A stretch of 64,000 nt of DNA from Camelus dromedarius. Lineage: Eukaryota. The translations under genes were made by a program, and so were the position numbers. This document shows positions 1 to 64,000 of this stretch, in pieces (within the stretch, counting starts at the first letter, position 1; each line of letters opens with the position of its first letter). The DNA is taken from the NCBI RefSeq assembly GCF_036321535.1, contig NC_087438.1, positions 95,294,001 through 95,358,000 on the forward strand, written 5' to 3'. The notes beneath the pieces were generated by a model. It did not search any database. It had not been told where the DNA came from and saw only the letters and a program-made list of their open reading frames with translations.

Positions 1-189
1 AATGTTTTCCTATTTTTTATATTTACAACTTTGATGTTACACTTGACAAAATATACAGCCTGCTCTTCTTAACATCATAAATATTTAAACTAATTAACAA
101 ATTTTTATAAACCTTGATTTTAAAGGGCAGCATGAAAATATGGTATGGATATGCCGAGTTTACCTGGCTATTTCCTTAGTTTTTTGGCC

Positions 190-390
190 TTTGGGTTATT
201 TATAACTCGGATTATGTGTAACACCATAATGAACATCTTTGTACATTCATTTTTTTCCGCAGTTTATTTTTCCTTAGGAAAAATTCTAAAAATATAACTA
301 TTGATTCAAAAGATCCATACATTTTAAGGTTCTTGATACTTGCTAGCCATTTTTTTTCCCAGAAGAATTGCATCAATTATACCCTTTTAG
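190..390 (-). mobile_element. Old L1M (L1ME-type) fragment
   Basis: 'aatgaacatctttgtacat...atttttccttaggaaaaattcta...ttgattcaaaag...cattttaaggttcttgatac' resembles the antisense L1ME ORF2-end/3' region; boundaries approximate. Confidence 0.6.
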
Positions 391-409
391 GGAAATTTCA
401 GATTTTTAT

Positions 410-570
410 ATAACATATATTGAGCGTTTACTATGTGCAGATGCTTTCAGAAGCATATTGTATCTAATGCTCATGAGGGTCCTGTGAGGGTAGCAAAGGG
501 AAAATGACCTGTCCAGGGTCATGGTGGATAAGGGGTGATGCTGACCCTTGAACCCAACTCTGGAGCACAC
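410..570 (-). mobile_element. MIR SINE fragment
   Basis: 'attgagcgtttactatgtgc...tctaatgctcatgag...acctgtccagggtca...cttgaaccc' is antisense MIR. Confidence 0.75.
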
Positions 571-797
571 ATTTAGGCTTTTTGTTTGGTTAATACTTCA
601 GCTGTCCCCGTTACCCTACCCATTGAAAAATAGCCTTCTCCTTGATCTCTATTCCAGCCACAACTCTTGTTCCCTGATAATTGAGTAGTTAATTTCAGTC
701 TCCGGGTAGAGAGAAGTAATATTAACAGTGGCTTCTTCCTATAGAAAAACCTCCTTGGTCTTTGGAAAAGGGAATGTTGAGCTATAACTTCAAGATG

Positions 798-812
798 CCA
801 GGAGAGGGCGCT
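798..812 (+). promoter_or_regulatory. Candidate CTCF core motif
   Basis: CCAGGAGAGGGCGCT resembles the CTCF core CCASYAGRKGGCRS with one deviation; motif match only. Confidence 0.3.
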
Positions 813-1379
813 GCTGGCCCATAATCTGCTTCAGAAATAAACAGAAAAGTTCTCAAGAGGAGGCTGACAGTTTTTGAGATGGTTTCCCTAGGAGAGAGAT
901 CTTCTACTGAAGGAATATTAAACTGTTGTTTGGCATACAGAGCTGTTTTCCAGTGAGACTCACTGGGGTTCTTTATTTAGGCTATTTATCCGTGCAAACA
1001 AACCACCTTGTTTTAAAATGAAAGGGGAGTCATGATCAGGCGGTGAATGGTTGTAAGTGGAAACCATCACAGATGCTTCTTAGAATAGTTCTCACTATCT
1101 CAGACAACAGTGAAATGCAAATGGGGAAATAGGACCAAATGCAAAATTTCCTTTTAGACTGCATTGGAGTTGAGTGTGTCAGGACAGAGCAGAAACCATC
1201 TCTGGACCTTCTCCCATTTTGTTCCTTGGACAACTGTTGATGTTCTGTATATGTTAGCTAAAGCGGAAGGTTTGTGCTCTCTGAGGATGCACAGAGACAT
1301 CCCTTCCCTGCTGTGATCTGAGCTCCTTTCTTGCTGGGAGCATGGCCATAGCATTCCTGGTTGGTTTTCTTTACCCTGT

Positions 1380-1940
1380 TGCCACATCTCCAACCCCGCT
1401 CCTGTCCTACACCGCAGCCTGAATGAACTCTAAGAATTGGATCCCATCACTTCTCTCTTGAGAACCCTGTAGTGGTTGCCCACCATCTCTAAGGTAAAAG
1501 TCTTCACATGTTTTACACTACCTTCAGAATCAAGACTCTACCTGCTTCCCCAACCCCGTTTTACACTGCTCTTCCTGCACCCCCCCCCCACGACTGTGTT
1601 CCCACCATGCTGAACTTCTTGCCTTCCGCATAACATGCTTTGCTCTTTAATATCTCCATGCTTTGCTCCTACTATTTTTCAGCCTATTGAATTCCTGTTC
1701 AGTCTTCAAAACCCAGCTAACAAGTCACCTCTTCCTGATATCCTCTCCAAATCTCCAGATAGTCACTTCTCTGTTGCTACTGCCATGGGTGATCTTAGGT
1801 CTACACTGTGCTGCTGTTTCTCATCTTGTTTGTCTATCAGTATCTGTACAGAGAGCTCCTACAGGAAAGGGACCATGTATCATTCAGCTTTTTATCTAAG
1901 CTTATGCCTGACATGTATTAGACCCTCCATGAACTACTAT
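1380..1940 (+). mobile_element. L2 LINE 3' fragment
   Basis: Pyrimidine-rich L2 hallmarks: 'ggatcccatcacttctctcttgagaaccctgtagtggttgccc', 'cagtcttcaaaacccagctaacaagtcacctcttcc', 'gcttatgcctgacatgtattag'. Confidence 0.75.
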
Positions 1941-3949
1941 TTGCATTTGGATAGAAAGGCTATTCAGGAACTTCAGTAATCTGGCAACATGCCATACATA
2001 TCATTCAAAAAATTTTGGAGGTTCTAAGCTGTCATTATTTGTAATTTTACAGTTCATACTTGTGGTGAGAACTTTTGTTTATGCTTGCTTTTATTCGTTT
2101 TTTTCTGGATGATTTTATTTAGAAAGAGGATATCTGAGGCTGGAATTTGGACCAAGACCAGTGTTAAGTCTCTCAACAGAGATGTAATTTCAGTGAAAGG
2201 AGAGAGTTTCCAATGGGTAAGAAGCGAAGCCTGCTGCAATTATTTGACAATGAAAACAAAGATTAAAGTGGTGAGGGAAGCAAGGATTGTTGAGAGCTGG
2301 TTTGTCCCACTCTAGGGAAGGAGAGATGGTAGACAACCAGAGTGAGTGAGGAAGGAGGGAGAGGAATGAGGGTGGGCATTTATTCCTCCTTCTGCAGCTT
2401 CTATTTCTTTTGCCCATGGCAAGAATTAACATTGGTGAAAGACATTTGCCCAGTTTCTATGAACTCCCTGTGTTCTTTCAGATGGTAATGAGTTCTGAAT
2501 GATCATTGCATCTTGAAATGTAGAAAGTCACTAAAGGGAACATTATTCACTCAGAGATCTGCGGAGCTTGTCACTTCACAATGGACACTATTTTAATGAG
2601 TCTTGAAACTCTTTATACTGGTCCTCTCTGCACACAGAAAGTTATAACTAACAGCCTGTATGACCACATGCCTGCACGTGCACGCACACACACAAACATG
2701 GGGTTTCACACACCCACTCTCCCACGGTGGGGTGACTCCGTTTCCTATTGATGGATGGAGCTCGTAGGTTGAGATGAACCATCTGTCTACCAAATGGCAT
2801 TTCTAGTGCTTCAATCACATCTCCAATAATCACTTCCCCTAAACACATTAGTGGGAAATGATGTAAAAAATAATTAAGTTTAACTATCCATTCCATTAGA
2901 AATGGATGATATCTATGTTCTATAAACTAGAGACATGTAGGAGAAAATGACTATTCCCACAACTCGTTGCGACAGGAATGTCTCTTCATTGTTGCATAAA
3001 GTTTGTCCTGGCAAGAGGAATATTTGAAAGCTTCATAGCTCAAGGGGAAAAAGTAGAGGCTTACTTTAAATGAAAGAGAGAACTACTTTTAAAAATGGAG
3101 AGGCAGAGATACTGGGAAGTTGATGATGAAGGTGAGTAGAAAAAAGGGGTTATGCCAGTAAAACTTGCTTGTAAGAGGAATCAAATACAGTCTAGAATGG
3201 ATTAGCCTAGCCTCTATGACTCATCAAAGTCAGGTTAGACATTTTGGTTCCTAATGTTGGCTTCTGGCTTAGCCAGATGCAGCATTTCTCAAATTTCCAT
3301 TAACTCACCTATGAAAAAGCCCTTCTCATCCTAAAGTAAGTGGACAGTACCTTTGTTCACCACTATCCACATAGTTCAAAACACAGTGAAGAAAAGGGGG
3401 CAGTCTCTCAATTGCTCAGATACTGCTTTTTGCACAGACGAAAAATTGCCCCTTCATTTCTTCAGTGCGCTATACACATAAACACACATATTTTTGAGCA
3501 AATTTTATACTATTCTGGGACATAAACTAAGACAACTAAAGAAAATATGTGGGAGGAGGGGAGTGTGCATGGTCTATCAGTGTGTACAAGCATTTTTTTT
3601 TCTCGAGAGGTTTTTTTCGGTTTTGGTTTTGTGTTTTTTTGTTTTTCAATCATAAGTAAAATAATTCAGATACACATGAAAGAGGTATTCTGATAATAAG
3701 ACATATTTGGAATCATTGCCTGTGGCGTTCTCCATTCGTTCAGAATAAAGAAGTCCAGGAAGGCCAGTAGATGCCTTCCCAGGCTAGATAAGGGTGCTGG
3801 GAAGGTGCCTCATGGAAACAAGTAAATTGGACTGGCAGCTTTGCTTATCATTTTGCTCTTTGGTTATAAAATAAGAAAACAAGGAAAAGTTGACTAGTGT
3901 TCAAAGGGACCAAAGATGGGTAACACTTATACCAACAGTTGGCTCTGGA

Positions 3950-5540
3950 TAAAGCTCCCTTATTCAAGCTCATGAGAGAAAAAACATGAGATCCATGAGA
4001 ATAGATGGGTAAAAGGTACGTTATTTTGTAGATGCAGAGGAATAGCAGATCTTTGAAGATACGGTATACATTAATCAGAAAAAAAGTTTAGGAAATTATT
4101 TGGATACTAAAAAGCTGCCAGGAAATATAGCCTCTGTGGAAAAAAAGCAGAAATCCTCAAGGATAGAATAAGCTAAAATGAAAATACAAGATAAAAAAAT
4201 AAGGATTTCAGGGAAGATAAAGAAAATAAAGATAGACAAAGATTTCAGGTAAACTAAAAATACAGAATTAAATCTACATTAGAAACATTAACAATCAGAA
4301 GTTGCAGAAAGTTCAATTTAGTGATGCAGATAACAACTTTAAAATATATTTGATGATTAGAGGAATGGAACAAATATTAAAATGGGGGTGATAACATATA
4401 GAGAAAAAGCAGTGAATAGTAATCACACTTAACAGTTATAAGAAACTGAGGAGAAATCCAGAATCATTGCTATTGAATCAATAATCAAGAACATAATTGA
4501 AGGAAATTTTGCAGAGTTTTTTGTTTTTTTTTTTAAGGAGGTACTTTAATAGTAAGATATTGTGGAGGCAGAGAAGCAGATCTTACTACACATTCCCAGA
4601 TAGAATCAATTAAAATGACCTACATCTAAATATAAATCTGAAATCAAATATTTTACTTACTTTCTTTATAAATAAAATAATTCTATAAGCATCCTTTCAG
4701 ATGGCCCCTAAATGACCCACAAATAAATAGTACTTGGCTGGCCCCAAACATTTCTTTTGTTTTTCTGATACTAAATAACAGAGGATAAGAGAACAAAGTT
4801 GTTGAGAAGGTAGTAAGATACAGTAATTCATATATGAAAGCAATAGGGAAACACTCTCAGATATCCTGACGTTAAATAAGTATACCACTCACAAAGCTAT
4901 CCTAATAAAAAAAAACAAACTTGAAGATGTAGCTTTAGCTGGTTAAAAAAATCAGGAATGAGGATGACATGTATAAAAGCACTGGAATTTCTGCTGCCAT
5001 TTGAAGTTTCTGTTCTGAGGAAATAATTTTATATGCTATGTTTATTGTTCAAAGATATAAATTGAAGCGTTATTTCTTTTAGCCAAAAGTTGTAAACAAG
5101 CTAAATGTTCAACATCAAAGAAATCTTCAAGTGTTGGATCATTATTCACTGATTTAAAGTGATATTTAGAGGAATTTGAAGGTTGTGAGAAAATATGATA
5201 CAAAGTTAAATTAAGAAAACATGGTAGACATTTGTGTAGAATAACCTTAATTTTTTTTTAACATTTTTTATTGATTTATAATCATTTTACAATGTTGTGT
5301 CAAATTCCAGTGTTCAGCACAATTTTTCAGTCGTTCATGGACATATACACACTCATTGTCACATTTTTTTCTCTGTGAGTTATCATAATAGAATAACCTT
5401 TAATAATATAAAAAACACCTAAGAAAACAGAGTGGAAGGAAATACAATGAATGTCAACTGTGGATGCCCCTCAGGAGAGGGACTAGGATTGAGCTGTATA
5501 TTTTTATGCAGTTTGTAAATTTTCTAAGAAAACCTTGAAG
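3950..5540 (+). mobile_element. Decayed L1ME/HAL1-like remnant (ORF1-like A-rich segment plus 3' pieces)
   Basis: A-rich, with L1 ORF1-like motifs ('ataatcaagaacataattgaaggaaattttgcagag', 'cacattcccagatagaatcaattaaaatgacctacatctaaatata') and L1ME 3'-like motifs; interrupted by the young L1 at 5249. Confidence 0.5.
5249..5388 (-). mobile_element. Young 5'-truncated L1 3' end with TSD
   Basis: Poly-T, then 'ttattgatttataatcattttacaatgttgtgtcaaattccagtg'; direct repeat TAGAATAACCTT at 5237-5248 and 5389-5400. Confidence 0.85.
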
Positions 5541-5979
5541 GTCAGGATGGAGAAGGCAGAAACAATTACAGAATTTTAGAACCTGAAAGGACTTTACTGA
5601 TTGTCTACTATTGTAATTCCCAATTAGGAAGACATTTCTGCAACTCCTCAAGCAAGTTTAATGCTTCAGATAATAACAAACTACATTTATTATACACTAG
5701 TTGTGGACTAGTCACTATGATAATTTCTTTGCATATAATCCCTCCAAGTTTAAAAAGTGTTATACATTTATTTACTCATCAAAAGGTTGAGAAACTGCAT
5801 CTGAGTTCTAACAGCTGTTCTCATTGCCCTTCTTGCTCCCTACACTTTGCGTGACCTAGTGTGTTCTCGTACTGCTAACAGCTGGCACACCTTGTTTTCA
5901 CTGCAGCAGATCATACTCTACTCTGGAGAAGAAGATATGTGGAATATTTTTGCAGAAGGAGACTAGTCGTACAACACGC

Positions 5980-6150
5980 TTAGAGCCTGAAGCTTGAATT
6001 GGCTTTCAAATATGACTCAACAACTTAAAAGCTGGATGATTTTAGGTAAGTCAGTTAACCTTTCTGACCCTATATCCTCATAGAAGTGTTCTAAGAATTT
6101 AATTAGGTGATACATGTGGAGTGCCTGGCACATTGCCTGGCATATAGACC
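5980..6150 (+). mobile_element. MIR fragment
   Basis: 'ggtaagtcagttaacctttctgaccc...gtgcctggcacattgcctggcatatag'. Confidence 0.65.
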
Positions 6151-6879
6151 TCTCTTATGTCTACTGATTCTTTCTACCCCTTCCCAGAGTCTTCAACACC
6201 CATACTGATGATTTATGTAATACGTTCACCTCATAATCTGAATTGAGGAGCACCCTCTGCCCCATTTTCAGACGTAATGGAACTGTTTTCCTTTGCCCTG
6301 TAACTTGCTTCAAGTGCCCTCTTTATTATGCTTTCTAATTGAACACTGAGTGCTGCAGTTCCTCTCGGCAAGAGCCTTAAGTGGCTTCCTGCTTCCTTGC
6401 AAATCTGCCTCAGATTCAGCCTGTTTTCTTTGCCTCTCACAATGGCAGCACTCGCCCCTGTGGAGACCTCCAGCAAGGCTTTCTAAACCATGAGGAGCAG
6501 GCAGCAGGCAGCTGCCTCACTTGCAGGACTGACTGACATCTTTGTTCAGCTGAATGGACAGACCTCAGGGAAACAGAGGAGGAAGGTTGAGTTTGAGCTG
6601 TATTTGGCCGCAGACTGCTCCTTCAACCCTGTCTGTCTCCCGTCTTCTCACTGACTGGCATAGACCACTGAAGCCTTCAGCAATCTTCTGCTCACCCCGC
6701 CCTCTATTCTGGAACATTCTTACATCCCCGTTGTAGCTCTCCAGATGGTAGCCATCCTTTAGCCCTCCATTTCCATCCCACTCCCCCCAGGAATCATGCT
6801 CTTACTGCCCCAGCCTACCTCATTCCCTGCCTCCCGTCAGCAGCCGTGGCACTAGGGTATTTCCATTACCCAGTTGTGT

Positions 6880-7100
6880 TTGAGAATGAAGACTGTGGAG
6901 TCAGGCAGAGTGGATCTGAATCTTAGTTCTTTCTCTTGCTGGCTGTGCGATCTTGAGAAAGAGTAATCTTTTCTAAGAGTTTCCTCATTTGTAAAATAAG
7001 GATACTAATAATACATGTCTCATAGAAGTGTTATGAAAATTAAATTAAAAAACACTTAGAAACGTGCCTTGCACATAGTTTAGTGTCCAGTAAACATTTT
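6880..7100 (+). mobile_element. MIR SINE
   Basis: 'ggagtcaggcagagtggatctgaatc...gtttcctcatttgtaaaataaggata...gtgccttgcacatag'. Confidence 0.85.
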
Positions 7101-8239
7101 TAAGTGACTTGCGATTTTCAAAATGAGCTCCTGTAGGACAACATTGATCATCTATCCATCCATTCATCTATCTCTCCAACACTTGGGACCCAGAGGCAAA
7201 CCAGACCCAGCCCACTAGGAGCTGGCAGGTTTACCAGGGAGACAGACACGCAAGCACGTTTATTATGATATGATATATCTGAAAGGCTTAGGACTTGCCA
7301 GCTTGGAACCTGTCAGTCTTCCCCATTGATGTGACAGCTGAGACGGGGTGTCCTCATTTGGCTGCAGTGTGCTGTCTGTCCATTGCTCCTGGCTGCTCAC
7401 TGAAGCCTCTTGGTCCCAGAGAAAAGCCTCGAAGTCTTGACTACACAGAAGTCTGGAGGGACCCATTCTATATCCTGATTTCAGTGCCACAGTAACCTCC
7501 TCTTTTGATGTATAGGAAATGGAAGAACTTTTAAACACAGGCTGCTGGAGCTTCTAGGACCTTTGCCAGGATTTTAATCCATCTGAACCAATTATTCCAA
7601 GTTGAAGGTCAGTGGACAAACTCAGGACTTGATCCTTGAATCAGACAGCAAAGGTTACAGGTCACTGTGATACCCTCTCAACACCTTCCACCTACCAGAT
7701 CTGTCTAAACCATCCCCAACAAGAAGTTAATCCTACCTTTGGAAGATTTTCAGGGGAGTCAGTTCCTGGATGCCCCTTCCAATGTGAGATTAATCATAAA
7801 ACCTCTGAATCATCATACAAAGATGTGAGAGCACACAAATACAGAAATCCTGTCCAGTTAGCTCAGAGGCTTACAAGAGCCTGTGAGCATGGCCTTAGTC
7901 AGGGCTGTGATTCCCACATAAGCCAGCTGCCTCCCTCTGATGCCTGCAGACCTAATGCAGATCAGACAACATGTGGTCTTCAGGGAACAGGGGAGAGTGT
8001 GGGCAGCTCTACATAGTCCCCATGACCAAAAATCAAAGGCTGTATCCTGAATTACTTCTGTGCCTTTGCCCATAACACTCTTTCCAATTGGCACTCTACC
8101 TGGCAAGATCCCTGGTGTTCTGGAAAAACATAGCTCATATGTCCTCTCTTCTGTGAGGGTTTCCCTAGTACACCATCCGTCACCTGATGCTTCCAGTTCT
8201 GTTCAACAGACATTTATGAGGTTCTCTTTTTATGACAAT

Positions 8240-8380
8240 GTGCACATGTCACTGCATTTTATGAGGTGTGTATATGTCTCCACGAGACTTGAACTATCCA
8301 GGGTCAGTGCCGTGTCCTCCCTGTTCTGGTGCTAAGCACAGAGTTGGAAGTAGGTGTGAATAGATAGGACCAGATGAATA
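8240..8380 (+). mobile_element. L2 3' fragment
   Basis: 'tgtctccacgagacttgaactatccagggtcagtgccgtgtc...gtgctaagcacagagttgg'. Confidence 0.55.
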
Positions 8381-9594
8381 GATGAGAGATCATAATTCCA
8401 GCCACACTAGTGGGGAAGGCACAGAGCTGTCATCAGCAAACAGCAAGAGGAATAGTGCCTCTGCTGGTCTCCAGGTGAGAGCTGTTGAAATGGGCAGTTT
8501 CTGACCTGAGCTGGAAGATACACTTTCAACCCCTTACTGGCTGTTTTCTCATAGAGCTTAGCAACTCTTTTACCTCCTGGCCATTTGACTTTGCTTTTTC
8601 CCTCACTATCTTGCTACATTTTACAATATTTAAGCTCTCAAGCTTATCTAGTATGTCTGTAGGTGAAAATAATATATAATGGTACCATAGGGACAACAGA
8701 GATGCTGTAGATGTAAATAAGCTTAAGAGCAAAGATAATAGTAAAAAGTAGCAAAATATAAAGTGATACATTTTGAATACATAGTACCTTTGTTTTAATA
8801 AAATTTATTTAATCATAAATTGATATAATTTGATGTTTAAAATAGCTGTGTTTAACAGCTAGCTTGGAAAATTCCTAAAAATGTAATGGTCAGCACCTGG
8901 GAGCTGGTGTGGGCGGGCTTCAGCCCCATTGTCAGCTGACTAACCCTGATCACTGCCCCCACCATCCCTCCAGGACTCCGCCCAGCAACGGGAATGCTGG
9001 GCAGGAGAACCACACTCCCGAGACTAGAGACTTGAGCCTCAGACTTGCTCAGAAGTACCAAAAAGCAAAGAAAGTCTGGCCGTTAGAACTGCCACTCTGC
9101 CGTCAGAGAGATTGGAGACTCCAGAGGCTGCAAACAGGTCTGTCCTTTATTCCACTTGCTATAGGTCGGTTGCCGGCGTTGTGGTGGGGGTTGGGCAGTC
9201 GGAGGGGTCAGGGTGACTCTGAAATGGGGATGTGTGTTTATTAGGGACGCTGTTGGAAACAACTTCTGGGAGGGAATGATGGCCGCAGACTGGACAGAGG
9301 GAGGGGTTAAACTGTGATGTAGGTGCCATGAGGGCCCCAGCTGATCCCCTGGGGAGCCCCAACACTGTGTGGGCTCTCCAGCGCTGTTCTGCTTTGAGGC
9401 AGAGGGCCAGGTCTTTGTATGCCACAACGTCCGGTCATGGGATGTGCTGTCCCTGGAGTGGAGGTGGCCTGTAGGACAGGCAGCTCTTTCTGCCCAGGGC
9501 AATGCCCAAGGAGGGGCTCAGCTGTAAGCCGTCTAGCAGGCAACACTCGTGGCAGCTGGGATGGGAAATGAATTCCTTGGTCTTGCCGGGGTCT

Positions 9595-9786
9595 GGTCTG
9601 TGCTCCAAGCAGCCTTTACCAGAGTGGGCCCCAGAGCAGCATCGGCTGGGAACTTGTTAGATCTGCACAAGTTTTTAGGCCCCACTGCAGACCTACTGAA
9701 TCAGAAACTTAAGGGGTGGGGTGAAGCATTGGTTTAACAAGCTCCCCAGGTGAGGCAGATGCTGGCTGGAGTCTGAGAGTAACTGC
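9595..9786. mobile_element. MER5A-like hAT-Charlie element
   Basis: 'agcagcatcggctgggaacttgttagatctgcac...ccccactgcagacctactgaatcagaaact...tttaacaagctccccaggtga'. Confidence 0.8.
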
Positions 9787-9793
9787 CTCTCAC

Positions 9794-10255
9794 TGGCAGT
9801 TCTCAAACTCTGGTCTTAGAACCCCTAACCTCTTAAAACTTACCTCAGACCCCAAAGAACTTTTGTTTATCTATATTTACCAGAAATTAAAACTAAGAGA
9901 TTAAAAAAATAATCTATTGGTTTGTTAAAATAACAATAAAAGCCTATAATTCTATGAAAAAAATTGTTTTCAAAATTAGAAAAAATTAGTAAGAAAACGG
10001 GCATTGTTCCACATTTTTGTGAAATTCTTCAGTGTCTGGCTTAGTAGAAGACAGGTGGATTCTCATATCTACTTTTACATTCAGTCAGTCTTGACATCAC
10101 ACATCATGTAGCTTCTGGAAAACTCTACCGTACACTTGTACACTTGAAAGAGAATGAAAAGGAAAAAAGCCAGATAGCATCTTAGCATTGTAAAAGTAGT
10201 TTTGACCTCGTAGACCTTTAAAGTGTCCCAGGGCCCCTCACTTTGAGAACTGTTG
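9794..10255. mobile_element. hAT-Charlie non-autonomous transposon with terminal inverted repeats
   Basis: CAGTTCTCAAA (9797-9807) and TTTGAGAACTG (10242-10252) are exact inverted repeats; flanks cctctcac/cacctcac match 6/8, like a decayed 8-bp hAT TSD; internal 'gaccccaaagaacttttgtttat' is Charlie-like. Confidence 0.75.
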
Positions 10256-12108
10256 CACCTCACCATCTCTCCTGGACCAGGTCTGATGCTATTAAATTTC
10301 CACATGTGAAGTAGTTTCGGATTGTGTCTTGGACCTCTTGAATGTCACTTGCAGAGACTCTGGATTATGTTATATCTGAAGAAGAATGTTTTTTGCTTCT
10401 GTTTTTGTTCCCTAGCAGACAGTGCACTGGGTTGGGCTCAGAAGGCAAGCTCTGTCTGTTGGGCAGCAGCTTAATCCGTTCCTGCTGTTCCAGTCTGTTC
10501 TCTGTGTACATGGTTCAGGGCTCAACCAGAGACCTGGGCAGCGTTTAAACACAGGATTTGGGGCTCTGTCCTTTCTGAGTGCCCCCCTCACTTGTCCAGC
10601 AGCCATGGTTGTCCCACCTCAGTTCTCTGGTTTCTGCTGGAGTTTTAGCTGCATGGAGTGTTGATTTCAGCTTGCCCTCAGGCTAAAACTCCCCACAAAA
10701 ATCTCGACCTCCTGATGCCTTTCCTTTGTTAGAACTGACATCTCCACTTGAGAATCTGCCTGATCTTTGTCACCTACTGATGCCTTTGGATCATTGTTTT
10801 GTGGTGTTTTTTTAGGTCTGGGTGTTATTTGTAGGAGGGTAGCATGGTCAGGAGCTACCTGGTCACAGGGGAGAGTAAGGGGCACGGGACATTACGGGGG
10901 ACATTCTCAAGCCTCCTCCTTCCCTACTCACAGGGAAGAGTACTTAAAGTAGCTTCTAGGACCCTGTGAGTAGAATTGCTGTGAGATGACACTTGATACA
11001 TGGGCATGATTCACTTTCTAGCTGCTTCCCTTCCTGTGGCAAAGGGCCAGGCAGACACAGGTCTGCTCCGTCCTGTGGATTCAGCCAGTCACTGTTTCTC
11101 TCTGGATGCTCTTCTTTCTCCAGCTTGGCCCCGGGCCCAGGACAGTCTGCATCAGCTGAGGTCCAGGCTGGCTCCGGGCTGAGGGCTGAGACCCTCTCTG
11201 GTGCTGTCACTTCTCTCTGGTTGCATTCTTCGTGTTGATGGGTTTTATACTGGACCAGCCTTTGGGCTGTAGCTGTTTAGACCTAACTGGCTTAGGAGAA
11301 AGATACCTACCAGGTTACCAGAGTTCTCTGTTTTGGGGTCTGAGGCAAAAACCACTGCTGATAATACATCGTTTTGTTGTGTTTGCTGTGTTTTCTTTTT
11401 GCCAGGCATTTCCCCATATTTGCCTCTCTCTCTGAGACCTCAGAGGGAGGAAAGTTGACTGGCAGGGTAGGATTAAGGAGTCCCCAAGTGCTTAGCAAAA
11501 ATAGTATCTAACAGTACCCCAAAGTCACCCTCAGTGCCACCTGCAGACACCATTGAAACTTGTCAGGCATGTGCTTTCTCTCATGCCACAGCCCAGAGTC
11601 ACAGGATCTGAAGGACTGAAGCAGAGTCCAGAGTCTATAGACATGGAAGACCTTACTCAGGACTTGAGGCTTACCCCAGCCTCATGTGTCAGGGCACCTA
11701 CCAGGTGTTACAGTGCGTGACGTCCTGGGCTGTAGGTGTCTCCTTTCACACCTGGCTCCTCTGCTGGACTAGGAGAACCTCAGCTTCCAGGAGCACATCT
11801 TTCTTCCCTTTTACCATCTTGGTGCACATTGTTCTGTTTCTGTTCTTGAACTCAACACGCCCAGGAATCAGGCAGATTAGTTCTATTTCAAATCCTTGCT
11901 ACAGAAGCTGAAAGAGCCTGGCAGCACCATTCAGTGTGATCCCTATTCCAGTCTAGATGACCCTCCTCCCCCAGCCCCGCAGCACCTCTCTACACCTTCC
12001 TTCCCTGCCAGGGACCCCACTGCCACCCTCGGCCCTCTCTCTCAGGGATGATCGCAGGCCTCCTTCCCTAACAGCCTCTTCTCTTCCCTGCCTAAAGCTT
12101 GTGTTCTC

Positions 12109-12520
12109 TGTACCAGTCAGGGTCCTAGCAGTGAAAATATGGCATATTCAAGCTGGATAACTTAGGGAGAATTTGATAAGGGGGTGTTTGACAAAGATAC
12201 AGTCAAGGTTTAAAGAAAAATTGAGGGAGAATGCAGTCTCCAGGACTGGAGAGGGAGCTCTGTGGTGTGGATAGGAACTGGTATGGGGAAAAGGGACACA
12301 GCCAACCTGTGGGACACCCAATAGAGAGAGAAGCGAGGCAAGACACCCCAGCATCTCTCTCCTCCTGTCTTCTGATCTGCAGTTGGCTTCACTGCAAAAG
12401 ATAACTACAGACATCTTCCACTGCAGGCGTAACTCAACCAGAGCCAGCAGGCAAGAGAGCATGTTGAAGCAACATACAGGAGGTCAGGCTCCTGGGCACG
12501 GGGCAGGGTGCTGAAGGGGG
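12109..12520 (-). mobile_element. MaLR LTR, MLT1J/K-like
   Basis: Begins 'tgtaccagtcagggtcctagcagtgaaaatatggcatattcaagctggataacttagggagaatttgataaggg'; right boundary approximate. Confidence 0.7.
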
Positions 12521-12639
12521 ATGGGAGATGGGCCTGGAGGAGCAAAGAGAGCATCACCCAAGACACTCTTCATCTCATCCTACTTTCTTTCCTGCTGACT
12601 CAAGAAAAGGAATAGAGGGACTGCTTTATTCCATTGACG

Positions 12640-12835
12640 GTAGCACAGTATAATGGATGGACATTTTTGTTTTTATCTTACCTGCTTCATAATGTTGAGC
12701 AAACCACTTAATCTGTATGCATCTCGGTTTCCACCTCTACAAAATGATAATAATACAGGGTTTTTTATGAGGCTTCTGTGGTGAGTATAAAGCTCATAGG
12801 CTGAGGCCTATCACATAGGAAGCCTCAATAAATGG
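12640..12835 (+). mobile_element. MIR SINE
   Basis: 'tagcacagtataatgg...tgagcaaaccacttaatctgtatgcatctcggtttccacctctacaaaatgataataata'. Confidence 0.75.
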
Positions 12836-13504
12836 CAAATATCCTTTCCAGGACAACCTTTTCTTGTGTGCCCTTAATCATATCCATACTCCCTTTCGCT
12901 TTTGCAGCTTCGTTCTCTCCAAGGATTTCTTCCCTTTTGTCTACAAATATGTCTGGATAGCCCTTTGCCTAATTCAACTTCAGTTCAGTTCACAAAAATT
13001 AATGCATTGATGGGTCTTATCGAAGAGCTGGGTACTCCTGGAGGGACAGAAGGCTGGTATGGTGCACAGCCTTCGACCAGCATCATGCCCTTCATTTGTG
13101 GTCAACACAGGGGCCACAAGCAGCAGGTTATTTCAGGTATCTGATTGGCTTTGACTGCGGGAACCCAGGTGGAGGGTGATGTTTGTTAGCCAAGGCAGTA
13201 CCAAAATTGGGCATCCCATCCGGTCAGCAATGATTGTGTTGAGTTTTCCAGCAGAGAGGGAGCAAAAGAGAAATCTGAAAAAGGCTGCCTGTCTTTGGGG
13301 TGATTAGTTGTGAAGTGTGTGTTCATGGTTTATTGGCCTTTTCCATTTATGTACTGAGTGTAAACAGTCCTCAGGCCCTGAGAGCCAGGAGAGGCCCCTT
13401 ATTGGCGATGTGATAAGAAAGTCACAGCCCTTAAGTAGACATCTAGTCACCGTCTGGGTTAGTAGCCAGTAAATGATATAAACGGGCGGTGCCCAGATGC
13501 CTTC

Positions 13505-13919
13505 TCTGTGAGTTTGCTGGGGCTGCTGTAACAGCACTACAGGCGGGATGGCTTACATGGCAGAAATGGACTGTCTCACAGTTCTGGGGCTGGATGTCCA
13601 AAATCAGTGTGTCAGCAGGGTTGCTCCTTCTGAGGGCTGTGAAGGGAGGCCCTGGTCCAGGCCTCTCTCCTTGGCTTGAAGATGGCCGTCTTCTCCCTGT
13701 ATCTCTCCATGTCGTCCTCCCTCTGTGTGTATCTCTGGTCCACATTTCCCCTTTTTGTGAGGACACAGGTCATATTGGATTAGTCACCCTCGTGACCTCA
13801 TTTAATTGGATTACTTCTGCAAAGACCCTTTCTCAAAATAAGGTCACTGTTTTAGGTCCTAGGGGGTTGGCTTTCAATATATGATTTTTTTTAGGCGGGA
13901 CACAGTTCAACCCATAACA
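13505..13919 (-). mobile_element. MaLR solo LTR, MLT1B/C-like
   Basis: 'gtttgctggggctgctgtaacagcactac...tctcacagttctggggctggatgtccaaaatcagtgtgtcagcagggttg...gacacagttcaacccataaca'; flanks ccttc/ccctc match 4/5 as TSD. Confidence 0.9.
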
Positions 13920-15529
13920 CCCTCTAATGGCTCTTGAGTCAATGGAATAAATATATCTAGAAGATTCTCAGGTTGGTCACATCTCCATAGTTAATTTTCT
14001 AACCCATTTTCCTGCAAAGGGCAAACACCTTTTCCATTCTCCTTTGTGATTTTTTTGGGTAGTGCCTGTGCATGCCAAATGGATTAAAGAATTCACATGC
14101 AGTGCGGGCATGTTGACCACACTGGCCTTTTCCCTTTGCACAAATCAGAGCAGGTCCCTTGGTATCCTCAAATGAACTAACTGGCAGAGAAATCAGAGTT
14201 TCAGCCTGAACCTGTCTGTTTACCTGAGTCTGCCTCTGTCACATCCTTGGATAATACTGTCTGAGAGCCATTATTTGTCTTGTCAGCACAGACTGGAAAG
14301 AGAACAGTAAAACTGAGCTCTGTCAACCCTGTCTTTTCCACATCTTGTCCTCTGCGTCGTGTCCAGAATCCAAGGGTATACCTGGCACCTCCCCTCAGGG
14401 CAACATGAAGTAGAGGCTTTTTCTCTCCAGGGCTTTAAATGTTCAGATTGATTCCTTTAGCTCCAGGCTGCTGAGTCCATATGTGTTCTGCTGCAGAAAG
14501 CTAATGTTTGTCCGGGGCTCAGAGACAGTAGTGAGACAGTACACTTTCAGCTCCCACAACCAGTGTCTCCAGAGATCTGTGTGCTGGGAGTGGGGCGAGG
14601 CATATGGGAGAGGGGAACTCTGCCCTCAAGGGTCTTGGAGCTTGTCTGAGAGACTTAAGTGGGCAGCGAGGAGATTCAAGCTGGAGGGGATGGGCTGGAA
14701 AGTGTTGACCTGGATTCAGGGCCCTGCCTGGACTGGACTGTTTGTCTTGAGACCGAATAACCCAAACTCTGGGATGTATGGATGTTGGTCTCTGGTATGG
14801 TGTTAGGCCCTTAGGGTCGGACTAGTGATGGAGGGAATCCTGAATGGATAGAAAACAAGTACCACTCGTCATCTGGGACAGGAGGTGACTGGGCTGGCAG
14901 ACTGTAGATTGAGGTAAGGCACAGCCTTCCCCCCTCCCAGGGTCCATCTGACCCCAACTCTGAGACATGGGGAGGTCCTGATTTAGGGGCAGGTAGCGGG
15001 GAGATGAGCTTAACCTGCCAGAAGGAAGCCACTCACTTAAGAGTTAAAGAGACAGTGGGATGAGAAACCCCAGAGATGGAGCTTGCTGCCCAGCAGTTGA
15101 ATGTTGTTCCTTTGTGTTACACATCTCTGTCATAGTTCTTGAAACTTTGGTAAAATTTCAGAGTTACACCTGGCCCATGCCCTCCTGCAGGCAGTGGAGG
15201 GGAGGGCAGGTCCCCTCTCATGGAGAGGTAGACAGGACTGGGACTGAGAGTCCTCTGAGGCCAGTGGTGATGGAAGCAGGGGTAAGAGAAACGAAGGCCC
15301 TGTGTGCTCAGACTTGAGGCCCCGTGAGGGGCCCCTCTGGACATCAGCCAGGGGACAGGTGGAAGGGGCCATTTCCTGATAGAAGAGCTGCTGGAATGCA
15401 TGTCACTGTGATTTGAGTTACACACGTAAGCAGTCCGCTGAAATTCGGCCTGATAAATCCTGTGCGACAGGTTAGCACAGATGTGAGAAGCTCAAAACCG
15501 TGTGGACAGGGCTCGGAGACTGACTACAT

Positions 15530-15735
15530 AGTTGGAGAGGCACAGAGCTTGGGTTCTGGGATCAGACAGCTTGGTTTGAGAGCCATTGGCTCTATTTGCT
15601 GGCCGTGTGACTGTCGGTAAGTTAATTTAGCTAAGCCTTGTTTTCCTCGTATAATATGGGGATGATAAGAGTACCTTATGGGACTCCTGTAGGAGTCAGC
15701 AAGATAGATAGTCCATGTAAAGTACTTAGCCTCAT
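15530..15735 (+). mobile_element. MIR SINE (followed by an antisense L2 3' end to ~15830)
   Basis: 'ttctgggatcagacagcttggtttgag...ctgtgactgtcggtaagttaatttagctaagccttgttttcctcgtataatatgggg'. Confidence 0.8.
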
Positions 15736-15929
15736 TCATTTGTTCGTTCATAATTCAGGTGTTTATTGATCACGTGCGTTGTGCCAGGCCTGTTCTAGAT
15801 ACATCAGGGAATAGAGGGTGGTGCTCCCCTCTGCACCACCAGTGAGTTTATATCTATGTGGTGTTTAGAGTGAGCACCCCCAAAAGATAACAATATAATC
15901 TTTCTTGTATAAGAAATCTGTACATGAAT

Positions 15930-16020
15930 GAATGAATGAAATCAAGCTCATAGATACAAAGAATAGATTGGTGGTTGCCAGAGATGAGTGCTGAGGGGTG
16001 GGAGAAATGGGTGAACTTTT
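15930..16020 (+). mobile_element. Short L1M 3' fragment
   Basis: 'aagctcatagatacaaagaatagattggtggttgccagag...gggagaaatgggtgaa'. Confidence 0.7.
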
Positions 16021-18439
16021 TTTAAGTTTATTTATTTTTATCCAATTTATTTAAAATTTATGAACCAAGCCAATAAGCTGCCAAGTAAAATGTCTTTCTG
16101 CCTTACAAATATACTTTTATAAGGGAAAAAACATGTCTTAATAAATGTCTGTTTCTCTTAGGTTAGTGAATAATACACTGAAATATTGCTAACTATGTTG
16201 CAATATTAAAAATTCAGCTCAGTATTCAGTAATTTTTTTTTTATTCTTAATCATGAAAAACAATACAGATCTAAGGTGAAAGTGAATTGGAAAATTAGAA
16301 AGGCACTTGTAACTTTGCGTAAATATTACTGGCTACTTTATAAACAGGTATAGAGTGAGAAAGTGAAATGGTTGTGGTATGAGTTATAGAAAATGCATAC
16401 TCCTGTGGAAAACAAAAACAAGTCTGTAATCAGAGAAGCTAAGTGGCTATGAAAAAAAATGGTAAAGGAGAAAGAATTTTTACATCTTGAGCAAGTAATC
16501 AAAATTGAAAACTCCAATTTTTTATTGTCCTAGAGAAATGTATATAATTACTCAACAATGTAAAGGTATCACTTGTGTGAAATGCTAAATGGATAAGTAC
16601 CATTTCCTTGTAGTTTGAATATGTGCCAAGGTGGAAATATGGGGCTACTTCAAGGTGTTAACAATGTTCTGTTCCAGCTGTGAACCATCATTAGAGTCTA
16701 AAGATGTCAATTAGAATCAACTTTTCAGAAGATGATTGTCTAGTTCATCTATTTCCATGTCCTTTTTTTTTTTTCTTCCCAGTATTTGTTTTTTCTCTTG
16801 CATTGATAGCAAAAAGGACAGACAAATGGTTTTAGAAGTGAAATTAGTCAATTTTGTGTAAAACAGTAACCTAAATTTTAGGTATAATTGGGGGTTAAGA
16901 AAATATCTTAAAGATTGAGTATCCCTTGAAGATTTCACATACTCATGTGTATTATTCCTGAACAGAGTATTTTCAATCTGTTTGTGTAGATATATACCTT
17001 ACAATGAGATGCTGTCAAATAATGCCAGAAATACGTTGAAAAAATGAATTTTCTGTTCAGTCAGTATGTGAGTTTGCAATGATGGACAAATGATTTTAAT
17101 GATACTTTGCACATTACATTCTTGATTATTTCTACAGTTAAATTGTAAAGTGAGGTATTTCCAATTCCAATCAACAAATTGTTACCTGATAAGGGACTTT
17201 GGGCTTGGTTTTGTTTTTCTCAGAGGTGTTTATTGTGTATAATCCATGCCATAGCTGCCTCATTTTCTTGCTCTATATCTGACTATGGATTAGTTAATTA
17301 ATACTATTTGAACAGGGATTAAAATGTTCTCCCTGATTTGCTCGGCATTTTCCAATATACTGTGTAGGTAAAATTCCATTATACTTTAAAATATTTTTAT
17401 ATTGATGATAAGAGTTTGACAGTATTCGCATCAATAAAAGATAACTTTGAAAGTAATGGAAAAAATAAAGATAGATAGCAAGGCTTATTATTCCTGAGGT
17501 AGCATTTGGGAAAGAGTAAAAGGGTAGTTGAGGAAATGGGAAGACAGAAAGGAGATGAGGTCAAGTCATTCCAGGGGAGCCATCAGCACAACCAAAACTG
17601 AGGGTAACGTAAGGTCCATGCAAATTGGGATTTAAGTGGCCATTAGGCAGTGAAATCCTCTGTGTGCGTCCCTGTGACCAGCAGTCAAGGCAGCCCTTTG
17701 AGTTGGAGAGCATCTCGCCAGCTTTGTAGCTGAGATGTCCCATGTTGAATCCCAGGAATTCCTATAACTCATTGATCGCACTTTCATATGGCCCCACCAC
17801 ACCATCTGGCTGACTGGAATGAATTCTATAATGAAAGAATCTTGCCTCACTTTTCAAATTCTGGTAGCACAGTGGCAACTTTCCAATTATTTTACAGGGT
17901 CAAATGAGAAGAGCAATTAGAGAATGAGAAAATTACAGAGGACTTTAGCCTGAGAGAGCAGAGAAATTAGCAATTCATTATTGAAATGGAAAATGTGACA
18001 AAGGGATTTTGAGAGTGGTGATACCCTAGCTGAGACAGCCAGCCAGATAAAGATTCTGACAACACTGTAATAAACTGCCTCCTAGTTCACCTGATCTGAA
18101 GGCTCCCACAGCTTAGAAAACTGTGCAGCATCCTTTCCGTCTCATCGCAGGCCCCCTGCCATTCCAAGCGAGCAAATGTGGATGTGATATTTGTGGGGCT
18201 CATTCGCAGAGAATCTCCAGTTGTATTTGGTTTAATCTGTCCTCTCAGTGCCGTAAACCAATCATTACCTGTGATCTGTGGGGGCAGTGTGCAGTGTGTA
18301 TTGTACAGGAGTATTTAAGGGGATCCTAATACCTACTGGGGTCACAATACAGTCTTAACAAAAAACCAGGCACCATTACATTCTGGGAGTCCACCTTGAG
18401 TCTTGTGACCTGTCCAGAAATGATAACTGTGGAAGAAGA

Positions 18440-18712
18440 ATAGCTAACATTAACTACGGAATAATAACCACTAACCTGAGTTCTTGCTGTGAATAAGGTA
18501 GTACCATTCTAAGCATTCTGCATAGATTATGTTAATCTTCACAAAACCTCTGTGAGATAGGTACAATGATTAATTCCATTTTACAGATGAGGAAAGCGAG
18601 ACCATGGGAGTTTAATTAATTTGCCCCGATGAACTCAGCTGGTAAAGGGTGGACCCAGGGCATGAACTCAGCAGTCCATCTCAGGGTCCTTGTTCCTAAC
18701 TACTATATTGTA
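18440..18712 (-). mobile_element. MIR SINE, near full length
   Basis: 'aatagctaacatt...ttaatcttcacaaaacctctgtgagatagg...ccattttacagatgaggaaagcgag...atgaactcagcagtc'. Confidence 0.9.
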
Positions 18713-19879
18713 CATCATCTGGTTTCTCCTCCTGGTGGGCGCAACAGGTTCTGTCTGGTTCCATAAGTTGTATTCATCTAAGGTGCTATGTGGAATCTGA
18801 CTCCCACCCAATGTTAAGGTCCATTAATCTAAAGCCATATCTTCATGTGAGGTCTGATTCCTTACCCTGATATATGTGATTTTATTTCTCACTCCTTGAA
18901 ATAAAATTGGGATGATCTGGAGCTAACTCAAAATCATTGTTCAATGGTTTAAACTGAATTGATCCTTTATCTGGAGTCTTTGCATTGACTCTTACATGAG
19001 TCAGTCCAGTGACTTGAGGAACTCTGGGTCAAAATATTGCATGATAGACCAGGATTCCTGTCTTTCTGGCTGTGGACTTTATCTTCTTTATTTTATGCAT
19101 AGATGAGTAGTTTTGTTCAACTAGGCTGCACTGCCTTATTATAGAATAATTGTAAATCTGTGTTCTTAGTTATAGTATTCCACATATGCTTCTAAAATTT
19201 AGCCAGTTAAAAAATTATGTAACACATGCACACACCCACCCTCATATTCTGTTATATCGTTAGACTGAAGTGGACAGAGGTAGGGTGTTATGAAGACCTG
19301 ATACATATAAGACCTGAGAAGAGAGTTGGATGATGAAAGAGATTCTATGAGCATCTCAGAAGGGGCCAGAGAACAGTTTATGGGAGAGAGCAAGTTCTTA
19401 CAAATTCCTACAAACCCTCCTTCCTCATAAACAGATAAACAGCCAAAGGAACTAGGCCAAGATCAAACTGGCAAATAGGGAGAGAAGTGCAAGCATTTTA
19501 TTACGAATTGAGTTAAGCATCCACAGGGTACCGCTCTCCTTAGTGAATCTGTGAAGCAGTGGTCATCCTCTCAAGTTGTCAGACATGGAGAGACTAAAGT
19601 GTAGCGTCTCCAGCAGCCCCTGCCACCTTGGATGAGCTCCAGAGACGTGCACAGGAGGTGTTGTGGCACCCTGGCTTCAGTCTAAGTGGGTAACTCTTTG
19701 CTGTCTCTTCCCCAGGGAGAGGGGATGACTTCTATCAGGCTGGGAGATGTTCCTCTTTCTCTACTTTAGAGAGCAGAAGAATGCTGAGTCTTGGGGAACA
19801 AGGCAGTCATCCAAGGTGCAGACTAAGCGTATTCCCCTTAGAGAACCAGAGCTGCCTCCTTCTCAGGGTTAAAGAGACA

Positions 19880-21310
19880 AGACTAAGACACATAGTAACC
19901 CTGGATAGAAAGATCCAGGGTTGCTAAGGTGTCAACACTCCATAACTTCTTCAAAAAAATCAGTGAATTCCAAATCAAAATGCCAACAAGATATTTCATA
20001 GAAGCTGTCAAACTGTTTATAAAGTTTACATGGAAGAGAAGCTGTTTTAGAAAAAATAAATAAATAAATAAAGAACAATCGAAAGAAAACAGTGAGGGAT
20101 GTGCTTGACCTAACATATCAAAATATACCATAAAGACAGAGTAATTACAACAGGGAAATTAATGAGTAGATCACCAGAATAAAACAAAATATAGAAATGG
20201 TTCCATGTACATACAGGAATTTGGCTTATGGGAAAGATGGAATTTCACAGGGGTAAAAAGAGAATGAACTATTTCCTCTCAAACTGAGAGCTGGTTGTCC
20301 CAAAATCATTAATTGAGTGAAGCTGGGCCTTCCCCAAGTCTCCACCCCCACTGCCAAAATACAACTAAGATGAGGTAAAAAGCTCTGTATTCAAAACAAT
20401 GATAATATTAGGTTAAAATGAATGAGAACATTTTGATAACCGTAGAATAAGTTAGATCTTCTAGGAAGGATGCAAAATACCACAAGTTAAAAGAAAAGTC
20501 AACAGATGGGTAAAATAACTTCAACTCTGTATATAGAAAAACATCGTAAGGGAAGTTAAAAATAAGTAACATTGTTTCAACTTGCTGAATGTTTGAAAAT
20601 TTTTGTAATAAAATTTTGAAAAACAAATAAGCAACAGACTAGGAGAAAATGTTTATGACACAAATTACAGGCAGGATTAATATTAGGAATATATAAAAAG
20701 TACCAATAAATGCCAAAAAATGAAAACTTGAAAAAGAATAAAGATAGGCAATTAAGAAGAAATACCAGCAGATTATAAACATAGGAAAAATTGTTCACAT
20801 TGACTAGTAATCAGGGAAATGAAAATTAAATCACAATTAGCTAACATTCTTATCCATTAGATTGGGAATAAACAGATTGATGATATTCTGTGTTGTTAAG
20901 GAAACAGATACTCTCATCCTCTCTTGCTTGGAGTATTCAAATCTGAGCCTTTGCAGGGGCAACCTGGCAGTATTATTAACATTTTAAATGTGCATACCCC
21001 TTAATCTGGAAATTCTGCATCTCAAAATTTATTCTAAAGAAAGACACATTTTCTTCAAGATTCATGTGAAAACACTGGGAAAAATGCCCATTGTTAGAGG
21101 AAGAGTTAAACTGTTGATACACATAGACTATAGTTATTAGAAAGAATGTGGTAAATTTATACTTACTGACACAAATTTTTTCCAAGCCATTTTTCCTTGT
21201 CAATGAGAAAGGCCAGTCAGTAAACAACTCATAGAACATGATTCCCATTATGTAAAGGGAAAACAAAAATACTTGTTTTTCATGGAACCATGACTGGAAG
21301 GATGGTCATC
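19880..21310 (+). mobile_element. Old L1ME-type ORF2 3' end and 3' UTR fragment
   Basis: 'gctgtcaaactgtttataaagtttacatggaa', 'ctagtaatcagggaaatgaaaattaaatcacaat', 'ccccttaatctggaaattctgcatctc'; heavily decayed. Confidence 0.8.
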
Positions 21311-21878
21311 ATAGTGGCCCATTTCCCTCTTTCTCTCTCAAAGCCAGCAATTCCCCCATTTCTCACTAACCTCTTCTCTCTCACACACGCACACACACGT
21401 GCGTGCACACCACTTACAGAACTACATCTTAGTTAGGTTCTAAGTTGCTTCCCCTGCTCTGTGTTCTCATAGTGCCCCTTACTGCACTTCCCTCATCTAT
21501 ATCATAATTGATCATTGTTGATTCAAACCCTCTTTTTTTTCCACTAGCTTCCAGAAAAGAGGGACAGTGTGTTATATGTGGTGTGTTACAGTTTGGGGAC
21601 TAACTACACACTAGCCTCAAGGCCCCACACTCTGCTTGACACACAGCAGGAACTCAATAAATACTTGGTGGAGGATAAATAAACTCCTTTGTACAAGGCA
21701 ACGTTGAAATAGATGAATACATTGCTAATTAATAAATAAAATGACCAATAAATTCACATTCTCGGTATCATATGCCTGATTAGAGGAGAATGAGAAATCT
21801 TCAGGTGACAAAGGGTGGAGCAGTTTCTCAAGCACTCCTCAAAGGGATTACACTCAGCATTGTTTTCTCTCACTTTCA

Positions 21879-21939
21879 ATGAGCAGGGCGTCACCTGGTG
21901 TCCTCTCCATGAGCCTAGGCATCACCTGGAGTCCTCTCC
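21879..21939 (+). repeat. Two-copy ~30-bp tandem duplication
   Basis: atgagcagggcgtcacctggtgtcctctcc / atgagcctaggcatcacctggagtcctctcc. Confidence 0.85.
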
Positions 21940-22984
21940 CTGCCTCTGATATGTGACATCTCAGAGAAGCTTTTTTATTTGTTTGTTTTACAGTTTATTG
22001 AGGTGAATACTGTCACCTCAGTTTTTATTAAAGAAAAAGAAAAAAAAGCAAACAAAGATAATGTGGACTTTCAGTTCCAAAACCTAGATAAAGGATAGTG
22101 GGAACGCACTCTCCTGTAAACACAGATAATGCATTATGACCAGAGAAACCCTGTATCTCAGAGGTGGAATGGATCTGAGAGGTTATCCATTCCAGTGAAA
22201 TTATATTTGTTATAACATAGAAGCCTTCAGCAGATAAGTTATCGCTCCAGGTAAGTTTTCAGAGAGGGATAAAGCCGTACGTGGGTATTGGGAGGAAGAC
22301 TGCCATGTGGTAAGGACAGATGGAACTTGTGGAGAAAACTGGGGAAAATGAGCTCTCTTGTCTTCATCTTAATCTCCAAGCCTGCCTCTGGTCACGTTTG
22401 AATGTATTTCTAGCAGGCAGTGCAACCATGGGCTTCGTGAAAGCCCTGTGAGGAACGAGGCGAAATCACCAGGCACATGTGTATGATCATGATTGCTGAT
22501 TGAGCTGGAATTCCCTGTGCACCCTGTCTGTCTCACCAGTCCACAGGAGCCTGTTAATTGTCTCGTTCTCCAGTGCCAGGCATTGCCAGGATGTAGTAGG
22601 CAATCTAAAGAAGTTTATTTAATTGATAATGTTTTTTTTTTTCCACATGGAAATACAGGGGTGGTTCTTTACTTGAAAATGATACATGGCTTCGGAAGAT
22701 GAGAAAAAAGACAAAAAGTTTGAATATCTCTATCTCTGGAATGTCCGTTGGGATTTGGTATGTGGTTTTTGTCCTATTTGAGAAATAAGATTGGAGACCT
22801 AGAGATTCAATAGGAAGGAAGTCTTAGGCTCATTATTGCTCCATTCTTACAGGATTGTTGCCTTGCCCATCAGTAGTTTCCCCTTTGGAGGGGATGGGTA
22901 GACCAGAAGGTAGGGAAGCAAAAAAGTGGTTCCAGGTTTTTCTCTTGTGTATGCCGTATTTTTTCCAATAGCTTTTTTTTCCCC

Positions 22985-23024
22985 TTATTTATTTATTTAT
23001 TTATTTATTTGTTTGTTTATTTTT
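22985..23024. repeat. (TTTA)n/(TTTG)n microsatellite
   Basis: Seen directly. Confidence 0.9.
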
Positions 23025-23108
23025 AGGTTCCATGATTTATATTCTGTCTAGAAAATAGCCCTTTATTCTCTCACAAGGGCTTAACCCACTCTGATGAGAT
23101 TTGTTTGT

Positions 23109-23402
23109 TCGTATTTTTTAATGTATATATGTTTTCATTGAAGTATAGTCCGTTTGCAATGTTGTGTCAGTTTCTGGTGTACAGCACAATGCTTCAGTCA
23201 TACATAAACATACATATATTCATTTTCATATTTTTTCACCATAAGTTATTACAAGATATTGAATATAGTTACTTATGCTATACAGTATGGATTTATTATT
23301 TATCTGTTTTATATATATTAGTTAGTATCTGCAAATCTCAAACTCCCGATTAATCCCTTCCCATACCACCCTTAGCCATAAGTTTGTTTACTATGTCTGT
23401 TA
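23109..23402 (-). mobile_element. 5'-truncated L1 3' end with TSD
   Basis: 'ttcattgaagtatagtccgtttgcaatgttgtgtcagtttctggtgtacagcac...gatattgaatatagtt'; ATTTGTTTGT at 23099-23108 and 23403-23412. Confidence 0.85.
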
Positions 23403-24079
23403 ATTTGTTTGTAAGCTTTCTTGAATTGTGTGCTTCTGCCTGCAGCCCTATTCTCTGGGAATTCCCTCCATCCTAGATAGTATTTTGAAAGAGCAGACCT
23501 GAGCAGCAAGCATAGGCAGCCAGGCTGGGTGAGAGTCCATGGAGAGTGAGGAACAAGGAAAAAAAATTCCAGATACCCAAATGCACAGACTCCACAGCTA
23601 TAGACAGCGACTTGCCAACGGGCACCTGGAAGATTACCTCCTTAGCATGAATGCCCTTAAAGGGGTCCTAATTTAGTTGGGGAGCTGTTCTTTGCTATCA
23701 GTAGTCTCTGACTAAGACATTTTTGTTTGATGAAAGTAGTCCATCTTTGGATTAATACTTATGGGTGCGGGTGGTTTTTGTGCACGTGCGTGCGCATGCT
23801 CCTGCTCTTCCTTCTGCCCCAAAGAGTTGAGCTCGTAATAGTGTGGCTTCTGTGTATCCCCCACCTGAAAAGACACATGCCTATTACCAAATGGTAACAC
23901 TTCTGAGTGGAGGAGTTGTTTTTTAGAACTGAGCCCTCTAAGTTTATGATTAATCGGGTTATTAATGCACAGAATTTCAGTGATATTCTATCTAAAACAA
24001 GGTCCCTGTGAATACAGATTCCCTTTTCACCTGTCTCTGGCCAGCTGCATCGTTACCTTTGCCTTGAGTGTGTTTACAC

Positions 24080-24230
24080 TATAAGGACCTAGACTGTTAA
24101 ATCCAGTCCTCTTCTTCACAGATGAAGAAACTGAGGCCCGGTGAGGTCGTGTGACCTACTTATCCAGGGTCACAAAGTGATCTAGGACAAAGCTAAACTG
24201 GACCTCAGGTGTCCTGAAATGTCAAGCCCC
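24080..24230 (-). mobile_element. MIR fragment
   Basis: 'ttcacagatgaagaaactgaggcccggtgaggtcgtgtgacctacttatccagggtcaca'. Confidence 0.85.
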
Positions 24231-25219
24231 ATGTCACTCCCCTTTCCTCAAGTCGTCTCCTTATCGGGCCAATACTCACGGCATCCCTGGATGCCACCGG
24301 CCCCTCCTGGCTGGCTGGATCTAAACTTAGACATTCTTTCTTTCTTTCCCAGTGGAGTTTTTCCATATGGTTCTTTATATAATTGGTCCTCAGCTAGAAG
24401 AGAAAATGTATGCTGGTGTCAGGAGGTAAACCCTCTAACTGTTCCAAAGTTAGTTTTCTGCTCGCTACCCTTTTCAGCTACAGAGCCAAGCAAATCTAGG
24501 ACAGGTGCCCTTGTGAATCACTGATGGGGTCTGTAAAGGAGGCTGTTCCCAGGCCCTCAGAGGCCTGGCTTAAGAAATGCAAGTAGTTTTAGAAAAAGAG
24601 GAAGGCTGCCGCTTTTCAAATCACTCCTTTGTCCACCCCCTGAGTCTCTGACCTGCCAGCACAATATTAGCTCAAACAAACATGATCCCCTCAGCCTCAC
24701 CTGGCTTGTCATCTCAAATCCCCAACTGCGTTTGTGGAGCATCACTGCTGGGCGGCAGAAGACAAGACTACAAAAGAATGAGAATAACAAGCCCGGGAGA
24801 AGCCGGCGAATCAAGAGAGAGACTCAGTTGGCAATGGCCAGAATCACTGGAGCTACTGGGCAAGAAGTTCAAGAGCATCAGGAAATCTCATTTTCCTGCC
24901 ACGTGCCTGCCCACAGCGCAGGCGTCTGCTTCTGCCAGTGTATGTAGGTGGGAAGGGCCAAAAGGAAGGGAACGAAGGCAGCTTGTAAATCCTCAGGATG
25001 AAGGAAGCAGGGCCTCAGAAACAGAAACTAATCAGCCATGCCTTTAAACCTGTGCTTTGAACCTGTGCCGGGTCCTTCTAAGGGAAGCAAGTACTTCTGG
25101 GTAGGGGCGGGGGTCACCCAAAGCCCTCCCAGCCCTGGTGCACACTGCTGGGTACAAATAGTGTAAAACCCCATGGACTTGGCATTTTCCCTAGTGCCAT
25201 ACTTGGAACTCTTTCCACG

Positions 25220-25395
25220 TATTAGTCATTCATTTAATCTCCCCTCACAGTCTGTTATTTTCCCCATTTTCCAAAGGATGAAGCAGACCTCTGCAAAGTT
25301 CAAAATCTTCCCCAGTTTACACATTTGTAATGGGGAAAAGCAGAGATTCAAACTAAAGTCTCTCTGACCCTGGAACCCACAGTCTAAATCATTGG
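25220..25395 (-). mobile_element. MIR fragment
   Basis: 'tcatttaatctcccctcacag...cccattttccaaaggatgaagcagac...gagattcaaactaaagtctctctgacc'. Confidence 0.75.
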
Positions 25396-26998
25396 ACTAA
25401 TTATCTCTTGCAACGTGCTTGTTCCACACGAACTTGCTGACCTTCTTGGTAACTCTGCTTAGACGCCGCCAGAGCTGTTCAGAGGGCCCAGGCTTTCCAA
25501 TCAGCTTGAAAAACATTGATGATGTTCTGGAGTACCCTGCTTTCTGTCCCCCTTGCCTCTTTCTCTTCTCTTCTTTCTTCTCTTTTTTTCTTTCCTTCTG
25601 CATGTCTACTGAAGGGCTCCTGGCCCCAAACAATATTGTTAAAACCAGTATTTGGTTCCCTGTGTCGAAAAGTTTTCTTTTGGGGCCAAAGGTCATACTT
25701 TTTCTTTTCCATTTGTAATTTCCAACTTTTTGCTTAGCAGAGCTTACTTTCAAGGATCTGACATGCACAGTAAAATGTAAGTGGTTGATGAGTCTCATAA
25801 TGGAGCTGCCAAGACCTACCCATGAAGAAATATCACCCAGAGGCCAAGAACTACGGAAGAAATCAGATCAGAATGGAGATTAAGTCACCTAGGAAAGAGA
25901 CCAGTCACCTAGAAGAAATAAGGGTGTCATCAAGGCCAAGAGGAGGGTGGAAAGAAGAGAAGGTTAGCAGATTGAATATACGAACCTCCTTAGTTGACTT
26001 TTAACCACTAGCTGACAATGCTTTTCCTTGTCCCAAGGCTGCCTCCCTGCAGTCAGGTCCAGGAAATGCCAGGTTGGCTTCTCTCCATCAGCCTCCTGCT
26101 GTCCTTCTCTAGCTGACCCAGAACCCTGATACATGTCCTACCCAGCCTGTCTCTTCTGGCAGCCCATTTCCTCCTGTCCTGTAACGTGGCTGATTCATGC
26201 AGGTCCTGGACAAGGAGCCTTCGTGGACACCCTGCCTCCCTCCACCTTCCAAATCACAAGAAGGAGGAATTGCACTTAGAAAAGAACATTCTCAGAGATA
26301 TTCTCAAAATGTGCAACTTGTCACTGCTGGGGTGAGCAGCAAGGCTAAGGGAACTGTTATTCTAATCTGTGGAATTACAGAAACAGCCAACATCACTGAG
26401 GACCATCTCTCCCCATTCCTGTGTTTTGTTAGTTCAGCATCAACTGACTTAACTAGAACAGACAAAGGCTCATTAAAATATCATGTTGGACGAGATGTAA
26501 TTCTCAGAATAATGTTAACATCAAACAAGCAATTGGGAGGCAGCATTGCTCTGGCCCTGCAAGGGAGGGGATATTTTGCAGGGTAAGCACTCTTCTCGCC
26601 AGTGGGGCTTGGATGCTGGGTGGAGGGAAATGATTATGGATGAAGAGGCCACTGCTGCGAGGGTAGTAACTCTGTGTTGACTAAACCAAACTCTATTCTC
26701 TGAATATTTGGTTTCTCAAAACGTAATTCTTTTTTAAACCTAAACCCACTAATTACATCTCTGAATTGACTATTCAGCAATTCTTCCATAAAAATCAACC
26801 ACCAGTCCACTTTTAAGAGAAGCTGCCAGAATAACTTTAAAGTTTGCCAGAGTCATCTTGCCCATAGAAAGGACCCGTCAGGTGTGAGGCATCACGGGAA
26901 AAACACTAGGGCAAAGGGATTCCAGAGGTAGCTAGTTGGATGTAGTGTGAAGATCATTGCCTCAAACTAGATCTAAGTTTTAGTTCTAGCTCAGTCAC

Positions 26999-27412
26999 TG
27001 TAGTGGATTGAGGGGTGTACCTTCCAAATTTATGTCTCCTCAGAACGTGACCATATTTGGAAATAGGGTTTTTGCATGTGTGATTAATTCAGTTTAGATG
27101 CGGTCCTACTGGATTTGAGGGGCCATACTAAAGACTGGAATCCTTAAAAGAAGAGGAGAGATGCAGAGGAAAGGAGGCCATTTGAAGACAGGCAGAGATT
27201 GGAGTAATGCAGCGACAAACGAAGGAATGCTCAGGGTTGCCAGGAGCCTCCAGAAGTTAGAAAGAAGCCAGAAAGATTCAGAGTGAGCAAGACCCTACTC
27301 ACACCTTGTTTTTGGACTTTTAGTGCCCGGAACTCTGAGGGGATAAATTTCTGTTGTTTTAAGCCACTGAGCTTGTGGTAATTGATTGTGGCAGTTTTAG
27401 GAATTGAATATA
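26999..27412 (+). mobile_element. MaLR solo LTR (MLT1C/D-like) inserted in a MIR
   Basis: 'tgtagtggattga...gtgaccatatttggaaatagggtttttgca...gataaatttctgttgttttaagccactgagcttgtggtaatt...gaatata'; exact 5-bp TSD GTCAC at 26994-26998 and 27413-27417; MIR sequence continues on both sides (~26925-27650). Confidence 0.92.
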
Positions 27413-28289
27413 GTCACTAATCAGCTAAGTAAACGTGAGTTAGCTAGTTATTCTCTCTGGGCCGCAGTTTCTTTGTCTTGACCAGAGTTGGCATCTCTGA
27501 CTTTGGATAAGTTATATAATCACTCTTTTTTCTCATCTTAAGACGAGATACTATAACTTGCTTTTTGGTAAAGAGAATTAGAATTAACCCTTGTTGAGCA
27601 TTTAGTAATTGTGAGCATTAATAGGCGTCTCACTAAATATTTATTACCACTTCTATATCCTGCCTCGATCTGAAAAGAAATTGAGATGGCTTAACAAATT
27701 CTCGCCGTAAATCATGATACACTTGCACAGAAGTTGATGCTAAGCTTTCCAACATCCAGTGCAAAAAGGAAACATGACATTTTATGTCACTCACATAACC
27801 ACAGGGCAAATTATCACAATTTTATCATGGCAATCTTAGGGAAGATAGTAGTGGGCCAGGCTGTACACTCCCATGGGCCACAAGTTTTCCTAAACATGTT
27901 TACAGATTTGATTTAGCCTCCTATGGTACTAAGTTTCTACTGTGTCTATAAGACTTATAGTAGCAGAAATAAGGAGAGTCCTGATTTCCGTACAGAAAGA
28001 ACTTCTAGTCCAGTAGTAGGGTAGTGAGTGGAGGGCAGTCAGATAAGCCTTCAAGAAACTGCTGTGAGGTGGAAGAAGCAGAACTGTCCTCGGTTCTTTT
28101 GAGGGTTGAAGAGATGGATTAATCAGTAACATTATGAAACAACACAAAGCCACGTCTCATCCTGCAGCCAAGGAACATGTTACTTACCAAATACTGGTAA
28201 CGTCATTTCACCTCCTGTCCCCAGCCTAGTGCCCCAGAAGGGCAGTTTGGAGGATAAGGGACTTCATTTTCTTGAAACACCTACTGTGA

Positions 28290-28815
28290 GGATTGCCATT
28301 TCTATGAAAATTAAAGTCTAGAAGTTGAAAGCAAAAAACAGTGTGCTTAGTGCTGGGAACATACCAGTGAGAAAAACAGACACGATCCTTGCCCTGATAG
28401 AGTTTATACTCTCACAGGGAGAGAGACATCAGGTGATTATCACCAGATTGAAGGTAAAAATGTCCTGTACTATGAGAGTGGATAATGTAGAGAGTTGTTC
28501 TAGTTAGGGGGAGCAGAAAGGTTGTCATGAAGAAGTGTGTCTGAGCTGAGATCTGCATTTATCTAGGTGAATAGGGGAGAAAAAGCATTCCAGACAGAAT
28601 AGGCAGCATGTGCAAAGGCCCTGAGATGAGCAGCACTTGACTAGTAGAAAGGATGGAATCAGGCCCAATGCCAGTGCTTTGGAACAACAAGGCAGGGTGT
28701 GGAGGGAGGAGGAGGCTGTTGAGTGAGATGGCATCAAGACCATGCAGAACCTTGTCAGTCATGTTAAGTTTCATCTTTATCCCAAGAAAAATGTAAAGCT
28801 ATTTGCGAGTTTAGA
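28290..28815 (-). mobile_element. L2 LINE fragment
   Basis: 'gtgctgggaacataccagtgagaaaaacagacacgatccttgccctgatagagttta...cagcatgtgcaaaggccctgag'. Confidence 0.9.
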
Positions 28816-28819
28816 AGTT

Positions 28820-28972
28820 TGCAGCAGAGTGTGGTTCATGGGTCAGCAGCATGGGCATCGTGGGGCAACATGTTGGAAAGGTAGAACTCAGGCCCAGCCC
28901 ACACCTGCTGCTGAAACAGTCTGTTCCCCACTTGATTGACATTCATATTAAAATTGGAAAAACACTGGCTTA
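28820..28972. mobile_element. MER5-like hAT fragment
   Basis: 'gtgtggttcatgggtcagcagcatgggcatc...tgttggaaaggtagaactcaggcccagcccacacctgctg...ttggaaaaacactgg'. Confidence 0.7.
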
Positions 28973-31189
28973 GAACATTTTTAGGTAGTGTAGGAACTGC
29001 ACAGTGTGGAACATCTACTTGAAACATCTGTGTTACTGAGTATGCATGCGTGCTTGAGTGTGTGTGTTAGGGAGGGACAATAACACGTCACGTTGTTCTG
29101 TGTACAGTCTCCTTGGGATCAATAACTGCATTTTCTGCTGTGCCAGAGCTCCTCCGTGCACTTGAGACGGTGCTGAGTGTGTTCAGCATGCCCCATAATC
29201 ATTGCATGGCCCAAAGAAGTCTCTGTCCATGGTGGCACATCACACAGACACAGTGCCTCTGTGGGGCTGGCTTCTACTCCTGGCAGACATCTCTAAATGA
29301 TCAGGCTCCTTTTTACCCTGAGTTTAGACATGGCCTGAGACTCTCTCCACACAGTTCACCAGTGCATATCAATTGATCTCAATCAACACACAAGATGAAA
29401 TCAATTCGCCATCCCCAATTTCTTTGAGCAAGGCGTGAAAATGAATTTCAGCAACAATCGACATTTTTGAAGCTTCAAATGTATTTGCGCAGGATCCTTT
29501 AGGCTTGCAGGCCTAATTTCTGGGAATACTTCTCTGAGTGGTGAGCAGAATCACACCCCCTTGGAGCCTGGCCCCGAGGGGCAGTGACAGTCACACAGCA
29601 GGCTCCCTGACCAGAAGTGGAGGGAGAAATCTCAGCTCAGAGAGCCTGCTTCTCACAAGGGCACTGACAGCTCAGGGAGGAGCAGCAGAGACTCCTTCAA
29701 GTAGTTGTGTTTTTGAAGCATCAGAGCTGCCTCTGGATCTACAAAGAAGGATGACTGGAAGCTGTTCGGAAATACACTTAGCAGCTGGGCAACTTCAGCT
29801 ACTGCAAGCTTAGACAGAGGTGGATGGGCTGTCAAACCCCACACAATTAATCCTGACTCTCTGAACCAAGCAAATTCCCAGCAGCATGACTATCCCCCTT
29901 CATATGCCCCTCAAATTGTTTATAATAGAAGAAACTAATCTTTCTCTTCCCTCAGCACAGACATAGAGGTGAGTGATAAAACTGGATTTGCCACCAACTG
30001 TCCCAAATCCAATATTTTGTCAGTCCTTTCAAGAACAAGCATTTTTCTGGACACTCAGATACATGACTGTAATCAAATGAGATCGATTATGTGTCTGAAT
30101 GAATCAGCTTTATTATTTTGGAGTCTTTTAGACTTGGCCTGGACCAGCATTTAGGTGTTTGATAAATTCAAAAAAGATTGGTAGATTCAAAAAGACCACT
30201 GAGCACTCTCGTATTTGAGTTTCCTTTGAGTCCTAATGGTAAGAGGGACAAGCAAGAAACTCAGGATACAGCTCCAGTCCTCAGCATCATTGCCATATCA
30301 TTAAGTGACATTTTATTTATCCATATGACGTCACTAGAGGCAAACACATGGCAGACTGATAAGCAGATCAACCAACCAAACAGGAGAGTTTGGGTAGTGA
30401 GGAAGAACCAAGGCACAGTTAATGATACAGAACCTAACTGTACAGTACAAAATGATAAGGCAATACCAGTATAGCATAGTGTTGCTAACTGAGCTGCAGG
30501 CTCAGAGGAAGGTGGAGGATGTAAGCTGAATGCTAGGAGTTGAAAAAAGTCAAACTGTTGAGCAATCCATCCAGTAGATATATATGTAGCTTCATTGAGC
30601 ATGTTCAGAATTTCTGTGTTGACACTGTACACCTTACATCTAGAGTTGTCTTTCCAAGGAGGTTGTCAAGGATGGCTCAGATTGGCACATCTTGAAAGAA
30701 TGATCATTCAAAGAGGTAAAGATGTTTTCTTTCCAAATACCAGTATCCCTAAGTAACTTCTCTGCAATGTTCAGAAAGGCTGACTCTGAAACACAGAAAG
30801 TAAGCAACTAATTCCAGCATTCACGTCGACTCCTATAGTTTCTGTATTCCCCTGGGAGTTAGTCCATCATAGTTTTATTTTATTACTATGTTCAGTTCTA
30901 TGCACAGCATGAAAGTCTAACTTTGAGCCACCAAATTCCATAATGCTAATTCAATAGATTTTATACTTCAGCTAGCTCCTCTGGGGAAAGTACTATTGCA
31001 ATATATTCCTGTTTGAAAGCTATGATCGTGCTAATGTACACAAAGCACGTTGCTGAGCAAAAGACATGTATCTGAGTGTGTTCATTATGCATCCTTGGCA
31101 TGAGTTCAAGGCTCTCTGTACAATGAGGAAAATGTCCATTTATTTATTTATGTATTTATTATTTATTCAAATGGTAACCTGTGATCTAT

Positions 31190-31893
31190 TTTTTCCAACT
31201 AAATTGAGATATAATTGACATATAACATGGTGTAAGTTTAAGGTGCACAACATGTTGATTTGCTGCACTTACGTGTTGCAAAATGATTACCGCTGTAGGG
31301 TTAGTTAACAATCACCTCACATAATTGCCACTTCTGCTTTGGATGAAGGAAGAGAGAACTGGGTGTCTTTGGCAGTGTCTCACACAGCCGGGGAGGCTGG
31401 ATGCTCACTTGCATGATTTCACTTTCGCCTGAGGGGAAATCATACTCAGAAAATCTCTCCTGGCCCTTGGCTGTGCTGCCTTCGGGGAGGGGTGATGTAG
31501 GAAAAGCCTCCAGTGTGTCCACACTCCTTTTGTTGTTGTTCATGATGCTCCATTGGCAGGACTTCTCCAAGGGAAACCTGGCCTCCCGCAGCGGCTTTCT
31601 TGTCCATGGGTGACTGCCTAAGATGGGGTTTTCCAGAGCCTCTCGGACCATACCTGAAGGGGCCTGGAGCTGGGTCATGAATCGCTGCAGGGTTCTTTGC
31701 TAGGACCTGAAGTCTGTATGCCAATTACTTGATGCGTGGGTGGGGGAGACCGCTCTCAGGCCCCTTGTCATATGGTACTGGACCCCATGATTCTCAGAGT
31801 GACACCTTTTTTTGTGGATGGATGCCAGGTTGTTGTTGTTGAGGGTGAGGGGACATGGCGGGGGATGCCTTATTCAGTCGTGTTGTGGACGTG
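31190..31893 (-). mobile_element. L1M element with a 3' end joined to a 5' end (internally deleted copy)
   Basis: 31190-31335 is an L1MA9/MB-like 3' end ('aattgagatataattgacatataac...gattaccgctgtagggttagttaaca'); 31340-31893 resembles an antisense L1M 5' UTR ('ggaggctggatgctcac...cactttcgcc...gctgtgctgccttcggggaggggtgatg...ccttattcagtcgtgttg'); degenerate TSD acctgtgatctat / acctgttggttcat. Confidence 0.6.
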
Positions 31894-34800
31894 ACCTGTT
31901 GGTTCATGTAGAAAGCTGATCAGAGCAGCTGTTGATCTCAGAACATCTGGATGAGGTATGGAATTTAAATGAATTGTTTGAAATTCATCAGTGCAATGAT
32001 TTGAATGAGGAGTGGGAGGATGTATAAAGGAGCCTTAACTTTATTTAGCTCACTTTCTTGAAGTGGAGAGCTAAAACCAGAGTGACATGATACATATTTT
32101 AAAAGTAGATTAAAGTAAATACAATCCAAGAAATAATATTCTGCTCAATTCTATTCAGAATATAATAGGAAAAATGCATTTATATCTGGGCTTCTCTTCT
32201 TAACAAACATAAATATTCATGGAAAAGTGTCCAGGGTGAGGAGGTATTTAGAAGTTGCACCATGTGAGGAATGACAGAGGCTATTTAGCCTAATTTTAAC
32301 CCTGGGAGAAAGCCTTCAGAAAAGTGGCTTTGAATGACTGAAAAACTACTTTGTGGAAGCACACTCATTCTGTGTTGTTCCAGGAGAGCAGAACAGAAAG
32401 AAGTAAGCACAGTGATAGAATTTCCAAGCTATTAGAACTGCCCGGTGATCAAATCAGGGGTGGCAGAAGCAGAACAAGATGAGACATAGCAGCAGCAAGA
32501 ACCATTTGGGACAAAAAAAGGAAAAAAAAAGAACTAGGGCGAAGAATGAGGAACTGAGTTCTTTTTCTTGACTCAAATCCTCTACATAAAAGGAAAAAGA
32601 ACTAGGAGAGTTGTTTTTTTTTTAAGTAGACTTTAAAAAAAAGTGTGAGATGTACCAAAGAACCAAGGAGACAGTTCAGAGAGCTGCCGTATACCCTATA
32701 CCTGATTTCCGCAGTTATTTTACTAGCTGACCTTAGTATGGTGCATGTGTCACAATTAATGAACTAATACTGATACAATATTGTTAGCTAACTGAAGTCC
32801 ATACTTTATTCACATTTTCTTAATTTTACCAAATGCCTTTCCGGAATCCCATTCAGGACACCACGTTACATTTACATGTCCCATCTTCTTAGGCCTCTCT
32901 TGGCTGCAAAAGTTTCTCATCTTTTTCTTGTTCTGGATGACCTTAACAGTTTTGAGGAGTAGTGCTCACGTATTTTGTAGGATGGGCCTCAAGGATTTGT
33001 CTGATGTTTTTCCCCTAATTAGGTTAGGATTATGGGTTTGGGGGAGGAAGAGCACTGAGATACAGTATCACATCATATCGAGGGTGGACGTGATCAACAT
33101 AGTTTATCACTGTTGATGTTGACCTTGATCGCCTGACTGGGATAATGTTTGTCACATTTTCCACTGTAAAGTCACTTACCCTTCCCCTTTTCCTTGGTAT
33201 CCTCTTTGGAAGGAGGTCACTCTGTGGAGCCCCCACTTAAGGGAGGGGAATTTATGCTCTCTCCACCCCCTGAGAGGGGAGCATCTACACAATTTTTTGG
33301 ACATCTTCTGCAAGGGAAATTTGTCTCTTCTCCATCAATTATTTATTTGTTCAGTTATTTATATTAGCAGGGACTCATGGATATTCATGCTATACTTTGG
33401 GTTATAATCCAGTACTACTTTATTTACTTGTTCAGATTGTTCTGGCTTTGACTATTGGGAGCTCTTTCTGTTGGCTCCTGTGTCTTTATGACACACACCA
33501 TCAATGTAGGTTTTGTTTTGTTTGTTTTTGTTTTTTGAGCATCCGCTTACTTTTTGACACTTCAAGAAGGTCCAGGCTCATCCTATATATTTACTGCCCT
33601 GATAATAGAATCAGCCGTTTCTCCAAGAAGTCCTGGAGAATGGTATAACAGATCAAGTTCTGGGTGTTAGATGTGTTCACTGCTGCTGCAGTCTTGTTGC
33701 GTCAGCTGATAGATAAGAGATGTGTGTGTATGTAAACATTTATCTTTTGTCTTAAATATTTCCATACATACCTCTCTGTAGGCATGTTAATACTGAGTTC
33801 ATACTGATGTCTTCAACTCTAATCTAGTTCCACCTGGATTGTTCCAGCCATCTCCCTTCGCTTTACTATAATCCCCACTGGAATAGTGAGGTAACTGACT
33901 CCCACTGTCCATCGTCCATTTACTTAATTGTTCAATTCCAATTTCTGAATTGTTCATCTGAACCCCCATCTGAAACAGTTTTATCAACTAGAATACAGTG
34001 CTTACGTGCAGCTCCTTTTGCCTTTATTTTTGCAGACTCCAGAGTTACATAGCTCAGCACCTTTCCTCTCATCCCTTCAGTGGGGTAGTTCCATGTATTT
34101 GTTATCCAGTTAGATTTTTCTTACCACAGTCTTAATTCTTTTCTGGGATTCTTTAATCACATTTTTGCTTTTGCTTTTAAATTTGCCTCCACTCAGGTTC
34201 ACTCTTTGTTGTGTAAAATTCTATGGGTTTTGAAAATAATGTCAAGAATAATACAGAATAATTGCACCTTCCTACATTCCCTGTGCTTCCCCTACATAAC
34301 CCTCCATCTCTGCCCCCCAAACCCAGGCAGCCACTGATCTGTTTACCACCTCTGTAGTTTTGTCTTTTCCAGAATGTCACATCACTGGAGTTATTCAGGA
34401 CAGGACATAGGCTTTTCAGGCTGGCTTCTTTTACTTAGTAATAGGCATTTAAGTTTCATTCTTATTTTTTTTTTTCATGATTTGATTGTTTATTTCTTTT
34501 TATCAGTAAATAATATTCCATTGTGAACAAACCACAGCTTGTTTGCCTCATTCACCTATTGAACAACATCTTGGTGGCTTCCAGTTTTTGTCAGTTATGA
34601 ATAAAGCTGTCATTAAACATTTACTTGTAGATTTTTCTGACATAAGTTTTCAGTTAAGTTCAGTAAATACCTAGGAGTGTGATTCCTGGATTGTCTGGTA
34701 AGAATATGTTTAATTTAATTAAAAAACTGCCAAACCGTCTTCCAAAGTGACAGTACTCTCTTTCATTTCCACTAGCTCTAAATAAGAATTCTGATTGCTT

Positions 34801-35945
34801 TGCTTCTTTGCCAACATTTGGTATTGTCAGGCTTTCGTTTTTTCTTTTTCTTTTTTTTTTTCACCATTTTAATAGCTGTGGGGTAGTATCTCATTGTTTT
34901 AATTTGAATTCCCTAATGACAGATATTGTTGAAAATCTTTTCATATGGTTATTTTCCATCTGGTTATCTTCTTTTATGAGGTGTATTTTCAGATCTTTTG
35001 ACTATTTTTTAAACTGGGTTGTTTGTTTTCCTATCATTGAGCACATTTACATTTTGGTTATAAGTCATTGATTAGATACATATTTTGCAACTGTTTTCTC
35101 CCAGTTTGTGGCTGTCTTTTAATTCTTTTAATAGTATTTTTTACAGACCAGAAGATTTTAATTTTAATAACACTTAATTTATCAAGTTTTTTTCCTAATG
35201 AATCAACCTTTTTATGTTGCATCAGAAAACTCACCATCAAACCAAAGGTCACCTATATTTTCTCCTAGAAGTTTATAGTTTTGCATTTTACATTTAGATC
35301 TACAAAGCATTCTGAGTTAATTTTTGTAAATGGTGCAAGGTCATGTCTAGAGGTCTTTGTTTTTTTTGTTATTTGGTTTAGACATCCTCTTATTCCAGCA
35401 CTGTTTGTTTAAAAGACTTTTTCTCTGTTCAGTGCCTTTGATTCCTAGATCAGTTGACTCTATTTGTGTAAATTTGTTTCTGGGCTCTCTATTCTGTTCC
35501 ACTGATCTGTGTCTTTTTTTTCTCCATCAATTCCATATTGTAGCTTTATAGAACGTCTTGACAATCTATAGTGTCAGTGCTCTTTATTCTTCAGCATTTT
35601 GTTGGCTATTTGGGGTCTTTTGCCTTTCCATATAAACATTAGAATGAGTTTATTGATACTTATAAGATAGTTTACCTGAATTTTGATTGGTGTTGCATTG
35701 GATCTGTAGAAAAACCTTGAAGAATTGATGTCTTAGAAATACCAAGTTTTCCTATTCGTGAACACAGAATGTCTCTCCATTTATTTTTATCATCTTTTAT
35801 TTATTTTATGAGAGTTTTATAGTTTTCTGCATATAGACCTTGTACATATTTTGTTAAATATATAACTAATTCATTTTTTTTACTGTTGTAAATGATGTTG
35901 TGTTTTCAAATTTTAAAATTCAATTGTTCATTGGAATGGAGAGAC

Positions 35946-36387
35946 TGCATTAGTGTATGGTCAGGATGGGGGGTGTAGTGGGGAGAGGGGTACAGTATGG
36001 AGAGGGAGAGAGAAAGGGAGAATTGACTCACAAGATTGTGGTTGGGCTGGCAAGTCCAAAATCTATAGGTCAAGTTGGTAGGCTGGAAATTTAGGTAAGA
36101 GCTGATGTTCAGTCTTAAGTCCAACATTTGCAGGACAAGGAAGGCAGGCTAGAAATCCTAGGAGGGTTTATATGTTGCAATCTTGAGGCTAAATTCCTCC
36201 TTCTTTGGGAAACCATAGTCTTTGTTCTTGAGGCCTTCATTTGATTCCATGAAGTCCACCATGTTATGGAGGGTAATCTGCTTTACTCAAAGTCTACTGA
36301 TTTGAATGTTAATCACATCTTTAAAAAAGAAAACAAAAACCTTCATAATAACATCTAGACTAGTGTTTGACCAAACAACTGGGTGCA
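35946..36387 (-). mobile_element. MLT2 (ERVL) LTR inserted in the L1MC
   Basis: 'ctggcaagtccaaaatctatagg...gagctgatgttcagtcttaagtcc...ggagggtaatctgctttactcaaagtctactgatttgaatgttaatcacatc...gtgtttgaccaaacaactggg'; the right end lies in an N block. Confidence 0.9.
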
Positions 36388-36526
36388 NNNNNNNNNNNNN
36401 NNNNNNNNNNNNNNNNNNNNNNNNNNNNNNNNNNNNNNNNNNNNNNNNNNNNNNNNNNNNNNNNNNNNNNNNNNNNNNNNNNNNNNNNNNNNNNNNNNNN
36501 NNNNNNNNNNNNNNNNNNNNNNNNNN
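36388..36526. other. N block (139 nt)
   Basis: Run of N spanning the MLT2/L1 junction. Confidence 0.99.
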
Positions 36527-39500
36527 GCTTGGTGCTTTATTTTTGTAACATCACTAATTATTGATTGAATTTCTTTGATAGGTAGAGGCTTTTTTAGATT
36601 ATCTGTTTCTCCATGAGTGAGTTTTAGTAGTTTGTGTCTATCAAAGAATTAGTCTGTTTCATCTGAGTTTGCATAGTTTTGGGCATAGAGTTGCTCATAG
36701 TATTCTTTCAATGTCCATGAAATTTGTAGTGATGACCCCTCTTTCATATCTGCTGTTAGTTGTTTCTGTTTCTCTTTTTATTCCCCCTGGTTAGCCAAAT
36801 AATCCTTTTTCCCTTCCTCTGTACAATTTCATTGATTTCTGCTCTAATTTTTATGTGTTTTCTCCTTGCTCTAGGCTTGATTTATTATACTTTCTCTTTT
36901 TTTAAAGTGAAACTTTAGATAGATTAATTTTAGATCTTTTTCCTTTCGTTGTATGTATGTATATGCATTTAGTACTGTTTCCCTTTATATGCTGCTTTTT
37001 GCTGCATCTCACAAATTTTCATGTTACATTTTCATTTTCATTTAGTGCAGAAATTTTAAAATTTCCTTGTGATGCCTTCTTTGATACATTTATTTAGAAA
37101 CATGTTTAATCTCCATATTTTGGGATTATCCAGCTATCATTTTATTGTTGATTTCTAGTTTAATATCATTGTAGTCTGAAAACACACTTCGTATGATTTT
37201 TGTTCTTTTAAATTTGTTATGTTTTGTGATCCAGAATTTGGTCTACCTCGGTGAATGTTCCATGTGAGCTAATGAAAATATGTGTCTGCTAATATTGGAT
37301 GACGTTCTATTATTGCCAAATAGATACAGTTGATTGTTTTTTGATGGTACTATTTTTTTGTACTGTTTAGTTCATCTATATTCTTACCAATTTTTGCTTG
37401 GATCTGTCAACTGAAAAGGTTATTGAATTTCTGACTATAATAGTTGATTTGTCTATTTCTCCTTGTAGTTCTATCAGTTTTGGCCTCATGTATTTTGATC
37501 CTCTGTTCTCAAATGCATATACATTAAGGATTATGTCTTTTCAGAGAATTGGGTCCTTTATTATTATGTAATTACCCTCTATCCCTGCTACTGTTTATTG
37601 CTCTGAAATGTACTTTGTTTGCAATTAATATAGCTACTCCAGATTCTTTTTGAAATTAGTATTGGTATGGTATATCTTTCTCCAATTCTTTATTTTTAAC
37701 TTATCTGTGTCTTTATGTTTGAAGTAGGTTACTTATAGACAACATGTAGTTGGGTGTTGTTTTTAATCTGCTATGACAGTTTGTCTTTTAATTGATTTTC
37801 TGTCTTTTATGACAGCTTCTGTCTGTAATACTTAGACAATTTACATTTAAAGTGATTGTTGATCAAGTTAGATATTTACTATAGTTGTACCTGTTTTCAT
37901 TGTACTGCTTGTTTCTTTTACCTTACTTTTTTCCTGCCTTTTCTGATTACAACCAGAAATTGAGCATTGAGCATGTTATACACTTGCATTTTCTCTCATC
38001 ATATCAATGGTATTTCTTTTGAAAAAATGTTAGTGGTTTTCCTATGATTTTCAATATACATTTACAACTAATCTAAGTCCACCTTCAAATAAAACTATCC
38101 TGCTTCACAGATGGTGCAAATACTTTATAACAGAGTATTCCCAATCCATTCCTCCCATCCCTTATAGAAATGGTATCATTCATTTTAATTATCCATATGA
38201 TAGGTAATACATGGTTATTTTATTATCTGGGACAGTTAACTATGAGATCCATTTATAATAATTTCCATTAGAGGATTTAACAGATTAATTATAAATGTTT
38301 TAAATTTCCATTGCTAATTCTGAAATCTTGTATCATATTTGAGTGTAATTCTGATGCTTGCTTTGTTTCTTTAGACTGTTTTTTCTTGCCTTTTAGCATG
38401 ACTTGGAATTTTTGTTGAAAGGTGGACATGATATATTGAGTAATGGAAACTGAGGTATTTAGGCCTTTGGCGTGAGGTCTGATGTTAATCTGGCTATGAC
38501 TTAGGGTGTATTTAATATTTGATGTAGCTGCAGTTGCTAGGAGCTTCAGTTCCTCTCTGGTGTCTTCCTTTCTTCCCCCCTATTGTCATTGTGTTTCCCT
38601 AAGTACTCCTTAAATACAGCTCATGCCTTGCAGCTGTCCTAGTTGCCTTCCACCGTTATTACAGTGGAGCACTTTGGATGTGGTGGTAAGGCGCAGGGGG
38701 AAGAAAATCTTCGGTAATTTTATAGTTAGACCTCTCGTTAGTGGGCTGTGACCCTCACAAGTGTTTCTTAGCTTTACCTCCTATCTCTTTAGGTGAGACA
38801 GAAAGGCTACAGGGGATTGGGGTTGGGTAGTTGCACTTCTACCTTATGCCTTTGTGAGATAAGGTGCTGTTAAAGTTTTTTTTTCCCCCACTGGAGAGTA
38901 GCTCTTCGTTATAGAGAATACTCTGAATGCATTTCAGAGTGTACTTTTCTCCTCCCACTGCCAGAACCATGAGGTGTGTGTTTGTTTGTTTTTCTTTTTG
39001 GCTCTCTATCATGAGAACCTGGTGGGTACCTGAAGTTAAAACCCACAGAAGTGTAGCCCACCCAAGAATGCAGCCCCCAGGGGTTTCTTACTGTCAAGTT
39101 ACTCATATTGCACCTCCAGCAATTCATCAAAATTGCCCTTTAAGTATTCCCACCAGTTGATGGCCCCAAGGGCTTCTGCACTAGGGAAGCAGAATTCCCT
39201 GGATTCCTACAGAATCCTGGCTGTGGTTCTCTGTATTTTGGGGTGGTGGTTTGTCCTGCAACCTCCGTTATCTGATAAGTCCAAGGAAAGTTGCTGATTG
39301 TCAGTTTGTTCAGCTTGTTTTCTTATTGTTGTTGTAAGTAAGGGAGTGATGATTCCCAAGCTTTTTTAAAATGTTGGAGCTGAGACCAGAAAACTTAGGG
39401 AGAATGAGGCAAGGAAATGAATCACGAGGAAGATGCAGATGTATAATTTTCATTTTTAGTCTCATAAAGGATTTTCAGCTGTGTCCTACTTTGTCTCTCA

Positions 39501-39759
39501 TCAGATGAAGGAGGCTGTGAGCATACAGCCTAAGATGTTGATGTTCATCTGTAGAGATGGTTGGTCATGCATTCACTTAATTGGAGGCAACCAAAAATCA
39601 GAAAAGGCAGATTTCTTGGGCTTTCCTCAGATGTGGCATGAACTGCTCCTGATGTCTGTGCCATATTGTCTGGATGCTCAGCAGATGGCCCAAACCTGGG
39701 AAACATGCTGCTCTCATTTTAGCATTTGTCTTGTTTTTTTCTTTTATTAAGGCAAAATT

Positions 39760-42050
39760 TAATTAACTAATTGTTAATGTTTGTATGATTTGCTTAATCA
39801 TTCACTATATATAGACATACTTTTTTCTGAACTATTTGAGAGTTAACTGCAGACTACTTAGTGCTTCTATATATATCTCCTAAGAATAAGAATTCTTCTG
39901 AATAACTACAATAAAAAATCGTGCTCAGAAAATTTAATATAGATTCAGTATGATTATCTAATATCCAATTTATTTAAACTTTCCCCAGTTGTCCCTGAGA
40001 GATTATTTATTGTGATATTTTGATCCACTTTTCAATCAAAGATAATGATTTGATTTAATTGGCATAAGTCTTAAGTTTTCTTTGTTCTAGGATAGTCACC
40101 CCAACTTTTTTTCAGGAGTTCTTTTATGACATTAACAATTTTTAAGAAACCATAACATTTTTCTTTTTAGAGTGTCCCTAAGTTGGTATTTGTCTAATTG
40201 CTTTCTGATTACTTGATTCAGGTTAAACATCACAGGCAGGGATTTTACTCTGTTTATACTGTGTCCTTTTAGGAATCACTTCAGGGAACACAGGATCTCT
40301 GTTTTGTCCTCCGTTACATTTGATCACTTGTTTAAAGTGTATCTACCAGAGTTTTCTATTATAAAGGAATCTTTTTACATTTGTAACTAGTAAGTAATTT
40401 GTGGGGAGGCATTTTGAGATGCTGTGAACCTTTGGTTCCCCAGCAATCTTTTCCTCAGTAGTTTAAACATCATTGATATTTCCTGCCTGAATCAATTTTT
40501 ACTCTTCGGCTGTAGAATGGTGGTAATTTCTCTATTATTTCCTCTATATTTATTGCTTGGCATTCTTTTGTAAAATAGAGCTTCATTCCCCCTCTCTCTG
40601 TATTTTTTAATACTAGTAAATATGCATGTATATCTGTATATGTGCATATATGTTTGTATACATAGTGGGCATTAGAGGAATTTGAAGCCCAGCATCTACA
40701 GCTGTAAAGAATATCTGCGTGGACTCATGGGCCCCTTTTTATTAAGTGTAACATAATCCATTCCTGTTACTTTTCATTTTTATACCCAGTTATACTCTAA
40801 TCTGGCCCAGTGATTTCCTCTTAAAGCTGGCTGTGGAACCTTTTGACATGCTCCATTTAGTCTTTGAACAAAGTTCTTATTTTCCATCCCAGCGAGATAT
40901 TCCAGGTTTGTTTTGTTCTTTCTATTCAGAAGACCTAGAATCAGCCATTTCTCAAAAATCCCAGGTTCCTTTTAGTGGGAAATAGTGTTTAGAAATCCAA
41001 ATCTGGGCACTGTGTGTGCTCATTGCTACTGGGGTACCACTAGCCTCTTTCTGTGGACAAAGCCAGAACATATTTTTAAACTCATATTCATACTAATATC
41101 TTTAATTCAACTAAGTATCACAGAATTTTTCCTCTTTTCCTGAATTCCATATTTGTATCTCTCTTCTCTCATAGTGAGATCCAATATTGTATAAATAGGC
41201 ATAGTGATAATTTTGGTTCCCAGCATCAATATAGTTATTCATTTGCTCAGATCTATAGTACAGAAAATTAATAGTTCTAGAGTTGCTACATCAATACCAC
41301 TACCAATAACAAATCTCCTAAATAAGTTTAAGATTTCTTTGCTTGTTTTTTTGTTTTACTTTTTTTTCTTTGTCTTTAAATCTCAATGTAGGTAATTGGA
41401 GTAAAGTATTCAAAAGTTACTTGAACAAATCCTGTTTTTCTTTTGTGTGATTTGATATCTACATGAAATTAAGAGAAGACCATTTGTATGAGTTTATATA
41501 AAATTTTATCTTTTTTCCCCATCTTTGTCAATATGTTTTGATTGTACATGTAAAGCACTAACAGAATCAAAGCCAAAACTATGTGAAAAGATAAATTTGG
41601 AGGTGTCCCAGTTCATTCTCACTCTTGCAGCCTATTCCCACCCTTCCTCTCTGGTTTATTAATTAGGTAACTAATTTCATTAGTTTCTATTTTATTTAGC
41701 CTATAATCTTTTGCACATTGTTTCTTTTTACTTAAAGACACGTATCCTGAAGGTTGCTCTATTTTGGTTTATAAATATCCTCCTTATTTATTTTTTTACA
41801 GATGCATAGTACTTCATTCATTATGTGCATGTATGATAGTTTATTCCACGAAAATTCTAAGAATAGACATTTAGTTCACTTCCAAGTATTTGCTGTAACA
41901 AATAATGTCTCAGTGAATAACCTTGCTCACATGCTGTTTGTTTCTAATATTGATGAGTAGTAAATCTTCAGGGTAAATTCCTAGAAATGAGATTGCTGGG
42001 TCAAAGGGCTTGTCACTGTTTTTTCTTTTTTACTTGACATGAACACTTAG
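39760..42050 (-). mobile_element. Old L1MC4/L1ME-type 3' region
   Basis: 'ttttctgaactatttgagagttaactgcagac', 'agacctagaatcagccatttctcaaaaatcccagg', 'taaattcctagaaatgagattgctgggtcaaaggg'. Confidence 0.75.
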
Positions 42051-42904
42051 ACTCAATTTTACAAGCCACTTGTTATTTTTATTTTTATTTTTGTACTGTG
42101 GAGGTGTGGGGAATAATGTAAGAATATTTTGCTTATGTAAAATTATCAAAGCTGAGTCTATTGAGGAGATAAACTCTTAAGTGTAATAATAATTTAAAAG
42201 TTTTACTTAACTATTGTAGAACTACATGAAGAGGCAGGCCTAAAACTGGGGGTAATGAGGAAACTAGATTTATTCTCACTCTGGATCTCAAAACAAAGAG
42301 CTGGGGACTAGCTTGGTTGTCACACTGCCAACTCCATGAGTGCTAGTCATGTGGAATAGAAATGGAATAGTGTCCCCCAGGAGTTACGGTATGTGTCAGC
42401 CCTGGGTGCTTGGACTCCAGAGAGGGAGAGAGCTGTTTAGATGGTTGACATTGGGCACTAAAAAGAAGCGTATCACTAAGGAGTGGAGAAATCAGGAGCA
42501 TCTGGACAGCATCAACAACAAAATTGCTCTGTTTTGGAGGTATTGAGTGGATTCACCTCCATTAGGCTCACAGTTATTTAGCACATGCTGTATACAGCAT
42601 TTTGCAGGATGCTTGGAAAGCAGACACTCAGTGAGCATCTCCTACATGCCATAGACTGTTCTGCTTATTATTTCAGTTGGTGTTAACAAGTTTGTAGTGA
42701 GGTAATACTAATGTCCCCATTCAACAGATAGGGAACTGAGATTCTGGGTATTTTATGTATATTAGATCAACCTATTTCTTTTCGCAGTTCAGCTCCTTAC
42801 CAGCTGTGTAACCTTGGGTCATTCAGATAACCTGATACTCAGTCTTCTCATCTGTGAAAAGGGGAGGATAACAGGAAAATTGGCAACATAATGTAGAGCA
42901 GCCT

Positions 42905-43062
42905 TGTGCCATCACATCTGTATCACTTGGCAATATTTTAGAAATGCATATTCTTGGGTCCCTTGGAACCTTGGAACCAGAATCTTAGAGAGCAGATATA
43001 GCAATTTGTGTTTTCACGAGCCCTACAGGTGATTCTGAAGCTTTCTGATGTTGGAGAACCAG
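42905..43062. mobile_element. MER5-like hAT fragment between MIR pieces
   Basis: 'ttagaaatgcatattcttgggtccc...cagaatct...gcaatttgtgttttcacgagccctacaggtgattctga...ttggagaaccagtg'. Confidence 0.7.
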
Positions 43063-43064
43063 TG

Positions 43065-43290
43065 ATAGCGAGGTTAGGAGCATGGATTTTAGAGCCTGAC
43101 CCCACGTATTTGAGTCCTGGTAAGACTGCTTTTTAGCTGTGTGATATTGGTTACTTAATCTCTAGTTATTTAATCTGAGTTCACTCATTTAATGGGGAAA
43201 ATGGGGATAATAACAATAACTACCTTGTTGAGATTGTTATGAGGATTTAATGTACATAAAACACAACAGTGCCTGGCACATAGGGAGTGT
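43065..43290 (+). mobile_element. MIR SINE
   Basis: 'ggttaggagcatggattttagagcctgac...agctgtgtgatattgg...aatggggataataacaataactacc...cagtgcctggcacatag'. Confidence 0.88.
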
Positions 43291-43499
43291 AATAGTATTT
43301 TGTAGCTATTTGTTAACAGAATAGATAAAAATAAGGACTGCTGAGGGAATGTAGGTGATATGTGCAAATTGACACATAGTAAGTGCTCAACAAATGTCAA
43401 CAGTTATTATCGTCAGTAGCAATAATGTCATAGTAACTTGTTCTAAAGTTCCAGACCAGTAAGGGAAAACACTAGGACTGGAATGAGCTCTGTCCATTT

Positions 43500-43857
43500 T
43501 TTTTTTAATTTATTGAAGTATAACTGGTTTATAGTGTTGTGTTAGTTTCTGGTACACAGCGAAGTGATTCAGTTATTCATATATATGTCTAATATATATG
43601 ACATATTTATTGTTTCATTTTCTTTTCCATTGTGGTTTATTACAGGATATTGAATATAGTTCCCTGTGCTATACAGGAGGACCTCGCTGTTTATCTGTTT
43701 TTTGTAGTAGTTTGTTAGCTGCTGATCCCAAACTCCCAATTTATCCCTCCCTCACCCGCTTTCCATTTTGGTAATCATTTGTTTTCTATGTCTGTGAGTC
43801 TGTTCCTGTTTTGTAAATAAGTTCATTTGTATCATATTTTTAGATTCCGCATATAAG
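43500..43857 (-). mobile_element. 5'-truncated L1 3' end with exact 16-bp TSD
   Basis: Poly-T, then 'aatttattgaagtataactggtttatagtgttgtgttagtttctgg...tagattccgcatataag'; TGAGCTCTGTCCATTT at 43484-43499 and 43858-43873. Confidence 0.92.
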
Positions 43858-44210
43858 TGAGCTCTGTCCATTTCTAATGCCTGTACTCTCTCTGTACATT
43901 ACCCTGTATTCTACATTAACACAGTGTGTGCTTTCAAGGGGAGATGAACATAAAAAGTCCACACTAAGCAGGTGAACATCATGGCAGAGAGAAACCTAGG
44001 AACTATGGACAGATGCAGGCAGAGCCACAAGAAACTAAGAAACTCTGTATTGGCCTCAGAGGGAGGACATCGGTATTGGGGAACTGATGGAGGGAATAAG
44101 TTGATGACCTGCTGTGTAAGAACTGAAAGGGACACGTCATTTCAGCTGGAAACACTCAAAACATCGTTATTTTGAAATTGCCGAGCAAATTCAACGGCTG
44201 GTATTGCTGT

Positions 44211-44366
44211 NNNNNNNNNNNNNNNNNNNNNNNNNNNNNNNNNNNNNNNNNNNNNNNNNNNNNNNNNNNNNNNNNNNNNNNNNNNNNNNNNNNNNNNNNN
44301 NNNNNNNNNNNNNNNNNNNNNNNNNNNNNNNNNNNNNNNNNNNNNNNNNNNNNNNNNNNNNNNNNN
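44211..44366. other. N block (156 nt) in apparently unique sequence
   Basis: Run of N; flanks not recognisable as repeat. Confidence 0.99.
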
Positions 44367-44809
44367 GTCTGGTTTCCAGCGGATGGAAATTAGAGCTGGA
44401 TTTTACTCATTGCTCTGCCTTTGGGGCCAAAGCAGTTCATCTTTTCTGTGCCTCAGCTTGAGCTTTGTGTAGCCAGGCGTTGTGCCTGCCAGAGAATTCA
44501 GGCCTGTGTGTCCCCATTTCCTCTGTGCAAAAGGAGAGGGGTTGCAGGGGATTCAAGGATAAATATTGGTCTGATCTCCAACTACAGCCCCCACCTCTCT
44601 CTTCCCTCAGCTTGCGTTCGTCCTCCTAAAGCCCAGATGCCCTGCCTGGTCTTCAGGACAGACTCTGGGTACAGATGCACATTCCAGCTTCCTGCTGTCC
44701 CTTCACCTCCCTTCTAAAACTCCACCAAGATGTTCAGGCTGAGCTCCATGCACCCTTCTCTTTGCGGGATGCTGCAGTGAGACCAACATGAACAAGGTGC
44801 TGGAGGACC

Positions 44810-44960
44810 TATGTTTGAAAACTGGCTTTGCCACATATAAACTATATAAACTGAGGCTTTTTCATTTCTCATCAATAAAATGGGGATTAAACACCTTTAC
44901 CATGAGGATTGAAAGTAATTCAGTGGTTGGCATGTAGTAAATATTCAAGGAGCAGTCGTC
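44810..44960 (+). mobile_element. MIR fragment followed by a (CAT)n tract
   Basis: 'tttcatttctcatcaataaaatggggattaaacacctttaccatgaggattgaaagtaat...tggcatgtagtaaatattc'. Confidence 0.7.
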
Positions 44961-45739
44961 ATCACCATCATCATCATCCAGCCACTTCCAACCATGCTCA
45001 CATTTTCTTCTGCTCTGCCTGTGTACTTCTTAAGTTACTTTATGCAGTCTTCCCTTCAAATTCTGAGGTCAAGGACCTGAAGTTCTTTGAAGCCCCTTTT
45101 ACTGCTCTCCCTCCCTAGTTCCCCCATGGCAGTCACCTTTTCCTGTTGACTGGAAGACTCACAGCAAATGAGCACCCTTGTTACTGGTGGAATTGGGGTT
45201 ATTGCAAGCAGCCAGTCTGGATGGTGGAGTGTAAAGTGGCCCTAATGGCGCAGCCCTTAAACAGAAAGAAAAATACTCCAGTTTGAATGTGGAACTTGAA
45301 GAGCCCTGCTGACTCTGGCAGTGCGAGAAACGCAGGTCTTAGGGCTGAGTGGTGCACCTCCAGCAGCTGGCTGTTACTTGAAGGTCTGGGAAGCTCAAGG
45401 GAAGTCCAGAGATTCAGAGGGGTGAGTGAATCTCACCTACATGTATGACTGGGCAGCAAGAAGCAGAGAGCCACGCGGGGGAAATCAGCCAGCAGGGAAT
45501 GGTGTGTCTTCAGTCCTCTGTCTGGCTTGGCAGATAGAAAGGGGAAAACCAGAGTGGGACCAGCAGCTGTGCACTGACTACCCTTGAGTTTCTTCCCGGC
45601 AGTGGACCACCTCATACCTCATGACTATCATTTTGCCTCTTTCTGACCAGGTGCCTGTTTCAAATGTGGCTGTGAGTTCCTTGGGACCTAGATCTCTGAT
45701 TTTTTAGATTCTGAAATTGGGTCCCTGCCCTGTGCCTCA

Positions 45740-45980
45740 CCACAATTGGGAAGCTACATGGAAATATGCAGAGTATGGTCTTTGGAATCAACCAAACCCA
45801 AATTTGAATTTGGGCTCCAATATCTACCAACCTAGTTACATTGAACAAGTTGCTTCATGTGTTGGCCTCAGTTTCTTATCCATAACGTGGACAAAATAAG
45901 GCTTTTCTTCCAGCTGTGAGGTCTCTTTGTTAAGGTACATGGAGCATTTTGCCCATTCAATGAATGGTACCTACTTGGTG
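45740..45980 (+). mobile_element. MIR SINE
   Basis: 'tctttggaatcaaccaaacccaaatttgaat...ttgaacaagttgcttcatgtgttggcctcagtttcttatccataa'. Confidence 0.75.
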
Positions 45981-48900
45981 CTCAGTCCCACTGGTGGCTC
46001 TGATAAGGTCTTGGCCTAGAAGATTCAGTGACTTGTTGAGGGGATGAAAAACTAACCCCAAATGACTAAGGCTCTTCTTTTTTTCAGCTAATTTAGTCTA
46101 ATAGACTTTAGCTAATTCAATCATTTCTCATTCACCAGTGGATAAATTGTCCTCATCATAGACTTAACCATGCAGTTAATACGGTTTTGAGAGAGATTGA
46201 TTAACAAAGCCTTAATTGAGGCTCAATAAATGAGATAAATCCAGAAGTCTATATGATCAACCAGTAGTCCAGAGATGACTACTGGCAGTATTTAGGTACT
46301 CAATTCCTTTCGCAGTATTTCAACAAATATTTACTCTGTGTCTACTTCATGTGTGCCAAGCCCAGGACTATCTCCTTTGTCACAGTTGGATATTAAGGGA
46401 ATGCCAACTCAGCCATAGTCGTCTGATTAGATTATAATTAGGGAAGATGGCCACTGTAGGGGGTCAGAGCTAGAGCAGGAAGTTGAAAGGCAAATCAAGA
46501 GATGGAGAAAAGCTGAGAAAGGGACCAGAAGGCAAGGCCAAGAAGCTACAAGGAGTCAACGAAAAGGTCCACACTAGAGGAAAATGTCTTCCACTAGAGG
46601 TGAGAAATGGAGCAGAGATGGAATAATAGGGATCCAGGAGCCATCAGGACCAACATCTGTGTATGTGGTGGGTGGCTGAAGGCTGGGGTTGGAAGATGGA
46701 AGAGTGAACACACTGACTTCTTTCATAGCCTGGCTGGGGAAAGGAATATTCGTGCATGTGTGGATGAGTCAGTGTGATTTATAGAGACCAAACAGCCCAC
46801 CAATTTGTTAGAATCAATATAAGATGCTACATTCTTGAGTCAAATAGGAGCCGTTAACTTTACAGTTGTGAGCCTATTTGTCCTTCGTTCTGAGAATGGG
46901 TGACTGCACAGACAAGCATGAATTTGTCTGTTTTCCTTGATTTTAATTGTAGTCTCAGCCCCGAGTCCACGTCATCTAAATTTACTGCACATTGTATTTT
47001 CTGAGCTTGTTCATCTCATGCACTTGCTCAGCTTGCCAGGGTTGGATCCCCGGGCACTGTCTATGTGCCTTTTCCAGTCTGCACGAAAGCATTGTACAGG
47101 CTGGAAGTAGTCTTGACTCAGTGTCCTCTTATTGTCAGATTCAAATCAGGCTTATCACCCTTTTCCTAATAAAAGTATTTACCAATCTTCACTCTCATTC
47201 TAGTACCTCTGTCCCCTCTGACAGCTATGGCTGAAAGCAGAGATGGAGCCAGAGACTCTGCATCATCCCTGGGCAGTTTTCAGCAGATTCTTGATCGCCC
47301 CTCTCCACCCTGGGCAAACACAGCACAGGCAAGGCATGTGTGAACTTTCCTGCATTTTCCTCCCTCTTCTGTAATCAGTTGATATTCTCCAGTTTCAGCG
47401 ATTGGGTGGATTTGCTCCAAGCATTAGCTAACAATGTGGCCTATTTCACCTACCCAGGATCTTTGTATCTCAGGTTCTTTGTCCTGTCTCAGAAGGGTGT
47501 GTGCTGTTTAAAGGAAATAATGTATTGTGTGATGTCTGCAGTTCTGGAAACCATGGTTCCAGAAAAGCTGTCAGTTTAGAGCAGTCCCAAAAAAGTTCCA
47601 TGGGGAAATAAAAGTCTTCTTCAGTAATGTGTCTCAGCATCAAATTGGCCCCTGAATAGGACCTCAATTTCTTCTGATATTTGACTTGGTATAGTTAGTC
47701 AGGAATGTGGGTGATCAGGGTTTATATCCCACCACTGAAACTCAGGGAGCATCCTGGCGGGACCCTAGGGAAAGGTTCAGAGGGCCTAGAGCTCTCTAAT
47801 CCTTCCAACTCTTTCTGAGTTTCTTTATGTAAAAGAGAATTTCACTTCTAGAATCGCATTTTAGAAACGCAGCCTAGAACAGAAAGCTTTTCTAATAGCA
47901 GATCAGTTTCCCAACTAGTCAGAGGTGAAAGAGAGATCATTAATTTGTGGGAAAATCAGCGTCATCCTTACCTAGCTTCAGCTCTGAAGGTACACAGCTC
48001 AGAAGCTTCTATCCCGGAACACATGTATGTTCCCATTGCAGATTTTAGGTATCATCCTTGGAGACCTTAGTGCCACCTGGTTAATATTCTATAAGGAGAA
48101 TGGACTAGCTCTTCTAAGTCACATATCATGAGAGCTTGAGGAATAGAAAAACTTGCAGCAGAATGCTTTCCTAGTGGTTCTAAGTAGTGGGTGGGCCTTT
48201 GGAATCCTGTGGCATACACCTTAACCTCTTTGCTTTGAGTTAGAGGGCCTTTCCTTGCCCAGAGCATGTGTTGACTTCTTTTGTTAGTTAATTATTTAAA
48301 TTGGCCCCATGACCCTTCCCTCTCAATGGCTGAAAACCACTCCTACATTCCTGTTTCTCACCTCATCTTAGAATACATTTTTATAACAAGTATGCTTGAA
48401 AGTAGGTTTTTGACATTTTCAAATATTAGAGTTTGGAGCCTTATTTTTTCTGTATCAAATGCACAATGGTGGAATAACCCTTGATTTCAAGAAGATTCAT
48501 TAAAAACTACCATCTTGATACATAATTGTCAAGAGTCAAAGTGGCCATGATTAGTCAAGCCTCACAATTAAAATCCTCTGATGAACTTTTGAAATAAAAT
48601 GCCATTATCGTCTAAAGCCTCAATCATCTATGATAATGAGGCTCTCAATTAATTCTTTTGTTCCTCACAAAAAGATTAATAATGATAGTTCATATTTTTT
48701 AAGTATCAACATCTGCAAGAGGCGCACCACAGAAGCCGTATGTAACTCATCTCTTCTAAGGGGAGCCAGAAACAGATTTAGGCATATATTTTATGGATAG
48801 CTAATATTTCCCTACCATAATTGTTCCTGCTAATTGTCTTTCTTAAATTGATTACATTTGCAATAAATTATTATCTTTATGATTATTGCTAGTTTCAGAA

Positions 48901-49654
48901 AAGTGTTCGAGAATAAACGGTGGTTAGTCTAAATGACCGTGCACCAAGTGAGTGTTTCAGATAAATGCCACGTTAAGTGGATAATTGCTGTGATCTGATC
49001 CTTACCTTTAGCAGCTACTTCTGGTTCAGCTGCTATTTTAGAAATCTTGAGCACCAGGCTCTACAATTATTAAGAATACATTTAAACCTATTGGATGTGT
49101 CCTTAAGTTTATGTGGAATATTGTACTGGACATTATCACAGCTTTTGCTTAGGTGGCCAATTGTGACCATAGTGATGGACTTTACTTCTTCCAGGGTAGT
49201 GATCCCTCATGAAAGCCAAGGACAGATTGATCCTTTGTTATCTACAGGACCCATGGCTAAAAATGGAATAGGCTAAGGCAATATTTGATCATCTCACTAT
49301 ACAAAGTCTTCCAATGTTCACAGTCCTCGCAATCAACAAGATCTTTCTTTATAATTTAAATTTTATTTTTCATGATGTTTTATTCTTGCTTGCAAAAGTA
49401 ATTAGAAACTAGGTGCTCAAGCTCTATTAGTCGTTGATAGGCCACTGAGAGAGAGAGTAGCTATTTATAGAGCAGTGAGATTCACCTACTGCATGCAGCC
49501 ACTTAAGTTTTTGTTGGGGGAGCAACTCATGATGTAATCAAGTTCAAATGAGGATATAAGCTAAATGTCTGGATCAACTTTAAGCAGCATGAGCCTGGGA
49601 TCCTAGTATTTCTCCCATTTTACTTTTGATCTCTAAAATGCCACCAGCACAGCA

Positions 49655-50290
49655 ACGTTCAACAAATACGTGAGCCATTCTTATGCTAGAGCCTGCAGAA
49701 CACAGTTGTGATTAAATTGGCATCCATTTCTCCTGAGTGGTCTTCTGAGGGAGATCAAATAGGTAATGCGAAAAAAGGTAGTGACAGTACAGCATTATGA
49801 TGTGATTACAATGTGGGGGTCCATGGAACTGGAGGATCACAGAAGGATGCACCTAGCCTAGCAGGGGTGACAGAAGATGCCTGGTAGAAGTGACATCAAA
49901 GTCAAGTTCTGACTGATGAAAAGAAGTTTAAGAGAATTTGACATGAGGTGGGTGAGAACTGAGAAGGCACACAGAGAGAGTTCTGGGTTCTTGACAGTGG
50001 AGCACGTATGTAAGTTCTGAAGGCCAGGAAGAGCATGGCACACTGTGAGAACAATAATGGAAATTAGTTCAGTGTGGCTGGAACAGAAAGTGCAGATAGT
50101 AGGTGAGGCTGGAGAGGGAGAAGTCTGGCTTTTACGCTGAAGGTAAAGGAGAGCCATTACAGTGTTGGGAGGAGAGTGATGTGATCAGGCGCACATGTGA
50201 GAAAGCACACTGGGATAATGATGTGGACTAACACTGAATGAGGGCCAGGGAGACCCATAAAGATGCTGGAAAAATAACCGAGGACTAAGA
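49655..50290 (-). mobile_element. L2 LINE fragment
   Basis: Starts 'ttcaacaaatac'; contains 'gaaggccaggaagagcatggcacactgtgagaac...ttcagtgtggctggaacag...gagagtgatgtgatcag'. Confidence 0.85.
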
Positions 50291-51277
50291 ATGACCCACT
50301 CCAAACACTCTTGCTTTCCCATGTTCCCTGCAAGTAAAAGCCCATTTGGGAACCAAGTTAACAATTCAATGGTGTTTTCAGTTATACTGGAGGAATGCTA
50401 TAATCTACTTCCTATGAGAAAAATGATATTTGCCATAGCTGAAAAATGCTCAATTGATAGTTCCCTGGGAGAAACTACTCAATTTGCTAAAATTTAAATA
50501 CCCACAGAGTAAAAACAAAACCAGCTAATAAGAACAGAAGCTAGAAAAGTCCCATTTCTTGTTTTATTTTATCTTTTCAAAAGCTTGACTCTGCTGCAAT
50601 TTACCCACGTTATCATTCATCCTTTGTATCATTAGCATTTGGGAAAATGCCTGAAACTGTCAACATGAGACAAGCAACATGCAGAAACTAGAAATGTGGT
50701 TTGGGGAAATTAGGAAATAAAACTCTTAAGGAGGAGGGTTGAACATTTCATTGAACATAAAGATGATGCTGGAAAAAAGAAATCCTTCCTAACTTCAAGA
50801 GTTGCTGGTTACTGAAATGTCATCATCAATTAGGCCTTTTTTTTGCATGCTCTGTGGTGCAAAACCAATTACTCTGACAGTCCCTGTCCTTAGAACACAC
50901 AGGCCACTGATGTAAGCAGACAAAACAAGGGCCAATTTTGAGTCAAACATACATTAAAGCAGGTATTAGTTTTGAAAAGAAAGTCATTGGCATTCATTCA
51001 TTCATTCATGCCAGTCCATGGCATACATGCAGGGGGCCCACTGGAGGGGGCAATTCCCGGAGAACTGGTTGTGTGTCATGCCTATGATAGACTTAGTTAT
51101 AGTCTAGTAGAAGCATTAAGTCATGGCCTTAAATGGCAAAAACAAAGTGGAAAGTAGTGTCAATAGAGACCATACTTTCTGTAAAAGTGAGTGAGGAAAA
51201 CCCTGGGGTGTAGTGAGTAGAAGGAAGAGAGAAAAAACGGTAGTTAACATTTTCTTGAACCAGGCATTGTATTTAGA

Positions 51278-51358
51278 GTGTGTGTGTGTGTATGTATACA
51301 TATATATACACATATATACATGAAATACATATATATACACACACACACATATATATAT
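51278..51358. repeat. Compound (TG)n-(TA)n-(CA)n microsatellite
   Basis: Seen directly; the TG and CA blocks are mutually complementary. Confidence 0.9.
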
Positions 51359-51689
51359 TTCTTAGAAATGGCTTTCGTGTGGTAGGGAGTATAATTACTC
51401 ATCTTTTGGCATGAGGGAACTAAGACTTAGAAAGAGTCCATAGTTTACTGGCCCTAGGACCTTGGCTACTGTTAGCACTGGTGATCACCCTGGTACTTGT
51501 TGGACTTCATGGTACATCATTTTACTTCTTGTTTACTCTGGAGTTTAGGTGTCAGAGGAAATAAGAGATTATGAGTTTGGTTTCAGGGTTTTCGGGCTTT
51601 ACTAGGTCAAGGAACCATGAGAATTCTATGTGTATTCTTCAGAGAGTAAGACAGAGGGCCAGAAGCATGGAGCTGATACGTTAGAGGGT

Positions 51690-51830
51690 CTTTTCTGGTG
51701 TGGTACCAGGATGGGCAGTTCAGATAGTGAGAACCTCAATATGCCAAGGAGGGCTTTCTAGAAGAGGTGAGGGCATTGCAGGACCTTTGAAAGTAGGACC
51801 TGGACAAAAAGGAGAGCAAGGGACACCTAG
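51690..51830 (-). mobile_element. L2 fragment
   Basis: 'aaggagggctttctagaagaggtgagggcattgcaggacctttgaaag'. Confidence 0.55.
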
Positions 51831-54119
51831 GACAGGAAGAGAGCTGAGGAAATAAAGCCAGGCCTGTAGCCATTGGAAGGGTAACATTGATTCCGATTCA
51901 GATAACTAAAAAAAGACCTCTCTGTACCAGTGTCTGACTTGAGGTGAGGAGACCAAGAAATAATACTATGAAGGTTGCATACCAGAGATGACCTGGCCAT
52001 TTGGGGTTGGGAAGAGATATGACTCAGAGGAGCAGTTGGTGGTAGACAAGGAAAGACTGAGCTGTTCCCTTCATCTCCACTTGCCCACTCTCCATTTTTG
52101 GATGTGCACAGGGGACATTTTCTTAGTTTTGACAAATGCAGTTTTAAACCTCCCTCTCACCCCACCTGACTTCCACGTAGAGTGTATTCCTATGCCCCTC
52201 TTAGAGCCAGCACTTCAGAGAAGGATAGATTAGAAGGAAGTGGGTTGGGGATGTTAGAGTGTATCACTGATTCTCTGGTATCGTTGTCTTCCTACATTTT
52301 AGATGCACCTGCCTGGTTTGTAGGTTTCCTTCCTTCACTGGTTGAACACACCAATAAATACATTCAGTATTGTAGAGTTCCTTTCTGTCTGAACATGGCA
52401 TACTCCAGTTTTAGGGTAGTGGGAAAGAGGGCCAATGGTTGAAGGTAGGACATAGGATTTGGAGACCTTGAATACAGTCTGGACATTGAGATCAGTCATA
52501 GCTGAGACCCAGGAGAAGGTTTTTTGTTTTGTTCTTTTATGAAAACTAGGGTTGTAAGGAATTCCTCTTGTTCTTCATCTTATTTGTAAGAAAGCAGGTT
52601 GGAGGTACAGTTGTAAAGGATGTCCTACACAAATCAGACAAGCATAGTCTGGAAGGAAGAGAGAAGAGTTGGATTTTCTAAATGGCCCTCTACTCCTCTA
52701 TCTGAAGTGTGACTCTGTGATACATGGCTTGGATGTCAAAGGCAGGTCACCAATAGATGCACTGAATTCTAAAGAGCTCAGCTCTGTCTGTATAGTGGTA
52801 ATTCTGCTGAGTTACTCCTGGAGTTCACAAGTGGAATGAACTGCTGAAGTTGAGGATCTTTGATGCACAATTTAAAGAAATAGAATACATTCAGCAGGAT
52901 CATACATATAGCCTCAAATGTGCCTTTTAAAAGACTTTGGGGCAGCAGGAAATTTCTTTAGTCCTTTACCTCATTTCTGGGATGGTGAAGAGACAAAACT
53001 GGCTTCAGGTGGATTTCCTTTGGGCAGGTTGGAATGCATGCTTTCTCCTATGACTACCTTTTGATGGCTTAGATGTCTTATTGGTCAATAAAGTTCTTTT
53101 TTAGACACTTGGTCTCTCTAACAGCTTTCCTCCAGCCTTGCTGTCATTCAGTTGACCAAGGATAATTTTATACTCCCACCCAAGAGTAATATGACTCCAT
53201 TTGTATCAAGAGGAGCTACTATATGAGCCAATCTTCTTCAAAAACTGTCTTAGCTGAGTTGGTGCCCAACACATAGCAAGTGTGCAATACTTCTGTTTGA
53301 ATTAAACAGAATATTGCCTGAGGCAGCAGAGACAAAAAATGAAGATTAAAATCTTTCATGTTAAATACTTAGGTGGATACATTCTTTCCTTATCCAAAAA
53401 TTATAAAATATTTACCTCTACCCAAGGCATGTTGAAAAACAAGTCAATGGCACAGTTCTGTTCCTGAAGAGCCAGTCATCTCTACAGATTTGATGACTAC
53501 ATAGGGTTATATATAATGTGTTAGGAAAATACTAACAGCAAACGTGGCCAACTAAGCTGTGCTGTTTTGGCTCTTATGCTTTTCTTTTCCAGTCTTCTTG
53601 ATCCAATGAGGCTTAGGACAGAGCTGGAGATGTAGAAGAGATTAGGAAAGAAGAGAGGGAAAAGAACCATGAAATATGTTTAAGGATTCAGTAGAAATTA
53701 TCAAGTAGGGTGTGGGAAAGATTAATTATTGTTATCCTGTCTAACATAATCAGTCCTCCCTACCAGTGTGAACTAAGAAGACAAATAAAACGTAAGTGAA
53801 TAAAGCATAATCGAATCTATTTCTTTGAAATGTACTTTATACAGGATTAGTACAAATTCTTGAACCATCTCTTTGTTGAAAAGAATCCACATATTCAATA
53901 ATTGCTTTGGTACAACTGGATAACTATGAAAATGTTTTAAGCTAATTCTCTACCTTACATTATACATTAAGATAATTTCCAAGTGAACTAAAAGTACTTA
54001 AAGAAAACATAATGAATATATTATAAACTGGGGAAAGAGCTGGTCTTTCCAAGTGTGACTCCAAACAATGAATCCACCTAAGAGGTAGGGAGGGAGGAGA
54101 TAGAACTGACTGCATTAAG

Positions 54120-55060
54120 TTAGTACTAAAGTTAACTCCATACAAAAGACACTGTAAATAAAACTAAAATGAAAAATTTAAAAACTGGAAAAAACATTTG
54201 CAACATGTGACAAAGACCAAGTTTGGGAGAAGAGAATTTTTAAAAGAAGTTCAAATAGCCAATAAGTGTACACAAAGTAGTCGATTCTCCTAGCAATACA
54301 ATGTCAAAGAAACAGCAAAACAAAGTATTTGAAAAATAACAATACTAAGAGAAATAGACTCTTACAGTCACTGGTGCTGGGAGACAGTTTTTCTGGGTTA
54401 CCATTTGGTAGCACATTTCAAATTTGGGTCTATCTTTTGACCTAGAAATTTCACACTTAGGAATTTATTCTATAGAATAATTAAAAAAAAAAAAACATAG
54501 CTAATGCCTACTGCACATTTACTGTGTTCAAGGCCCTCTGCCAAGCAATTTACCTGCTTTATCCCATTTAATCTTCCCAACAATCCTATGAGACAGGGAC
54601 TGTTATATGCTATTCTTTGTTTGAGGAAAGAAAAGGTCACCCAACTAGTAGGTAGTTAGAAAATAAAATCCGTGTTTCTTGTTAAGCATTGTTTTAATTA
54701 TAAAAAAGACTGAAACAGCTTAAAATTCTGATATGGGGATTTGTTAAATTATGTCACAATTATTCAATGGAATTCAGCCATCTTGACATTGTTAATAATA
54801 ATGTAGAATATTTCTTGACATACTCAGATGTTGATGATGTATTAAGTGTGAGAAATAGGTTACGAGAGAGTTATACAGTATCTCATTTTTGTTTAAAAAA
54901 TAGTATCTGTATACTTTCCTGTGTATATACAGATATTTTTATAAGCCTCAAAGTATATATACATCTAAGTATTAATAGAATTTGTGTCTGGAGGGTGGAA
55001 TTCTGCATGGCACTTGCTTTCTTCTTTCTGTTGATTGCTTCTTATTTTTCCTACATTGAA
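54120..55060 (+). mobile_element. L1ME-type remnant with an antisense MIR piece at ~54490-54660
   Basis: 'aaaaactggaaaaaacatttgcaacatgtgacaaag', 'cttttgacctagaaatttcacacttaggaatttattc', 'caatggaattcagccatc'; MIR 'tcccatttaatcttcccaacaatcctatgagacaggg'. Confidence 0.7.
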
Positions 55061-55385
55061 CACATTTTTCCTTGTTTAATATATTTGGTTGCTCCCCACC
55101 CTGAAGTCTTTAAAAACCAGGTCAAAGTCAGCGAATAGTTGTTCATTTTTATCTCAAGTGGAAAATGGAAGATCCAAAGACGATGTGCTCACTGGACAAT
55201 AAAACAAAGCAGGCTGAAAACAAATAGGTTTCAGTTGGACTGTCTAAAGATTTTCCTGACTAGTAGTGAGTAAAAATTGAAGTACTCAGCAGAGGTAGAT
55301 GTAAAGCTACATGGTTTTATAAAGAGCAAGAGGGGCTCTCTGAAGCTGAAGTGCTCAGTGATTTACCCAAGTGCTCCAACCTAGA

Positions 55386-55845
55386 ACAGAGATTCTTAAC
55401 TCAGGGCTCAACAGGTCCCTGGGTAGAATCAGGGATGTCCATGAACTCGAGGAGAAAGAAACTGCATCTTCATCTTCATTACTGTCCAGCTACACATACG
55501 AATTTCCTTCCATTGCAAATGTGGGCAGCGCCTATGACTTTGTCACCAGTAAAAAGTCCATGTATTTTCATGTCATAGTACAGGTACTTATGTTGTTACG
55601 TTTACTGTTATTTTGAAATTATTGTAGTTATTAGATCTGCTCCTTAGTCTTATTATAGAAGCATACGTACTGATATATCATATTTGGTTTTTAAATATTT
55701 TGCTAACCATATTTCAATTTCTTGGCTTCCTTTTGGGGTCCTGTGAATCTTCTGTGTTTAAAAAGATGCCTGTGAGAGGGGGTCAGTAGACGTCACTGGC
55801 GTGCCCATAGAGTCCATGGCACAGGATAGGTTTAAGAGCTCCAAT
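55386..55845. mobile_element. hAT-Charlie-type DNA transposon fossil
   Basis: Starts 'cagagattcttaac', ends 'gtttaagagctcc'; internal 'cagggatgtccatgaact...tgactttgtcaccagtaaaaag...ttgaaattattgtagttattagatctgc'. Confidence 0.7.
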
Positions 55846-56669
55846 ATGAAATCTGTGCATCAGACAGGTCTGGCCTGTCAGAAGGCACCTCTGGCCTTCT
55901 AAGATCCTCCTCGGAAGATGGGTCCCAAATCTTCTAGTTGGACTGTGAGCACAGTGGCTGGCAGACAGTAGGCATTTTAATATAGGGGTATTATCTCCCT
56001 TTTGGTTCCCCATCTGCCTCTTTGAGTGGCCAACAGCTATCCCTGCCTACAAGCCAGTTAAAAAATAAAAAGTTAGGAATTGGCTGCTTTTTAAAAATGA
56101 CCATCTGTTTAATTATATCGAGTGGGGCTTTATCCACCTGACATATGCATAAACAGATGACCCATCTAAACATCTGAGCACACATTGGGTACAAAGGGCC
56201 ACAGTGTAGTCCTTGGAGGCACAAACTGCTGGCCCCTTGTCCACCAGGAGAGCATCATCTGACAGGAGAAACGAGGTACCTGCAAACTTTTCACAGAAGA
56301 TGGACAGTGGAAGGAGCAACTGAGCTCGATTTTGGGGTGTGGTAGCACACTTACTTCTGGATCTCTGTGCTTGCCTACTTTCTCTTTATAGAAGTTTGGC
56401 TTGTATTTGTATTGTTCTTGTGAAAAAGGAACACCAAAACAGCCCCCAAAAACAAAAGAAACAATGCTCACCACTCATTCTCACCCTCCTGCTTGAGTTT
56501 ATTTTTCTGTCCCTCACTTGCCACTGAGCAACACATAGTAGGCGCTCAGTGGCTGTTTGCTGATGGAAGAAGGTGGCACGCATTCTAGTTTACAGAACAC
56601 CTTCACTTCCGTTAACTTAAGCCAGTGTTACGTAAGGTGTGATCTAAGAAACAGATTATTAAAAGTAGT

Positions 56670-56940
56670 AATGAAAACTTCCTAAATCAGAATCTCTGAG
56701 CTTAGGCTACAGAAACCTGAATTTTAAACAAGTTCTCTTCCCTTTCTGGTTCACTTCATTGGTGATTATTATGCACATAAAAGTTTCAGACCTGCTATCT
56801 TACACAATCCTCAAAAAATGCTATAAATTAGGTAGGGAAAACATTATCAGCCCGTTCTAGAAATCAGGAAAATGAATATAGGAGAGGTTAAGCAGTTTTG
56901 TTTAAGATGACACATTTATAACGTGGCAGCTGGTAAGGGT
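56670..56940. mobile_element. MER5-like fragment followed by an antisense MIR fragment
   Basis: 'aatcagaatctctgag...cctgaattttaaacaagttc...ggtgattattatgcacataaaagtttcaga'; then 'cacaatcctc...ttctagaaatcaggaaaatgaa...gagaggttaagcag'. Confidence 0.6.
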
Positions 56941-56944
56941 AGGC

Positions 56945-57008
56945 TAGGCAGATAGAGGGAAGAGAGAGACGGAGAGAGAGAAAGAGATAGGCAGATAGAG
57001 GGAAGAGA
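56945..57008 (+). repeat. Exact 21-bp direct repeat around a 22-nt GA spacer
   Basis: TAGGCAGATAGAGGGAAGAGA at 56945-56965 and 56988-57008. Confidence 0.92.
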
Positions 57009-57167
57009 ATTTTGCAGCCAGAAGCTGTAAATCCAGGTCAAGGGAATGGGAAGGATAAGGTAGACATGGGAAGTCTGAGGTTTGGGCAGAAAGATTGCTT
57101 AGGAGAGTCAGTCCAGGCAAGGGGAAGCGAAGGCTTCAGTGAGGACAAGGGTACTGGGTATGAGAAG

Positions 57168-57876
57168 TGATGCTGAAACCCTGGCCTCTGTGCCCCAATA
57201 CCGATTGAAATCTGGAGACAGACTTTTGGGTGAAGTAGTAACGAATAGCTTTAGTTCTTTGCCAGGCAAAGAGAGTCACAGCAGGTTAATGCCTCAAGAC
57301 AGTGAGCCCCCTTGGGGAGGGCTGGTAGGGAGTTTTATAGCAAACGTCCAAGGGAGCAGTGCTCCTGATAAAAATCCGAGTATACACAGGCCTGCATTCT
57401 TTTTCTCCTGGCACAGTGGCATTGGCATCAAGGAAATCTGGTGACAAGGCCTCCTGTTCCTGAGGTTATCAGATCACATCCTCCTCCTCCATCAGGGTGG
57501 GGTCAGGTGTTTGTCCCCTGTTCTGGGAGTTCACAAACCATGTCTCTTCACATCCCTGTGCCTGGAGCAAAGGGTACTCAGGGAGGGGGTCTGGGGACTT
57601 GTGTTCCAAGGAAAAGGAAAATATATGCAGTATAAAATCAAGCTAGTGTGTGTGTTAGCATGAGGGAAGCCACTGTAGGTTACTACTGTGCAGTTACAAG
57701 TATCATGCAGTCATGAATTCCCCACTATGAATCTAATCTGTCCATTTGATGTTGTCTTTTAACATCTGAAAAACTCATGGGATACTAGTATCTGGGTACT
57801 TCAGAGAGGAATTAAAGCGAGGATATGGGGGAGGGGTGTGTCCCGGGAGGGCCCCATAGGGTCCTGCTCAGTTATA
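57168..57876 (-). mobile_element. ERV1-class solo LTR (709 bp) with 4-bp TSD
   Basis: 'tgatgctgaaacc...ctggagacagacttttgggtgaagtagtaacgaatagctttagttctttgccaggcaaag...gggagggccccatagggtcctgctcagttata'; GAAG at 57164-57167 and 57877-57880. Confidence 0.88.
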
Positions 57877-57889
57877 GAAGGAGAATGCA

Positions 57890-58532
57890 CAGTTTTATCA
57901 TTAGCGTATTCTGTATTTGCCAATTCTCCTGCTCGCTGAAATGTATCTGTAACCCCCAAATCAATACTTGGGGCACTTTCACTGATAGTCACAGACTTAC
58001 ACAAAGTGGCAAAAAAACTCGAGGTGCCCAACATGCATGTTCCCAGCTAAAGTGGAGTAGGGTGATTGTTGTTTCAGCTCTCAGGCTGTAAATGCATGTC
58101 CTTTTTCTGGTCTACTTAGTAGTGGCATGTTTTTGCATTTCTGTGCTTTCAGTTGGTGATTTCTCTGTTTCAAATAACCCACCAAGTGTAGTGCTGAAGT
58201 GCTGTTTAGTGTTCCTAAGCACAGGATGGCTTCAATGTGCCTTAGGGAGAAAATAAGTGTGTCAGATAAACCTCATACAGGCACAAGTCATTGTGCTGTT
58301 GGATGTGGGTTCAGCATTAAAGAATCAACAATGTATATTGAATAAGGTGTTTTAAAATAGAAACAAACATAAAAAAAGGGTATTTATGGATCAGTTGATG
58401 ACAATGTTGTGATCAGAGGCTGGCAGGAAGGTCACCCTGTGTTTCCCCAGGAGCTGTGGCTCAGTATTCACCACTTCATTGTTCTTGGTGACTTCATAGG
58501 ACATAACTACCAGGAAGAACAAGACTCAACTG
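57890..58532. mobile_element. TcMar-Tigger non-autonomous element (MER82-like), near full length
   Basis: Termini 'cagtt...' and '...caactg' followed by TA; internal 'tgtatttgccaattctcctgctcgctgaaatgtatctgtaacccccaaatcaatac...gtagtgctgaagtgctgtttagtgttcctaagcac'. Confidence 0.85.
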
Positions 58533-58789
58533 TAATTACTGTAGCAATAGCACCTGGCAGTGTCTACCCTGTCCCAGTCCCTCTATACTTCAGGGCTAGG
58601 AACCCGTACAGCTCTGCAGCATGGTTGCCGTGATCTACATGGCAAGGGTTGGGAAACTGAGGCTCAGAACTGTGGAGTAGAACTGAGGTCACTTATTAAA
58701 GAAATGCCAAGTGCTAGTCTGTCATAGACATTGCAGAATCAGAACCAACAGGGCATTACTTACTTTTGGGGGATGGGGTAAGAAAAAAG

Positions 58790-59340
58790 GGAGAGTTGTA
58801 AAGACCATCTCAATATGTCAAGTTCAGGACCAGGAAGGTGGTGGTGCCACGAGGAAGAAGAGCCAGCTAAGATTTTAGGTAGCAGAGCAAGACTGGATTT
58901 TAGCTCTAGATCTGGAAGTCACCCACAAAGACACGCTTATAGTCATGGGAGAGATTTGACACACTGTCCCCACCCCCCCAGGAGAAAGAGAATTCAAGAA
59001 AAAAATTTTTCATTCAAGGGAGTAGATGAAGAAGAAGGATGCCAAGAAAGAGAACAGAGATCCCAACCAGAAGTAGGAAAATAATAAAAGACTACAGGAC
59101 AATGGAAGCAAAAATGCATTCTCCAAAGAGGTAGAGAGGAGATAGCCTGTGGTGTGAGACACTCAGACGTCAAGCAGAACAAAGACTGAGAAAACGTCAC
59201 CACATTTGCAGATGGGCTGTCACTGGTGACATTTGGGAGAGAGGATTCTGTGATTGTGGGGATGGAGGACAGAGAAAGAAGGAGTGAGTAGGTCTGAGAA
59301 ATGGAGACTGCAGATGTGGATGGCTCTTCTCCCAGCTCAC
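58790..59340 (-). mobile_element. L2 (L2c-like) fragment
   Basis: Purine-rich 'gtcaagcagaacaaagactgagaaaacgtcacc...gtcactggtgacatttgggagag...gagaaatggagactgcagatgtgga'. Confidence 0.8.
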
Positions 59341-59364
59341 ATCTCTAGGGGGTGAGATGGAAGA

Positions 59365-59451
59365 TGCCTTCCCACATTTCCTGGACTCCATTTCCTTGTC
59401 TCCATGGTTACAGGAGACAAGGAAATGGAGTCCAGGAAATGTGGGAAGGCA
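59365..59451. repeat. Perfect 39-bp inverted repeat, 9-nt loop
   Basis: TGCCTTCCCACATTTCCTGGACTCCATTTCCTTGTCTCC (59365-59403) is the exact reverse complement of 59413-59451; loop ATGGTTACA. Confidence 0.97.
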
Positions 59452-60699
59452 AAAGAAAATGTCGTTCTGAAAACCCAGGAAGGGCTAAGAGGAAAGGAAC
59501 ATGCAGATTTGTCCTTTGGGAAGAGAAGGTGTTTCTGCTCCTTGAGACAATGTGTGGCTTGCATCTGCTGAGCCCTGGAGAGACACAGGAATGTAAAGTT
59601 TCCAAGCCAAGACTCAAACCAGGAACCATAGTCACCTGAAGACAGAGATGAGTAAACTGCAGGAAAGACGGAGATGCCTACCATGTTCAGATTTTCAGTC
59701 TCAGAGATGATGACTGGAGAATGTCTAGTCATTTGGGAAAATAAGCTTGTTGGAGAAATAGACTTCCTTTAAAGTAGCTAGAGTTATTTGGCTACTTCTA
59801 AAAAGTTTTGACGTAGAAATCTTGCTGAATCTGCATTTGCCATTAATAACAACTATTTAGGGGTTGACATTTTCAGGAAGACACCTTGCTTAAGTTCTTT
59901 ACAAATAAAACAGAAAGAAATCACTTCAGTCTCTCAAGTAGGTTAAACGTTTCCCATTCTCACTTGTCTGTTTTCCTTATTCATCAAGAAACCTGGTAAA
60001 CCTTTTATCTCCAGATGTTGCAGAGGCAAACTTCTGCCAGGCTTATGGGAACTTGTCACAAAACCCCAAATTAGCAAGACCTGACTGCCTGACGCCACAT
60101 GCCAGCTGGACCTGAGTGCCCTTAATTGCCCTGCCCGTGGGAATAGGAAAGTGAGCTCGGCGATTTTGCTATGTCTTGGTTAAGCCTTTTCAATGATAAA
60201 ATGCTTCCAGATATAGAATGTTCCCAACAGCCTGTTCCCTGGGAAATGCTGCGTAGAAGCTGATGGATAATAGCAGCTTGCTCAGCTGAGCCCAGCCATG
60301 AGAATTGAGATGTTAAAGTTTGATATGCTAGGGAAGCAATTCTCAGCCTGAGTCCAGCTCAGAGCTCTTACTGTCCCTGCCCCGCCGCTGGGCACGGAAG
60401 GAAATGGCGCACCATCACCTGATACCCTGTTCAGTGGCCTCCAGCCTGAGCTCTTGGTACCTGGCAGCCCTCTGGCTGTACCCTTCCCCAGGGCTTCTGC
60501 AGTAGGCCCGACCTGGAGTCCAGCCCCCTATGTCCCTCACCAGTGGTGCAGTTTTAGACCACTTACTAAGCATTTCTCAGTCTGCAGAATGGAAGCCTTG
60601 GGTCATTGTGAGATGCAGACAGGTGTTGGTGAAACAGTCCACAGTGGGCAAGATGCCTGACAGCGTGCAGGGCAGTGCTTACTGTTGTCATTCGGTACT

Positions 60700-61250
60700 A
60701 GTTGTTATTTTAGATGCTAAGGAAGTTAATATTTCAAATCTTTCTATTCTTTTCATCTCACATTCCAGTAACATGTGCTCATTGTGACAAGTCAAACAGT
60801 AAGAGGTGTGCCAAGAAAACCTCATTTTTCCCCACTCCTTTGCTTCCACCATGTTACACACACTTTCAGAAGTATCCATCGCTAAGTTTTGTGGGCATCC
60901 CTCGCACCTTTCTCTCTACTCACACTAACACATTCGTAAATATTAGGGATTTTTTTCCCCTAAGTATGTATATGTGTTTCTGTTGTGGGTTTTTTTTTTG
61001 GTGGGAGGGTTCACAAAAATGGGATCATACTGTCCTCAACTTTACTCTTTCTGCTTTAACAAATGTCTTTCTAGCTCAATATTCCAAACAAACTTATTCT
61101 TTGGAAGAGCCACATGCTACTCCCAGCAGCCTACTAATAATGTAATCCGTGCATAGTATGTGCTTCCATAATTGCTGCAACCAGCGTCCCATTGATGGAG
61201 AGTCAGGCTATTTATAGTTTTGTGTCTCTAGCATAAATATTGTCATTATT
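60700..61250 (-). mobile_element. Old L1ME 3' UTR remnant
   Basis: 'ggatcatactgtcctcaac', 'gtgcatagtat...ccataattgctgcaaccagcgtcccattgatggagagtcaggctattt'. Confidence 0.55.
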
Positions 61251-61349
61251 TTTTCCATCATAGGCATGAAACTGGGCCTCCTGTAATATCACAGGTTGGA
61301 TGGGAAAATCAGAATCCATAAATTAAGTCTCAGATTCTGCGTTCTTATT

Positions 61350-61470
61350 TCTTCCACTCTACCCTTATCTGCCCTCACTTCTCTCTCCGTCTCCCCTCCT
61401 CTCTCCCCACCTCTCTTCCCTCTCTCAAACCTCACCCTCCCTCTTCTCTCCAGACACTTCCTCCTCACAT
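61350..61470. repeat. CT-rich low-complexity tract
   Basis: Long, almost pure pyrimidine run on the + strand. Confidence 0.85.
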
Positions 61471-62404
61471 CCCTGATAAACAGGGAAACATGGGGCTCTT
61501 GCAGGTGTGTTTTCATTTCTGCATTTTATTTCATCTGGTCTTCAGGGAACCTGTAGTCATTTTTATGATAAAACCTTAGTTGTAAGAGGACTTTGTGATC
61601 TCTTAGCAAAGGTCTTATGTAAATGAATTACTAGGCTGTGGTCTACCTGCCCAGTGGGCACCCTGATGGCTTCGTTTTGTTACAAGGAAAGTCAGAAAGA
61701 TGAGATTCTCTGAAGCAGAGGAGAGCTCTTCACTCTGGAGAAGCTGTGTTGGTAATTTTTGACACTGTCTGCTACAAGCTGCATTTTTGGATCTGTGGAC
61801 TTAGATGCATAAACTGCTTCTGAAAATTTAGTTCATTCCCTGCTCCCCATATCCCCTGTCTCTGGCCCCGTGCAGAGACAGAGTTTATTTATTTATTTTT
61901 TTATTGAAGTATAGTCAGTTATAATGTGTCAATTTCTGGTACACAGCACAAAGTCCCAATCATGCATATACATACATATATTCACTTTCATATTCTTTTT
62001 CATTGACGTTATTACAGGATATTAAGTATAGTTCCCTGTGCTATACAGAAGAAACCTTTTTTTAAAATCTATTTTTAAATATAGTGGCTAACATCTGCAA
62101 ATCTCAAACTCCAAAATTTATCCCTTCCCACCCCATTTACCCCGATAACCATAAGATTGTTTGCTATTTCCAAGTCTGTGTCTGTTTTGTAGATGAGTTC
62201 TTTAGTGTCCTCTTTTTTCTTTTTTTTAGATTCAACATATGAGTGATCCCGTATGGTATTTTTCTTTCTCTTTCTGGCTTACTTCACTTAGAATGATAAT
62301 GTCTAGGTCCATCCATGTTGCTATAGGTGGCATTATTTTATTCTTTTTTGCTGAGTAGTATTCTGTTCTGTAAATATACCACAGCCTCTTTATCTAGTCA
62401 TCTG

Positions 62405-62653
62405 TCAATGGACTTTAGGTTGTTTCCATGTCTTGGCTATTGTGTATAGTGCTGCTGTGAACATTGGGATGCATCTGTTTGAGTTAAGGTTCCCTGTGGA
62501 TATATGCTCAGGAGTGGGATTGATGGACCATATGGTAAGTCTATTTTTAGGTTTTTGAGGAATCTCCATACAGTTTTCCATAATGGCTGCACCAAACTGC
62601 ATTCCCACCAGCAGTGTAGGAGGGTTCCCTTTTTTCCACGCCCTCTCCAGCAT
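62405..62653 (-). pseudogene. L1 ORF2 C-terminal remnant (frameshifted)
   Basis: '[12 protein letters not shown]...[10 protein letters not shown]' and 'CIPMFTAALYTIAKTWKQPK' match the L1 ORF2p C-terminal region. Confidence 0.92.
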
Positions 62654-62660
62654 TTATCAT

Positions 62661-62803
62661 NNNNNNNNNNNNNNNNNNNNNNNNNNNNNNNNNNNNNNNN
62701 NNNNNNNNNNNNNNNNNNNNNNNNNNNNNNNNNNNNNNNNNNNNNNNNNNNNNNNNNNNNNNNNNNNNNNNNNNNNNNNNNNNNNNNNNNNNNNNNNNNN
62801 NNN
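62661..62803. other. N block (143 nt) inside L1
   Basis: Run of N. Confidence 0.99.
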
Positions 62804-63008
62804 TGCTTGTTTAGTTCTTATGCCCATTTTTGGATTGGGTTGTTTGTTTTCTTGTTGTTGTTGTTGTTGTTATTAAGTTATTGAGCTGTTTATATATTCT
62901 GGAAATTAAGCCTTTGTCACATCAGTTGCAAATATTTTCTCCCATTCCATAGGTTGTCATTTTGTTTTGCTTATGGTTTCCTTTACTATGCAAAAGTTTA
63001 ATTAGGTC

Positions 63009-63203
63009 TCATTTGTTTATTTTTGCTCTTATTTCTATTGCTTGGGTAGACAGCCCTAGGAGAACATTGCTAAGATTTATGTCAGAGACTGTTTTGCCTA
63101 TGTTCTCTTCTAGAAGTTTTATAGTATCTTGTCTTATGTTTAAGACTTTAAGCCATTTTGAGCTTATTTTTGTGTATGGTGTGAGGGAGTGTTCTAGCTT
63201 CAT
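63009..63203 (-). pseudogene. L1 ORF2 remnant
   Basis: '[38 protein letters not shown]' is typical L1 ORF2p sequence. Confidence 0.95.
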
Positions 63204-63274
63204 TGATTTACATGTTGCTGTCCAGTTTTCCCAACACCACTTGTTGAAGAGACTGTCCTTTCTCTATTGTATAT

Positions 63275-63425
63275 NNNNNNNNNNNNNNNNNNNNNNNNNN
63301 NNNNNNNNNNNNNNNNNNNNNNNNNNNNNNNNNNNNNNNNNNNNNNNNNNNNNNNNNNNNNNNNNNNNNNNNNNNNNNNNNNNNNNNNNNNNNNNNNNNN
63401 NNNNNNNNNNNNNNNNNNNNNNNNN
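63275..63425. other. N block (151 nt) inside L1
   Basis: Run of N. Confidence 0.99.
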
Positions 63426-63839
63426 GAGGGTTATTCCTCCAGCTTTGTTATTTTTCTTCAGTATTGATGAAACTGAGCTTATTTTGAAGCCAGAGACCCA
63501 TAGCTTTGGCCCATCTTGATTCAATGGTGGTGCCCACAGGTGACCAACATTAGACACATAGAGGCACCAGCCAGAGCTGGCAAAGAGGGATGGGGCCAGT
63601 CTCTGGTTTGGGGCAAATTCTAGTTTCTAGAGCAGGGAAAGACCAGCCCAGACAAGCCCATATGTCTCTCCTTGGCAGAGAGAAAATTAAATTCAGCCTA
63701 ATCCACTATATTCCATTCAGCCTATATAGCATTTTGGTCATTTATAGATTAGAAGTCTTGCCCAGGTATAGAGTCAAATTTACATTTTGTCATTATTTAG
63801 GAACCATTCCCAATCCAGAGCTTTCCGTCCAGGTTTTTT

Positions 63840-63873
63840 ACACACACACACGCACACACACATACACACACAC
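63840..63873. repeat. Interrupted (CA)n microsatellite
   Basis: Seen directly. Confidence 0.92.
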
Positions 63874-64000
63874 GATTTGAAGTATTTTGAGGCCTCACAC
63901 CATTAGACCAGAAAGGACGAGGAAGGATCTATGTACGGGGGCCTCTCTGGGTACTCCTTCCCCTCCCTCCTGGAACTGGAGGCATGGATGTTTCCACCAG

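Follow-up and report, generated by a model that had tools for sequence, protein, structure and literature searches.

[quoted passage not shown] Template switches have a mean length of 11.6 bp and reach 97-180 bp per individual human genome (10.1101/2021.11.26.470150), and those of primates have produced more than 6,000 miRNA-like hairpins, with stems of 30-55 bases, from unstructured sequence (PMC10710096). The published 1-4-3-2 hairpins (PMC5453318, PMC8794818, PMC10710096; hsa-mir-4713, mmu-mir-3086) come from primates and mouse; they are reverse-complement copies made in one step, with a perfect stem of 30-55 bases, a central loop, an outgroup free of the copy and colinear flanks. The hairpin described here, in a 64-kb stretch of camel DNA (the window), resembles them in the one-step copy, the stem, the loop and the outgroup, and may do so in the colinear flanks, whereas it is camelid, its 39 nt place it in the upper tail of the known lengths, and any miRNA processing would be hypothetical. 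In the Ripley-type correction of quasi-palindromes, a bacterial model, the nascent strand copies the opposite arm and leaves a perfect repeat, as would be the case here, but it requires a pre-existing near-perfect inverted repeat, and the cetacean orthologue of the locus has none (z = +0.9). Snap-back repair by polymerase theta likewise gives a reverse-complement insert from the flank with 1-3 nt of junctional microhomology; such delins are usually shorter than 25 bp (median 5) and carry a deletion (PMC5068794), whereas the camel copy measures 39-40 nt with no evident deletion.

The inverted-repeat search on the window showed a perfect inverted repeat with a left arm at 59365-59403 and a right arm at 59413-59451, each of 39 nt and 100% complementary, separated by a 9-nt spacer, ATGGTTACA, at 59404-59412. 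Position 59364, the first base of the interval given in an earlier note on this DNA, is an unpaired A that precedes the left arm. Folding as RNA gave -89.8 kcal/mol (z = -13.6) on the plus strand and -86.5 kcal/mol (z = -14.0) on the minus strand, and folding of the hairpin as DNA gave -55.3 kcal/mol (z = -13.9). The predicted fold has two extra pairs within the spacer (T59405-A59412 and G59406-C59411), a bulged A59404 and a tip of 4 nt. Complementarity stops sharply at the outer ends, where purine faces purine across the two flanks; both are purine runs, with GAAGA on one side and AAAAG on the other. The trinucleotide ATG at the left junction (59364-59366) is repeated at 59404-59406 and is a candidate 2-3-nt microhomology. 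Thus the mismatch-free arms with a 9-nt loop and the ATG at both junctions, as the earlier note had described them, were all found in the sequence. Its picture of a pyrimidine-rich left arm in a purine-rich context held on average, with a purine fraction of 0.60-0.64 for flanks of 100-1000 nt on either side (left arm 0.21, right arm 0.79), and did not hold for the nearest 60 nt on the left (0.45-0.50).

The hairpin was single in its surroundings. With up to three mismatches tolerated, the arm sequence was present at only two places in the 64-kb window, and dinucleotide shuffles (n = 100) gave 0 matches to it. Inverted repeats of at least 20 nt with a spacing of at most 200 nt were limited, in the whole window, to the hairpin and one microsatellite, a (TG)n/(TA)n/(CA)n tract at 51279-51349 that forms a 25-nt quasi-palindrome with 88% complementarity. 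The composition of the window was vertebrate-like (GC 0.405, CpG observed/expected 0.18), and both arms had a CpG count of zero. By local BLAST with 59814-59849 masked, the old flanking DNA, in which the earlier note saw a putative ancient L2, had no paralogue elsewhere in the window. No occurrence of the arm sequences was found in the literature searched, and the loop together with the right arm, used as an exact pattern, had no match among the JGI metagenome contigs scanned. At 59298-59319, a candidate for a second, diverged copy of the right arm in direct orientation was rejected as not significant (74 of 500 shuffles).

The presence of the hairpin in independent reads was assessed with the diagnostic stretch 59335-59425, in which 52 of the 61 possible 31-mers cross one of the two edges of the left arm, to the left flank or to the spacer. 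Fifteen public runs held 6/6 of the 31-mers sampled from this stretch and four more held 5/6; the runs with junction 31-mers carried two organism labels and came from at least six studies. The Logan contig L016 (SRR36380800), found by exact look-up of an ORF of the window, was 100% identical to 57265-59394 and ran from the left flank into the left arm, where it ended after 30 nt. A second contig, L009 (SRR33129674), was reached via the ORF at 60714-61145 and the predicted protein P0007; its first base is 59422, exactly k-1 = 30 nt inside the right arm, and it so showed the same break signature as L016. In a k = 31 de Bruijn graph, the internal 31-mers of one arm are also the nodes of the other, so contigs must break k-1 = 30 nt inside the arms. 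Such a break signature, k-1 bases inside each arm, could be used for detecting short perfect palindromes without spanning reads. Across 58900-59900, all 14 of the top DNA runs held exactly 0.97 of 106 sampled words; a short loop piece of the palindrome dropped from the contigs in deep runs could be one cause of this share.

Orthologous contigs were reached via a spurious minus-strand ORF of 131 aa that crosses the hairpin and led to the predicted proteins P0001-P0005. Contig L001 aligned to 58531-61890 with 16.4% mismatches over 3.4 kb, and the eight contigs L001-L008, which form three closely related haplotype groups, represent the orthologous locus. These groups are cetaceans, as L007 belongs to ERR13362600, the PacBio HiFi run generated for the genome of the Atlantic white-sided dolphin (PMC13157609). 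An orthologue of the right arm was present in all of the cetacean contigs, with five differences from the camel (59440, 59441, 59444, 59445 and 59451), while none of the eight contigs had a match to the left arm. When the left arm was removed from the camel sequence, the bases that border it aligned to neighbouring bases in the cetaceans, and the spacer aligned loosely. Flank identity between camel and cetaceans was 84-87%, and two more indels of 11-12 nt between them lie less than 15 nt from the junctions, the outgroup being distant. The orthologous 136 nt of the dolphin gave -26.5 kcal/mol with z = +0.9 and are thus unfolded, against z = -13.6 in the camel.

By this comparison, the right arm at 59413-59451 is ancestral and served as template, the spacer is probably ancestral too, and the left arm at 59365-59403 is the derived 39-nt inverted copy, because the cetaceans carry the right arm without the left arm in a sequence that is unfolded. 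The orthologues thus bear out the earlier note, which had read the left arm as an inverted insertion templated by the right arm. All 5/5 of the right-arm differences between camel and cetaceans are mirrored in the left arm, and purine composition gave a naive likelihood ratio of 10^3-10^4 in favour of the right arm as native. The camel and cetacean lineages split about 60 My ago, and the probability that a hairpin stays perfect over 60 My was about 1e-3 to 3e-5. The polarity stands on one outgroup lineage (the cetaceans, a single clade) together with this implausible perfection, and on these sequences the hairpin is specific to the camelid side of the camel/cetacean split.

Several observations were made on the reading frames and the cetacean contigs of this region. 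Two stop-free ORFs cross the hairpin, at 59337-59732 on the minus strand (131 aa) and at 59352-59639 on the plus strand (95 aa). A Pfam search of the nearby ORFs, including both of these, showed no family; a homologue search with the ORF piece 59340-59564 gave none, and exact look-ups of three left-flank ORFs gave no matches. The orthologous spurious ORF is called a "protein" of 153-213 aa on cetacean contigs in a public protein collection, and such false proteins offer a handy path to orthologous non-coding DNA. One cetacean group (L001/L002 around 2900; about 59322-59349 in the window) lacks 28 nt between two ATCTGCAG direct repeats, which the camel and the other cetaceans retain; this is a small short-repeat deletion.

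It is likely that a single template switch over a short range, a fold-back error of DNA synthesis on the camelid lineage, made the hairpin. Synthesis over a purine-rich and previously unstructured stretch would have left its own template, copied 39 nt of the neighbouring 59413-59451 as reverse complement, and rejoined the first template at a distance of 9 nt from the block just copied, with 2-3 nt of microhomology (TG/ATG) as a probable aid. The switch points would be 1 at 59364, 2 to 3 from 59451 to 59413, and 4 at 59404, with the ancestral order 1-4-3-2. Viewed on the minus strand, the nascent strand would copy the right arm and the spacer, snap back, copy 39 nt of itself, and re-anneal to the original template via the newly made CA/CAT; a switch between strands would give the identical product. 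That product would be a perfect 39-bp palindrome with a 9-nt spacer, later inherited as single-copy and most likely neutral DNA. In the exact-insertion reading, the ancestral allele would be ...GATGGAAGATGGTTACAGGAGAC..., without 59364-59403. We infer a replication rather than a repair setting, the exact switch points and neutrality from this arrangement. The ATG repeat at the junctions may have been used as microhomology; in the mirror model, its counterpart is a CA repeat of 2 nt. The immediate ancestor is represented only by an outgroup of 16% divergence, in which a scar-free insertion of 40 nt is not directly visible.

Two features expected of a template switch were found at the locus. The left arm is the exact reverse complement of nearby sequence (39/39 nt, with the template 9 nt off), and an outgroup with the template but without the inverted copy was found in three cetacean haplotype groups. 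Judged as the primate hairpins were (PMC10710096), the locus has no parental hairpin (in a distant outgroup), a 39-bp stem within 30-55 and a central loop. The 39-nt copy far exceeds the template-switch mean of 11.6 bp and is inside the published range.

Three other origins were weighed against the template switch. Perfect palindromes are known to be generated by library preparation and by long-read artefacts, and a fold-back chimera of assembly or sequencing would have the same appearance. Against this, 15 runs from at least six studies hold the junction 31-mers, and contigs of two further runs (L016 and L009) break at the k-1 positions predicted by the palindrome. Since the junction 31-mers occur in independent runs and L016 ends where it does, an assembly chimera is very unlikely and ruled out for practical purposes, and the chance left to an artefact of any such kind is negligible. 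It is just as improbable that the hairpin is old, whether as a conserved element or as a MITE with terminal inverted repeats, and that cetaceans have since lost it. Shape alone speaks for an old element; the right arm occupies the "empty" cetacean site, which means that the arms arrived separately, the flanks (GAAGA and AAAAG) show no target-site duplication, the window has no further copy, and 60 My of perfection has a probability of about 1e-3 or less. A MITE or other DNA transposon was rejected on the same counts (right arm in the outgroup, no flank duplication, single-copy in the window).

Polymerase-theta end joining of a double-strand break, in which a 3' end snaps back, 39 nt are copied and the ends are joined through 2-3 nt of microhomology, is an unlikely origin. 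The insert is a reverse complement templated by the immediate flank, with TG/ATG repeats at both junctions, and polymerase theta primes on about 2 bp and yields reverse-complement inserts by snap-back synthesis (PMC5068794). Its templated inserts in C. elegans, however, accompany deletions and are short, mostly below 25 bp and with a 5-bp median, and only a minor class of them is snap-back (PMC5068794); the insert of 39-40 nt is longer than these, and the alignment of camel and cetaceans requires no junction deletion, the outgroup being distant. Repair by polymerase theta is thus a less likely setting than a template switch in replication.

For the age of the hairpin, a locus rate of 1.5e-9 per site per year, calibrated on the cetacean comparison with the split set at about 60 My ago, was used alongside an alternative of 2.2e-9. 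Contig L009 had 1.9% mismatches to the window over 2.5 kb, which corresponds to about 4-6 My at these two rates. Its start at 59422 means that the last 30-mer of the arm has two continuations, the right flank and the reverse-complemented left flank, and this contig end points to the hairpin being carried also by the approximately 2%-diverged relative. The hairpin therefore probably predates the split from that relative, unless it was exchanged by hybridisation. Zero mismatches over 78 CpG-free sites gave a 95% upper bound of about 17-26 My, and the age is probably at least roughly 4-6 My and under about 17-26 My. The word "recent" in the earlier note is apt in that the hairpin is younger than the surrounding DNA, which is alignable with cetaceans and thus old; it is not fresh or private, as the break signature of L009 implies millions of years. 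Arms that are still perfect after about 5 My have a chance probability of 0.42-0.56, so their perfection is expected by chance and is no evidence of selection. In the same SRR331296xx study, contigs L010, L011, L013 and L009 had identities of 97.0%, 97.4%, 99.2% and 97.3%, respectively, to the window at 59691-61915, and L010 and L011 encode a 143-aa ORF identical to that of the window, a pattern suggestive of two classes of haplotype that have diverged, be it as two species, in hybrids or through introgression.

Whether the hairpin has a role as RNA was weighed on the same locus. A functional or emerging small-RNA locus, giving a lineage-specific miRNA or an endo-siRNA/shRNA from a through-running transcript, is very unlikely. 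The 39-bp stem lies within the 30-55-base miRNA-like range (PMC10710096), and the arms have probably been perfect since before the split from the 2%-diverged relative; such perfection after about 5 My is, as given above, what chance would produce. RNA-seq contigs of one study ("reproductive system metagenome") held 0.76-0.79 of the words of a 1-kb stretch and 0.83-1.00 of the hairpin words (X30 1.00, X15 0.83), with neither strand nor level to them, but they may stem from carried-over DNA or from read-through in introns or between genes. The stem, at 39-41 bp, is slightly longer than the preferred 35 bp, and the loop of 9 nt (4 nt with the extra pairs) is shorter than the preferred length of at least 10 nt (PMC10710096). 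No gene, CpG island or known RNA was found in the window.

In a search of Rfam 15, the two strands of the hairpin matched 57 miRNA families from plants and animals, unrelated to one another, with 27-61 bits, all under the gathering score. The best scores were those of MIR6426 (RF03872), with 60.7 against a gathering score of 96, and mir-4716 (RF04240), with 60.6 against 76. Both families form an almost perfect hairpin of about 84 nt, its 5' arm rich in pyrimidines and its 3' arm in purines, as in the camel hairpin. The likeness is nevertheless sub-threshold, is found on both strands and consists mostly of compensated pairs, and 55 other unrelated families match too; the matches run almost wholly via compensated pairs, as any perfect hairpin would give. 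In 1-59800, no Rfam family reached its gathering score and no tRNAs were found. Bona fide miRNAs make up 18 of the more than 6,000 primate template-switch hairpins (PMC10710096), and it is this yield, taken as prior together with the RNA-seq signal, that sets the very low chance given to a small-RNA role. A small-RNA gene of the camel lineage caught early, born by template switch, carried on a reproductive-tract transcript and processed by Drosha/Dicer or by Dicer alone, would accordingly be a long shot; if it were true, transcripts from either strand would give the same small RNAs, as the arms read alike on both DNA strands. On present evidence, the hairpin is most probably neutral and has no function.

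A larger difference from the cetaceans was observed further along the window. A block of 1.58 kb at 61891-63468 is missing from the cetacean contigs, and L001 joins 61890 straight to 63469. The block has a T-rich start (a reversed A tail), near-identical GAG[T/C]TTATTT on both sides, L1-like sequence and two masked N runs, and has the look of a minus-strand L1 insertion, 5'-truncated and specific to the lineage. It is common to the approximately 2%-diverged relative, as L009 extends 25 nt into it. Beside two of the four N runs of about 140-156 nt, the sequences at 62600-62660 and 63215-63274 resemble the 3' sequence of L1 ORF2, so those masked stretches lie in repeats and not in exons; the N-run flanks examined showed no splice signals.

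The hairpin at 59365-59451 is real and, in the window, single-copy, a clear but unremarkable instance of a type of mutation already known. With outgroup polarity and read-level support behind it, it offers a well-documented case beyond primates and rodents in which one template switch would have turned unstructured DNA into a perfect 39-bp stem. It adds a further data point to the published view that template switches keep supplying raw hairpins, with a small share of them going on to be miRNAs.
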